A DNA stretch of 64,000 nucleotides. It comes from Mytilus trossulus (lineage: Eukaryota). Location of the stretch: NCBI RefSeq assembly GCF_036588685.1, contig NC_086382.1, positions 56,296,001 through 56,360,000 on the forward strand, written 5' to 3'. The translations under genes were made by a program, and so were the position numbers. The notes beneath the pieces were generated by a model. It was not told the origin of the DNA, made no database searches, and saw nothing but the letters and a program-made list of their open reading frames with translations. Shown in pieces: positions 1-64,000 of the stretch. Position 1 is the stretch's first letter, and each line of letters opens with the position of its first letter.

Positions 1-135
1 TAATTTTAGTGAAAGTGTTAGGTACCACCTTAATGACAGGATTTAAAACCTGAAGAAGCAAAATATTTCCTTAATAAGTTAATAAAACATATAATGGCTT
101 GGAATATCTATTAGTGCCATAACATTTAATATATA

Positions 136-2209
136 CCCAAGAGAAAACGAAAACGGGATCGATCGGGATCCCAATGCAATCCCGGTGAAATTGTCGGGAT
201 AAGCCAGGATAAGCATCTGGAAGCGGGATCCCATTCGGGATAAATATCTGAAACTGGGATCCCATTCGGGATAAATGTCTGAAGCCGGGATTCCAGTATA
301 GATGAAACAGGATAAATATCAGACACTGGGATCCCAATAGGAACTGTTTAAAGCCGGGATCCCAATCGGGAAAATTTTCTGATGCTGGGATCCCAGTCTA
401 GTCAAAACGGGAAATTGTATGAACCATAATTAATTTATGTTGTTGAAAATAGGCAAGTGTTTTGTTTGTGTATACATATGTCTCTAATATTAAACATCAA
501 GTATAGGTTATTGGTGTTAATTAATAATGTGTATGACACCAAAGCTGTCAGGTGAAGCCAATCACATTTAAGTGTCACATAATATCGATTTGACAGATAT
601 TTATAAGTCAGAAAAATGCCGAGATTTTCGCGATATAATGACAAGTCGTCCGAGGAAATGTCAACGGGTGTTTTGCCAGACAAGCTTCGGCGTTTCTAAT
701 GTTCCCCAAGTTCTCATAAGTGCGTTTCTATTAGTTGTCGTCCGGTATCAATGATAAGATAATGACTGACGTCGTAAAACGTTGGTTTTACATAACTTAT
801 GTAAAAAGTAAAAAAAAAAAATGATGACCACGTGCTTTGTTTTCAATTGTACTGAACAGTTCGACCCAAGAAAATACTGTCCTAAATAATGGAGCCACTA
901 TCTTATCCGCATGCACCAGATGCCGATTACTAAAGTATTCCTTTCTTATATTTAGTAAAAACTGGCCAGTAATTAATACTTTTATGTGATAACTTTAATT
1001 TATTTATAATACCGTTACGGAGACAGATCAACTTGGCCGATATAATTTGGGGCGAGATTGTCACGTCGACGTTTGTGTACTGGTAAAAACGTCATCAAAA
1101 TTTGTTTACGCTGAATTATGGACATTGAGGACGAAGATGATGTTTTCAGATAAGTGCATTAATAATTTAATTAAACATGTGTATATGTGCATATAATGAA
1201 TATAAATATAAATAATTGAGGAACTATGATTTGTATGGTTTTTATCTGAGCAAATCAACATCAGAAAGTCTTGAAAGCATAAACTGAAAATATATTCCGA
1301 CTCAGACGTATTTATTTTTAACATATATACAATGAATAAACTTGTTAACTTGTCACATAACAGGCATAAATAGTAGGTATGTCAAAATTTAATTCAGTTG
1401 TGTTTATGTTTATTTGGTGAAAATAATAAGTCGCTAGTTATTTATCGTCAGGGGATAAAAAAAAAAGGGGGAAGGTAATTAATTTGCAAAAAGATTAAAA
1501 TAACCTTCCGAGACTTCATAATTATTTGGACTAGCTTCCAATCTACTGTATTCTATAAACATTAACATGCAATAATATTTCTATTGAATTTGTTGCTTCA
1601 AAACGTATTGAACAAATGATTCTTTGTGGATTTTTTTCATACTTTTAGGGGATATACTGATCTTTTTAAATGGAGCTGCCAACGAAACAGATTGCATGCT
1701 GATATTCCAGTTACCATAATTTACTCAGCAACTTTAGTTGGACGTACAGACAGCAAATTAATTAACAGAAAGGAAAACATGACATGTATCCTTTTGCATA
1801 AATAACCCAGGAATCCCAGTGGCAGTGCAATTTGAATTGGTGCATGTATATCCTGCTGGTTTTTATTTTTGGGATCCCGCTTTTTTTTTCCGGGAATCCC
1901 AGTATATTTCCACTGGGATTAACATCGGGATCCCGCTTCTTTAACGGGAATCCCGAAATTTTATCCCAGTACATTACATCGGGATCCCGCTTATTTAGCG
2001 GGAATCCCGAAATTTTATCCCAGTGGGATCCCAGTATATTTCAACCGGGATTTACATCGGAAATCCCGGACTTTTGGCGGGATTCCCGAAATTTTATCCC
2101 GGTGGAATAAGGTGGGATCCCACTTGGAATCCCATCAAAATTCCAGCTGGGATTCCAGTGGAATTCCAGCTGGGATTCCAGTGGAATTCCAGATTTATTT
2201 TCTCTTGGG
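136..2209. mobile_element. Non-autonomous DNA transposon (~2.07 kb) in a PLD intron, with GGGATCCC-rich subterminal arrays
   Basis: TIR CCCAAGAGAAAA (136-147) / TTTTCTCTTGGG (2198-2209), flanked by TA on both sides; subterminal repeats at ~150-410 and ~1860-2190. Confidence 0.8.
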
Positions 2210-2350
2210 TAGTTACAGATAATATTCCAAAAGATTTTTGTATTATCCCACTATAAAACTACCATCACTATTAGAACTTGAAATCTGTGACCATAAAATC
2301 TACAATCCACTTTGGCAATAACTTATAAAACAGAATGTGATTTTTATTAC

Positions 2351-2508
2351 CTTTTCTTCCAGTTGCCAGCAAAGTGGAATTTTTTCAGACATCCACAACA
2401 GCCTATACTAATCCTCCGTCCACCAGAACATTTCCTGATTGCCCCCTCTCGCCATTTCTTACCCAGCTTCTTAACAAATGACAGCTGACTTACTTCGAAA
2501 AACTTTAA
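2351..2508 (-). CDS. PLD1: PLD1/2-like coding exon 6, PX end/PH start (LKFFEVSQLSFVKKLGKKWREGAIRKCSGGRRISIGCCGCLKKFHFAGNWKKR); gene continues left of the window
   Basis: Matches PLD1 [39 protein letters not shown]...WSKR, including the palmitoylated CC pair; AG/GT-bounded. Confidence 0.92.
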
Positions 2509-3005
2509 CTGAAATAAGAATATATGAAACTCTGTAGTAGTTGATATTGATGGTAATTTAACATGTGAAACTTCAAATAATTACAAAATATCTAGATAAT
2601 TAGGGAAATCTTTTTTCTTAAAAATGATAAATAAAAAATTCTAGATAATTCCTCTTTGTTTGTAATCATCCCCTATAATTGTCTTATATATATATGTTAT
2701 AAAACATAATATTCCCAACTGTTTTCATGATAAAAATAATATGACAAATAAAATCTGATTCAAATAACATCTATATTCCCCCAATGGTTCATTTATGATC
2801 TATTATGAAATAATAAGTTCATATATCAGTAAATAAAAAATATTAAATTACCAAGAAAACACCATCAAAAATGGTTTTGTAGTTTTAAACTGACATGATA
2901 TACAATCATTGCATGGCTTTAGATCTGTTTTATCCATAATTTAATAGCCAATTATATAACAGATAACATAAAAAGCCACAGACAGCCAATCAATGGTTAA
3001 CTTAC

Positions 3006-3071
3006 AGTTTCATGATGACTCCTGTAGACGTTTATATTCACTAGATTCTGTAAATACTCTTCCAAATAGTT
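3006..3071 (-). CDS. PLD1: PLD1/2-like coding exon 5 (NYLEEYLQNLVNINVYRSHHET)
   Basis: 66 nt, phase 0/0; matches PLD1 [21 protein letters not shown]. Confidence 0.9.
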
Positions 3072-4443
3072 CTGTAAAATAAATAATACCTTACATTTAA
3101 AAATAATGGCTTGTGTTTATATTGAACAAAGGACACTAATGTGAGATTATTTGTTGTAATTTATAGAAAATGCTTAAATTGAAGCTTCTATTTTCAAGAA
3201 ACCTACATATATCAAGTTTTTTTTTGGAATATTTGGAGGATATATATATGCATGTACATATCATTATATTATATATAGTATTAATAGTAGCCCAACACTG
3301 TAAGATTTGTAAATTTGCCAAAGCAAATTTTTGTTCTTCCCTGAGGCATGCAGTGGTCTAGTGTCTAAGCCAATGTCTTATCAACATTTGAACTTGTACT
3401 TGAAGTGAAACAATAACTTCATCCATAAATGTTTTGCAAGCATATGCATCAACACATTAATTTGAATAAATATTTATATCAATACACAGAGTTAACAATT
3501 CCTGACTCCTGAGGTATTAGGTCAGATCCATTAGTGAATGCAGTACAATTGGTTTAGATTATACATAAGAAGATGGTTAGGATGAAAGATAATGTAAACA
3601 CTAACCAGTTTAAATTTTAATTGATTCATATTCAGATCTATTAAAAAAAGATTAGAATGAATGAATTCTTTAACAATATTTATTTAAAACAATAAAAACA
3701 ATCTTTGTTTCCAACATCTATGTGTAATTCTGTCTTTCGTGAATGGTTGCCCTGTAGGCTCCCATTTTTTCAGTTTTAACAGATACACTATTTTCCCCCC
3801 AAAAAAAGGCGATTTATATTGTGTAAACATACTGATATATCTTACCTGCTTTATTGATTACAATTATGTATGGGGAATGTCTAGGAATAAATGTTTACAA
3901 TATGTTTTATTCATTTTGTAACATTGATCAATGAACATAAAATCAAAGGTCAGGTTACAAAATAAATTGTTTCAACCTGTTTCGGTGTTATTGTGATTGT
4001 TCATGTATGATGTATGATAAAGTTAACCCAATCTAATCAAAATTAGTTCATAGCCACTTGCTTCTCACTTGGTTTGATTTTTTGGGGCAATTTGGTCAAA
4101 AGAACTACAATTAACAAGATTTAAGTCAGCCATATTTGTCAACCAGATGGGACTTGACCTGATCATAAGGTGGACTGCACCAGGATCAAATGATTAACTT
4201 CTATCTGGCTGTTTCTGTCATCCTTTACCTATACTATAGTGACTGATCTACAATGTATCTATATCAGACTTTTGTTTAAATTTTCTTCTGACCATGTGAG
4301 CCCCTTGTGGGATGTAAAGGTATTTACTCTTTCCCCTAGTAGAAATAATTTATGAAGGCTATTAAACATCCTCCTAGTATTAGTAAATTATTTATCACTG
4401 CATGTAAAATACATTTTACTGAGATTTTAGCACAGCTTATTAC

Positions 4444-4543
4444 CTTTCTTTTTTCCATATCCCTTGCCATAAGTTCTGGTTTCTTTGGAAATCTTGGAAT
4501 TTTGTTTCTGGTTCCTTTAACACTTTGTCTTCTTCTTCTCTGA
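4444..4543 (-). CDS. PLD1: PLD1/2-like coding exon 4 (SQRRRRQSVKGTRNKIPRFPKKPELMARDMEKRK)
   Basis: ttccag acceptor, gtaata donor, phase 2 to 0; PX polyproline-loop region (P.LP). Confidence 0.85.
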
Positions 4544-5062
4544 CTGGAAGAAAAATGTCAAAATAAAAGTTGTGTCTATTGTTACAACTTTTTCAAATAC
4601 AATCTAAATTGTCAGATAATCTTCAGAATAAAAATATATAACATGTATGTATAAATTATATTTGTGAAAAAATTATGTTACATGCATGCATCTTTCTTTT
4701 CTTTCAATTTAAGGAATGACTAATATTTTTTCTGTCTATAAAGAAATACTGAATAACCCAAGTAGCGGATTATTCTAAAATGTGCACCACATTTTTTATG
4801 TTATTTCAAATACTGAAATAGACAAAGAAAATATTAAAGTCATCCCTAATTATTTAATTCTAAATTCCACTTTAAACCTGAGTAAAATGAAAAAAACATC
4901 GATGAAGGCATGGTCACATGACAAAATTATGTCTATGAGCTGATAGACAAAACACTGTTAGCCAATAAGAAGTTGCAAAACATCCAAAATCAAATTATTA
5001 CAATAGGATGCTTCTCCTGCTTTGTTTACATAAAATTACCAATGAAATAAAACATTTGTTTC

Positions 5063-5432
5063 TAATGTTGTACTGTTATACTACTGTCCCAGGTTAGGGG
5101 AGGGTTGGGATCCCGCTAACATGTTTAACCCTGCCACATTTTTCATGTATGTGCCTGTCCCAAGTCAGGAGCCTGTAATTCAGTGGTTGTCGTTTGTTTA
5201 TGTGTTACATATTTGTTTTTTCGCTCATTTTTTTGCACAAATAAGGCTGTTAGTTTTCTCGTTTGAATTGTTTTACATTGTCTTATCGGGGCCTTTTATA
5301 GCTGACTATGCGGTATGGGCTTTGCTCATTGTTGAAGGCCGTACGGTGACCTATAGTTGTTAATGTTTGTGTCATTTTGGTCTTTTGTTGATAGTTGTCT
5401 CATTGGCAATCATACCACATCTTCTTTTTTAT
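5063..5432 (-). mobile_element. Copy of the abundant interspersed repeat beginning AAGAAGATGTGGTATGATTGCCAATGAGACAACT (Mytilus-type)
   Basis: Related copies in this window at ~13773-13970, 24300-24475 plus 26185-26270, 26697-26900, 35876-36400, 42430-42780, 46835-46990, 50050-50128 and 57860-58100. Confidence 0.75.
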
Positions 5433-7035
5433 ATATATACATGCTAACTATGTGCAGAAATTTCAAATCCAGCAAAATATGCAACTAAAAGTTTCTATAT
5501 ATTTCAAATAATACCACTATATGAAACTTTTAAAACTAAAATTAAGATGTTAAAGAAAGTTATTATTCTAAGTGACAAACCAAAACAAAATTGTTTAAGA
5601 TTAAATTGCTAGTTAACACCACAAGATAATATGAGGCTCAGCAAAATATTAAATTGTTAAATATTGATTTTACTGTATAAATTGTGCTGTGAACAATTAT
5701 TCATGGTCAAATTAGACTTCCCAAGTCAGGAACCACGTCAGTGGTATTCTTTGGAATTTTTCTTTTTAGATTTAAGTGCGAGTGGAAGTTCTATAGTTGC
5801 TTGTGTTTTTTATATTCTCATTGTGTAAAGACATGTGTTAAGTTATTGAGGTCTAGATGTATTTGGGTTACTATTATACATCTATTATGGGTTGCTGTCT
5901 CATTTTTGAATTTGAAACATCTTCTTTTATTCATTAGATAACTCATATTCATTTATTTGGGCTCTGGAATTCCATAAATTATGCAAAGGATCTGAAAAAA
6001 AAGCAATCATTTGTAACTTAACAAGTCAAGGTCAGAGAAAGGTTAAACATGAGGTGTACATAACTATACTAGTAGGTGAATTATCAACAGGTCAAATATC
6101 TTATGACAAATTGTGAAGAAATTCTTGCTTGGACAAAGTCAACCATGTACTGATTACTGTGGATTAATTTAATATTTACATTATTATCAATTTTCATGGA
6201 TTGCGGAAAACTAACATTTCAGTAATTTGTTACCTTCAACCATCATATCCACAAAAATAATAAATCCATAGCATCAGGTTTTTTGTATGCAAAATACATG
6301 TATTTATACTTTGATGGTTTTTTAAATGAGAGTGTGTTTTTAAGCTTCAATCACATCAAGGGCCGCCACCTCAGAGAGAGAAACATCCTGAAGCTTGAAA
6401 GACCATTGATAATCTGTTTACCTCTATTTTGCTCATTACAATGACAATGGTACATGAGTTTCTAGCAATAATCTTATCTCTCAAGCTACATTTGTAGTAG
6501 CATGATAAAAACTTATCACAAAAATACATCAAAGGAAAACTGCACAAAATAGGATCATATAAAATATCAGCTGGAGTCATACATTTTTAATATGGAGCTT
6601 TTCATCAAGTAAGCACAGTGAACTAATTAAAATTCTTCCTATTGGGTTGAGCAGCTGATATTTTTTTAAATTAAAATAATAAAAATATGATAACCAATTT
6701 ATCAGATTGTACTTGTAGGTTTATTTCTAATATAAACAGTTACAGTTTTTTCTGTCACTTAATTACCAGTAGTAACCATTTGAGGATACAATTAGTTTGG
6801 GTCAAAACTATCAACATCTGATGAAATGTTGCTGATAGGTCATGGTCAAAGTTATTATGGCAAGGTCAAGCATATCTGACATCACTATTTCTATTTCTAC
6901 GAAGAGTGAAGTGATAGGCACGGTGAATAGAACAATAAAGGTAAATACAAAGCCTAGCTAATAATTATAAGCATGATATGACTGCATACAGTGGTTAATA
7001 CAAATTTGAATAATTCTGTAATCAACAAAAAAATA

Positions 7036-7241
7036 CTGTATTTGTACTTATTTTCGTGGTGAATTTATTTTCCTGAATTTCGCAGTTGGTTTATTATCGC
7101 GAAAATAAATACACAGGAATCCAAATCAAACCTTTCATCTGATATGCAATAATTATAAAATCGTGAAAATAAATACCCGCGAAAGTATTTGAAATACACA
7201 ATTCGCGAAAAATAAGTACACACAACAAAGTACAAGTACAG
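7036..7241. mobile_element. TA-flanked MITE (CTGTA...TACAG termini)
   Basis: Imperfect inverted ends tactgtatttgtactt / aagtacaagtacagta; internal CGCGAAAATAAA repeats. Confidence 0.65.
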
Positions 7242-7685
7242 TATTTCATCACAGCAATTTGCTTAAATTAATCCAATTTCTTATTTTTATATGACAAATG
7301 ACATGTCTGCGCTTATGTGACATTGAGCCTATTTAAACCAGAATAGCATACCCCACTAGTAATTTAAAGTTTCCCAAAAGAAATATTAGGTATCCTGACA
7401 TATTTGCTTTTATGCTGCAGCTCATCACTGTTGGGCTGCTGACTTAATATGAAGTCATTCTGTATATTAATTAGTAATGAAGCTATGTGTGACCAAATCT
7501 TTATAAAGCTGATCATTTTTGTTTTTTTGTACAGTCTTTCAAGGGCAATAACTTCCATAAGGGGTCCATTGAGAATTTCAGCCAAGTTGTCTATAATTTG
7601 TTGGGACATTTGATACATTTAGTACCTATACAGATGGTCCTTTTTATTTCTCTGTATCTACTTTTTTGTCTACTTTTTCCCTATT

Positions 7686-7800
7686 TTTTGCCATTATAAG
7701 TTTGACTTGTTAACTGGTTGTTCCTATTACATTTTTGCCATTATAAGTTTGACATGTTAACTGGTTGTTCCTATTACATTTTTGCCATTATAAGTTTGAC
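7686..7800. repeat. Tandem repeat, ~46-bp unit, ~2.5 copies
   Basis: tttttgccattataagtttgac[a/t]tgttaactggttgttcctattaca repeated. Confidence 0.85.
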
Positions 7801-8987
7801 TTTAGATTTAATAGGGTTACAGATAAAAGTCAAAATTGAATAAAAAATTATAAGAATCTTCAATTAGCTAGTAGCAACAATTAAACTCATATCAAATGTT
7901 GTCCAGTAGGCAGTTCCAAAACCTCAAATGCTGATAACATGACAATTGAATTTCATTCCCTATTTCATTTAAGGTTAGTTGGACAAAGTCCAAGCTTATT
8001 TTAGAATTTTATGTAGTTAGATTGCTGTGCTGGAAGGAGTGCATTTTTATTGCAAACTGAGATGTTAGGCCAAGAAACTCACATAGTTATTCTCTAATAC
8101 TTTAGTGCTGAAAATGTGGAATATTTTCCACAATAACTAACTAGCATACTAAAAGCTTACAGTGTGATCAGAGTGAATTAATGCTTTAGAATCAGTGTAA
8201 AGTTCTTGTCAAGCTAAATGTAGATAGTGCATTTTTCAAGCTTACTTTAATTTTCGTAGATGAATAACCTTAAATTAAAATTTCAAACATTTGTGCAAAG
8301 CCAAGGCAAACAATAGACACAGATCAATTCAATTAAAGCATTTGCTAAATTATGCATTGACACGTCTATTTAACATCATGACAAATCTAACCCAAAATAT
8401 GATATGATAAAGAGTTAATAAACCCTTAAGCAATACTCTAAAAATAATATTCTCACTTAAAACTGAAGACATGAGAAATGCATGAATGGTAAATTTTCTT
8501 TTACAGTTCTTCTATAAAAGCATGTACTTTAAGCAAACCTTTGATCAACTTATTTTCTATGTCTGTTGGATGTTTGTAAACTACAGGTAGGTAGTCTGTT
8601 TCAGTCTGTTTACTATATACTGGAATTTGATTGGACAATAAACATTAACATCATTGCATGTCAATTTTTATTGTCCAATCAAATCCCAGTATATATAAAA
8701 CAACTAGTCCGTCCCTTACCTATTGTTTGCAAACAATTTAACATCCAAACAAACATAGCAAGCTAGTTGATCATAGGTTTGATTTACATGCTTTTATAGG
8801 AGAGCTGTAATGAACAATGCCTAAGATCATCTGACTGTATGTTTAGGCCCCCTGATATCAATGGCATGATTCACTCTGACCCAGCTGTATGTTTTTATTT
8901 TACAAATCTAGGGTTTATACTTACTTCTCTCGTCTGAAAAACAGGTTCAGTCAAAATATATGTAACTGTGTGTCATGATTTCAAGTA

Positions 8988-9194
8988 CTGTAAATTCAGG
9001 AATTATTGCATGCATTTATTATTGTGATTTTGTCATTTTAGACTGAAATGCAATTTTAACTTTGGCATTATGCTGAGAAAAATCCTGATAAGTTCATATA
9101 AAATATTTCAAAATGCGAGTTTAAATTAATGCGTTTACAGCTCTGTTGAATTTTTTGCAATAATAAGACCTCACAATAATTTCTAAATTTACAG
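8988..9194. mobile_element. TA-flanked MITE
   Basis: TIR ctgtaaattcaggaattattg / caataatttctaaatttacag, with TA on both sides. Confidence 0.75.
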
Positions 9195-10768
9195 TAGTCT
9201 ATATACTTATTTATCCTTTAGTTTTCAATTCATATTTTGTTAAATATATATTTAACTTGCTCAGGTTAAATGTGAGATATATATTAATTCTTAACCCATA
9301 GTATATATTTGCATAAACAGAAAAGTGATAAAATACATGTACCAAATATAGGAAATGTTTTAGGGAATGAAAAGTCCCATTAATTGTCTGTTTTGATTAA
9401 GAATGAAGTTTGCAATATATAAAACACTTAACCAGTCAAGTGACATATATATGATAACCAAGTTCAAGTTAAAACTAAAGTCATAAAAAAGTCACCTTGT
9501 CCCAATTCATAAAATGTTGAAATAATATTAATGATGCATGACTAAAAACAAGACTATATATATGTATACATCAATGATGATAAGTGCAAATCTACACATC
9601 CACAAGTCACCAAATATGGCATTCAATAATATGCTGTTTTAGTAATTCATTATTTCTAAGAAGATTTTTTTTTCTTCATAGAAACTAAAATTTTGATTTT
9701 AACAGATGGAACGAACACATAGCACTTTTACCTTCAAATATTGCATATATATAACCCCCTAAAATATGAAAATTATTTCATGTAAGGATTAACAAAAGCT
9801 CCCTTCTCAATATTTAAATTAATTTTGATACTGATTCTTCTGGTAGCCATTAGTTTGGTATAAATTTCTTAGTTTCTAACTAACTACTCTGGTTGTCTTG
9901 AAGAACTCTGCTCGCCACAGGACAGTTATGAGTTCAATCAGTGGCTGAGAAAAAGCAATGACTTTATAATTAGAATATATACTGCTTCCGTCATTATTAC
10001 TTTGAATGAATGTCACATTTATGATATTTGAAGAGCAAAGATTGGTTGATCTAAATTTATAGTTTGAATAATAAAAGTTTAAACTGATGTTTAAATGATA
10101 AGACTTAGGACAACATGTCTTTGTTTTAATGTATTAATTAATGAAAAAATGCATTAATTTCAGTAATGCTTGTTATAATGCATCTGTATTTCAGAGAAAC
10201 TTTCAATGAACATGTACATCACATTGATAATCTTTTATAATTAAGGCAATTTTTTTATAAATTTTATAAGTGTTTTTAATGTTAAATGCTCCATATTTGT
10301 AAATCTGATAAACATTGTTAAAAATTGTAAAAAAAAATGCAATAGGAAATAGCCACTACAGATTTTAGAGTATATCTAAAATTATGCTTGATTTTATCAA
10401 CCTGATAAATAACAGCGCAACTCAACTCAATATATATCATTAACCTTGTTTACTCATTGACATGTATTTTTTTTAATTCTTTTTTTACATTCAACGGATG
10501 TTTAAAGTGGTCTTCCTCTACAACGACCCAATAGAGGACATTTTAACTTGTAAATATCAAGTGAAGTTTGCAAGATATATACATTATAAACATGATAAAT
10601 GTAGTCAAATTATCATCAATGCATGGCTGAATGAACTAATTTTCCATTAGATAGTTTTCTTAAGATCTACCTATGTCAGGTATGGGGATAGTATCATTGA
10701 ATGATTTATGATACAAAATATAAAAACAGGTGTACTGAGTTTACTCTCAAGGTTAACTTAAATACACC

Positions 10769-11182
10769 CAGTGATATTGTTGTCTTTTTTCAAAACTACC
10801 TCTACCCTTTTTTATTGGGAAAATATAAGTCATTTTCATCAAATTGGGAAATTTAAAATAAACCATGAATTTGACTGAAACTTCATTTTACAGACTCACT
10901 TTCAAGAGTCAAACCCTGCTTTAAAATAAGACCCCATTTTGTCTGTGATGATACATAAATAAACCCTTCAAATGTGAACATATAGTCATTTTAGGCATGA
11001 CAAATGTTTAGATGAGTGTTTTTCAGTTTGAATTCATGCACAATTACTACTGAGACTGCACTGTTTGGGAAAAAAGTTGTCTATTTGGGAATAATTTTAA
11101 GCCATTTTTTTTTCAAATTGGAATTCTTCTCCAGGGGAAAAAGCCTGTATTCTCCACAAATTAAAGGCAAACAATATCACTG
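10769..11182. mobile_element. MITE with CAG termini and a 5-bp TSD (ACACC)
   Basis: TIR cagtgatattgtt / aacaatatcactg; ACACC at 10764-10768 and 11183-11187. Confidence 0.8.
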
Positions 11183-11478
11183 ACACCGTACAATATCTTA
11201 AAGTTTCTCTAAAATCACTTCATATCAGTAAACCTAATTCACCATCACAATACAGAGCATGCAGAAGAAACAACATTTAATTCAATCAATTGAAATAGGG
11301 ATTAAAAAACTACCTTTAAGTTTCAACAATTTTTTTTCAAAGTTCACAAGTCAACATACACTTCTATTTTCTGTTACCCAATCTAAACAGTGGTAGAAAT
11401 ACATGTCCAGTCTATAAGTTTGTGGTAAATAAAAGCTCAAAAATATAACTGCAGATACAGAAAGTGTTTAAAACTTAC

Positions 11479-11607
11479 GATTTTGTAGGCATTGGCAGAC
11501 TACATTTGGCTTTGTACAGTTGAAGTTGTTGGTGAAGATGTGTAAAATGTTTGTATCTTCTACGAATCGTCCATTCAAATTCTCCATGTTTTATGGCTAT
11601 AGTGTAC
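11479..11607 (-). CDS. PLD1: PLD1/2-like coding exon 3, PX domain (YTIAIKHGEFEWTIRRRYKHFTHLHQQLQLYKAKCSLPMPTK)
   Basis: Strong match to recalled human PLD1 PX [41 protein letters not shown]; tag|G...TC|gtaagt, phase 2/2. Confidence 0.92.
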
Positions 11608-12545
11608 CTACATAAGTTTATAAATAAAATTGTTTTGTAGTCGAGAGATTTTTTTTTTATTATAAAGAACAGTTTTTTTCAGAATATATTTCATGGCTTC
11701 TACATAGCATATTGATAAATACAATCATGTAAAATTCAGAATTTAGAAACAAGAAATTAGTTAATTCATTAGATATCATGCGTACATTGACATAAAGACG
11801 TAAATGTAAATGACAAAAATGTTTTTCAATGTAAAATATTGAACAATTAATGCATCTTAAGAGACAAAATTCACAACTGACTATTTGTTCAACTTTCCAG
11901 AATAAAAACAATTTTGGCTGCAAGACAACCAACTAAGAATCAGTCAGTTCTAATCAATGTAGATTTGTTTATATTAGCTATATAGTCTCCAAAGAAATCA
12001 ATTACCAGTTTAATTGATAGTTATTGGAAATTTGGTTCAATATAAACAAATATTATATATCCCCACATTAAATGAACATTGTATTGTGATTTTTCCCTAT
12101 AAAAGCAGATCAATAGTCTGAAAGACTGATATAACTATTAATATCAAGGAAATAACAGGTATAAACGACATTTTTTAATTTTTTTTTAGCCAAAAGTGTT
12201 TCATGTGTTTCTAAGACTCATTCTCAAGCTGAGTTTTGGATAGGTTGGTTTATAAGATACCTGTACAAGATTCATCTGATGGATGGAACTTTTTTGCCAA
12301 TTGATGTCTATCAATTGCTGATGTGACCTTGAACTTTGATCTTATGACCTTAAAACCAATGTATGTCTTAGTGATCTTATGAGGTATCAATGAAAGTTTG
12401 GTAAAAGTTGGATGTATGCGATATGGTTCAAAATAATATTTCAGAACAAATATTTGGTTTAAATTTCAGTCTATCAATAATGATGTGACCTTATCTTTGA
12501 CTCAAAATTCAAAGGGAGAAGGGTCTTTCATCCCATGGGGCATTG

Positions 12546-12691
12546 CAGAGGTGGATTTATGGGGGGGGGGGGGGCCTTTGGGACAAAATTTGGTTGTTTA
12601 TATAGGGAATCACAGGAGAGTGACTGGAGCAGGCCTTCTCTTAGGTCAGTCAGTGGGCCCCCACTTATAAAAATTTCAGGATCCACCACTG
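12546..12691. mobile_element. Short CAG(T/A)GG.GGAT...ATCC.CCACTG MITE with a 5-bp TSD (CATTG)
   Basis: CATTG at 12541-12545 and 12692-12696; related copies at ~18348-18500, 19844-19998, 23649-23720 and 26990-27217. Confidence 0.75.
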
Positions 12692-12940
12692 CATTGTGAA
12701 GCAAAGTTTAGCAAAGAAGTTCTTGTAGATCACACATTTTGCCTTGATAGCAAAATGCTTATCCTGGACAACCAGAATGCTGGTGTCATTTATCATCATG
12801 ATCATATGATAAAGGCTAGTTCAACTTTGCTGATGAAATAATTGTCATCTGTCTAAAATAACTGAGGGTATACATCGTACATGGTCTAAGTCAATTGTCA
12901 CTTATATTTGGAGAAAGAATAATAGTTCATAAATTCGAAT

Positions 12941-13491
12941 AAATTTTGATATGAGGTCTGTCATGGTGTTATCTATACTTCCAAATAAGGGCTGAAGATT
13001 TTGATATAAGAATAGGTCTGTCATGGTGTTATTGATAATTACAAATAATGACTGAAGATTTTGATATGACGTCTGTCATGGTGTTATCTATAATTTTACA
13101 AAAGGGCTGAAGGTTTTGATATGAGGTCTGTCATATAGTGTTATCTATAATTACAAATAAGGGCTGAAGATTTTGATATGAGGTCTGTCATAGATGGTGT
13201 TATCTTTAATAACAAATAAGGGCTGAAGATTTTGATATTTGGTGTTATATATATACTCTTACAAATAAGAGCTGAAGATTTTGATACAAGTCTGTCATAC
13301 ATGTCGTATGGTGTTATCTATAATTACAAATAAGGGGTGAAGATCTTGATATGAGGTCTGTCATATGGTATTATCTATAATTACAAATAAGGGGTGAAGA
13401 TTTTGATACATGTATGTATGAGGTCTGTACATGAATCTTTGATTACAAATAAGGGCTGTAGATATTGATATTAGGTTTTATCTATACTTAC
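12941..13491. repeat. Tandem array (~55-bp unit, ~10 copies) derived from the PLD exon 2 / intron 2 junction
   Basis: On the - strand the unit reads ATAACACCATGACAGACCTCATATCAAAATCTTCAGCCCTTATTT|GTAATTATAG, matching the real exon end CTCATATCAAAATCTTCAGTCCTTATTT|GTAAGTATAG. Confidence 0.85.
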
Positions 13492-13642
13492 AAATAAGGA
13501 CTGAAGATTTTGATATGAGCTTGATGTCTTTCATATGATGTTATCTTTACTTGGATTGGTACGCCTTGAATCCAACAATTTCTTCTGATAGTTCCAAATG
13601 GCACAGATGGCGAATGAACATCTTTGAATGGTATTTCTTTTG
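13492..13642 (-). CDS. PLD1: PLD1/2-like coding exon 2 (AKEIPFKDVHSPSVPFGTIRRNCWIQGVPIQVKITSYERHQAHIKIFSPYL)
   Basis: AG/GT-bounded, phase 1 to 2; resembles the PLD1 pre-PX/PX start (IPF...GCPIKAQVLEVER...INL). Confidence 0.85.
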
Positions 13643-14968
13643 CTTTAAAGTTACAAATAGAAAAAAGTTGGAGATGTATACTTACAGTTACAAGACTTAC
13701 TTATAAAAAGTGTTTAACCTGCATTAAAATCAGATCTTTTTTATGAAGAAACACATAATAGATATATACTGTAAGAAGATGTGGTATGAGTGCCAATAGG
13801 ACAACTCTCCATTCAAGTTAGAAGTTGTTAAAGTAAATTATTATAGGTCAAAGTACAGTCTTTAACACAGAGCCTTGGCTCACACTGAACAGCAGGCAAT
13901 AAAAAGCCCCCAAAATGGCTAGCGTATAACTATTCAAGTCTAATCTACATGTATAAAAAAAAAAAGAAAAACGTGCGAATAAAATTTGTTTGCTTCACAA
14001 CCAAAAAGCCACATTTTTACATGAAATCCAGACATGATACTGAAACATGTAAAACATTATAACATGCTATGACTACTAAACAACAACATGAATGAGTATA
14101 AATATAAAGGGGACAAAATGTTATTAAATTTCTAATGCAACCATGTAAAACCACATATGCTCTGTCTTATACAGTGTACATTTTAAATTTTGTGTACAAA
14201 TGTAAGTAAAAAAAATAAATAAAAAAAAAATAAGATGTTTAAAATATCTGTGATAAAACTTAAAGAGGTGTGTGGCTTAATTATGGGTAGGGCAATTTTC
14301 TTTACTCTTTGTTTTTTTAAGTCATTTATCTCTATATATGGACACATAAAATCAGATGAATAAAGGATTAGCTCCTCCCATGTGCTTGTCAGTTTATATA
14401 ATGAGATGAATTGCAATTTGAATTTGCTTTTGTTTACCATGTTCACAAAATTCAATTATCAATTAATGGAACTCCATCCTGTAACAATATAATGATTCTG
14501 GGATTGTACAAAATGTGCAGATTGATAAATAATAGTTTAAAAACTGTAAATTTACATGTTTACGGGACATTCATTATGTGCATTACAACACAGTAGTTAT
14601 TATAGACTGCTACAAAATACAACACAATTAAAAAAAGATATAATCATGTATAATATAAAACTTTCATTAATTCTCTTTTTTATAAATTTATTGTCTTATA
14701 AGAAAATAAACTTTCTTACAGGGCAATAAATATGTCTTCTTGGCGCTACAAGTTTGTCGCTTATTAGTAGTGGTTGAGTGTCCCCCTTTTATTGAATGTT
14801 TTAGAATGGGGACATGTGGTTGGAACCCCATTTATAAATGGCTATATTTGCCCCTGATTAGTAAGACAGTGATTAATATCAGTAGAAATTTGGACATTTT
14901 TATGAGAAGACAATGATCAGAGTGAGATGCATTTTGAGAAAAAAAAAATGACACAATTCGGTATTTAC

Positions 14969-15245
14969 CTGCATGGTTTTCACCGTCTGTGACATCAAAT
15001 CCGTGGCATTCCGGGAATTCAACATCTGGAAGTCCATCTAGCTCATCAAAATCAGAATCTTGATCACTGGCAAAAGAATGAGAGCGTAAAAATTCGGGAA
15101 AATAGGAATTAAAACTGTTCCCACTAAAAGTACTTGTAGGGCTATCAGCTGGTTCTGGTACGTTTAAGTCTATGCTGTCGTCAGCAAATCTTATAGTAGG
15201 TATAGCTCGTTCCACTAAAGGAGCTGATTCTGTTGCTGTCGCCAT
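14969..15245 (-). CDS. PLD1: Phospholipase D1/2-like gene, first coding exon (MATATESAPL...DGENHA)
   Basis: ATG at 15245; donor G|GTAAAT at 14968; phase 1 joins in frame to the exon at 13642. Acidic low-complexity N-terminus. Confidence 0.8.
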
Positions 15246-15668
15246 GCATTACAGTCTCCTTATTTTATGCCAAAGTATTATTATTTGATAAGTTTCCAAA
15301 GTTAGATGAAGTTGTTTCAGTAGCGGAAATATACAAAGAGAGATAATAAAGGAAACAAGACGTTTCGGCCACGCAACAAGTTCGGCCTTGTTTTTTTGTG
15401 TGTTTTTTTTTTTTGCCTAATTTTAAAATCGTTTATATAAAAAATAATAGATCAATCATAGATGTATTTATAAACTTTTTCTATCTAACTATATATCACA
15501 CTGCTGAAACATATATGTTATAATCGTCCAGGTATCTTTGGACAAAGTATGTCCGTTAATACAGACAGACTTTAAAGAAAGCCGGACTGAAAAACTTGAG
15601 TTAATTTGTTGTTTATATTTATCAGGGACTTTCTATACTACATATATAGTATAGGAAGTTCCTGTATA

Positions 15669-16400
15669 TAGAGAATAATACATGGCAAAATCCGTATCAT
15701 ATGTCGTATCATCCCGAGACATCAATATCAGCCCGAGGGCCCTTAGGCCCGAGGGATGATATTGGTCGAGGGTGATACGGCATGTGATACGGATTTTGCC
15801 ATGTATTATACGCTTTATCATATATTTCAACAGAAGAGTTTTATATTATATGAACTGTTTTCTGATCCATAGCACTGGGTTACCTTCAGTTCTGCTTTTG
15901 TCTTGTTTCAAAGCTTTAAAATAACTGCTCAATTATTTATACGAAGCACCTAGGTTACCTTACAATCTGTTGTTTTGAAAATATTTTGTTTATTATTGTA
16001 TTATTGAGTGTTTTGTATTTTTTATAGTTGCATTTAGTGTGCCAAAAAAATTGTTGTAAAAACTTGATGTTCGTGACGTTACATACCAAACAATGACGTC
16101 ATTCAAAAATTGACCAATTTTTTTTTTATTTTTTTTTTTTAATATTTAAAAAAAAAAAAAAATTTTTAATAGAAAAAAAATTCTTAAGCAAAAAAAAAAC
16201 CCAAAAAAACTGACTTAAGTTTAAAAAAAAAAAAAAAAAAAAAAGGTATGTTACGGGTTTTACCATGCGATACGGGGTATGCGATACGGGTTTAGCCATG
16301 CGATACGGGGTATGCGATACAGGGTAGGTGATACAGACTGGAAAAAAGAACCTTTATTAGATATACAAAATAGCTGTATTTTGTACTAAATATATGATAA
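15669..16400. mobile_element. Non-autonomous element with a long terminal hairpin (Crypton/Helentron-like architecture)
   Basis: Hairpin ataatacatggcaaaatccgtatca...tgatacggattttgccatgtattat (~15675-15810); internal tttatcatatattt is inverted against the terminal aaatatatgataaa; atgcgatacggg repeats at 16245-16335. Confidence 0.55.
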
Positions 16401-17958
16401 ATATATATATATATATATGTATCTGATGAAATTGAAACGAGAGAGAAAGAGAATGTAAACAAAATTTAGCCTGGAAATTTTTTTAATTAAACGGCAATAT
16501 TAATATGAATTCAACGGGTTTTTTTATTCAATATTATTGTACAATACTTACTTGTGTTATACAAACAAAACAAACAGTTCAAATAAGATATTAAAAGACA
16601 TATATTAGCCCAATCTTATTTGAAATACCTTGTATCATCAGAAAACACTTTATCCCGAATCTTCTTGTACAGTGGCATCTTTGATAAAGAAAGACAATAA
16701 TGATTCCAATTCCTCTAAAACTGACCACAACTTTTCGGCAATCAAATGCAATACAAAGAATACATCATCGGTACTCATTCGATTGATTCAAAATAAACAC
16801 ATCCCAAGCCGCCAATGGTAAGGTTTTCAAATTTTAAATCAGAGCTTAATATCATGAAAACCTCACTGCCTATCGATCATGCTAAAATATTGATAATACA
16901 ACATTACGTTTGCAATGTAAAAGAAATCACCGGTACAGCTTGAATACGAACAGTTAAATAATATGGAATTTAAATGAAAAAGAATCCATACAGTCATATA
17001 ACAGAGTTATGCCTTTCTTATTCTCCAAAAGGTGAATTTTCACGACTCATATTTGTGACAACACGTACTTTTGATTGGCGAGATGAACGGAAAAATGAAA
17101 ATCAAAAGATCATATCAGAACAAAAATTTCTCAGTTTCTTCAGATTTGGATGAGGAAAACTTCAGTTAGAATGCGGAAACGAAAATGTGATGGACGGACG
17201 GAAAGCCGGAAGGACCGTCGATCAAGGATAACATTGTTGACCAGAGCAGGGACGAGCATTATCTCTTCACGAATGCGGGAAGCATCTCCGCAACGAAATG
17301 ATGAAAAAATAGTAGCTAAGTCATAAAGAAATGCGGTTTTATTTTGACCAATTCAAAGGATAGGATATGAAAGCAAACCGATAATTCTGTAACGAAAGAT
17401 GACAAAAATTCGTTAAAAGGACGCAATAAATCATGTTAACAATGCAAGTAGGAGAAAGCCGTTACTGAGAAAATAATAATTTAAATAATGCCACTTCAAA
17501 AATAACAAACTTTTCGAGTAGAAAACTTTGAGGTATTACGATTATAAAGAAAAACATCATAATCTGTTATGATTGATCAAAGAAAACCAACACACCAGGG
17601 AAAGGAAGTTTAACAACAATTAACCATGCACTTTTGAAGCAATAGAAGAATAGTACGTGTTAAAAATGTTTAAATTAGAAAATAAAAAAAAATAAAAATA
17701 CACCTCATCACCATCGCGTGAATAAAATAAGTTACGTGAAACATATATTCAAATAAAACTGGATTTAAAAAACGTCTAAATAAAAACAAACAGTGATAAT
17801 AAATAGCTGAAATAAAGGTCCGTAAGAATTTAAAATTAATGGTTACAGTTATTATAAGTAGATTTTAAATGTACCATCTAGCAAATTGTTCATCTTTCTC
17901 AGAAGACACACACACATATGTCTATCTTCAAAAAAAATCACAAACTTTTAAGGAATGA

Positions 17959-18000
17959 CCAAGGATTTTTTTAGTGAGATCTCACTATACAAATCCTTGG
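17959..18000. mobile_element. 42-bp palindromic mini-insertion with a 5-bp TSD (AATGA)
   Basis: ccaaggattt...agtgagatctcact...aaatccttgg flanked by AATGA; an empty-site copy of the host sequence lies at ~4711-4745. Confidence 0.75.
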
Positions 18001-21000
18001 AATGACTAATATTTTTTTCTGTCTATGAAGAAAAAAAACCTAAAATGTGTTGCTAACTGAATAACCTGCAGAATTCACATGCACACATATATTTCTATCT
18101 TTCTTAGAAATCACCCACATATACATGCAATCCTACCACACATTTTTAACATATCTAAATAAAAATCTAATAGTGTTTAGACGAAACGCAATAAAATAAT
18201 TCCCCAAAGATTTGGCTATCAATGAAATCTGCTTTCGCTTGCCATGTTCCAACTAATGAACATGACACAGTCAGACATCAACATCTTTTAAAAACATAGA
18301 TATATTACCAGGACAATTTTGGTCAAGCGGGAGATTTTAGGGGTAGGCAGTGGCTGATCCAGAACTTTTCCCAAAGAGGGCCGCTGACTGACCTAAGAAG
18401 GGGCCCGCTCAATCATGTTTCAATGATTCCCTATATATAATCAACCAAATTTTTCCCACGAAAGGTGGGACCCGTGCCCCCGCCCCTGGATCCGCCTATG
18501 CCACGGTGGAGAGGAGTATTAGAAATAAACAGTCTGGTCTGTTAAAGACTCTAAATAACCAACTATTTTCAAGACCGGAATAAATGAAATATTCTAGCAA
18601 AAGATTGAAAAAAATATTCATTCCACTAATAATCCGGGGCCGGCGCTCCGAAAATCAAATATTCTAAATTCCCTTTTTTTTACCCACATAACTTTATATA
18701 TTTGCTTGAATACTAAATAACCAAAGAGTTGCATACGCATTTCTCTACACATTTGGTCAATAAATTCACAAATACAAATAAATACAAAATCATTTAAAAT
18801 CTATGTAAATTGGGAAGCAATACTTCATACAAAATTCGTGTTGTATACAATGTCCTTGACCTATGTTTACCTTTTATATTGAATGTTGAGCAAATTCAAC
18901 ACAAGTTAACCAATTATCCAGACCATGTCATTTTACACAGTGAAACAAGAACATATCTATAAAGGTATTTAGTGGTGTATGACTGAACTAAAAAGTGGAG
19001 ATGGATGACTTCTGAAAGTGACAGGCAAAACAAAAAAACTTCTCAAAATCCTTATTCGGTCTAGGAGTTAGTCACCCTTTTAATTTTTTATTCTTAAATA
19101 TACATATTTTTTTTTTTATAAAAAACAAAAGTTGAAAGGGGAAGGCCATTTCCCTGCCCCATTGGGTCCACACCTCATATATACAGTAATGTCATATACA
19201 ACAGCAATACTATTGTATTATGAAAGAGAGGCGAAAGATACCAGGGGACAGTCAAACTTAGATAGACTGACAACGCCATGGCTAAAAATGAAAAAGACAA
19301 ACAGACAAAGAAGAGTACACGTGACACACCATAGAAACCTAAAGATTAAGCAACACGCACCCCACCAAAAACTGGGGTGATCTCAGGTGCTCCGGAAGGG
19401 AATGCAGATGCGACGAGAGAGACCAAATTCGACGACAATAGGGCATATAACATGTATAGTAAAACATACAGACTTCTACAAAAGACATGTCCCAAAAGAG
19501 TATATCAAGCCCATAATCGGCCTAGCATGTATTACTTTGCATAAGTGAATGCATTTTGCGAAACAAGCAAATGCATTCGTTGCATTGAAGACTATTGGTG
19601 TCCTTCGGCTGTTGTCTGCTCTTTGGTAGGGTTGTTGTCTCTTCGACATATTACCCATTTCTTTTCTCAACTTCAAATTAGAGATCTACCACTTAACTCT
19701 AAATAAATGAGAGAAAAACCATAAAGATGTGACATAAGTAAACCAAAGGCTATACCCCTGATTTGATATATGATGATATGGACCTCTACCTAACTTTCTT
19801 AGCTACTGAACCTGTGTACCTTTTCTATCGATCAAGCCGAAACCAGTGGCGGATCCAGAAATTGACATAAGTTTGGACCCACTGACTGCTTTAGAGGGGC
19901 CCGCGCCAGTTATGCTTCACTAATTCCCTATATATAATCAACCATTTTTTTCCCACAAAAGGGGACCCGGACCCCTTTCCTTTCTAAATCCACCCCTGGA
20001 CACAACTTGGGACCCTGGGTTTTAGATAAGTGCTGTCAAAAATACTTACTCCTCAGTAACAGACATATCCACGACTAGAACGTTATCTTAGTGTAACACA
20101 CTATTTTCTCATTTTTATATATATCCGTATAAGTAAAACTGAATTCAATACTATTCCTACATTTCTATGAAATGATTTATACAAAACTAGTCATATATAT
20201 TTTCTTCCAGATGTTACAGTAGCACGTGGTTTGTAGGATTCGCTCGGTTATAATCATTGATTCTCTATATAAGTCATCCAGCAATTTAAATAATTCAAAT
20301 TAAGTATTTGCTATTGTTATAAATTAATACTTCCCGATTTTTTTATATGTAGTAAATGGTCGGAAACGGATATTATACTATATCTACCGCTTGTAGGGGA
20401 TTTTGAACAAAGGTAAAATAACATAAACATCACTCCCATCGAAAAAGGAATTACAACACACAGACAAGATGAAATCGAACTTCAAAGCCTTCAATTAAGT
20501 GATGAATTGCTTATTTGTACATACACAAACCACGTAACAGATGAACAGATACTGCCTATTTTATACATTGTACATAGTTATTGATCCAATTAACTTATAT
20601 CATCGTTTGTCTTATGGTGATGTGATTAATTCTTTATGAAGCAAATCGTCAATGGTACAATTAAGGATAACACAAAAGCGTGACAGACTTTTTCGCTACA
20701 CTTCCACAAAATCGGATCAAACCAAAGCCTGTTTATGTAATAAAATGGTCCTTTGAAACAACAATCCGATCAGCAAATATATGTGTTGCAACTCAAATAA
20801 AGCATTCTAAAATGAAAGGTAGATATGATAGATAAACTTACAGGTAGTTCAAACTGTGATGAGATAATTGAAGTTCTTGATTTCGTGCTAGATTCTTTTA
20901 CGGTGCATGGAGTTGTTTATAGAGCCCGTACATTTAGTTGCGATCAGTATGAACACATCTCCTTGTCTTTACTACGAAATTTTACTTAGCCTAGGGAGAG

Positions 21001-21615
21001 AGATGATTCCGATTCGTCAGTTTTCAAAGTACAAATAATTTCTACATCGCAAAAAGGTACTGTAAGTTGAACCATGGTAACACACTATCAATTGTAGATG
21101 TAAATGTAAAATCCAAAACCTCACACAAGTTACCCCTTATCTTTCAATATTGGACAAGCAAACTTCAATTTACATAAGACCGTTAGTTCTCCGTTTGACT
21201 GTTTTACATTGTCTTTTCGGGGCCTTTTATAGCTATTATGCGGAGAGTTGTCTCATTGGCAATCATACCACTACTTTTTGTATATATTCAAGACAAACGA
21301 ATAAGATCGTAGATCGCTGCGACGGTATACCACTTACATTGCATTGCCATATGGAACAAAGTTCTATCTTTGGGGCTTGTACATGTACCCTTCTGATAAA
21401 ATAAAAGACAGTTTAAAAACTTTTGATAAAGGAAAAATTACTAAACAAAAACTCTTTAGGTTTCGTAAGTATATCAGAATAGCATATCTGAACATTGGAC
21501 ATAGGGGTTGGATTAGGTGCCCATGTTAGTACAAACTAACCTGATAATAAGACCTAATTCCACAGGTAGCATTCAGGGAAAAAAGGACGGGAATGTAGTA
21601 ACGACATTTGGAAAA

Positions 21616-23082
21616 TAAAGTAAAGTAAAGTAAAGTAATCTTTATTTAAAGTCGGATTGCATATATATACATAATAACAATGAACATGAGCTCTTAAGAG
21701 CTCTTTAACCGACTGATATTAATAAAACAAAACATACATGTAATAACATCAGACACACATACAACACAAACATGCAAACAGACAGCACATATATATATAT
21801 TAATACATAGATAGCACATGCAGAATAAAAGCTAAGCAAGATAGATCAAAACAAATGTCTAATATCAGCACATATACAGTAGCACATAGTATTTATATAA
21901 CAGTAGCACATGCAAACTTAAACACTTTAAGCACAAACAAAAGACTGCATGCAGCTTATTATAGCAAAGGTAATGCATAAGCAAAAGAAATAAATGGCTA
22001 AATAAAAAATAACAATAACTGCAAAAAATAAAACATTAAAAAAAACCAAACAAACAGCAGGCTTCGAGATCAAGTTATGGGGCAGCAAGTAAGTACATTA
22101 TTTACAAGAACTGCATGTACATTTTTCTGAAAAACACATGCAGGTGGAGATAAAATTTTTGAACTGGCCAAAAGTTGATAAGCTCCTTGCCTCATTTGGC
22201 AAGGAGTTCCAGAGTTTTGCTGCCTCATAACTAAAGTTTTTCTTACCATACCTTGTTGTTTTTGGCCGTGGTATATCTGCTATGCCTTTGTACCTGAAGT
22301 TATATGAATTTTCTTTAATATTTACTAAATTATGTAGGAATTCTGGACTTGATTTATTTATTATTTTATATGTCTCTAATGCCATGGTTCTCAATCTTCT
22401 GATTTTTAGTGCTGTTAGCTTAGATTGTTCAAGAAGTGTATTGTAAGAATTTGTGTAGTCGTCATAAATAAATCTGAGTGCTCTTTCTTGTATTTTTTCT
22501 ATTTTCTTTGTGTTCTGTTCACTGCAGAAGTGCCATGTAAGGGGACAGTAGCTGAGGTTTGACATGATAAATGAGTGGTATATTGTAAGTTTTGAAAGTC
22601 TGGTGAGATGAGTGCCAATTCTTTTTAGAACGTTTAGTTGTCGTGCACCTTTTTTGCAAATATTTGAGATGTGAGTGTTAAAATCCAGTTTAAAGTCTAT
22701 TGTTACACCGAGAAGTTTCACTTCGTCGTCACATTTTATGTTGAATCCATTTAGGTTGAAAGTAATATTTTGAGTGTGTGTTTTTTTACCTATGGAAATT
22801 GCCTGGAATTTTTCTGGGTTTGCCTGCATTTTGTTGAAAGAGAACCATGAGATTAGGGAATTACTGTCTTCCTCTAAGGGTTTAATAACTGATTCCAAAG
22901 TAGTACCTGTTTTTGAGAGGGTGTTATCATCAGCATAGTTGTATAAATCACAGTGTTTGACAAAAAGAAAAATATCATTTATAAAAACATTAAATAATAC
23001 AGGGCCTAGTATAGATCCCTGAGGAACACCTTTATATATATCTTGCATTTGACTGATACTCTGGCCTATTTTTACACACTGT
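21616..23082 (-). mobile_element. 5'-truncated non-LTR retrotransposon (CR1/L2-group LINE)
   Basis: RT ORF plus ~480-bp 3' UTR ending in AATAAA and a (TTTAC)n microsatellite tail at 21616-21637. Confidence 0.85.
22098..23082 (-). CDS. LINE ORF2 reverse transcriptase, C-terminal part (uninterrupted, 5'-truncated)
   Basis: Motifs GVPQGSILGPVLF, YADD, N.EK, KLLGVTID..L.F..HI and WNSLP, typical of CR1/L2-group RT. Confidence 0.9.
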
Positions 23083-24475
23083 AAAATATCCGCTTTCATC
23101 TTAGAAACGCCGGGGTACATACCTGAATATATTGTATATTTTCCTGTCGATAGAAATTATTCTTGCTGTTTTATTTTTTTGTATCTCTATATAATATGTT
23201 GAATGTTTTACCTGTGGATAGATAGATGTTAATCTTGATAGCCTATCCGTTTTGTACACAGGCACTTGTCTCAGAAAAAAAAATACCTATATAACTTATA
23301 CCTTAGTGTTATACTAAGGTATAAGTTATATAGGTAATTGCCTGTGGTTTTGTATCTATGTTAACTAACTCCCCCTGATGCCATTCTTTCTAGCCAAATC
23401 GATATATTGTATTTCTTTATTCTTGATAAATAAACACGTAACATGATTTTAATTTTATAACATATTTAATGAATGAAGGAGATCCCGGTCTAAAAGACAT
23501 GAAACGTATATCACATTTGTTTTCATTGGTCCTTTCTTCAAGCATCATATGAATCAATACATGGTAAATATAACAGGTTTTTCTAAAAACACGTGTTGAT
23601 GTAAACAAACACACGTGTTTTACACCCCAAAATACATATGATTCCTTACAGGGGCGGATCCAGGATTTTGGAATGAGAGGGCGAATGTTTTAAATATCAC
23701 CTCGCTCCGCTAAAAAAATTTGGGACCTTTTTTGTGCCGTTTAACATAAAAATAAGTGTAACGGTTCCTGGCGTGGGCCATGTATATTTAATAGTTACTG
23801 TAAAGTGTAAGGGTTGGACATTTTTGTTGCTGTATTCTCCCTATCAATTGCCTATCATAAAATGATAGTATGGATCCAAAGCTATGTATGATGTGAGACT
23901 TGTCAGTAAAAAATAGACAGGTAAATTCTCGCCGGTTTGTTCTTGCTGTAAACAAGATATATACAACGGGCTATCCGATGAAATTTACAATACGACCGAC
24001 TCGAGTTAAAAAAGAGAAACAAGCATTTTTTATCCAAATGTTGGTTGATATGTATCACCCAACAAAACTAAGGGAAGTGGAGTTTCCAAATCAACCAAAG
24101 GCTACGAAAGCCTGAGTCTAAATGAACACGAATTTACGAATGACGGTCGACAAATGGAGACACCCAGCAGACAGGTTACAGGTTACAGTCTGGTCTTGAA
24201 AAAAAATATTCAATACTTAAGTCCGGCGAAACAGACATTCCGGTCAGACATGCACACCTTAGCCACAAAAAAAATCCCCCCTTTTTTATTCATCATAGAT
24301 ATAGGAAGATGTGGTGTGAGTGCCAATGAGACAACTCTCCATCCAAATAACAATTTAAAAATTAAACCATTATAGGTTAAAGTACGGCCTTCAACAAGGA
24401 GCCTTGGCTCACACCGAACAACAAGCTATAAAGGGCCCCAAAATTACTAGTGTAAATCCATTCAAACGGGAAAAC

Positions 24476-24824
24476 TATAACCAGGAAGATTTGGGCTATT
24501 TGCGATTACAAATAAATTAGGATCAGACAATATATTTTAAGTGCTATAGTGACAATTTATTAATCCGTTTATCAAACCTTTTACATTTCTTTGTGTCTAA
24601 TTAATTCTATTGTTAATTATATGTTTGTCGTGATGGAAATCACTCTGACCATGACAAGTTAACTAATCCTTTGATATAGAAACTGTTTTCTATATATGCT
24701 TTTGTGTGTTATGTTGTAGGGAGTTTAGGTCTTAGGTCTGGTACTGTCCGGACCTTGCTAATAAAGTTTAAAGTATTGGTATTCCGTCTTTGAATCACTA
24801 TAACACGGAAAACGCCCGGTTATA
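24476..24824 (+). repeat. 5' LTR (TATAACC...GGTTATA)
   Basis: About 3 nt differ from the 3' LTR by eye; contains TATATAT and AATAAA. Confidence 0.9.
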
Positions 24825-24878
24825 TATTGGTTGAGGTACCCGCGGCACGATTCTGAGCTAGTCCCCCCAAACTAGTAA

Positions 24879-25744
24879 ATGGATACCTTCAGAAACAACA
24901 ATATGGAAGGAACCTGGAATTACCAGCCTTGCAGAAATGGTCATCCGTTTCCGATAAGAAAAGAAGATACCTGTTTGGACTTTATGTGTAAATATTGCGG
25001 TAAGGCATTGAACGTTTTCACCTACCATCGGTGTTATGCAGTTAACGCTCATTGTTACAAGTGCAGACATCATGGACATTTTGCCCGTATGTGTAGTTTT
25101 CACGCTAAGTCATGTGAAAACCCAAAACAAAAGAAGAAGTCAAAATCTAAAATGCAAAGAGACAGCGACCGCATGAGAACGTTTATCGAGAAGAAGCAAA
25201 TGTCTCAATTTCCGTTTCAAGGACTTGAGGACAAGGAAATATCTTCATTTACGTGCACCATACAGGACGAATCCACGAAACAGCACATAAACAAGTTAAA
25301 AGTGTCTAACCGAAACTTCATCAAAGAAATCGCTGAGCTTAAGGCTGAAATTCTAAATTGGATACTGTAGTGAAAGATAACGTGATATTAAGGAACAATT
25401 TGGACAAAGTATATTTGGAACGTTCAGAACATGGCCGAATAATTCAAAAGATCGAACATGAATTAGCCGAACATACAAGTAGAACTGAAAATTTTGAAAA
25501 GGAAATAATGCGATTGAAAGAGGAAAATCGAAGTTTAACGAACACCCGATACCGTTTAACTATGGATTTAAAAAGTAAAGACATGCAAGACTGCCATGTA
25601 ATTAAAAATCTTAAGGACGAAATTCAAAAACTGAAAAAACAGAAAAATGACGATCTACGTGAAAATCAAGATTTACTTTCTGAACTTTCAATCGCCGAGT
25701 CTCAACTTGAAAAATGGCGTGCAAATTATCCGAACAACAACTGA
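24879..25744 (+). CDS. Gag-derived Zn-knuckle plus coiled-coil protein, split by one frameshift near 25355
   Basis: CKYCG...HRCYA....CYKCRHHGHFARMC (CX2CX4HX4C) in ORF 24879-25370; heptad-rich ORF 25358-25744 continues in the -1 frame. Confidence 0.7.
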
Positions 25745-25835
25745 CATCAACACCCACGACGAGGAGGATACCCAAGACGATAACAAAATTTATTCGGCAA
25801 ACTCGGAGACCGAGTTTAGGTGGAGTAGTGGCGAA

Positions 25836-26184
25836 TATAACCAGGAAGATTTGGGCTATTTGCGATTACAAATAAATTAGGATCAGACAATATATTTTAA
25901 GTGCTATAGTGACAATTTATTAATCCGTTTATCAAACCTTTTACATTTCTTTGTGTCTAATTAATTCTATTGTTAATTATATGTTTGTCGTGATGGAAAT
26001 CACTCTGACCGTGACAAGTTAACTAATCCTTTGATATAGAAACTGTTTTCTATATATGCTTTTGTGTGTTATGTTGTAGGGAGTTTAGGTCTTAGGTCTG
26101 GTACTGTCCGGACCTTGCTAATAAAGTTTAAAGTATTGGTATTCCGTCTTTGAAATACTATAACACGGAAAACGCCCGGTTATA
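25836..26184 (+). repeat. 3' LTR (TATAACC...GGTTATA)
   Basis: Direct repeat of 24476-24824 at an offset of 1,360 bp. Confidence 0.9.
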
Positions 26185-27339
26185 AAACCAACGGTCTAAT
26201 CTATATAAACAAAACGAGAAACGAGAAACACGTATATATTACATAAACAAACGACAACTACTGTACATCATGTTCATTTAATGCTAAATAATTTTGTTGG
26301 AAATTTTTGTTTCTAAATGCCAAAAAAATGGACAAGACTCTTGTTTTCCATTTAGATACTGCCAGAAATTTTGTTTAAGGCAAGAATCAAAGTCAAATTT
26401 GTTTTCTCTCAACTTATCTCAGACTGCCTCCTCGAATCAAATGGTTCGTACCTGAGACTTTTAAAAATCTTTCTAGAGGATCTACTGACTGTGCATCATT
26501 ATTCAACTTTGTTATTTATAAAATAGGCTGGGACATTTGGGGTTAAACATGTTTTCGTAGGTAAATAGTATTGTGGAACATTTTTTTCATGAGAGTGTAA
26601 TAGTCTAGAGTATTTACTTTTACATAGAAAATCACGTGACTTTGACAATCAGTAAATACCAGCGAAAAATATCTTAAATTAATAAGTAAATATAAAAAAG
26701 AAGATGTGGTATGATTGCCAATGAGACAACTATCCACAAAAGACCAAAATGACACAAACATTAACAATTATAGGTCACCGTACGGCCTTCAACAATGAGC
26801 AAAGCCCATACCGCATATAGTCAGCTATAAAAGGCCCCGATAAGACAATGTAAAACAATTCAAACGAGAAAACTAACGGCCTTAATTATGTAAAAAAAAA
26901 ATGAAAGAATTGTTGCCACGGTATAAAAATTTACGGGAAATGGCAAAGTTCACGAAGTCTAGTCTGAAAAATCATTAAATTATTTTTACAAACAAACAAA
27001 AAAGTCCGAGCAAAGGGGTACGCCCTCTACACCCCCTCTGAATCCGCCACTGCCTTACTATTATTAAATACATATATATATAAACGGATCCAGCCACATT
27101 AAAAAATGGGGGGTCTAACCCAGGACAAAGGGGGGTTCCAACTATATGTCCCCATTCAAATGCCTTGATCGGCCAAAAAAAAAACAACAACCCCCGGACC
27201 CTACTGGATCCGCCAATGTATTCATACACATCCTTGTTCGTCCCAACATAACAATGTTTGTCTCAGTTTGAATGTATTTACGCTAGTTTCTTTCCCCTAT
27301 TTATTAGTCAGTTACACGCAGGGAAATAACCCATCCAGC

Positions 27340-28329
27340 ATGGGTTTAGTCTTTGACCAAGCAGAGTGTTTACTCTTACCAAGTGTAGCGGCAACATTAA
27401 CATTGGGCAAGTTTCTTGATAAAAACTCCGAACTTTTTACTAAATTAGAAAATGAAACTAATGTAAGCATTTTAAAAAGAAATACGGAAAGCGGAGTGAA
27501 CTATGTTTTTTCCGGAAGGTTTGCCGATTTGACTGTTGCTAATACAATAATCGTCAATTTCATTGAGGACTTAAGGACAAAAATAAACGAAGTACACACC
27601 GCTTTGCTCTCTGATGGTAGGAATGGATCTGCTAGAAATAGTCTATGCGGTACACATACACAGTTATTAAAAGAGGAACCAGGAACAGAAAATATGACCA
27701 GAGCTAACATCCAGACTTTAACAGAAGAGAACGTCCATACAGAGAGCACAGAAAATGTCCAAATAGAAAATAACGAGCACACAGAAAACGTTCAGATTGA
27801 GAACACAGAGAACGTTCAGATTGAGAACACTGAAAACGTTCAGATTGAGAACACAGAAAACGTTCAATTTGAGAACACAGACAACGTTCAGATTGAGAAG
27901 ACAGAGAACGTTCATATTGAGAACACAGAAAACGTTCAGATTGAGAACACAGACAACGTTCAGATTGAGAACACAGAGAACGTTCATATTAAGAACACAG
28001 AAAACGTTCAGATTGAGAACACCGAAAACGTGCAGATTGAGAACACAGAGAACTTTCAAATTGAGAACAATTGTTACCACCAAGGTAAAAAGAAAAATAT
28101 AGAAATGGAGAAAATCTGCAGAAAAAAAAGAAAAATGTCAGAAGACATCATTGTAGAAGATAAGGAATGTACAGAGACATTTAAGTGCAGTCTGTGTCAG
28201 GATCAATGTTTTAAGGATAAGTTAAATCTTCGTTATCATATGTATTGGAGACACAACATTCCACGAAAAGAAAGTTTTTTTGATTTAATATATATAGAGC
28301 ATGTAGAGTATAAACATGAACTAATTTAG
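27340..28329 (+). CDS. Uncharacterised protein with ENTENVQI octapeptide repeats, a basic NLS-like patch and one C2H2 zinc finger
   Basis: Open frame of ~330 codons from ATG 27340; 24-bp repeats at ~27725-28070; CSLCQDQCFKDKLNLRYHMYWRH; RKKRK. Confidence 0.55.
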   Translation: MGLVFDQAECLLLPSVAATLTLGKFLDKNSELFTKLENETNVSILKRNTESGVNYVFSGRFADLTVANTIIVNFIEDLRTKINEVHTALLSDGRNGSARNSLCGTHTQLLKEEPGTENMTRANIQTLTEENVHTESTENVQIENNEHTENVQIENTENVQIENTENVQIENTENVQFENTDNVQIEKTENVHIENTENVQIENTDNVQIENTENVHIKNTENVQIENTENVQIENTENFQIENNCYHQGKKKNIEMEKICRKKRKMSEDIIVEDKECTETFKCSLCQDQCFKDKLNLRYHMYWRHNIPRKESFFDLIYIEHVEYKHELI

Positions 28330-28519
28330 TGAGTCCAACTGGCCAGTATCCTAAAATTGACATGCTTAAGTTTAAAAGATTGAATTACCTAACAGGCAGG
28401 TTGAACTTGGGTTGAGCTTGTCCTCTATCATGTCTATGAAAAAAAATCCATCTTGCCCTACTGAGTTGTGATATTTCAATTTGTGTTACATGTAATTTGT
28501 CATCAATGACTGGCCCTTA

Positions 28520-29100
28520 ATGAGATAATCTCGTTAAGGGCAATTTAATCTTATTAAGGGCAATTCAATATAATTAAGGGCAAGTTTATCTCATTGAAGG
28601 CAATTCATTCTGATTGAGGGTAAGTTATCACATTTAGGGCAAGTTACTTTGATTGAGGGAAAGTTATCTCATTCAGGGCAAGTTAATCTGATTGATAGTT
28701 ACAGTATATAATTAATCTAAATATTAATCGATTGTTATATGCATGTTTTGCCAAAATCCTGGGCTTAAGTGGGCGTAAACAACTGACCAAGATATTTACT
28801 TGTCCTCAATGAGATGACTTGCCTTCAATTCTATTAACTTGCCCTCAATGAGATGACTTGCCTTCAATACTATTAACTTACCCTCAATGAGATGACTTGC
28901 CTTCAATACTATTAACTTACTCTCAATGAGATGACTTGCCTCCAATACTATTAACTTACCCTCAATGAGATGACTTGCCTTCAATACTATTAACTTACCC
29001 TCAATGAGATAAATTTGCCTCTCCAAATGCTTTTAAAAATAGCAAAAGTTAGTCAGATTACTATTAAGTGGGCAAGTCCATGTCAAGTTCAACTTGCCCT
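28520..29100. repeat. Inverted arrangement of ~20-bp GAGGGCAAGTT repeats and a 39-bp tandem array (28797-29020)
   Basis: agggcaagtt units at 28520-28690; cctcaatgagatgacttgccttcaatactattaacttac about 5.5 times in the opposite orientation. Confidence 0.75.
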
Positions 29101-29359
29101 GAATATACAATCTGCTTAATGAACATCTGATCTCTAGCCCAGGCACTCTGTATATATACAAAAATAGAAATTGGGTTTTGTCAAACAAACATTTTGTACA
29201 AATGTTGAATTTTAGTTTACCAGTGGTCATAAAAAAACATTTTTTGATTTTAATAAAAAAAATTATGAGATATATAGATAGATTCTCCTGTTTATCATTT
29301 TAATAAGAAAAGCTGTCAGCATGATATTACTTTTTTTTATCAATAAATAATCAGAAGAA

Positions 29360-32300
29360 TAGCAATCCAATGACACACCGCAATTCAAGTAGTGTTAACA
29401 TGGTTAATGATACTGCTACCCAACTACCTACAACAACATCATATAAAGGATTCACTGTGATAGCTACCCAATGACACATAAAGTAGTATGTCGTTAATGA
29501 GATAACTATCCAATGACAAATAGTATTGTTGTTAAAGAGATATAACTACCCAATGACAAATAAAGTGTTATGTTGTTCATGAGATAACTACCCATTAACA
29601 CAAAGTGTTATCTTGTTCATGAGCTCAAAAAGTGTTATGTAGATTAATGAGATAACTACCCAATGACACATAAAGTATTATGTTGTTAATGAGATAACTA
29701 CCCTATGACAATGATACATATAGTATTTTGGTGTTAATAAGATAACTACACAATGACAAATGGTATTGTTGTTAAAGAGATATAACTACCCAATGACAAA
29801 TAAAGTGTTATGTTGTTCATGAGATAACTACCCATTAACACAAAGTGTTATCTTGTTCATGAGATAACTACCCAATGACACATACAGTGTTATGTAGATT
29901 AATGAGATAACTACCCAATGACACATAAAGTATTATGTTGTTAATGAGATAACTACCCTATGACAATGATACATATAGTATTGTGGTGTTAATGAGATAA
30001 GTACCCAATGACACATAAAGTGTTATGTTGTTAATGAGATAACTACCCAATGACACATACAGTGTTATGTTGTTAATGAAATAACTACCCAATGACACAT
30101 AGTATTGTGTTGTTAATGAGATAACTACCCAATGAAAATCAAAATTTTATGTTGTTAATAAGATAACTACACAATGACACATAAAGTGTTATGTTGTTAA
30201 TGAGATAACTACCCAATGACACATAGTAGTGTGTTGTTAATGAGATAACTACCCAATGACAAATACCGTGTTATGTTGTTAATGAGATAACTACCCAATG
30301 ACACATACAGTGTTATGTTGTTAATAAGATAACTACCAAATGACTCCTAGTATAATGTTGATAATGAGATAACTACCCAATGACACAAAGTGTTTTGTTG
30401 GTAATGAGATAATTATCCAATGACACATAAAGTATTATGTTGTTAATAAGATAACTACCCAATGACAAATACAGTGTCATGTTGTTAATGAGATAACTAC
30501 CCAATGACACATACAGTGGTATGTTGTTAATAAGATAACTACCCAATGACTCGATAGTATGCTGATAATGAGATAACTACCCAATGACACATGTGTTATG
30601 TTGTAAATGAGATAACTACCCAATAACACATAAAGTGTTATGTAGTTAATGAGATAACTACCCAATGACAAATACAGTGTTATGTTGTTAATGAAATAAC
30701 AACACAATGACACATAGTATTATGTTGATAATGAGATAACTACCCAATGACACAAAGTGTTTTGTTGTTAATGAGATAACTATCCAATGACACATAAAGT
30801 GTTATGTTGTTAATGAGATAACTACCCAATGACTCATAGTATTATGTTGTTAATGAGATAACTATCCAATGACACATAGTATTATGTTGTTAATGAGATA
30901 ACTACTCATTGACACATAGAGTATTTTTCATTAATGAGATTACTACCAAAGACAAATAAAGTATTATGTTGTTTATGCGAACTATCCAATGACACATAAA
31001 GTAGTATGTTGTTAATGTGAAAACTACCCAATGACAAAAAGTGTTATGTTGTTAATGAGATAACTACCCAATGACACACAAATTGTTATGTTCTTAATGA
31101 GATAACTAACCAATGACAAAAAGTATGTTGGTGTTAATGAGATAACTACCCAATGACACATATTATTGTTGTTAATAAGATATAACTACCCAATGACAAA
31201 TAAAGTGTTATGTTGTTCATGAGATAACTACCCGTTAACACAAAGTGTTATCTTGTTCATGAGATAACTACCCAATGACACAAAAAGTGTTATGTTTATT
31301 AATGAGATAACTACCCAATGACACATAAAGTATTATGTTGTTAATGAGATAACTACCCAATGACACATACTATTATGTTGTTAATAAGATAACTACCCAA
31401 TGCCACATAATATTATGTTGTTAATAAGATAAGTACCCAATGATCAAAGTGGCATGTTATTAATTAGATAAGCACCCAATGACAAATTTGATTATGTTGT
31501 TAATTAGAACACAGAACTATGTAGAGTGGTTAATGAAACATCCACCCAATGACACACAGACAACTTCAGATGTGTCAATTATACAGCTACCCAATGACAC
31601 ACAGACAACTCTAGAGTCGTTTATGATATAGCCACCCAATGACAAACCGAAAAACTAGAGGAGATAATGACACAGCTACCAAATAATAAAGTGAAAACTC
31701 TAGAGGGGATAATGACACAGCTACCCAACAACACATATAAAACTGTAGAGGTGACAGTGAAACCGCTTCCCAATGACGCACAGAAAACTAGAGGTAAAAA
31801 TGACACAGCTACCCAATAACACGTAGAACACTCTTAGAGGTGAAAATGGCGTAGCAAATTAAACCAATGGCACACAGACCAAAAAAAGGTGTAAATGACA
31901 CAGCTATCCAATGACCGACATAAAACTGTAGAGAGGTTAATGAAACCGCCACCCAATGACACACAGACACCTCCAGATGTGTTAATTATACAGCTACCCA
32001 AAGACACAAAGAAAACTGTAGAGGTGACAATGACACCGCTTCCCAATTAGAAAACTCTTAGAGGTGAAAATGACGTAGAAAACCAATGACACACATACCA
32101 ATCTAAAGGTGTAAATGACACAGCTACCCAACGACACACAGAAAACTCTAAATGTGATAATGACACACCTACCCAATGACACACATACAAATGTAAAGTG
32201 GTTAATGAAACAGGCATCCAATGACACACAGACAGCTCCAGATGTGTTAATTATACAGCTAACCAAAAACACACTGAAAACTCTAGAGGTGTTAATGATA

Positions 32301-33100
32301 TAGCCACCTAATAACAAACAGAAACACTAGAAGTGATAATGACGCAGCTACCAAGTGACACATAGAAAACTCTAGAGGTGAATTAACACAGCTACTCAAT
32401 GACATACAGACAAATCTAGAGGTGTTAATGACACAGGCACACAACGACACACAAAACACTCTGGAGTTGATAATGACGCGCCTGCCCAAGACACACACAG
32501 ACAACTTCAGATGTGTTAATTCTACAGCTACCTAATGCCACACAGAAAACTCCAGAGGTGTTAGTGATATAGCCACCCAATGACACAGAGAAAACTTTAG
32601 AGTTTTTAATGAAACAGCTATCCACTGACCTAGAGAAAAGTCTATAGAGGTTTTAATATATGATATAGCTACCCAATGACACATAGAAAATTCTAGAGGT
32701 TTTAATTAGGCAGCTTCCAAACGACCCATAGAGCTACCCAACGAAACACAGAAAACTCTAGAGGTGATAATGACACAACTACCCAATGACACACAGAAAA
32801 CTGTAGAGTGGTTAATGAAACAGCTACCCAATGACACAGGCAACTTCAGATGGGATAATTATAAAGCTACCCAATGACACATTAAAAACTCTAGAGGTGT
32901 TAATGATATAGCCACCTAACGAGTAACGACACACAGAAAACTTTAGTGTCAACGAAACAGCTACCCACTGACACACAGAAAACTTTACAGTTGTTAACTT
33001 ATGATATAGCTACCCAATCACACAGAGAAAGCTCTGGATGTGTTACTGATATAGTACCCAATGACACAGAGAAAACTCTAGAGGTGACAATAAAACAGCC
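29360..33100. repeat. Satellite array, ~40-44-bp monomer with core CTACCCAATGACAC, in two sub-domains
   Basis: Type A GAGATAACTACCCAATGACACATAAAGTGTTATGTTGTTAAT (~29460-31500); type B GACACAGCTACCCAATGACACACAGAAAACTCTAGAGGTGTTAAT (~31510-33100). Confidence 0.95.
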
Positions 33101-33670
33101 ACCTGAATAAATGGAGTGCTATTTATGATCATAAAACTGTAAAGAAGAGAATAATGTGCAAAGTGTATAAAAATTGGCTTAAAATAGGAGACAACTGCTT
33201 AAGCATCTACATACTAGTAATGTACGACCCTGGGAAGCAGGTAAGGCAATGAATCTCACCCCAATATACATGCATTTCCGGCTTAATTCGAAGTCACACC
33301 GTTGATATATATATACATGTATAGCTTCATATAAATGCATGAGTGGGGAACAGAGACATTAAATATTTTGAAGATGTAAAAGACCAAGAATGACTAGTTC
33401 TAGTAAATACTGATAAGACTAATGTAGAATAACTTTCATCCTGTTGTTGAAGGCCACACAGTGGCATATATTGCTTACATCGACGGTATTTGGTCTCTTG
33501 AGATCTCGGGTGAATACTTCTTATTTTTATGATTATAAAGGGAGTCTTGAGACCTAAGCAACTATAATCATGTGAAATAAAAATTATTAGATTAAATTGC
33601 AACATCTATGCTTTTCCAATGATAATAATAAAATACAGGAGATCGATATTTTTAAAGTCGACTCGTATAA

Positions 33671-33898
33671 GGGACGACATCAAAAGATCGATGTAGGATA
33701 AAAAAAAAACTTAAATCAAATAGTTTGGGGGTGGGGGTCAGCATTGCTGCAAGTTTTGTTAATCTAAAATCGATTTTACATATATCTCTATTGGTCAATC
33801 AATTTTTTCCAAATTAAGTTAAGAGGGGTGTGTGGGGGTCAGTGAAAAAACTACGTAAATTAAGTTTTTATCCTTCATTGAACTCTTGATGTTGTCCC
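33671..33898. mobile_element. PIF/Harbinger (Tourist-like) MITE
   Basis: TIR gggacgacatcaaaag / cttgatgttgtccc, with a TAA TSD on both sides. Confidence 0.75.
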
Positions 33899-36419
33899 TA
33901 AATTATATATGAATGATGTTAATGGGAAAAGGGAGATAACCACATTATTTTTTTTTTACTGTTGTCATGATATCTTTTTAAAACAATAATTTAACCCTTA
34001 GTAAACTTCAATATATATTTTAGAATAATACAAGCTTCAAATCGTAAATATAAACAGAATGAATGGTTTTCAAGATACACAGCTTTTGCCCAAGAAGACA
34101 GTGTTCAAATCTGAGACTTTAAGTTAGATTGATTTCTACATAAATAAGTGACTTAAATGCCGAGCTGTGTAATCATAAGAAAGAAGTTTGTGTCAAAATC
34201 CTGATTAACTATATAATATATTACAATTTACATGCACATGCACATACACACAACAAACGTATATAAGTAAATTTTATATGATGCAATAATTTTGAATGGT
34301 AGTGTTATTTCTTATTATCCCACTCTATTTAACACGATCGTTAATTTTCTTGATTAAACACAATTTCGATCTTGATCGATTCTATAATTATAATATGTGG
34401 CAACTGAGGAAAAAAATGTTTAAAATTATATGACATATGTGTGGGGATGAACTGACGGGACTGGTTCCAAAAAGAATACCATGTATTCCTTACAAAACAA
34501 CTTGTTTATTTTCACGCTTTGATTACAATTCAACAAAGGACATCATCACCCGTGTCCGTCATGTAATTTACCTAATTGATAGGTGATGGTCAAACCTCTT
34601 ATAGTCACTCAAAATGACCAGATAACTGTCATTGTAATCATGGACATGTTTTCACACCCAATCGTTCTGTCCTGCTTTAGGGAAAATAGACCGCAAGAGT
34701 CATGTATCTGAAGTAATTAAAATAAATAATTATTTAAGATGAAATCTATGATAGAAATCTACACTTTGTAATAGTCGTTCCTTGGAGACAAACAGTTTCC
34801 TGTCGAGGAACAAAAGGATCAACACTTTAGATCAGATTGTCCGCCACGATAATGTAAGGATTTGTTTTGAGAAAAAAGAACGGAAATATTATTGCCAATA
34901 TTTAATTCTATATTTTTAAATTAAAATGTCAGCGTATGTTATGATTCTTGCAAGATGTTTCTGTTCTGATGTGGTTTACCAACCTACTCCGTCGCCAGAT
35001 TTGATATAGGTTTACAATAATAAAAGGTGTGAAATTAGACTCAACAGATATTTATAAATCGTTTTTAAATTAAAGAAGAAAAATAAATGTTTTTGTATAT
35101 GAAATTTGAAATTTTGTGATCTCGCACACATGTTTTTTGTAAATATTTCTTTTACTCCTAATATTGCATAAACCTTCCACATAATAAATTAGTTTTACAA
35201 TATTAATTTTTGGGGCCCTTTATAACCTGCTTTTTGATGTTAGGTAAGGCTCCGTATTGAAGGACGTATGAATTTACCTATAATGGTTTACTTTAATTGT
35301 TTTTACAAATAGTGACCTGGATCGAGACAATGGTAATTATTTATCAAATTTTTCTCAGCAAAAACGTATCAAATTTGTTTGATCGGTTCTGAAAACTACT
35401 TTGCTGTAAATAATATCAAGGGATGTATTTGCAGAATTGTTTGAAAAATTATAAAAACTGCAAAAATATGACAAAAGATAACAAAATTTTTATCTATAAC
35501 GGGAAAGGGGGGCCGGGGTATATATTATACACTGCTTGCAGCATTAGTTCTGTCATATTATATTTTAGTTTAAAACACTGAAACAATCACAAGTTCCAAA
35601 AAATATTGATTTCAGACAGTATCATTTTGATAGAGACTGGTTTTATATCTACACTTTTTCCAAAACGAAAAAAAACAATCCAATTTGATATAATGGTGCT
35701 CGTCCGATCGGTGGAGATATAATTTTTATTTTCATACCCAAAACGATTTTATTAAAAATAACAAAAAAGGAAAAAATAAAATATATCATTAATAATCTTA
35801 AATGATGAAGATAATGATAACACAACTTATAAAAAATGAATTTGATAAATCGTTGTGTTGCAGTATGTAGATATAAGAAGATGTCGGGTATGAGTGCCAA
35901 TGAGACAACTCTCTCATATTAGTCACAATTCGTAAACGTAAACCATTACAGGTCAAGGTACGGCCTTCAACACGGAGCCTTGGCTCACACCGAACAGCAA
36001 GCTATAAAGGGCCCTAAAATTATTAAAGTAAAACCATTAAGTAGATTCTTTTTTTTTTCACTTAAAAAATACATTAGGAACATATAGGGCGAAATTTCCA
36101 TTAGGAAAACAGTCCTTAAAAACCCTACAGAAGAAGAAGAATGTAAAACCATTCAAACGGGAAAACAACGGTCTTATCTATATAAAAACGAGAAACGAGA
36201 ACACGTATGAACTACATAAACAAACGACAACTACTGTACATCAGATTCCTGACTTAGGACAGGTGCACACATTTGCATCGGGATTAAACGTTTTAATGAC
36301 ACCAAACCTTCTCCCTTTTCTGAAACAATACTATAACATCACAACATAGAAAAAACCACTATAAAATATCAATTGGAAGGCTTAACTCAATAAACAAAAC
36401 GCAAAATAACATATTAGGA

Positions 36420-37560
36420 CCAAATAAAATTGAGAAAGGAAATGGTGAATATGTCAAAGCGACAACCACCCGATCATAGAGCAAATAACAGCCGAAGGCA
36501 ACCAATGGGTCTTCAATGTAGCGAGAATTCCCGCACCCGTAGGTGTCCTTCAGCTGGCCCCTAAAATATGCATAATAGTACAGTGATAATGGACGTCATA
36601 CTAAACTCCGAATTATACACAAGAAACTAAAATTTAAAATCATACAAGACTAACAAAGGCCAGAGGCTCCTGACTTGGGACAGGCGCAAAATTGCGGCGG
36701 GGTTAAACATGTTTATGAGATCTCAACCCTCCCCCTATACCTCTAGCCAATGTAGAAAAGTAAAAGAATAACAATACGCACATTAAAATTCAGTTCAAGA
36801 GAAGTCTGAGTCCGATGTCAAAAGATGTAACAAAAGAAAATAAATAAAATGACAATAATACATAAATAACAACAGACTACTAGCAGTTAACTGACATGCC
36901 AGCTCCAGACCTCAATTAAACTGATTGAAAGATTATGTCTTCATCATATGAATATCAGGTACAATCCCTCCCGTTAGGGGTTTAGTATCATACTATCATA
37001 AAATATATGAGAAGAACATAACCCGTGTCATGCCAACAACTGTTTTTTTTAGAAATAAATGTGTTTAGTTCCGATGCAAAGACCCTATCAGTGAATCAAT
37101 GTTAAAGCCAAAATATGCAATCTTTAATGACCTGACAACAGTATCGTAACTATATCCCCTTTTAATAAGTCTATTTAAAGGTTTTGTCAGTTTCTGAGGA
37201 GAATACTTACATTTTTGTGCTTTATAAAGAATATTTCCATAAAATTTTGGATGTGAAATACCTGAACGTATAAGATGTCTGCATGTTGAGTAATATTTAC
37301 GAATTATTTCCTTATACCGGTGATAAAATTTAGTAAATGTTTTGACCAGTTTGTGATATCGAAAACCCTGGTGTAATAATTTTTCAGTCATACATAAATT
37401 TCTCTCGCTAAAATCTAATACGTTGTTACATACACGAGCGAATCGTACAAGTTGAGATATATAAACACCATAAGATGGTGACAAGGGAACGTCACCATCT
37501 AAAAATGGATAATTAACAATAGGAAATGAAAAATCATCTCTTTTATCATAAATTTTTGTG
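36420..37560 (-). mobile_element. 5'-truncated Penelope-like element (Naiad/Chlamys-type; no C-terminal GIY-YIG) with 3' UTR
   Basis: TKIYDKRDDFSFPIVNYPFLDGDVPLSPSYGVYISQLVRFARVC is a PLE RT/thumb motif; the ORF stops at 37065 with no endonuclease domain. Confidence 0.75.
36939..37014 (-). promoter_or_regulatory. SECIS-like (form 2) stem-loop in the PLE 3' UTR
   Basis: CTTCTCATAT-atttt-ATGAT-AGTATGATACT-AAA-CCC-ctaac-GGG-a-GGGATTGTACC-TGAT-attc-ATATGAtGAAG: helix I, UGA/GA core, 11-bp helix II, AAA bulge and apical ministem. Confidence 0.7.
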
Positions 37561-38389
37561 TATGTAATCTGATGAAATAAAGAATTATTATTATTTTTCT
37601 GTTTTACACAAATCATAATTAGAAAAAAGTACATGACTTTGTATACAGTGTAAAAAGTGTAAAACGACAAGTATCTGAACCATCCATACCCAAAGAACGA
37701 TCGAACATGTGTTTATTTCTATCTAATTAATGATCTGCAGAAAAACAAGCAAATATCTTCCAAACAATCTCTGTTTTCTCGGAGTTCAGTATTTTTGTGA
37801 TTTTACCTTTTTTTTACACTTTTTTTCCTGTTATTTTGTCCTTTATAAATTGCGAATTTTGAACACGGTCATTTCTCCGGAATACGGGTCTTACTGTTTT
37901 AGAAATATAACCATAAGACGATAATCCATATCTAGTATATTATAAAACTGACCGTTGGTTTTAAAATAAAGCTTAAGCAGCTTTCACTGCATATCTTATA
38001 AAAATATACAAAATATAACTGGATAGAAATTGTTTTAAAACAAAATGAATTAAATCTGGAAAATTACTTTTTCAGAGGGAATTTAAAGATACAAATATTT
38101 TTTTCTCTTATCAATAAATTAGAGAAGAAATGTGTAGTGGGTAACTTTTCCCCTGGTTGACCAGGGTTTCTTTTCTGCTTAATTTCGTCTGTAGTAATTA
38201 TGTATTTGTTTATTGAGGAAACTGTCCTTTTACACAAGAGTTCGACATAACAATGATATATCTCTGCACTTAAATTTATAAAAGTATAATGAAGGAATTT
38301 AAATGTCCATGTTCGATATACAAAGAAATATAAAAAGTTAGAAAAATTGGAAATAGTTATCATTTAGGTACCAGAATTATAATTTAGTA

Positions 38390-38431
38390 CGCCAGACGCG
38401 CGCTTCGTCTAGATAAGACTCATCAGTGACG
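38390..38431 (-). ncRNA. Minimal type I hammerhead ribozyme motif with a mutated core (GAAA>GAAG)
   Basis: CGTCA-CTGATGA-GTCTtatctAGAC-GAAG-CGCGCG-TC-TGGCG. Confidence 0.7.
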
Positions 38432-39502
38432 ATCAAATCAAAATATGTATAAAGACAAAAAAGTACAAAGTTGAATAGCAATTGAGGATCCAAAATTCCA
38501 AAAAAAATTGCCAAATTTTATGCCTGGGATAACAAAATCCTAAAACTATAAACAGAAGATTGAGATTTTAATCTTATGTACCTTTGTAGATTTAATATAT
38601 ATGTTTTCTTATATCAGGAATATGTTTAAAATGAATATAATGTTTTATTTTTTCAATGTTGTGTGTTCAAAGCACTTTCTCTTTGATATCGTCTATATCT
38701 AATTTTATATTTTTTTTCGGCATTCAAAAACTATGAAAAATCTGCAACATCCAATAAACAATTAATCAATCAAAACGTGTATTTGATATTCACGAAAATC
38801 TGGGAAAGAACGATCGAACATGTGTTTATTTCTATCTAATTAATGATCTGCAGAAAAACAAGCAAATATCTTCCAAACAATCTCTGTTTTCTCGGAGTTC
38901 AGTATTTTTGTGATTTTACCTTTTTTTTACACTTTTTTTCCTGTTATTTTGTCCTTTATAAATTGCGAATTTTGAACACGGTCATTTCTCCGGAATACGG
39001 GTCTTACTGTTTTAGAAATATAACCATAAGACGATAATCCATATCTAGTATATTATAAAACTGACCGTTGGTTTTAAAATAAAGCTTAAGCAGCTTTCAC
39101 TGCATATCTTATAAAAATATACAAAATATAACTGGATAGAAATTGTTTTAAAACAAAATGAATTAAATCTGGAAAATTACTTTTTCAGAGGGAATTTAAA
39201 GATACAAATATTTTTTTCTCTTATCAATAAATTAGAGAAGAAATGTGTAGTGGGTAACTTTTCCCCTGGTTGACCAGGGTTTCTTTTCTGCTTAATTTCG
39301 TCTGTAGTAATTATGTATTTGTTTATTGAGGAAACTGTCCTTTTACACAAGAGTTCGACATAACAATGATATATCTCTGCACTTAAATTTATAAAAGTAT
39401 AATGAAGGAATTTAAATGTCCATGTTCGATATACAAAGAAATATAAAAAGTTAGAAAAATTGGAAATAGTTATCATTTAGGTACCAGAATTATAATTTAG
39501 TA

Positions 39503-39544
39503 CGCCAGACGCGCGCTTCGTCTAGATAAGACTCATCAGTGACG
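39503..39544 (-). ncRNA. Duplicate of the 38390 hammerhead motif
   Basis: Lies in the second unit of the 1,113-bp duplication. Confidence 0.7.
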
Positions 39545-40160
39545 ATCAAATCAAAATATGTATAAAGACAAAAAAGTACAAAGTTGAATAGCAATTGAGG
39601 ATCCAAAATTCCAAAAAAAATTGCCAAATTTTATGCCTGGGATAACAAAATCCTAAAACTATAAACAGAAGATTGAGATTTTAATCTTATGTACCTTTGT
39701 AGATTTAATATATATGTTTTCTTATATCAGGAATATGTTTAAAATGAATATAATGTTTTATTTTTTCAATGTTGTGTGTTCAAAGCACTTTCTCTTTGAT
39801 ATCGTCTATATCTAATTTTATATTTTTTTTCGGCATTCAAAAACTATGAAAAATCTGCAACATCCAATAAACAATTAATCAATCAAAACGTGTATTTGAT
39901 ATTCACGAAAATCTGGGAAAAAGTTAATTTCCGAAGTAACATATTTTGCTGCTGTGTTGTGCCTTTAAAAAGAAAATAAGTTGTGTAAAATTATAAATTT
40001 AGTCGTTATAATTTTTTACAAATCGCTAAATCTCCCCATGAAAATGTTCATGTAAACAATCCATGGATAAAATTTCATTGTTTGTCCCTGGTTAGTGAGA
40101 AAACTGCCCCGGGGTGAGACATCATCGGTGATTATCACACACGAGCGCTTGTTATTATTA

Positions 40161-40226
40161 AGGCGGGGACTTAAAACACGGATTAACCAATCGAATAACG
40201 AATTTAAGTCCAATAGCACTATATAT
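40161..40226 (+). promoter_or_regulatory. Putative core promoter of the Olig-like gene
   Basis: GC box AGGCGGGG (40161), CCAAT (~40187 and ~40210), TATATAT (~40220), 80-150 nt upstream of the ATG. Confidence 0.45.
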
Positions 40227-40305
40227 GATTGATGAAATTTTATTAATATTATAAAATAATTAGATCTCAAGAAACTTACTTGAAAGTTAAGCAATCATTT
40301 CAAAA

Positions 40306-41103
40306 ATGGAAAAGGAAATATACGTCGACATAGAAGCCATTGAAGATGATGTTAGTGATGTTCATGACAATGTAGACTCATTTGAAAGCAGTAGTAGTTC
40401 CAGCAATCAGTCCTACAACTCCGAATCTTCATTGTCGAAATCTCGTGTACCTGAAGACATTCGCCTGAAAGTTAATAGCAGAGAACGACAAAGGATGCAT
40501 GATTTAAATTCGGCGCTAGATGGACTCAGGCAAGTGATGCCGTATTCTAATGCACCCACTGTAAAGAAACTGTCTAAAATGTCTACCTTATTACTGGCAA
40601 GAAATTATATTGTAATGCTAACACAGTCTATTGAAGAAATGAAGAAAATTGTGCAGGACCTTTCTCTGAAGAATAGTCATCGTGCCTCTATGTACAGTAA
40701 TGTTGGAAATAGTCGGTACTCGCCGTACAAATCTCCGTTCGTACCGCCTTACAGAGATGTTACAAACACTAATCATGGACTTAGCGCTGACAGCTTCGTG
40801 AATTCTGACAAAAATATATTGTTTCCAAGGCTACAGACATCAACACCGCTAGCAGATAAAACAAACACTAGAACACCAGCAAGTGTTCCACACAAATTTT
40901 CTGTTTCATCGTTACTGGATCATTCTTCAGACTCAAAATCGGAGTCACCATCTATCTGCTCGTCATCAACAACATTTTCACCGAAGATTTCCTCAAGTTT
41001 AAGTCGAAGTCACATTGAACATTCACTTTCAACCCCATGCTCTTGTGAAGCTTGTGTGTTACCACAAATATATTCCAAGCGTGAATGGAAGGCATTATTC
41101 TGA
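40306..41103 (+). CDS. Olig: Olig-family (Olig/bHLHe22-23) bHLH transcription factor, intronless
   Basis: [53 protein letters not shown] closely resembles the Olig2 bHLH; C-terminal PCSCEAC matches the Olig PC.C..C motif. Confidence 0.92.
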
Positions 41104-41899
41104 ACAGTATAGTACAATCTTGAACTTCATATTTTATCTGTGATAATTGTAACATATAATTGTATATACCAATGTGCATTCGCCTGCTTTATATGAGCAT
41201 TAAATGTTGTGCTAAGTTATATTGTTTTGTTTTAATTTGATATATAACAAGCAATTTTGATATTGCAAGGTAAACGGTCTTGACACAATTAAGTTTTCTT
41301 GCATCCTGAAGAAAGTACAACCATGTGTTTCATTGAAAAAACTATGGACTTTCTAATTGTTAACCTGCCCTGCATGTTGTTCGAAATATTAGTTCGAGTT
41401 TGTGTATAAAGATGAATTATTTATTCTACATAGTACAATGTATGTGTTCTTCTATCCCAGCTTATTTGATTGATTGAATCATCACACTTGTTGAAGCATT
41501 AAAGAGTTGTAAACATTTCTATGATAGCTTACTGGAGAACATCTCAATTTACTGGTCTATCAAAACACCCTTTTCAGGCAATGGTTATATGGTTTTCAAG
41601 TGAGGACGATATCCATACTTACTTTTTGAATATAACTCTTGCGTGCGTGCATTGAATTACACATCTTATTGTCTTAGGTAGCCACAGATCCTTTAGGCTT
41701 GCAAACTACAACCAATAATGTCAAACTGCTAACGAAGTGCAAGAGCAAAAACTCTACCATCAAAACAACATTTTATCTAACACCGAAAAACATATTACGG
41801 ATAACGAACTTAGTCGTATTAGGCACAACTTTTTTGAATTTTGGATACTCAATGCTCTTTAACTTGTACTTGTTTGGCTTTAGAACTATTTTAATCAGA

Positions 41900-41943
41900 G
41901 CGTTACTGGTGAGTCTTATGTGGACGAAACGAGCGTCTGGCGT
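41900..41943 (+). ncRNA. Minimal type I hammerhead motif with a mutated core (CTGATGA>CTGGTGA), inside a repeat at ~41808-41980
   Basis: GCGTTA-CTGGTGA-GTCTtatgtGGAC-GAAA-CGAGCG-TC-TGGCGT; flanks are homologous to 38365-38545. Confidence 0.65.
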
Positions 41944-43397
41944 ACTAAATTATAATCCTAGTACCTCTGAGAACTATTAACCACATTTTCTGACACCCAA
42001 AGGCCATGCCAGTAAACACAGTAACAGGCGCTGTTTTATTTGACTGCTGTCTGGTTGACGTATATCTATACTAACAGTTTTAATTTATTCATTTGTGCCA
42101 GAAAAGTTTTTGTTTATGTTATCGAGGGCATTACTTATTCCATTCATGATGCCATTTCAAAAAGTTCATTTTTTGAAAGCAATATACACACCTACCCTAT
42201 AAATCCCTTTAATCAACAAAACTAAACTTAAATATAAACAAGCTGGATCAAGTCTACTAGTGGAGGTATTAGCAGATCGTTTTAAACCTAGAAGACAGTG
42301 CAACTGTCAATGAATGCACCACACTATACTTTACGAAATCATTAGTCTTGCCAATAAGGAAACCTTTAGTCTAAATATCGTCATATGAAGATCAGAAAAA
42401 AACACGCATCCACGCAAGCAAACTTTACAAGAATATATGGTATGATTGCCATGAGACAACACTCCATCAGAGATCAAGTGACGTAGAAGTGAACAAATTT
42501 CAAATTAGATCACCGTATAACCTTCCTAAATGATCAAAACCCACAGTGCACAACAAGCTATATACAAGCCCCGTAATAACGAAGGTAATAGAATTCAAAC
42601 TATAATACTTCCGAACTGAATTGAGGAATAAAAAACAAAAACAAATTACAACTGTATATGATAAACAACGACCAACCACAACCACTGCATCACAGGCTCA
42701 GGACTTGGAAAAACCACATACAAAAATAGGCGGTGATAAACTTGTTAGCGGGCGCCCAATCCTCTCTTAACTATAAGCTGATACAATGGTGCAATTATGA
42801 ATAAAACAACACACAACCAAATTGTTCAAGACAATTAACAAAAAACAAATTAACAAAAACAATCAAAAACCAAGGTTCCTGACTTGGTATGTGTACATAA
42901 ATAATGTGCAGGTTTCCAATTGACAATGGTTATGATATAAACTGGTAAAACATGCAAGATTATACAAGTATTGAAATGACATGTACCTGGAAGACAACGT
43001 TTTATGTGAGACAGCAATCCAGAATCGAAGAAACAGCATCTGCAGTGTTTTTTCAAGCTTCTCCTGTGTATGAAACGACTCGCTATTGCTGTTTTTCATC
43101 TTCCCAGAATGCAGAAAAAGACCTGCTATTGCTGTTTCTCATATGTATGAAACGATCAGTCTTTGCTGTTTTTCTTATCCATAGAAAGTCTTCATCTTTA
43201 ACTGTCTAACCCAACATACATATTGATTATGTTGATATTTTAATTTAAGCTATCTCAGTCATTTGAAAATCTGTAATATTTTCTACATCTTTGTTAAAGC
43301 TAGGACGGGAGTTTCAAAATAGATCTGAGATGTAGCATCTAGTAGAAATATCAAATTTGAAATAAAAACGCAATTAATCAGCATTCGTCTGAATTCA

Positions 43398-43650
43398 ATT
43401 CAAACATTTATTTATAGTGGATAGGAAAACAAGTTTGAAATTTGCAGGTGCGAGTACTGCCTTTTAGCGGCATTAGACTGCTCCTTTTGCGAAATCTACA
43501 AGGATGTCTTTAGCTAGCAAGAGATATTGCTCTCTCTTATCACGGGTCAGCCATTTATCGTCCCCTTCCGACGGACTATCATCGTTGCTCAGGACCATAC
43601 TCGCAAATGGTGTCAAGGGAGAGCCGAAAATTAAGTTTCTGAAACTAGGA
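43398..43650 (-). mobile_element. 5'-truncated copy of the tRNA-derived SINE at 48631-48992
   Basis: Shares cacgggtcagccatttatcgtcccc.tccgacggactatcatcgtt and the tail. Confidence 0.8.
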
Positions 43651-45799
43651 AACTCAGTGTTTGACGGCTCTCTTTATTTTAATTTAAATAAATACAGCTG
43701 CTATCACATTGACGTAAATCCTTCATCTCTATTTATTCGCATTATTTCAGTTCGTCTTATGTAAATTCATAATTCTTATACAATGTAAAATGTATACGCC
43801 AGGATTGTCTCGAAAACAAGCTCGGGTACAAACTTTCCTTTGAACCGCCGTATGTGTACAGTGTCTTGTACTATTTGAGTATTACATATTGTATATATGA
43901 TACATATGTATTTCTCTGTATACTATTCAAAATGATGTCATTTTGAGATATTTCTCTTTACCTTCAACACAGGTGCGTTCAAAAAGTGGTCTTTCGGCTT
44001 GCTGAAATACGTCTTGATAAATACGACATTATAACAAAGTATACAAAAAGTCATCTTATTTTTACACTCCGAAACTGAATATTATGAGTTTATGTTTAAT
44101 GTGTTTTTGGGGTATTATATTTGTAAAGTGTTTTTTTTTCTCCATGTAAATCAATCATTTCAACCGCTGAACAGTAAATATTTTTCTTAAAAAAATCCCA
44201 CTAAAATTTAGCTAAAATATATGAATTTTTATGGGAAAACAGCTGTTTAAACTTATGCGCAAAAATATTTTAAACAATCAACTATAATTTGATTTTTTCT
44301 AAACCACCGTTATTCAGTTTAAGAAATTAGTATGTGTCAAAAGATAACAATTTAAAGTCAATCTTTAATGACAAACAAATCTCAAAGGGCGTCTGTAACA
44401 AGATGAACTCAACACTTCGACACATGTTCAGAAAAAAAATTCGGTAGGTATTAGATTTAAAGAAAATCAAAATAATTGTTTGTGACTTTAAAAAAAAATC
44501 TTGAGTTGGACAATGAATTAAAAATCGAAGAAGCATTAGCGATATGCCAAATATTGTATTCATAATATTAAATATTTTCCAAGCATAGTAATTTAAAAAA
44601 GTAGCTATTTTTGTGTACAAAAAATTGGAAGTATACAGTGTATTTTAAAATATTTATATATTATGAACTTTTAGTTTGAATGATTTTAAATGGTACATAA
44701 ATTTTGCTTTTAAAGTCTTTTGCATCGAATATGAAATTAACAATTTTGTTCCAGAAAACTTCAGCCGAATATGTCAGTATTAAAAGCATTAGTATTCGAT
44801 GGTTTAAATAAAGTATATAAGGGGACTATAATTACAAAGTAACCCGCTTGTTTATAAGATAAATATGAGACTAACTTTTCACAGGTTCTATTACAATTGA
44901 TTCAATACAAATCTTTGTTTTGACATTACAAATCAACGAAGCATTATTCAATACAAATTGACAGTTTTGCTATTAGATCAAATATGGGATTTGTGCCATC
45001 ACGTATTCAACTCGCCTGTCATCCTGATCTCGTCAGACGTTTACAGTCCACGAGATTAACAAACAAGAGCAGACGATATGTTGCCGAACGTCATCACCCT
45101 TCATTTACACCCGAATGAACGTTGCTCTTTAACCACCCAGATAATTATGGTTTAACAGATGTACAAAAAGGCGGATAGAATTAAATATAATTTTCAATAG
45201 AATTACAAATTAAAGATCAGAGACCATGTGTAATTATTACACGACCCCATCTCCATGTCCATTAACGAAAATGTAATACAGTTTATTTTTAAACATATGG
45301 CTATCTTTAATATGATACAATCGGGACAATCTTTGAAAAGTGTTTAAAAGACAGTTTGTTAAATAAAACAAAGGAAAGACAGATTTCTGTTTGAAAAATA
45401 AATATATAAATTGGTTATAAAATCTCGAACTAGTAAAACGCATCATAACTGTAAGCATAACAGACTTTTACTTAAAGACAAAAAGGTACCATTTGCAAAT
45501 TTTGCGGCAATCTTACTTTGGACGATAAAATAACAGTTTTGGTAGCATGGTCCTGTATATCAATGCAAATAGTTCTAGCTTGGCAATAATGTCCGGTTAC
45601 TATGGCTATGATATTATATATCTACGCATGGTTTTATACAAAGTACCGTAGACTAATATATCAAAAATTAAACCGTGAAACTACCCCTTTAAAGGGGCAA
45701 TGCACAAAAACTGCTGGAGCACATACAATCTTATTCCCTCTCTTTGACGGATAGTAGCTATTTTCTTAAAGCTCCCCTTTACACAATACTAATTCATCT

Positions 45800-46270
45800 C
45801 AATCAAAGGACTGATTGAAAAAGTGTAAAACTTTATTTCACAAGGAGAAAGGCAGCTCCATTATACAGTGTTTATGTACCCCAACTGCTTCGTTATGCCC
45901 GTGTGTGTAGTAATGTCATATATTTTAGCGAAAGTACTTAATGTATCACTGGTAAATTATTAAACCAATGATTGCGTTACCATAGATTACTTCAAACTAT
46001 TTTTTTTATTAGATACATGTACATATACAAAGATTTGATTACTGAATTTGGCTATACCTGTAGAAAACGTACTAAAAGCGGTATTTCACATCATAAATGT
46101 TACGGCAATATTGTATCTAAAGAGCAGAAATCATTATAGTGTGATCTGTGTATACTCAACTCATCGAATCTTTAAACAAACTTAATATTAGTAAAGATTA
46201 TCTTACCAATGTTGTAACTTAATCTTTGAATAAAGGTTAAATTAGCCCAAATATCGAATTTGTCATCAGC
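45800..46270 (+). pseudogene. Decayed Penelope-like RT C-terminal fragment related to 37065-37560
   Basis: Fragments VYVPQLLRYARVCSNV, ITGKLLNQ*LRYHRLLQT and GISHHKCYGNIVSKEQK align with the 37065 ORF; contains stops and indels. Confidence 0.7.
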
Positions 46271-47200
46271 AAATTAAAATATAACTAAATTTGTTTTCTT
46301 TTCAAGCGGGATGCATAGAGACCCATCCACGCTCATTTTTTTCAATCAAGAAGTTAACTCCTAACTATCCTACAAGTCTTGGATGCGTGAGTTTCAGTTT
46401 TATTATTAATTGTTTTTGGCATTTAGCTGTCAGTAACTGCGAGTACTCTTTAATCGTATTCTCTTGTTAATTTGACCTGTTAATACTATTTGTAATGCTT
46501 TTTTGCTTTTTTAATGTTTACTTATTCAGGCTTATATCTTGTCTATATATCAGCTTTGGTAAATGTTTGCTGTTTTTCACTCACTCGTACTATGAACAAC
46601 AAACTTATTTCATTTTTAACCTTTATATGCAAATACACTCAAGAACTTTATATTTCCAGTATAAAAGGTGGGAATGTAAAACAAATATACTAAGTATATC
46701 AAATAGCTTGTAATTCTTATGGAAACGGGAAATGTTGCGGTTATCTATCTTTGCATGGATCGAATATTGCCACTCATGAATATAATAATTGCATACGACT
46801 TCAATTTCATGCTCCTTTCTTAATAAGTGATAATGTGATACACCCGCTGCAATTGTTTGCACCTAAGTCGGGAATCTGATGTTCAGTAGTTGTCGTTTTT
46901 GATGTGGTTCATACGTGTTTCTATTTTTTTTTATATAGATTAGACCGTTGGTTTCCTATTTTTTTCACTAGTCAATTTTGTGGCCCTTTATTGCAAGGGT
47001 TGTTGGAACAAATGATGTTTCATTTGCCAGCAAATACTGGTATCTTTGATAACTATTTTAACAGTCATTCCACGATTCAGTATTAGATAATATATAAGAT
47101 CTCGTCATGTACCTATGAATGCAATTACACTCGAGAACTTTAAAATATCTCTAGCAAAGGTCTAAGAAAATGCTGAAAGATAAATATAGCAAATATGATT

Positions 47201-48103
47201 AGACGTTACGCGCGATGTTCGTACCTCATTTGAAAATCGGTGTAGTTGACATAATGCAAGTCCAAAATATTTTATTTTGTGATATCATATTCATTGCTAT
47301 TGTACGCATTTTGAACAAAAATGTTTTTTTTTAAATAAAAAAGAAAAATATTTGTTGAAACTATGTTTTATGCTGCATGCGACAAGCTTCAGTTTCGAAA
47401 AACGGCTATTTTTAGGCTGTCCCGCGTAACATATTTTATTAATTGTAACCACTAAACTGTGATTTTCTTCTAAACTATTTAATATTTTGAAAAACGGTTT
47501 TTTCCCATTATTTAACAAAGAGGTTCCTTCATTTTTTATGCATTTTATATGACGTTTTGATGACGTCATAGAAAAAATAAAGTGTTTCATACTACAAGGG
47601 CAAATCTGTCCCACGGGAGAAAAAAAATGGTATTCCAGATTTGAGAATCAAAAACATTTATCTAAAAGGAAAAAGGTTAGTATGTGTATTTACTTCATCA
47701 ATGTTATTTTGCTTAATTTTATGAATTTAAAAACAAATATCCTGAAAAATGATATATGGTAATTTATGAGCGATTTTTCAAAGGCTTACAAGGTTGTCGC
47801 ACCGCCATTTTTTGACGTAAAAACGAACTCAACTCAAATTTACGTCAATTGTTTGCTTATCAGAGCTCTTATAATGGTAGAATTTTATCATTTTTCAAAA
47901 TGTTGTTTTTCTTAATTTTTCAAAAATCTAAAGTACATCAATTTTCGATAAGTAGTTAAAACGCGTCGTCGATTTTGCGGAGTCTTACAAGAATGTCGCA
48001 CATGCTTAAAACCAACGTTTCAGTCGAAGTTTCGGTTTGAACGTTACGAAATATTCGCGACGTTATGTTACGCTTACATGTACGAACATCGCGCGTAACG
48101 TCT
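47201..48103. mobile_element. ~900-bp non-autonomous DNA transposon with perfect 24-bp TIRs
   Basis: agacgttacgcgcgatgttcgtac / gtacgaacatcgcgcgtaacgtct; TSD ambiguous. Confidence 0.8.
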
Positions 48104-48630
48104 GATACTTGTGTTGTGATTATTCTGGCTTGTATATTTTATCTAGAATAGTCAGAGAAATGAAACGGGAAATGGTGTGGTTATCTCTCTTTGGATACGA
48201 ATATTGCCATTAATAAATATCATCGGACTTATAGTAATATTGTTATAATGAACTTTGCAGTTTAGAACACTTCCTGCATGTTTCATCATCGAGTCAAATT
48301 GAATATCAAAGTAATGCTATACGAAATAACTAAACTAACGACAGGGATATTTCCTCGGATTGTGCAGCTGGGCAAACGAACTCAATTTACTGCTCCTCTC
48401 TTTATCAGTTATACACTAACTAATTAGTTGTTATTGGCTTGGAAATAACTGTCAGTAAATGCGCGTTTTCGTAGACTTGTACTTAGCAGGATGGACTTTG
48501 TTCATTGTTGAAGGCCGTTCTGTTATTGATTTTAAAGTTCCCCTCACTAAAATCAACCAACAAGTTTAGATAAAACATGACCAATTGTCTTTTATAGCAA
48601 CGAGATCTGGTATTTCAAGATACTTAAATT

Positions 48631-48992
48631 AGTTTAAACATATTTATTTATAGTGGAGTGGGAAACAAGTTTTTGCAACTTATATTAATCCCTCTCCACT
48701 TTGCGGGTGCGAGTGCTGCCTTGTAGCGGCATATTAGCCTACTCTTTTTCGAAATCTACAAGGGTGTCTTTAACGTGCAAGAGATGTGGCTCTCTCTTAA
48801 CACGGGTCAGCCATTTATCGTCCCCGTCCGACGGACTATCATCGTTTCCTCAAGACCATAATCGCAAATGGTGTCAAGGTAATGACAAGGGAGAGCCGAA
48901 AATTGAGTTCCAGAAATTTTCATCCCAAACGGGAATCGAACTAGGAACCTTTGTGTTAGTAGTCCGATGCACTAACCACTACACCACGGCTC
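48631..48992 (-). mobile_element. Full-length tRNA-derived SINE (V/Meta-domain-like core)
   Basis: Head GAGCCGTGGTGTAGTGGTT (A box)...AGTTCGATTCCC (B box); core GTCCGTCGGACGGGGACGATAAA...GCACGTTAAAGACACCC; AATAAA tail. Confidence 0.8.
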
Positions 48993-51900
48993 TCACGATA
49001 TTTAAATAAAATAATATCTCGTCTAGAAACAATACAATATACATGTATAATATCAGCTGAAATTTGATGAGAATCATTAATGATCTTAAAATCTGCAGTA
49101 GATTTCTATGTACTAGTACACGTTGAAGATTCAACGGATTATCTTCTGCGTGAAACCTACTGCAATCTTATAGGCAAATCTCAGACTGGCGGATTTGAAT
49201 AAAATTATCTACTGATCTAGATTATTAAGGGAAAGGTTGAGATGCTGAGAATGTTTGTTATACTCTAAAGACGTCTAAATTATCAAGAATCAAAACATTC
49301 TGTTGAAAAGAAGCGGTAAAGGTACAATTTTGTATCAATTTTTATTGATATTTCTCCCTTTTTTGCAGAGTTAACTCCCATTTCAATGAAAATCTCCGTA
49401 GGAATGTTTAAATCATGATTTTCCAAAAGTTGGATTTTGCTGGACTTTTTTCTGTGTATAATGCTAAAGATTAAAACGTAAAAATCTTCCGTTGCAATAT
49501 CTTCAAGGTTAAGATAAAAGTTATGCTAGATTGACTGGACTAATATGTCTTTCCCAAACCTAGACACTCATTCACAGATTCGTCATTTGGAGAATGTGTT
49601 GTTAACGGATAATCTTTAAATGTTTCTTTTAAGTTCAATTACACATTTTATAGACTCTGAACGATTTAGAGCTTGAGATTGTATAAACACTTGTCAGTTG
49701 TAGCAGTCAGAGTGTATGTTGCCTTTTCGGTGACTTTTGATTATTAATTTTTCGTCAGGTTTCATCCCGAATGGGCTAAATTTCAAGACCTACCTATTGT
49801 ATTTATTGTTAGTTCGTTCTCGTTCTAAACATGCATGAAATAAAAATTTCCATTCTCAATTTTATGTAGTATTTGCCCCTGAATGTTAAGCAACAATCGA
49901 ATGAATGACTTAATAATTCTAAGTAGTATGTTTCATGTTGAATTAGAAAATTCATGTCACTGGACACCTCTGTTCTGGTTATTTTTTTGATAATAAAATA
50001 AAATTACCTAAACTAATTGGCTTCTTGTTATTTATATGTTATATATGACCAATAATGGTTTACTTTTTTTAAATTGTTATTTGGATGGAGAGTTGTCTCA
50101 TTGGCACTCACACCACATCTTCCTATATCTATGACCCCCTTTCCATGTATATATGCAGCTCCTCGTGCAGGTGTTATATACTTATTGGTCTGATTGTTTA
50201 CGAAGAAGATAAAACCAAAAATATGAATCTCACAACCTCATGCACACATGACCTGTAAACACTCATCAATGACCAATAATAGATGATAAAATCACAAATA
50301 TTTGGATAAATGTCTCATCGGCAATCAATCAAACCACCTTTTCGAATTTTATATTAAAGTCTGTCTATGTAGATTGTATTGAACATACAGTTCAATCATG
50401 AACACATAAAAACATGTTCTGTTCATAATCTCCCCATTAAGATATTTCTGTCCCTCAGTTGTCTTTCTTTTGTCGCCTTAAATGCGGTTTCATGTTAAAA
50501 TGTACATAAGTCTTTTTGTTCAATGCACCTTCAAAAGTATGCTCTAGATTTAGCTTTTAACTAGCTGTTAGTTACTGCGAGTACTTTAAGATCTAAGATC
50601 TATATTTTGTGTGTTTTGTGTTGAGGGGATGTATGAATACCCTGGCACGTCTGGTCTTTATTTTGTTTTGTTTCTATGATGTTATACTGTTGGCTTGTGC
50701 CGTTGCACCATTGTCCCAGGGCTAGTGAATTCAAACATGATTTACCCCGCCTTTTTATTTGTGTGTTAGTTCTTAGTCAAGAGTAGTTCAATGATTGTCG
50801 TTGGTTCATGTCTGTCATACAATTTATTTTTATAAATTAGGCGTGACTTTTATCAATGTATACGACTCTCTTAACATATAATTTTAGTTAATTCTTATCA
50901 AATTGTCAAGCTTCCGCAATATGCTCAAACTTCCGTGGTACCTTATATTATCCTTTTTTGTGGGGTTCATGTTGCTCAGTCATTAGTTTTGTATGTTGTG
51001 CTTCGTATACTTATGTTTATCTTTGGTCTTTTTTCGGGTTTTGCGGCCATGGCATTGTCAGTTTATTTTGGGATAACGAGTTCAAATGTCCCTTTAGTAT
51101 CTTTCGCCTCTGTTGTCTTTGCTGATTGCATCTATCGCACTGAATTTGTATTAAATAATACCACAGACAATGATAGGTGTACTTTATCTTGCACAAAGAA
51201 ATTGAACTCTTTGGCAGATTATGAACTGAGTTGTAATGGAACATAGATTTTTTGTTTTCCGATTGTGAACTCTCACGCAGTTGACCCTTTTAAAGATGAT
51301 AAACATAACAATGAGAAATCAGTTAGAGAACTTCTATGAAAGTTTACCAAATTGTATTTTTGTTTGGTAAGAGACCGCTAAATGGCAAAACTATTAAAAA
51401 AAATGGTTTGCGTTATCTGACTGAGAAGCACACTTTTTTCATGAGAAAGTGCTTTCCCGAAGTGGCGCATTATAAAGATTTATAATCAGACGTATTGGAA
51501 AGAAAACAGGTATATCTCGTCTTCTCAGCTACCAGATTTCCAGAGATCAAAACACTTTTCTTTATTCACGTAACATATGAAAAACAACAAGTTTATGACC
51601 TTTATAGTCATATCTATGAAGGATGTTTAATTGTTTCCGCTGTACATAACCAATTTTCTTGACAGTTATGTCATTTTTTGTAAGGTTAAAATGTTGACTG
51701 AATGAAAAATACGAATGAACCGAATTGTATATATTATAATGCAAATAATTAAACGAGTTTGCAAAGTTAAAATGCGAATCATTTATAGGACGGTGCGGAA
51801 GGTCATTTATGTCTTAAGCTGACAAAGGCTAAAATCTACAATCGATGGTCTCAATTTCTTGACCCTATATAAAAATTAAAACACACAAATTCTTTTAACG

Positions 51901-53594
51901 TGCAATTAAAGTCATTAATTTAACTTCCGTTAATTGTCAATATATATAAGGATTGAGTTTTTTCAGTACCTTTTTATAGGAACCCTGCTAATCCCTTAAT
52001 GGTAAAATGAGCTATTTTCAGCACTCAGCATCCATCGTCCGAAATTAAATTGTGTACAAAACCTTCTTTTTAATTACCGGGACAATTGGAATCTACTCAT
52101 CATTGTGTACCCAGTGATCCGGTTTTTCAAATTAACATGGTCGACATGACTTAGAATAGCACATAAGAAAAAAATGCAAGATTTTAATTTTATCTGGAAA
52201 ACATATACATATAATAATATTGATAGAACAAATATGATACTGGCAGATATGTTCCAAATGATGAGCGCTACCTCCTGTATATCTAAATCAAAAATGTCTG
52301 ACGACTTTTTATTGGAGTTATTACCCTAAGGATAGGGTAGAGTAATAAGTAGACTACTAGCAAGTCACAATGTTTGGTAAAATTATGCAATTGCTGAATT
52401 CAAAACCATCAAATCTCCAATAAAAAATCATTTTTTTTTATACATATATTTTCATTTAACTTTCTTTATAAAACAATCATACAGTCACCAACTTCGCTTT
52501 TATTTGAATACCATAACTTAATTGTTGTGTAAACACGTCAAAAACGTTGACTTATTTCGATGTTTTGTCATGTGTTTTTACCTTAAACACCAAGTTGAAT
52601 AATATGCACCCTTAGTCGATTTAGAACTAGATTTTTCATTAGAGAAACATACGACAAAGTCATGTCCTAGTGCATATTAAATTTCATTAACGCAGGTCCT
52701 GCTTATGCATATTATCCCTATTTCAAAACTTAATTTAATGAGCTTACTGGTATGAAAATATTTGTGCTTAATGTGTTGTATGTTTGTACACCTAACTTAC
52801 AAAGAAGTGCTTTAAATTATAATAGGTAAAACTAGTATGATTTCTTTCGCATAGTTGTTTTCGTTTTTGGATTGCTGTCTCGTTAAAAATTACTTCTTTC
52901 ATGAATATATCATTTATTTTTATATTATATGAATTTAACCTCATAATTTTCTTTTTCAATATTTCAACTTTTAGATTTTGAAATTTTCCTTTTCTGTATA
53001 TCTAACTTAAGTTATTATTTTGAAATAAAATGTATAAATTGGAACTGTCAACTGATTATGTGAATAGATGCACCTAGATATATCGTTCCTAAGTAACTAA
53101 ATGTTTAGAGTCAGCACGCACACCGAAGGTTTTATATTTTAAATGATCATTTGTTATCTTTTTTTTCTTGGAATTGACAATATATTTCCTGGTTAGTGGA
53201 AACTCTGGGTTAAACTTTGTGGTCATTGTGGTTTTAACGTCCAAGGAACTGCATACCGCTGCATTGAAGAGTTGTAGCGCTCCCAGTTTTTAATTGAAAA
53301 AAAAACATAATTTCCTCGTGCACCTTTTTCATTTTTTCCAGTTCTGAAATTAATTAAGTACTTTGTATTTATTATATTGTTTTTTGTTTTTGCATATTAT
53401 AATGTAAAAATAAACTATATGTACTCTGCATGATGTCAAGGCATTGAACAAATAATCGTTTTTGTGACGTAACTTTTGTTATTTAACATGGCCTTAACAC
53501 TTAGGAGTAATACATCACTGTATAACGTACAAATAAAAGAACGAATCAAAATCGTTGTTACAAATCGGTAGTAGTTAATTTCCTCGTTTATGCA

Positions 53595-53602
53595 TATATA
53601 AA
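53595..53602 (+). promoter_or_regulatory. TATA box of cystine-knot gene A
   Basis: TATATAAA 67 nt upstream of the ATG; similar spacing in paralog B. Confidence 0.55.
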
Positions 53603-53661
53603 TATCAAAATTTTCTAGTTTAGAAATCAGATTTAATTTTGACTTGATAAAAGAAATTATA

Positions 53662-56600
53662 ATGGTAAGCTTTAATTTAAATCAAATTTTGTTTTACAAA
53701 AACAATACTTATATATTTAGAGAAAACGTATGATCATCTCTTAAGATGTCCTACGTGTATCTTCTTCTCTATGTAATGCACATAATGCAAAGATCGTTAT
53801 GAAAGAAAAATAATTTTGAAAACAAAACTTTTGCAAATGAAAATTTTGAAGAAATTCATTTATTCTTAAATAATCTTAATAAATATAAGAAATTTAAGTT
53901 GAATTTACAAGAACTACACATTTATATATTATTATATTTATTTGTTTTCACTTTTTCATTAATTGTGGTTCGTTAATTTGAAACACGATGTCTTATCATT
54001 TTTATGAAGATACAAAAAAAAATGTTAGAATATATAAGCAATTTAAAAATTAATGCATTTTGATTTTCAAAGCATTTTATTCCTGTGACCTACACTTATT
54101 ATTGTTGCATAGATAAATAAAAAGATGGCTGAAGGTAACCATTTAGTAAAATGTATTTTATTGCTCTCAGGTTCCACTTCAACTTTATATTGCTGTCATA
54201 GCTGTAACGCTTTCTTCTGCTCTCCCTGGTCCAAAAAAGGATAATAAATGGCAGCTCTGTCAGAAATACGACTTGTTGTATAAACAATGTCTACCACCAT
54301 CGGACTGGATTTGTGATAAGAGTCAGATTCCAGAGACCTACGTTTCATTCAACATGTAAGTATACTCTTATCAAAATACAATACTATTGCGATAATTATA
54401 AATATAATGGCAGCACTTCTGAGAAAATAACAAAGGATTGATTTCACAAAATATTTAGTGTTCGGAGATACATGTAGGGTATTTTTGATAATTTTGATAA
54501 GTACTCCAATTACATTTCGATTATTTATGTCGGATCGGTTTTTCTCGATGCAATCGTCGAGGTCAATTCAAAGACCATTAAAACGTCAGTGAGCTGTAAC
54601 AACAAAAAAGACAAAAAATGAAGGTCAAGGATCAGAATTCACAAAATTGCTTAAATTAAGACTCAAACAAGTATCAATTAAAGTTACAATCGCTAGCTTT
54701 TATATTTCATATTTTTTAATGCAGAATATTTTGTAGATGTGTCAAATTATATTCCCGTTTTACACCACATAGATAATCTTACCGCTTTATACAATAAAAA
54801 ATCATAGAAAAAGTCAAAGAATTTCAAATGTGATTGCACCATACTAATTCATGAGATATAATAAATGCATGTGTATTTGTAAACATTTAATTTACATTCA
54901 TCTTTCTCTCTCTTACAGCCGTAAAGCAATGGATCTCTCAGATAGAGGTTTTGTGAATTTCTTAAAACACAGCAGAGAATGCAATGGTGTCTCAAAACAC
55001 GTATTCTCTAAACAAGATAAAATGGAGGATATCAGAGGAGCTGGGTAAATAAATTTAAAATAGAGAATTTGCTTTCCTAACGGTCAAGTAAGCACTGACG
55101 ACTTTATAATGTTATCTTCAAACGGACCGGTCAGAGTGCATATGTGTTTTTGTACAGAGCTATCACCGTTTAGTGTTATGAATTACCTAAACAAATAATC
55201 AACCTATCAACAAAATGTATTGTTTGCAGGCTGGTTGGTTGGTACGAAATAAATACTAACACATCACAAATTAAGTTTAGATATTTTTCTGGGAAATTTT
55301 AAGAAATATGGATGATCGTTTGAATTTTAAATTAGTTGTATATCAATTTAAAACTATTTGGTTTAAATAAAACTGTCAATACTTAAAGGGTCAAATATTT
55401 AAGAGATATAAACAGTGAAGATTGTGGGGTAAAACGTATTACATGATAATTTCAATGATAAATTTATAGTTATGTGTATGTGTTGTGTTGTTGATAACGA
55501 TCAAAGCAAACAAAAGACAAGGCGACATGCTCTCTGATTAAATTGAGAATGAAGATGGGGAATAAGTCAAATAGATCACAACCCAACCAAAGAGCAGACA
55601 ACTCTTTAATCTTCTTTCTTGTTTAATATGATATTAAAAAACAAATTTCACCATCTGTTAAAACCTATCAACACTTACATCTCAATTATTGAAACATCTA
55701 CATTAGATTTATATCAAATTGTCACAATATTTTAATATGTTTTTTACAGAGCGAATGTGGCTAGAGTCCATAAATTTCCTATGTGCAGAGAAGTGAAGAC
55801 GCTTGTTACCCATGTTTATAGACCATTCTATAACGCAATAACTGATGTCAAAACAGGCTCTGAAATTTGTGAAGTTGTTTTAAGCGACAGAGCCCAAATT
55901 GTTTATAAAGTGGAGTGTTTAGGGTAAGTGAAGTTCTTAGACGCAACTATATCATTCTGTTATACAAAAGTAGGACTATGATCCAACAATCAGGTTTAGA
56001 ATATAAGAAATGTTTGTGCTTTGGTTGCATGTGTGATTGGTTGCTGTCTAACGGAGTATAAACCACACCAGATTTTATTCATAAGAAAATAAGACTAAAA
56101 ACCGCTAAACATTTCTGAAATACAATGTAACCAGCCAAAACAAAACTCTTACGATAGAAATAATTTGTTTATCATCTTTATATTTTTGAATTACAAGTGT
56201 TCACACGCAAAACTGTTTTAATTCCCTAACATGGTGTGCCTGTATCATGTTAGTCTGTACGAACTGTTTGTCTATTGTACTTTATTTATACGAGTCGGAT
56301 GGAAATGGTTGGAGCTTAATAATGTACTATCTTATATTTTCGACATTTCACTTAACGTATAAAGTAACGGTTTTTCGCTTCTCATTGTTATTTGTTTTTT
56401 GTCTCATTAGGGTGTACCCTACTTCTGGTTTTATTCATTCCAATTCCAAGCGAATTATAGCTCCTGCTTCACATGAAGTTATTTTGCTTATTTTGTTATT
56501 ATTTATTTTACAGTCATAAGAGAACAACAAAATGTAGATTTCACTATGCACCACAAAAAGATTATTACTGCCGACCAACCAATTACGTCACAAGAACCAT

Positions 56601-56724
56601 GGTTATTTTATGCCCCAGCGACAATGGAATATTAACCTACCACGTTGAGAAGATCCCAACAGCCTGTAGTTGTGTAAAGGTTGGATGTGACGATACATTC
56701 CCCCTCAAAAAACTTCTCCATTAG
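53662..56724 (+). CDS. Gene A: secreted Spaetzle/neurotrophin-like cystine-knot protein, ~232 aa; join(53662-53664, 54171-54355, 54919-55044, 55750-55923, 56514-56724)
   Basis: All introns GT-AG with consistent phases 0,2,2,2; signal peptide MVPLQLYIAVIAVTLSSA; C-terminal C-REV...Q.V...EC...C...C.PTNY..R.M...C...EKIPTACSC; AATAAA at 56840. Confidence 0.8.
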
Positions 56725-58361
56725 TGAAGGAACAGTATTAAGTCACTAACAAGGGCATGTGCAATATATTTCATCCTCATCATTTATGTGTATTGTCTTT
56801 AATGTTTATGTCTACTTACAAACAACAACAATAATATTGAATAAAAAATAGATTTAAAATTTGTACTTCTATTATTGGTTATAAATAACAACGACTAGGT
56901 AATTAGTGTTCTGTAGATTTTTTTTATTGTATGTTTCTAAAATGTGGTCGGTATTTCCTAACATTTACCAATGCAACATGAGTAGCAGGATCTGCCAACG
57001 TTTCTGTAACACCGGAAACCACCTCCGGTTTTTTGTTGGTTTCTTGATGTTCAGTTTATCTATATATTTTCTATGTTGTACTTTGCGTATGATGGTTGTG
57101 TTTCGTCGTGTTCTATTTCATGAAATGGCATAGACAATTTGACAATCATTTCGACTTGTGATATAAGGATAAAAAGATGTAGTATGATTGACAATGAGAT
57201 CAAAATGATATAGAAGTTTACAACTATAGGTCACAGTACGAACTTAAACAACAAATATAATATACAGCAACAAACTAAAACCACTGAATTACAGTCTTAT
57301 GATTTGAGATATAAAAATGAGGGGTTATACGTGTTTACGGGCACCCAACCCTCCCCTACCCTGAAACAGTGTGAAACAACACAATGTATGAGCGATATAC
57401 TATAAAAACTAGTTGAAAATGGCTACAAAGAAAAAGAATACGATACAGGATATTTCTAAATCCCCACAGTAAAAAAGACGCGATGTAAATGAACTAGTGT
57501 GGATTATTTTAGTCACTGAAACATTGATAACGTGTTGTTAAATACTTGATAAGAACAACATGTAATATACTAGGTAACTGTGATCGAAAGAATAGTAACA
57601 TAACTAATCAATCAAATGTATAAAGAAAAAGATAAAATACAAGTAAATGTACTTCTGTCAATTTGTTTTGAATACTGTTTGCATTGTAAATACACCAACA
57701 CATGGAAGTTTCTAACGACCTTGACTGGCTATACTGAGCCCTCAAACGGTTGGAAAATACATTTAAAACATCTTACAGTAACATTTAGAAGTGGCTTTTA
57801 TGTACATCGGTTATTTGACAAATAGGTGGATTTTTATTAACTTATCTAGACTAAGGTTGCCCTTTGTTTATGTGTTGCATATCTGTTTTTTGTTCATTTT
57901 TTTACCTAAATAAGGCCGTTAGTTTTCTCGTTTGAATTGATTTACATTGTCTTATCGGGGCCTTTTATAGCTGACTATGCGGTATGGGCTTTGCTCATTG
58001 TTGATACCGTACGGTGACCTATAGTTGTTAATGTTTGTGTCATTTTGGTCTTTTGTGGATAGTTGTCTCATTGGCAATCATACCACATCTTCTTTTTTAT
58101 AAGTATATATCACGAGTCTGTCGATTAAATACAACTTATCAGACGCTAGTATATAAAATGAGTATACTACAACATGAGACTAAAACAAGAATTTGTTCGA
58201 TTTGACTCAATATAGGATTACGTGCATCGGTTATACGTTAAACGTAATTTTTACGCAAGTAGAAAAATAAGGTTTTACACATGAATTGCTTACAAATCGT
58301 GTGTTCCTTTCTTTCACAATCGCATTTAATGGGTTCGTGTTGTTTAATATTGAGTGATCTA

Positions 58362-58767
58362 CACAGACAATTTTCATTTACATCAATTTCACATGAATTC
58401 AAATTCATGTGAATCTCACGTGAATTTCACCTCAAACGAGCTTATACGTGAAACTCGCGTGAAATCAGTTTATGTGAGTACATGTATCACATGAATCTCA
58501 TGTGAAATTCACATGAACTTCACATGAAAATTACATGAAATTTGTTCACGTGAAATTCAAATGAATTTTTAAAATAAGGTATTCCAAACAACATCTAAAT
58601 TTTTAAATTTAAGTAAAATCATGAAAAATACCAATATTTTTTTTGGAAAAGAAAGTTTCACGTGAGTATCATGTATAATGTCGTTTGAGGTGAATCTCAC
58701 ATGAAATTTTTCACGTGAATTTCATGTGAGATTCATGTGAAATTCACGTGAGCAAATTTTGCCTGTG
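58362..58767. mobile_element. TA-flanked MITE with CAC termini, built from TTCAC(A/G)TGAA repeats
   Basis: ta-cacagacaatttt ... aattttgcctgtg-ta; dense CACATG/CACGTG subterminal arrays. Confidence 0.75.
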
Positions 58768-59223
58768 TATGCAAGGTTCGCCGTTAACTTAGTTTTCTTT
58801 CGTCTAAATTATTTTTGCCTCGGTATTGTGCGAATTTTTTAATTGTAAGATTTTTTGATTGCTTTCTTGAAAACTTATTTTTCTTCCATATTAGGAGTAT
58901 TCCATGTCAGTGAACTATTAAAGAAATGACTGTCCGTAACACACTCGAAGTCTGTTAAAACACTGATATAGACGTGTGAGTTATGGGATGTCACTGTCGT
59001 CCTGTACAGATGTCATTAATTATCATTAGTGTTTTTTTTATGGTGATAAAAATTATCATATGTATATTTAACTTAGCACTTCAAAGATTAAATGACTTTA
59101 ATAGTTTTAATACAAATTTATTTATGAACCAATACCTTAACAATAACATAACAAAATGAAAAAGCACATAGCGAAACTTTGTAAAACATAAATATCACAG
59201 TCAGTTATATTGTCTTCTGATTT

Positions 59224-62200
59224 TCAAAACAAGCCTGGACTTTTTCTTACTATTTGTTTTGGTCTTATTTCTTGGACGTGTACGGGTCCCTGTCTGATAC
59301 CACGATTGTTAAAGGGACCAGCAACTTCTCCTGTTAAACATTTGACTTTAACACAACTACAAGCTGTTGATACTTTTTCTTTGTAATACTGCAATCCAGT
59401 TAATGGGCAGTCAATAAGCATGGTTCTGTACACAAAATTTGTTGGTCTACAAAAATATTGCTTAAACACCCCATAGTCGAATCTACAGTAGTTGTTCTGT
59501 TTTCTCTCATCTCTGAAAAAAATTAAACGTTAACTTTCAATTAAAAAATAATAAAAACAAAACCGTTAAATACTCGGTTTGTTCATGTATCGTTTGCTAT
59601 ATCGTTATAATAAAAATCTTATATTTTAAATTAATGCCAAATTTTCAGGACTGTTTTTTTGTTTTTTGTTGTTGACTTATGTATCATTTAACTTGGATGT
59701 TCATAGGAATATATACACAAGAACTACACAATTATAAATAATAATAATAAAAAAAAATATAATAATAATTAAAAAAAAAAAAAAAACCCAGAACGCCCGA
59801 TAGACATGTCGCCACCAAGTATCATAAATTGCATTGCGAACATTTAAAAAAAAACAACACTTAATTTTTAACCAACAAAAGATTAAAATACTTTAGCTAA
59901 TTCTCAAAATAAAAATAAAATGCCTATAAATACACAATTTAAACAATTCCAGTAACGTGAAATCTTGAATAACAGAAGGGAAAATTGTCAAAAGATTATA
60001 GACCCATACACTAACACCTGTAAGTTGTTTGGCTAGCTTGAAATATATTACACAATTTGTACTTTCAAGCGTTAATGAAAGCAGATGTATTACAGAAATA
60101 AGAGTGACATTACTTTTCTAATTAGGACAAGGATGAAACCCGAATAAGTAAACAGCCCGTCAAACCAACATTCTAAATAATTTGGTAACTTGTAAAGTAG
60201 ATCTGTTAATGATCTCTAGGTATGAAGCCGACAGGTCAGTCAGAACAGAGAGACAACGAAATACCATTATAACTCCGGACTAAACAGAATTATGGAAACT
60301 TAGCAAAGATATTATAAGTTTTGGTATTGAATATTTTTGTAAGTATTTGAATGACCACTGGACGTTAGTTTAGAACCAATCAGCGTATATTTGCCTGGAT
60401 AACTTTGCAATCAAATTGTCCGGTGAAGTTCAGATGGGGATATTTTATATCAGCAATCAAATACGACTAGTATGGCTTAGTTGCTTTTCACGCCTCACGC
60501 TTCACGTTAGATAAATATTATGTAGTTTATATATCAAATGATGAAATACAGTTTATTATCTTACCCGTTGTAACAGTCCGTCCTGTATATTTTCTGTACA
60601 TTTCTATCAGGGCCATTGAGAATAACCTGGCATACCTCAAAGCCTTCCGGTAATCCAGTCAGCTCATGATATACTGTTTTGTTTATATATGCAATCGGTA
60701 CCTTAACTTCACGACAAACTGGTTTCTTTACGTAATCTATTTTTTCCCTGAAATATAAATATATATTTACATTGAAACAATGTATTTATTGCCAACTGAC
60801 TTTGAAAACTACTATTTAGCGATAATATATATATATATATATATATATATAAGTACGTCTGAGTCAGGCGAGGGAAGAACCAAAAATTTGCGAAAGCAAA
60901 TTTACAGATCTAACATTGTTGGGTTGATGTTTAGACGAGTTGTATATATATATATATATGGATACATCTGTTGTAGAGTTGTCACTGACTCAGACGTACT
61001 TATAAATATAATTATTTTCTGTGACTGTATCTTGCATTAGTTTGTAGGATCATTTACTATAGATAATTGAGCTGATCTGTAACAATAACATCTCCATGCC
61101 TTATATATCATGTACTGTAGTACGCCGCTAGATTAAAACTGACGAGGAAATACATCTTGTGGAACTATGCACACACGGCCACCAAAAGCTTTATTTTTGT
61201 GAAGCCTAGGTGGTCGTGTGGTCTAGCGGGACGACTGCAGTGCAGGCGATTTGGTGTCTAGATATCACAGTAGCATGGGTTCGAATCCCTGCCAGGGAAG
61301 AACAAAAAATTTGCGAAAGCAAATTTACAGATCTAACATTGTTGGGTTGATGTTTAGACGAGATGTATATATATATATATATCTATTTTAAAATACATAT
61401 CCGCGTAAATTTATCAAAAATAAAGATAGGAAATTAATTTAATTATCGTTCAACATATTGATTAATTGATGATGTGCGAAATTTGGATTGCAACTGTAAA
61501 ATTGAGGTATATTCGATAAGGTCATGGAGCAGACCACCTACAAACTCCCTTAACAATCTGAGAATAAAAATAATCGCCGTTTTGCATAGTTCCACAAGAT
61601 GTATTTTAGAAAAGAAAATGTAGATACAGTGCCTCTTAAGTAAACTTTGGATGCCTTTTTGTCTTATTTTATTACTGTACGATGCATATTATGTAGTTTG
61701 TATTTAACTTTGTTGACTATGTAAAATTAAAAAAAAAATGAAGTAAATAAATCAAAAATATCTTTAAAAAAGTTGAAATGATAATTACCCATATGGAGCA
61801 GGATCTCCTAAACACTCACTGCATGACTTTATATAGTGGATAAATGATCCGTCACTCTGGGACAATTTCTGTCTCAATCCACGCCTATTACACAGAGAAA
61901 AAAAAAGAAAACAATTAAATTGAATACAACAATAATTATGATTTATATCAATATATGATTAAAAGCATTATGATTAAAATACTGTCTTCAGTTTTAATTA
62001 TAAATTAAAAAAAAAATGCATTGCTTTTTATTTGAAGATGATTGATTTCTCAGTAAAATGTAAAAAATTACCGCGGTGTCTTAAAAATGTAAAAATTACT
62101 GTCGTGTCTTTAAAATAGAAAAAATAATGACGTGTCTTTAAAATGTGAAACTTACGGCGGTGTCTTTAAAATGTAAAACTTATTTGCGTGTCTTTAAAAT

Positions 62201-63201
62201 GTAAAACTTACTTGCGTGTCTTTAAACTGTAAAACTTACTTGCGTGTCGTTAAAATGTAAAACTTAAGGCGGTGACTTTAAAATGTGAAACTTACTGCGG
62301 TGTCTTTAAAATGTAAAACTTACTTGCGTGTCTTTAAAATGTAAAACTTACTTGCGTGTCTTTAAGCTGTAATACTTACTTGCGTGTCGTTAAAATGTAA
62401 AACTTACTGCGTTTTTTTAAACTGTAAAACTTACTTGCGTGTCTTTATTAAAAATGTAAAACTTACTGCGGTGTCTTTAAAATGTAAAAATTACTAACGT
62501 ATGTTTAAAATTTAAAACGTGTTTGCGTGTCTTTGAAATATTATTATACCATAGAAATACACGATATAGAATACATAATATAGCAAAAGAACAAATATAT
62601 AAAAAAATAAAAAAATATGTAAGTTGAAAACTTATTTTTTTGTAAGTCTATTCTATGGTGCATATCTTCGTGTGTATGAAAAGAAAAAAGAAAAACTCAG
62701 AGGAACTACTTACATATCTAGTGGTGAATAACCAGCTGGTTTATCACAGATCCAGCTCCTGTGTGGCAGACACTGGTCATACAAATACTTGTAGTTAGTA
62801 CATACATCCATGGGTACGCCCGACACATAGGCAATGATGGCACAAGTCAGTAGTAGTTTTAACTAAAAAAAATATAATGATTATTTTTTATGCTGACTTT
62901 TTCAGAAAGACATTTTAGATTTGTATGCCAATTGATCCTATTGCGGTTTAAACAGTAAAATTTGTGAAATACATGTACGGTATAAGGTTTGAATTAAGAA
63001 ATGATAATAATAAAAAACAAAAGCACTTTTGAAGAATTAGCACAAAAAGCGTTTTTGAAATAATAAATGTAACAGTTCTACCTAAACAGAGGGATTTATT
63101 ATTTATCAATTATTCAAAACTTTGTAAGATTTGATATTTTAATGGAAAACAATCTTTGAAATAAATGAATTCAAATATAACGAATTTCATTGACTTACCA
63201 T
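59224..63201 (-). CDS. Gene B: paralogous secreted Spaetzle/neurotrophin-like cystine-knot protein, ~239 aa; complement join(63199-63201, 62714-62862, 61789-61884, 60565-60747, 59224-59512)
   Basis: GT-AG introns, phases 0,2,2,2; signal peptide MLKLLLTCAIIAYVSG; LYDQCLP..WICDK, VCREVK, CRPTNFVYRTM and EKVSTACSCVKV are shared with gene A; AATAAA at 59117-59122 (-). Confidence 0.8.
60851..61380 (+). mobile_element. Interspersed repeat containing a tRNA-like (Pol III A/B box) segment, in gene B intron 3
   Basis: GCCTAGGTGGTCGTGTGG...GGGTTCGAATCCC at 61204-61290; its 3' part is duplicated at ~60868-60960; (TA)n boundaries; inverted aagtacgtctgagtcag. Confidence 0.6.
62055..62535. repeat. Minisatellite, ~29-bp unit, ~16 copies, in gene B intron 2
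   Basis: aaaatgtaaaacttacttgcgtgtcttt repeated. Confidence 0.9.
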
Positions 63202-63263
63202 TTTTAGCAGTGGTCACTTTAAGCAAATTTAAGACGTTTTGATATAAATGGTCAAGTGTAGTC

Positions 63264-63271
63264 TTTATATA
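63264..63271 (-). promoter_or_regulatory. TATA box of cystine-knot gene B
   Basis: TATATAAAG on the - strand, 70 nt upstream of the ATG; CCAAT and CRE-like TGACGT further upstream. Confidence 0.55.
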
Positions 63272-64000
63272 GCATAAAGGTTGACAAATGGTGTCTTTCA
63301 TTTGACAATGATGATGAATTAGCTTACGTACATCACGGACAATGGCCATACTGACGTAGGTCCTTAGGTCAAACTATAACATACTGGTCAGCGATTGGTC
63401 AGTATGTATATATCCTTGTCGCCTAGATTTGTGTATATATAGAAACAAGATACTGGTGGTAAGCAGAACCTAGAAGAGACACAAGAAATAAGGTAAACTA
63501 TTCTATTCTACTTCATTTTCGACAAAGGCCAAACATTATAAAGAGTTTCAAAAAAGAGATTTATACGTTTTACTTTATCGCTTCAACTAGGGATTTAATG
63601 CAAAATTGCTTTATCAAATCAGGTTAAATATTGCACAATATAGTTAAGCAAAATAAGCCCTTTAAATTTCTAACCCACGGCTTCAGATTGCCGTCAAATC
63701 AACGTTTCATATATAAATAATGTGTTCATTATTGTTTTTAGATGAAACATAGTCTATTTTTCCTTGCTGTATTACCATGTGTGTTTGGAATATTTGGAAA
63801 GAAATGTGTTGTTGATCCGATAGAAAACAGATGGCCGGACATGGGAAAGATATGTCATGATCCGTTAGAATATAATCAGTAAGTATACATTTTTAAAAAG
63901 TTGTTTATATTGTAAAATGCACGAATTCAAAATTCTACGCAAAAATCTCTAAATCGTTGCAGTTGGATATTGTCTATTCAAATTGCACTATTATTATCAA

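Follow-up and report, generated by a model that had tools for sequence, protein, structure and literature searches.

A probable multi-copy, pol-less LTR retroelement family of Mytilus with TA...TA termini and a gene for nucleocapsid-type fingers and a predicted coiled coil

The window analysed here is a stretch of 64,000 nucleotides of Mytilus trossulus DNA (contig NC_086382.1, positions 56,296,001 to 56,360,000 of the forward strand). At 24476..26184 it contains an LTR element of 1.7 kb with an interior of 1011 bp. The element and its immediate surroundings have the following features:

24295..24475, no strand assigned: left part of an interrupted high-copy host repeat, identified by sequence comparison
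24472..24475, plus strand: left target-site duplication, AAAC (alternative boundary: AAAAC)
24476..24824, plus strand: 5′ LTR of 349 bp, TATAACC...GGTTATA, with TATATA (TATA-like) at LTR position 216 and AATAAA at 285
24825..24845, plus strand: sequence at the primer-binding site (PBS) position, a spacer of 3 bases followed by TGG; the same in a related contig
24879..25370, plus strand: ORF piece 1, 163 aa, with a double zinc finger (residues 37-72), a lysine-rich linker, an RD..RM..F...K..PF motif and the start of a coiled coil
25349..25744, plus strand: ORF piece 2, 131 aa, in a second frame, with coiled coil and a premature stop at 25742-25744
25745..25783, plus strand: RG-rich tail, in frame past the premature stop and matching the C-terminus of intact copies
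25818..25835, plus strand: purine-rich tract at the polypurine tract (PPT) position, adjoining the 3′ LTR and read through by gene models P0008, P0039 and P0014
25836..26184, plus strand: 3′ LTR of 349 bp, with 3 differences from the 5′ LTR
26185..26188, plus strand: right target-site duplication, AAAC
26189..26270, no strand assigned: right part of the interrupted host repeat, identified by sequence comparison

The original prediction had described two 349-bp LTRs with about three differences and TATAACC...GGTTATA at all four ends. Both points held, as those ends are read in both LTRs and the differences number exactly three, at LTR positions 176, 320 and 321, the last two being adjacent, so that possibly only two events are involved. 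The terminal inverted repeat of the LTR is perfect over 7 bp, for which the chance is approximately 1.4e-4, and extends to 9 of 10 bases. The last 26 bases of the LTR (24799-24824, 26159-26184) can also form a hairpin by way of an internal TATAAC, which equals the first six bases of the LTR. The claim of a clean insertion splitting an interspersed repeat was borne out, with uninterrupted copies of the host repeat matching the empty site both in the window and among contigs of four sequencing runs (each run consists of contigs, and the one labelled 'RNA?' is no evidence of expression). The insertion is young, in agreement with the proposed recent mobility. The predicted 4-bp duplication AAAC is present on both flanks, while a 5-bp duplication AAAAC combined with an element one base shorter would give an identical empty site and is formally equivalent. 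Because of the symmetry of the perfect 7-bp terminal inverted repeat, the 4-bp reading with TA...TA ends is in our own judgement clearly to be preferred.

The interrupted host repeat is AT-rich, interspersed and of very high copy number, with approximately ten (partial) copies in the window, including those at 24295-24475, 26685-26900, 35862-36243, 5181-5439 and 57855-58109, and extreme depth in all four runs. No second copy of the element and no solo LTR were found within the 64-kb window. Other features of the window include a 386-aa ORF at 27169-28329 (plus strand) with 24-bp tandem repeats (ENTENVQI units), the end of which we take to be C2H2-like, and tandem arrays at 28508-29020, 29451-33110 and 12943-13552, the first of these being composed of 20-bp and 39-bp arrays that are mutually inverted. 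A 270-aa ORF at 40291-41103 (plus strand) has a bHLH-like stretch presumably resembling Olig/BHLHE22 factors, and the fragments at 22098-23156 and 37065-37712 (both minus strand) presumably resemble a non-LTR reverse transcriptase and a Penelope-like ORF, respectively.

No tRNA was identified in the LTR by ARAGORN or Rfam. In the Rfam search for ribozymes and small RNAs the sole match was a sub-threshold SNORD79 (E-value 0.2), occurring in both LTRs (24605-24681, 25965-26041) with 26 bits against a gathering threshold of 47, and it is likely due to chance. Self-priming was considered and rejected, as comparison of the PBS region with the element gave no complement longer than 6 bases. None of the tRNA ends viewed in Fig. 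S2 of PMC10886601 matches the sequence at the PBS position.

A search of both ORF pieces against Pfam returned no protease, reverse transcriptase, integrase or capsid, as the original prediction had stated for the interior. The prediction of a zinc-knuckle and coiled-coil ORF was correct as to the domains. In the window copy, however, these are spread over three pieces and are not open: the gene is broken twice, by a frame break near 25347-25349 and by the premature stop at 25742-25744, and the suggestion that this copy keeps its own RNA-binding protein is not supported as worded, intact frames being found only at other loci. At the position of the premature stop the covering contigs differ from the window in all four sequencing runs. 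At the frame break, contigs of other length are present in two of the four runs, the remaining two being uninformative. A programmed frameshift was rejected, as relatives are open in one frame. By eye, we take the 22-base overlap of the two ORF pieces to hold no canonical slippery heptamer. An unrelated copy that is 74% identical (P0042) ends in the same frameshifted tail as the window copy, which suggests that a copy may already have the frame break before it inserts and that mobilisation of broken templates is possible; the same pattern would arise from a mutation hotspot. The window gene (24879-25744) may be a mosaic formed by recombination between subfamilies, as suggested by the nearest copies, which are of the M. 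edulis type for piece 1 (89%) and of the M. coruscus type for piece 2 (72%). Contigs with 0-3 differences from piece 2 over 243-365 bases are present in all four runs.

Open versions of the gene, coding for 292-302 aa in a single frame, are present at many loci in M. coruscus, M. edulis and M. galloprovincialis, and are 83-89% identical to piece 1 and 55-72% identical to piece 2. The close family consists of 45 sequences in 7 clusters. Most of the 37 members listed are individual gene models located on contigs that differ in length; one cluster contains 8 M. coruscus loci, and another contains 11 from M. edulis and 4 from M. galloprovincialis. Distant subfamilies are also multi-copy, occurring as near-identical sets of 11 and 12 members on separate contigs; in the set of 11, nine are M. 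edulis models and six of these are of 275 aa. These clustered loci bear out the predicted multi-copy, pol-less family, and the window element very probably represents a young copy of such a Mytilus LTR family with TA...TA ends.

The only insertion seen with both flanks is the window copy itself (24476..26184), and the ends of other copies were read from gene models and contigs. Three gene models cross the PPT into the 3′ LTR, namely P0014 of M. coruscus and P0008 and P0039 of M. galloprovincialis. The residues at their PPT-LTR junctions are GEYNQ in P0014 and ANITR in P0008 and P0039. With a TG start these would instead read ECN or NVT, so the LTR begins with TA in both species and TG is excluded. 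At the other end, a contig (X8 record 20) spanning 24798-25104 has 10 differences. By our own matching of depths these correspond to 10 listed rows, none of which lies before 24852, so that GGTTATA and the PBS are unchanged in it. Record 3, a contig that has diverged by 30 differences in approximately 183 bases, begins to match exactly at 24476. The translation of the more distant P0043 (59% identical) continues across U5 and the PBS and conserves RKTPGYILVE, in a frame that cannot separate TA from CA. Judged from these sequences, the TA...TA ends are a family trait and not decay, as had been claimed. The N-terminal extensions of P0112 and P0128 share WLENPK...Y.IY.V.VRS, resembling an LTR-end and PBS read-through as in P0043, and hint that distant members may also lie in LTR elements.

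From the first 39 proteins of the set, 14 full-length Mytilus copies were selected for their length and motifs. Their fingers have an identity of 0.94 and their motif one of 0.95, compared with values of 0.78 and 0.60 for the coil. Across 41 sequences, most of them only 20-38% identical to P0010, the residues C59, C62, H67, C72 and R98 are invariant, and a long-term conservation of the protein appears supported. The 17 listed coding sites that differ comprise 5 synonymous and 12 non-synonymous changes (18% synonymous being expected by chance). This sample is small and biased and gives no evidence of constraint. The probability of finding no stop is 0.002 for the whole protein and 0.05 for the first 230 residues, an argument that is biased in that gene callers report open frames.

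The structural model of an intact natural copy, P0010 (mean pLDDT 80), is composed of the fingers (37-72), a helix (89-108), a short helix and a single long helix (130-280), and contains no capsid. Prediction with two chains gave an in-register parallel coiled coil over residues 137-284, with a score of 0.40 against 0.00 for the best control, a contact agreement of at least 53% and a pLDDT of at least 64. In the test sets, 21 of 30 microbial and 17 of 29 eukaryotic homodimers attain the dimer mark, while none of the single-chain proteins does so in either (eukaryotic: 0 of 30). This supports, without showing, a dimeric coiled-coil rod of approximately 150 residues, since long coils may pass by likeness. 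No match at an E-value of 0.001 or below was obtained with Foldseek, and VIA-align returned generic coiled coils only (best Z 8.2). Neither fold search listed a capsid, a type of result that cannot exclude one. The ESM Atlas held nothing above 0.82 by features and nothing above a TM of 0.30 by structure.

The finger region matches the EIAV nucleocapsid 2bl6 (E-value 5e-7). A profile match was also obtained to an autonomous gag-pol, L002 (probability 95.5, E-value 1.6e-8), which is limited to the fingers and leaves the rest of gag unaligned. The available part of the report on the Steamer-like element MchSLE1 describes a comparable two-finger nucleocapsid (PMC11046912). These matches agree with the Gypsy-type knuckle of the original prediction, and by sequence likeness the double finger is a Gypsy nucleocapsid of the Mag/Steamer type. 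As modelled, the protein is not a normal Gag, being Gag-like in the fingers only and having no predicted capsid.

A search of 1.84 billion representative proteins gave 73 matches. The double finger is present in 53 of these and the RD..RM..F...K motif in 56, and 46 contain the two in that order. Members with a named host belong to Mytilus, Tegillarca granosa and Pinctada imbricata, and annotated relatives include CAC5366160.1, CAG2193894.1, CAC5392467.1, KAJ8313351.1 and the Pinctada model FSP39_007307. Pfam assigns no specific family, giving only weak zf-CCHC and generic coil matches. No fusion to pol was found among the 73 representative matches, 70 of which are of 376 aa or less while the three long ones are unrelated proteins, and neither fingers nor motif occur in any of 19 long matches (659-2000 aa), a weak test, being limited to 7999 scored candidates. 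When viral, metagenome and prokaryote contigs were scanned for the DNA context of relatives, the only matches were L002, an unrelated gag-pol, and L001 and L003, both short and weak. At 186-4490 of L002, a metagenome contig, there is a complete Gypsy-type gag-pol of 1434 aa that shares the double finger. L002, the sole autonomous element examined, lacks the helix-PF motif. In P0063, P0066, P0072, P0076, P0090 and P0108 a second, C-terminal double finger replaces the RG tail, and these six proteins would form a rod whose two ends are both of the RNA-binding type. No description of the element or its protein family was found in the full text of open-access papers, and Repbase, Dfam, subscription journals or supplements may already contain it as an unnamed LTR family. 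Term searches of PMC6238403, PMC8556966 and PMC10294476 gave nothing on it.

As far as the available parts of the cited papers describe them, a number of known systems share individual features with the mussel element. The TR-GAGs of plants are short non-autonomous LTR elements that have a PBS and a PPT and whose one ORF contains a CCHC finger (PMC4350172), and the window element is similarly short (<4 kb), with a PBS position, a PPT and, in intact relatives, a single ORF with fingers. The TR-GAG ORF, however, has a recognised GAG domain (UBN2) followed by the finger (PMC4350172), whereas the mussel protein has N-terminal fingers followed by a long coil, gives no GAG-domain match and belongs to an animal host. 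The TR-GAG comparison of the original prediction is not supported in the strict sense, as only the fingers are Gag-like here. One-gene non-autonomous LTR elements are also known in plants from PMC13570524, their proteins too being Gags with a GAG or capsid domain. Among animals, Bhikhari/Crestin of zebrafish and ENS-1/ERNI of chicken are likewise young non-autonomous LTR elements having one ORF with a coiled coil and many broken copies. Their proteins have a predicted capsid domain, retroviral ancestry and an N-terminal coil (PMC12067270), while the mussel protein has no predicted capsid and has fingers of the Mag/Steamer type. Mag-clade and Steamer-like Gypsy elements share the double-finger nucleocapsid but are autonomous gag-pol polyproteins (PMC2577118, PMC11046912).

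The host is shared with the Helenus TRIMs of Mytilus, which have 4-bp duplications and the LTR end CCGGTTACA and are attributed to Gypsy helpers (PMC10886601). These too are non-autonomous, and their LTR 3′ end is one base apart from that of the window element (CCGGTTACA vs CCGGTTATA). Helenus elements are non-coding, their LTR includes a tRNA-like stretch, and the Mytilus entries viewed have TG...CA ends (PMC10886601). The window element, with no tRNA in its LTR and a coding interior of 1 kb, lies outside their definition. Termini of the TA...TA type are known from AtRE1 of Arabidopsis, which differs in being from a plant, and the plant LTR elements with non-canonical ends are mostly Copia (10.1101/137141). 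The molluscan LTR lineage Troyka is a precedent for fixed ends other than TG...CA. It differs in its CG...CG ends, 3-bp duplications and finger spacing (PMC12440569), and the window element does not belong to it. With TA...TA ends and one-gene LTR elements each having precedents, what is new is the conserved protein with no predicted capsid.

Considering the evidence as a whole, we moderately favour, as the best explanation, a non-autonomous family that uses the enzymes of a Gypsy helper and codes for its own RNA-handling protein with no predicted capsid. From the LTR signals, transcription from the 5′ LTR would be expected to give an RNA of approximately 1.4 kb. The protein is predicted to form a parallel dimer, with two heads of the nucleocapsid type on a rod of approximately 150 residues, a basic linker, the conserved helix-PF motif and the RG tail, and its fingers and basic parts would bind the element RNA. 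The helix-PF motif or the rod may then touch either the Gag particle of the helper or a host transport factor. Since the element has no pol, reverse transcriptase and integrase would have to come from elsewhere, the former using the PBS and PPT of the element and the latter accepting ends one base off the usual ...GGTTACA and making the 4-bp duplication. In view of the single-base difference between CCGGTTACA of Helenus and CCGGTTATA here, this helper may be like that of Helenus, with an integrase that tolerates or shares TA. No autonomous element with TATAACC...GGTTATA ends or the same PBS was found among the contigs and proteins searched, so that the particle hijacking and the TA-accepting integrase of the original prediction stay suppositions. 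The young window copy is broken twice, and P0042 shares its frameshifted tail, so the protein appears not to be strictly needed in cis, and a purely cis-acting adaptor is weakened as an idea. Broken copies such as that of the window would have moved with the protein of intact sisters, indicating partial action in trans. The specific role of the protein as a dimeric RNA adaptor or chaperone favouring the element RNA in the cycle of the helper is proposed tentatively, with a probability that we place just below even.

The same element class could also be served by a protein acting before packaging, in trans for all copies, as a Rev/CERV-like nuclear export factor or as an RNA-stabilising or anti-silencing factor, and here the lysine-rich linker could be a nuclear signal. 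The spread of broken copies would fit, and there is a precedent in CERV of the Gypsy-type element Cer1, which is needed for RNA export (PMC10309623). This is nevertheless unlikely in our estimation, as the fingers are of the nucleocapsid type, the H, M and G domains of CERV as described are unlike a single long helix, and selection on a trans-only factor would be harder to maintain in a selfish element. Quite improbable is an origin of the element by internal deletion from a larger autonomous Gypsy element in which the protein was an accessory second ORF beside gag-pol. Extra ORFs are known in some LTR elements, and a separate ORF next to pol would be invisible to protein searches. However, 54 bases separate the 5′ LTR from the start of the ORF and 34 bases lie between the end of its tail and the PPT, and both junctions are common to relatives (the PPT side in P0008, P0039 and P0014, the U5/PBS side in P0043 and X8 record 20), so the short form is itself old and shared.

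The remaining explanation is that of a mainly host gene family, or one captured from such a family, in which some members ride in LTR elements and conservation reflects host function. It gains from the DNA context being known for the close Mytilus family only, and from the zebrafish Bhikhari Gag, for which host roles are described in the part of PMC12067270 available. The multi-copy, near-identical sets (11 and 12 members) of the distant subfamilies on separate contigs, the truncation of several members and the coexistence of very different subfamilies in one species favour the pattern of a mobile element instead, and we regard the host-gene explanation as highly improbable. Returning to the Gypsy-helper explanation, its widest form would be an old and diverse class of bivalve satellite LTR elements without pol and capsid, in which a nucleocapsid-coiled-coil adaptor loads the RNA onto a helper and at least one lineage has TA...TA ends and a matching integrase. 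This wider form is possible, and we hold it to be somewhat less than an even proposition.

By what route non-autonomous LTR elements bring their RNA to a helper is still an open question, as stated for TRIMs in PMC10886601, and a small element with one conserved protein that has no predicted capsid is a concrete candidate for addressing it. Dozens of mussel gene models labelled 'hypothetical' or mislabelled ('PPL') are explained as likely transposon cargo. As TA...TA ends escape LTR finders restricted to TG...CA, such elements may be undercounted in mollusc genomes.

What the first reader, a model, noticed from the sequence alone, without database searches (positions are those of the whole stretch)
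53595..63271. Convergent pair of paralogous secreted Spaetzle-like cystine-knot ligands, largely hidden from the ORF track
Seen: two genes face tail-to-tail with the same architecture (TATA ~70 nt upstream, ATG-only first coding exon, intron phases 0,2,2,2). Each encodes a signal peptide, a Cys-containing prodomain (C...LY.QCLP...WICDK...F...K...EC) and a C-terminal domain with 9 conserved Cys ending (P/S)TACSC.KV.C. Knowledge: the C...Q.V...EC...C...C..Y...P..C.C spacing is that of the Spaetzle/NGF cystine knot, which has 6 knot Cys plus a dimerising Cys in Spz. Inference: this is a diverged molluscan cytokine/growth-factor family with one extra disulfide and a free Cys for dimerisation. Two linked, diverged paralogs could form a heterodimer, as bursicon or glycoprotein hormones do. 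They are candidate endogenous ligands for the expanded bivalve Toll-like receptors or for an RTK, whose ligands are poorly known.
Basis: partly seen in the sequence, partly recalled or inferred. Interest (0 to 1): 0.85.

Follow-up and report, generated by a model that had tools for sequence, protein, structure and literature searches.

The report
Mussel cystine-knot ligand-like gene pair
Two real, spliced mussel genes lying tail-to-tail encode secreted cystine-knot proteins of the nerve-growth-factor/Spaetzle type; they belong to an uncharacterised mollusc-only family that is a reasonable but untested candidate for the missing signalling ligands of mollusc immune or growth receptors.

Summary
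Gene A (+, 53662-56724) and gene B (-, 63201-59224) each have five coding exons, an ATG-only first exon, GT..AG introns and phases 0,2,2,2. They encode 232 and 239 aa, 37% identical. My models match Mytilus trossulus RefSeq proteins ('uncharacterized') letter for letter. Three of A's introns are confirmed by spliced contigs from three studies.

The C-terminal 110 residues model as a cystine-knot growth-factor fold. The Cys spacing nearly equals that of this genome's own neurotrophin. No Pfam family is reached: Spaetzle scores at most 20 of 27 bits, in A-types only. So 'cystine-knot, Spaetzle/NGF-like' is supported, but membership of Spaetzle is not shown, and IL-17-like is not excluded by fold.

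The family is also found in caenogastropods, with all nine Cys invariant, and is expanded in a 100-kb Mytilus cluster.

The A/B heterodimer idea gets no support. A is expressed without B. B's conserved partner is a third, knot-defective paralog (C). C lies head-to-head with B over a conserved 0.25-kb bidirectional promoter, in all three copies.

UniRef already names several orthologs 'Spaetzle domain-containing'. First readers of this scan noted similar clusters elsewhere in this genome. Function is untested.

The parts
53595..53602 (+). TATA box of gene A
   Evidence: TATATAAA 67 nt upstream of the ATG. Its function was not tested.
53662..53664 (+). Gene A coding exon 1 (ATG only, then GTAAGC donor)
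   Evidence: Sequence. It supplies the Met of RefSeq protein P0033. The RNA contig of run X10 has 27 unplaced letters before exon 2, which is consistent but not shown.
54171..54355 (+). Gene A exon 2: rest of the signal peptide and the N-terminal Cys region (C31, C41, C49)
   Evidence: The junction 54355>54919 is present in three RNA-like runs.
54919..55044 (+). Gene A exon 3: N-terminal region with C84 and the A-type-only linker carrying a conserved Arg-Gly site
55750..55923 (+). Gene A exon 4: first half of the knot domain (Cys I, an extra Cys, Cys II)
   Evidence: It is the most divergent exon among A-type paralogs, dN/dS 0.5-0.7.
56514..56724 (+). Gene A exon 5: second half of the knot domain (Cys III, IV, an extra Cys, V, VI, a last Cys) and the stop
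   Evidence: dN/dS is 0.17-0.23. RNA contigs run on to about 56826, and an AATAAA lies at 56840.
59224..59512 (-). Gene B exon 5: second half of the knot domain plus a 37-aa tail and the stop
   Evidence: dN/dS is 0.08-0.10 against B copies at 74.5 Mb.
60565..60747 (-). Gene B exon 4: first half of the knot domain
61789..61884 (-). Gene B exon 3
62714..62862 (-). Gene B exon 2: signal peptide and the N-terminal Cys region
63199..63201 (-). Gene B coding exon 1 (ATG only, then GTAAGT donor)
   Evidence: It is conserved in both other B copies.
63264..63271 (-). TATA box of gene B
   Evidence: It is invariant in the three B/C units.
63202..63445 (.). Shared bidirectional promoter of B (-) and gene C (+). 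It holds two TATA boxes 165 bp apart, with TGACGT-like and ATTGG motifs between them.
   Evidence: Against the two units at 74.5 Mb, identity is 84-86% from the B ATG exon to the B TATA (63199-63271) and about 75% between the two TATA boxes. It is about 50% in the adjacent 5'UTR intron of C. Regulatory function is inferred.
63742..63878 (+). Gene C coding exon 1. The rest lies beyond the window (L010 1182-1283, 1592-1768, 2243-2468). C is a third, divergent paralog lacking knot Cys III and VI.
   Evidence: The family HMM gives 24.1 bits against at most 4.8 for 200 shuffles. Phases are 2,2,2, as in A and B.

Best explanation
A and B are two expressed or constrained paralogs of a mollusc-restricted family of secreted proteins. 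Each has a signal peptide and an N-terminal region with four to five conserved Cys. Each has a C-terminal domain of about 110 residues with a three-disulfide cystine knot of the NGF/Spaetzle type, plus three further conserved Cys.

The most likely mode of action is that of the other members of this fold class. The protein is secreted, and in A-types it is possibly trimmed at a conserved Arg-Gly site 13 residues before Cys I. The knot domains pair into a dimer. The dimer acts as an extracellular ligand (cytokine or growth factor) for a cell-surface receptor.

Shown: the gene models, the splicing of A, purifying selection, the fold class, the Cys pattern, the family's range and the cluster structure.

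Inferred: secretion, processing, dimerisation, disulfide pairing, ligand function and the receptor.
For: - Gene models equal RefSeq proteins.
- Spliced contigs in three studies carry A's junctions.
- dN/dS is 0.05-0.23 over the knot exons at dS 0.3-0.7.
- In the AF2 models the knot domain is all-beta, with 10-residue block means of pLDDT 55-83 in A and 51-78 in B.
- All top structural neighbours are cystine-knot growth factors. Foldseek ranks 1-48 are all of this class. In VIA the top 29 rows over residues 110-222 have Z 3.5-6.1.
- Cys spacing is 43/8/11/31/1 in A and 46/11/11/29/1 in B, against 43/6/11/28/1 in this genome's bona fide neurotrophin.
- The only recurrent Pfam hits are Spaetzle (E 0.001-0.06 in 7 of 7 A-types scanned) and DAN.
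- The nearest named ESM-Atlas clusters are NGF/Spaetzle, scores 0.90-0.92, for both A and B.
- All nine Cys are invariant from mussels to caenogastropods.
Against: - No member reaches any Pfam cut-off.
- B-types and gastropod members give no Spaetzle hit.
- Profile searches of PDB sequences found nothing.
- hhalign against the in-genome neurotrophin gave probability 0.1%.
- Structural Z scores of 4-6 are tied among Spaetzle, NGF, IL-17, DAN and coagulogen. Spaetzle itself scores only Z 3.1.
- Model confidence is moderate, and the N-terminal region is unmodelled.
- The N-terminal region carries conserved Cys, unlike what I recall of the Spaetzle and NGF prodomains. B and the gastropod proteins lack the Arg-Gly linker. 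So a 'prodomain that is cut off' is doubtful.
- Apparent very high transcript depth in one run would also fit an abundant effector rather than a cytokine.
- No receptor, processing or dimer data exist.
Confidence: 0.6

Rival explanations
1. They are divergent IL-17-type cytokines. Bivalves have greatly expanded IL-17, which shares the long two-hairpin knot-like fold and the C-terminal C-x-C.
For: IL-17A/F and IL-25 are among the best structural neighbours: Z 6.0 for A, and 5.4-6.2 for B. The segment from the CP motif to the C-x-C resembles what I recall of IL-17A. Some ESM clusters mix IL17 with NGF/Spaetzle. IL-17 is expanded in Mytilus (PMC8353272).
Against: The Pfam IL17 model gives no hit on A, B or any relative. 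The same model finds 37 loci above cut-off elsewhere in this genome and none in this cluster. As I recall, IL-17 lacks the Cys I-IV disulfide. A and B keep all six knot Cys. Many IL-17 rows appear partly because the PDB holds many IL-17A entries.
Confidence: 0.12
2. They are abundant secreted effector or structural proteins built on a cystine-knot scaffold, not receptor ligands. Possible roles are a clottable protein like coagulogen, an antimicrobial, or a mucus, byssus or shell-matrix component.
For: A tandemly expanded, lineage-restricted, Cys-rich secreted family is typical of mussel effectors. Depth over A's exons is very high in run X1 (a poor measure). dN/dS is raised in exons 3-4 among A-type paralogs, 0.5-1.3. 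Coagulogen is a structural neighbour, Z 4.0-5.4, once over 136 residues that include the N-terminal region. Like coagulogen, the protein has Cys on both sides of a linker that ends in Arg-Gly.
Against: B-types are under strong purifying selection (0.05-0.10). The gastropod orthologs look single-copy per species in the search and are highly conserved. That fits a conserved signalling molecule better than an arms-race effector. The coagulogen alignment has 9% identity and includes low-confidence parts of the model.
Confidence: 0.15
3. One reading: A and B are the two subunits of an obligate heterodimer, kept together as a convergent pair.
For: They are adjacent, tail-to-tail, paralogous, and have odd numbers of Cys in the knot domain.
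Against: In two runs with abundant spliced A transcripts, B's last exon has zero depth. Two further B genes at 74.5 Mb have no A-type neighbour. Five further A-type genes have no B neighbour. The unit conserved in three copies is B head-to-head with C. Convergent genes share no promoter.
Confidence: 0.05
4. They belong to another knot subclass: DAN/CTCK-type BMP or Wnt antagonists, or a PTTH/Trunk-like ligand of a Torso-type receptor tyrosine kinase.
For: Sclerostin, gremlin and NBL1 are top structural neighbours, Z 5.1-6.1. There are weak Pfam DAN hits, 13-17 bits. PTTH scores Z 4.3.
Against: The DAN cut-off of 22 bits is not reached. The spacing between Cys II and III is 8-11 residues, not the C-x-G-x-C eight-membered ring of the DAN/CTCK/TGF-beta classes (the ring rule is from my own knowledge). 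There are no Noggin or Sclerostin hits for A or B.
Confidence: 0.08

Closest known systems
Spaetzle (Pfam PF16077; Drosophila Spz C-106, PDB 3E07), the Toll ligand of arthropods
   Same: It is a secreted precursor with a C-terminal cystine-knot domain. It has six knot Cys with a large ring and a terminal C-x-C. The conserved Q...C before Cys II and the motif before Cys V align (Pfam positions 21-95 of 96). It is the highest-identity structural neighbour, 23-25%. UniRef already labels several orthologs 'Spaetzle domain-containing'.
   Different: The match is below the Pfam cut-off (at most 20 of 27 bits) and is seen in A-types only. There are three extra conserved Cys at other positions. The position next to Cys V, which I recall as the dimerising Cys in Spz, is Ala here. 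The N-terminal region has conserved Cys. Only A-types have a candidate Arg cleavage site. Structural Z is only 3.1. No Toll link was tested.
Neurotrophins (Pfam PF00243 NGF), including this genome's own neurotrophin at C10:48,168,479-48,168,790
   Same: The knot Cys spacing is almost identical: 43/6/11/28/1 in the neurotrophin against 43/8/11/31/1 in A. NGF and NT-4 are top structural neighbours, Z 5.6 and Foldseek probability 0.98-0.99. NGF-bearing clusters are nearest in the ESM Atlas.
   Different: There is no significant PF00243 hit, whereas the true neurotrophin scores 83 bits. hhalign probability is 0.1%. The family HMM does not score the neurotrophin among its top hits. There is no polybasic furin site before the knot. 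The gene has five exons rather than one open frame. There are three extra Cys.
IL-17 family (Pfam PF06083)
   Same: The overall two-hairpin knot-like fold, Z about 6. It is also a secreted dimeric cytokine family expanded in mussels (PMC8353272).
   Different: There is no PF06083 hit, whereas 37 true IL-17 loci are found elsewhere in the genome. A and B keep the Cys I-IV pair that I recall IL-17 lacks.
Horseshoe-crab coagulogen (PDB 1AOC)
   Same: It has an NGF/Spaetzle-like knot with additional disulfides and a Cys-bearing N-terminal segment. As I recall, it is cleaved after Arg by a clip-domain protease. Structural Z is 4.0-5.4.
   Different: Identity is 9-14%. There is no sequence-level hit. 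The alignment over the N-terminal part rests on low-confidence model regions. No clotting role was tested.
Paphia undulata 'first mollusc Spatzle homolog' (Yu et al. 2015, Fish Shellfish Immunol 47:712; cited in PMC6915886 and PMC7773633)
   Same: It is a bivalve protein reported as Spaetzle-like and induced by heat-killed bacteria.

Membership tests
Spaetzle (PF16077) | Scores above the curated Pfam gathering cut-off (27 bits) | tested here: not met
   A exon 5 scores 16.4 bits. The best relative, P0014, scores 20.0 bits (E 0.0011). B, B-type orthologs and 10 gastropod members give no hit. A six-frame scan of the genome finds nothing over the cut-off.
Spaetzle (PF16077) | Cystine-knot growth-factor fold of the C-terminal domain | tested here: met
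   AF2 models of A and B give an all-beta domain, with 10-residue block means of pLDDT 55-83 in A and 51-78 in B. All leading Foldseek and VIA neighbours are cystine-knot factors. 3E07 is at Foldseek rank 19 and VIA Z 3.1. Disulfide topology could not be read from the models.
Spaetzle (PF16077) | Six knot Cys with NGF/Spz-type spacing (large ring, terminal C-x-C) | tested here: met
   A 43/8/11/31/1 and B 46/11/11/29/1, against the in-genome neurotrophin 43/6/11/28/1. The Cys are invariant in 28 sequences.
Spaetzle (PF16077) | A seventh Cys adjacent to Cys V that makes the inter-chain disulfide | tested here: inconclusive
   That position is Ala (TACSC) in all members. Three other extra Cys exist, so an odd Cys is available elsewhere. 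The Spz position is from my memory of the 3E07 work, not from a tool.
Spaetzle (PF16077) | Prodomain removed by a serine protease after a specific Arg; the mature dimer binds a Toll receptor | not testable with these tools
   A-types keep [ED]-[IF]-R-G 13 residues before Cys I. B-types and gastropod members lack this linker. There are no biochemical data.
Neurotrophin (PF00243) | Scores above the Pfam cut-off (27 bits) or shows detectable homology to a bona fide neurotrophin | tested here: not met
   There is no hit for A or B. One fragmentary relative scores 12.6 bits. The genome's true neurotrophin scores 83.2 bits. hhalign of the family against it gives probability 0.1%.
IL-17 (PF06083) | Scores above the Pfam cut-off (24 bits) | tested here: not met
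   No hit. In the genome scan, 37 loci pass and none lies in this cluster.
IL-17 (PF06083) | Knot reduced to two disulfides (Cys I and IV replaced) | tested here: not met
   Cys I and Cys IV are invariant in the family. The IL-17 rule is from my own knowledge (Hymowitz et al. 2001, cited in PMC8353272).
DAN / CTCK (PF03045) | Pfam cut-off (22 bits) and an eight-membered ring (C-x-G-x-C) | tested here: not met
   The best score is 16.7 bits. There are 8-11 residues between Cys II and III.

The most novel reading that the evidence does not exclude
B and the neighbouring gene C are co-transcribed from a conserved compact bidirectional promoter. C is a paralog that has lost the Cys III-VI knot disulfide. 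This B/C unit is kept in three copies. The two products may form a heterodimeric cystine-knot ligand, one full-knot subunit and one reduced-knot subunit. The whole mollusc-specific family (A, B, C and the conserved gastropod gene) would then supply the long-sought endogenous protein ligands for the expanded Toll-like or other orphan receptors of molluscs.
Probability: 0.15. Interest if true: 0.75.

Novelty: new member of a known kind. Interest (0 to 1): 0.45.

Why it matters
Bivalves carry very many Toll-like receptors. Whether any of them is activated by an endogenous Spaetzle-type cytokine, as in insects, is open. The literature I could search names only one mollusc Spaetzle homolog (PMC7773633).

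This locus gives a defined candidate family:
- It is expressed and selectively constrained.
- It has a conserved nine-Cys knot domain from mussels to caenogastropods.
- It lies in a 100-kb expansion in Mytilus.
- It contains a recurrent head-to-head B/C unit that suggests co-regulated subunits.

That makes ligand-receptor tests possible. It does not show a function. The Spaetzle-like nature has already been flagged by automatic annotation.

Tried and rejected
- Exon-by-exon Pfam scans gave only sub-threshold Spaetzle and DAN hits.
- phmmer of A exon 5 against 1.84 billion representatives gave only 8 hits.
- Profile searches of PDB sequences with alignments A1 and A3 found nothing meaningful. 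A single-sequence PDB search also found nothing.
- hhalign of the family against this genome's neurotrophin was not significant.
- Six-frame scans of the genome with the Spaetzle HMM found nothing over the cut-off. One 21.8-bit fragment on C8 was not followed.
- Fold searches could not resolve the subfamily; Z values were tied at 4-6.
- I considered that A and B are the genome's neurotrophin or IL-17 genes. I rejected this because true members of both families are found elsewhere with strong scores.
- I considered exon-4 skipping, because of the 174-aa M. edulis model P0001. No such junction was listed among the RNA contigs, so it is probably an annotation artefact.
Synteny in other Mytilus species therefore rests only on neighbouring accession numbers on shared contigs.
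- ARAGORN found no tRNA in the SINE-like insert of B's intron.
- My own joined exon models were used only inside local scripts, for translation and comparison. They were never sent to a search tool. Whole-protein searches used the identical database records P0033 and P0025, which were reached through the exon-5 search.


Full report
**1. Source of the window**

The window is G000:C10:56,296,001-56,360,000 of a 1.30-Gb genome.

**2. Observation**

Reading 53,000-64,000 and splicing in local scripts gives two five-exon genes.

| Gene | Strand | Coding exons | Product |
|---|---|---|---|
| A | + | 53662-53664, 54171-54355, 54919-55044, 55750-55923, 56514-56724 | 232 aa |
| B | - | 63201-63199, 62862-62714, 61884-61789, 60747-60565, 59512-59224 | 239 aa |

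- Every intron is GT..AG. Phases are 0,2,2,2 in both genes.
- The first coding exon is the ATG alone in both.
- A TATATAAA lies 67 nt (A) and 70 nt (B) upstream of the ATG. These two boxes are exactly the finding's end coordinates.
- The products align end to end at 37% identity, E 2e-43.
- A prokaryote-style ORF list shows only the last exons.
- I did not send my joined models to any search tool. A phmmer search with exon 5 by reference, followed by cluster look-ups, returned database proteins. A local comparison showed two of them identical to my models: P0033 (XP_063402116.1, LOC134686378) and P0025 (XP_063404761.1, LOC134688212). Both are 'uncharacterized protein [Mytilus trossulus]'. All whole-protein work used those ids.

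**3. Expression and constraint**

Logan contigs of four runs were laid on 53600-59590.
- Runs X1, X2 and X10 (three studies) carry the junctions 54355>54919, 55044>55750 and 55923>56514, all GT..AG.
- One 737-nt contig in X2 covers exons 2-5 with 0-2 mismatches per exon.
- Run X23 behaves as DNA: depth about 3-5, with contigs crossing exon-intron borders and no junctions.
- A's first intron was not resolved. The X10 contig has 27 unplaced letters before exon 2.
- B's last exon has zero depth in X1 and X2, where A is abundant, and only about 6-11 in X10.
- B's junctions were not tested with reads. Indirect support comes from the RefSeq model and from full-length B-type ORFs (P0002, P0053; 64-65% identical) on contigs of about 920 nt, which must be spliced.

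dN/dS by the Nei-Gojobori method:

| Comparison | Exon | dN/dS |
|---|---|---|
| A vs other A-type copies | 5 | 0.17-0.23 |
| A vs other A-type copies | 4 | 0.49-0.68 |
| A vs other A-type copies | 3 (41 codons) | 1.3 |
| A vs other A-type copies | 2 | 0.37 |
| B vs the two B copies at 74.5 Mb (dS 0.45-0.67) | 4 and 5 | 0.05-0.10 |

Both are real genes under constraint.

**4. What the proteins are**

*Architecture.*
- Each has a hydrophobic N-terminus. No SignalP was available. AF2 gives helices 4-18 (A) and 2-14 (B).
- An N-terminal region follows with conserved Cys: A C31, C41, C49 and C84; B has one more.
- The C-terminal domain has nine conserved Cys.

*Sequence searches.*
- Pfam gives only sub-threshold hits. 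Spaetzle PF16077 scores 14.5-20.0 bits against a cut-off of 27, in all seven A-type proteins scanned. DAN scores 13-17 bits against 22. B-types give nothing.
- Profile searches of PDB sequences found nothing.

*Structure.*
- AF2 with family alignments models the C-terminal 110 residues as long beta hairpins. The 10-residue block means of pLDDT are 55-83 in A and 51-78 in B. The N-terminal part is below 50 in A and mostly low in B.
- Foldseek's listed hits are all cystine-knot factors, E from 0.009 upwards: sclerostin, NT-4/5, NGF, alpha2/beta5, norrin, IL-17A, VEGF and Spaetzle 3E07.
- The Foldseek-independent VIA search puts 29 knot proteins on top over residues 110-222. Scores are SOST Z 6.1, IL-17A 6.0, gremlin 5.7, NGF 5.6, PTTH 4.3, coagulogen 4.0 and Spaetzle 3.1.
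- For B, IL-17 entries score Z 5.4-6.2 and coagulogen 5.4.
- These Z values are tied. The fold class is supported, the subclass is not.

*Evidence that narrows the subclass.*
- Cys spacing. The genome's true neurotrophin scores PF00243 83 bits and lies in one open frame at C10:48.17 Mb. Its spacing is 43/6/11/28/1. A has 43/8/11/31/1 and B 46/11/11/29/1 once the three extra Cys are set aside. The 8-11 residues between Cys II and III exclude the eight-membered C-x-G-x-C ring of the DAN/TGF-beta classes (my own knowledge).
- All six knot Cys are kept, unlike what I recall of IL-17. The IL17 HMM finds 37 loci in this genome, none in this cluster.
- The nearest named ESM-Atlas clusters are NGF/Spaetzle for both A's knot domain and whole B, scores 0.90-0.92 with 180-197 shared features.

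*Evidence against a closer relationship.* hhalign of the family against the neurotrophin is not significant, and the family HMM does not score it.

*Conclusion.* This is a separate family in the NGF/Spaetzle corner of the cystine-knot superfamily. It is not the neurotrophin, not an IL-17, and not demonstrably a Spaetzle.

**5. Range of the family**

- phmmer against 1.84 billion representatives found 8 hits.
- A profile search found Mytilus species (trossulus, edulis, galloprovincialis, coruscus, californianus). It also found proteins of 244-280 aa from Littorina, Batillaria, Nucella, Pomacea and Babylonia. All are 'uncharacterized' or 'hypothetical', with no Pfam hit.
- In the joint alignment all nine knot-domain Cys, a Gln before Cys II and the CP and T.CSC motifs are invariant. 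Gastropods add a tenth Cys.
- No oyster, scallop or clam member was returned, but that search is word-limited.
- UniRef names several Mytilus members 'Spaetzle domain-containing protein'.
- I found no paper on the family. The literature names one mollusc Spaetzle homolog, in Paphia undulata.

**6. Context changes the 'pair' reading**

*Gene C.*
- Immediately beyond B, on the + strand, a third gene starts at 63742 and continues past the window.
- It encodes 213 aa with a signal-type N-terminus. Its phases are 2,2,2.
- Its 5'UTR intron ends right at the ATG.
- The family HMM scores it 24.1 bits over the whole knot domain, against at most 4.8 for 200 shuffles. It lacks Cys III and Cys VI.

*Cluster map* (tblastn over 113 kb plus 30 kb). 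Coordinates are on C10.

| Region | Content |
|---|---|
| 56,350,171 onwards | A (+) |
| next | B (-) |
| next | C (+) |
| up to 56,409,333 | four units of about 13 kb, each a divergent C-like gene (+) facing an A-type gene (-) |
| up to 56,447,345 | more C-like genes and one A-type (+) |
| 74.53-74.55 Mb | two more units of C (-) head-to-head with B (+), with no A-type gene |

*The recurring unit is B with C, not A with B.* Aligning the three B/C intergenic regions gives:
- 84-86% identity from B's ATG exon to its TATA box;
- about 75% between B's TATA and a second TATA at 63434 that serves C;
- about 50% in C's adjacent 5'UTR intron.

With dS about 0.5-0.7, this points to a constrained bidirectional promoter of about 0.25 kb.

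*Consequence.* Together with A being expressed without B, this argues against an obligate A/B heterodimer. It makes B/C the pair worth testing.

**7. Mechanism**

*Shown:* real spliced genes; the knot fold class; the NGF/Spz-like Cys pattern plus three extra Cys; constraint; the family's range; the cluster and promoter structure.

*Inferred:* secretion; dimerisation through the knot domain, as in the members of this fold class I know; possibly an inter-chain disulfide, given the odd Cys count in the domain of A and B; action as an extracellular ligand.

*Processing is uncertain.*
- A-types keep an Arg-Gly site 13 residues before Cys I.
- B-types and gastropod proteins lack that linker.
- The N-terminal region carries conserved Cys, so it may stay attached, as in coagulogen.
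- Gastropod proteins often end in Gly or Gly-Lys, a possible amidation signal (interpretation from my own knowledge).
- The receptor (Toll-like, Trk, IL-17R or Torso-type) is unknown.

**8. Verdict**

This is an uncharacterised but already annotated member of a known kind, the cystine-knot cytokines or growth factors of the NGF/Spaetzle type. It belongs to a mollusc-restricted family. Interest is moderate. It is a concrete candidate for an open question about endogenous ligands of mollusc receptors, but there is no functional evidence and no categorical novelty.

First readers of this scan also noted the adjacent pairs and similar clusters elsewhere in this genome. I tested only the adjacent ones, in part.

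The reads tool allowed a single call, so B and C expression remain untested.

Noticed in passing
window 63742-63878, continuing in L010 1182-2468: Gene C is a third secreted paralog of 213 aa, phases 2,2,2. It lacks knot Cys III and VI. It is head-to-head with B and convergent with the next A-type gene (P0045, L010 7490 to L011 169). Its 5'UTR intron ends directly at the ATG.
   Followed up: partly
G000:C10:56,350,000-56,447,500 and 74,532,900-74,548,600 (L010, L011, L019-L029): There is a cluster of about 100 kb with at least 6 A-type, 1 B-type and at least 9 C/C-like genes. Four units of about 13 kb each hold a C-like gene facing an A-type gene. A second site holds two C/B head-to-head units.
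   Followed up: partly
G000:C10:48,168,479-48,168,790 (L012:1459-2208, minus strand): A canonical neurotrophin gene lies in one 250-aa open frame, PF00243 83 bits, with a polybasic stretch before the knot. It is 8 Mb from the cluster on the same chromosome.
   Followed up: partly
window 57800-58200: A very high-copy repeat lies in the A-B intergenic region. Summed contig depth reaches about 1,000,000 in the DNA-like run, with many rearranged joints.
   Followed up: no
window 58350-58760: A block of short direct and inverted repeats of TCACATGAAAT / TTCACGTGAAA holds many CACGTG/CACATG motifs, arranged as two arms around 58580-58650.
   Followed up: no
window 62054-62539: A minisatellite of 28-bp units, 17 copies at 81% matches, lies in B's intron between coding exons 2 and 3.
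   Followed up: no
window 60850-61360: In B's intron 3, a segment of about 65 bp occurs twice, next to (TA)n runs. The copies flank a GC-rich insert of about 100 bp with a GGTTCGAATCC box, which is SINE-like. ARAGORN calls no tRNA there.
   Followed up: partly
P0058, P0061-P0066, P0069-P0072 (gastropod orthologs): The gastropod members are highly conserved. They have an N-terminal peptide followed by Arg-Arg in many of them, a tenth Cys in the knot domain, and C-termini ending in Gly or Gly-Lys. Those ends look like prohormone-type processing and amidation signals.
   Followed up: no
G000:C8 44.1-58.7 Mb: 37 IL-17 domain loci score above the Pfam cut-off, almost all on one chromosome (C8) in several tandem groups. 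A weak Spaetzle-like fragment lies at C8:60,021,856-60,022,020 (21.8 bits, one TGA inside).
   Followed up: no
P0001 (Mytilus edulis, 174 aa): This database model of an A-type ortholog lacks exon 4, the first half of the knot. No exon-4-skipping junction was listed among the RNA contigs laid on gene A, so it is probably an annotation artefact.
   Followed up: partly
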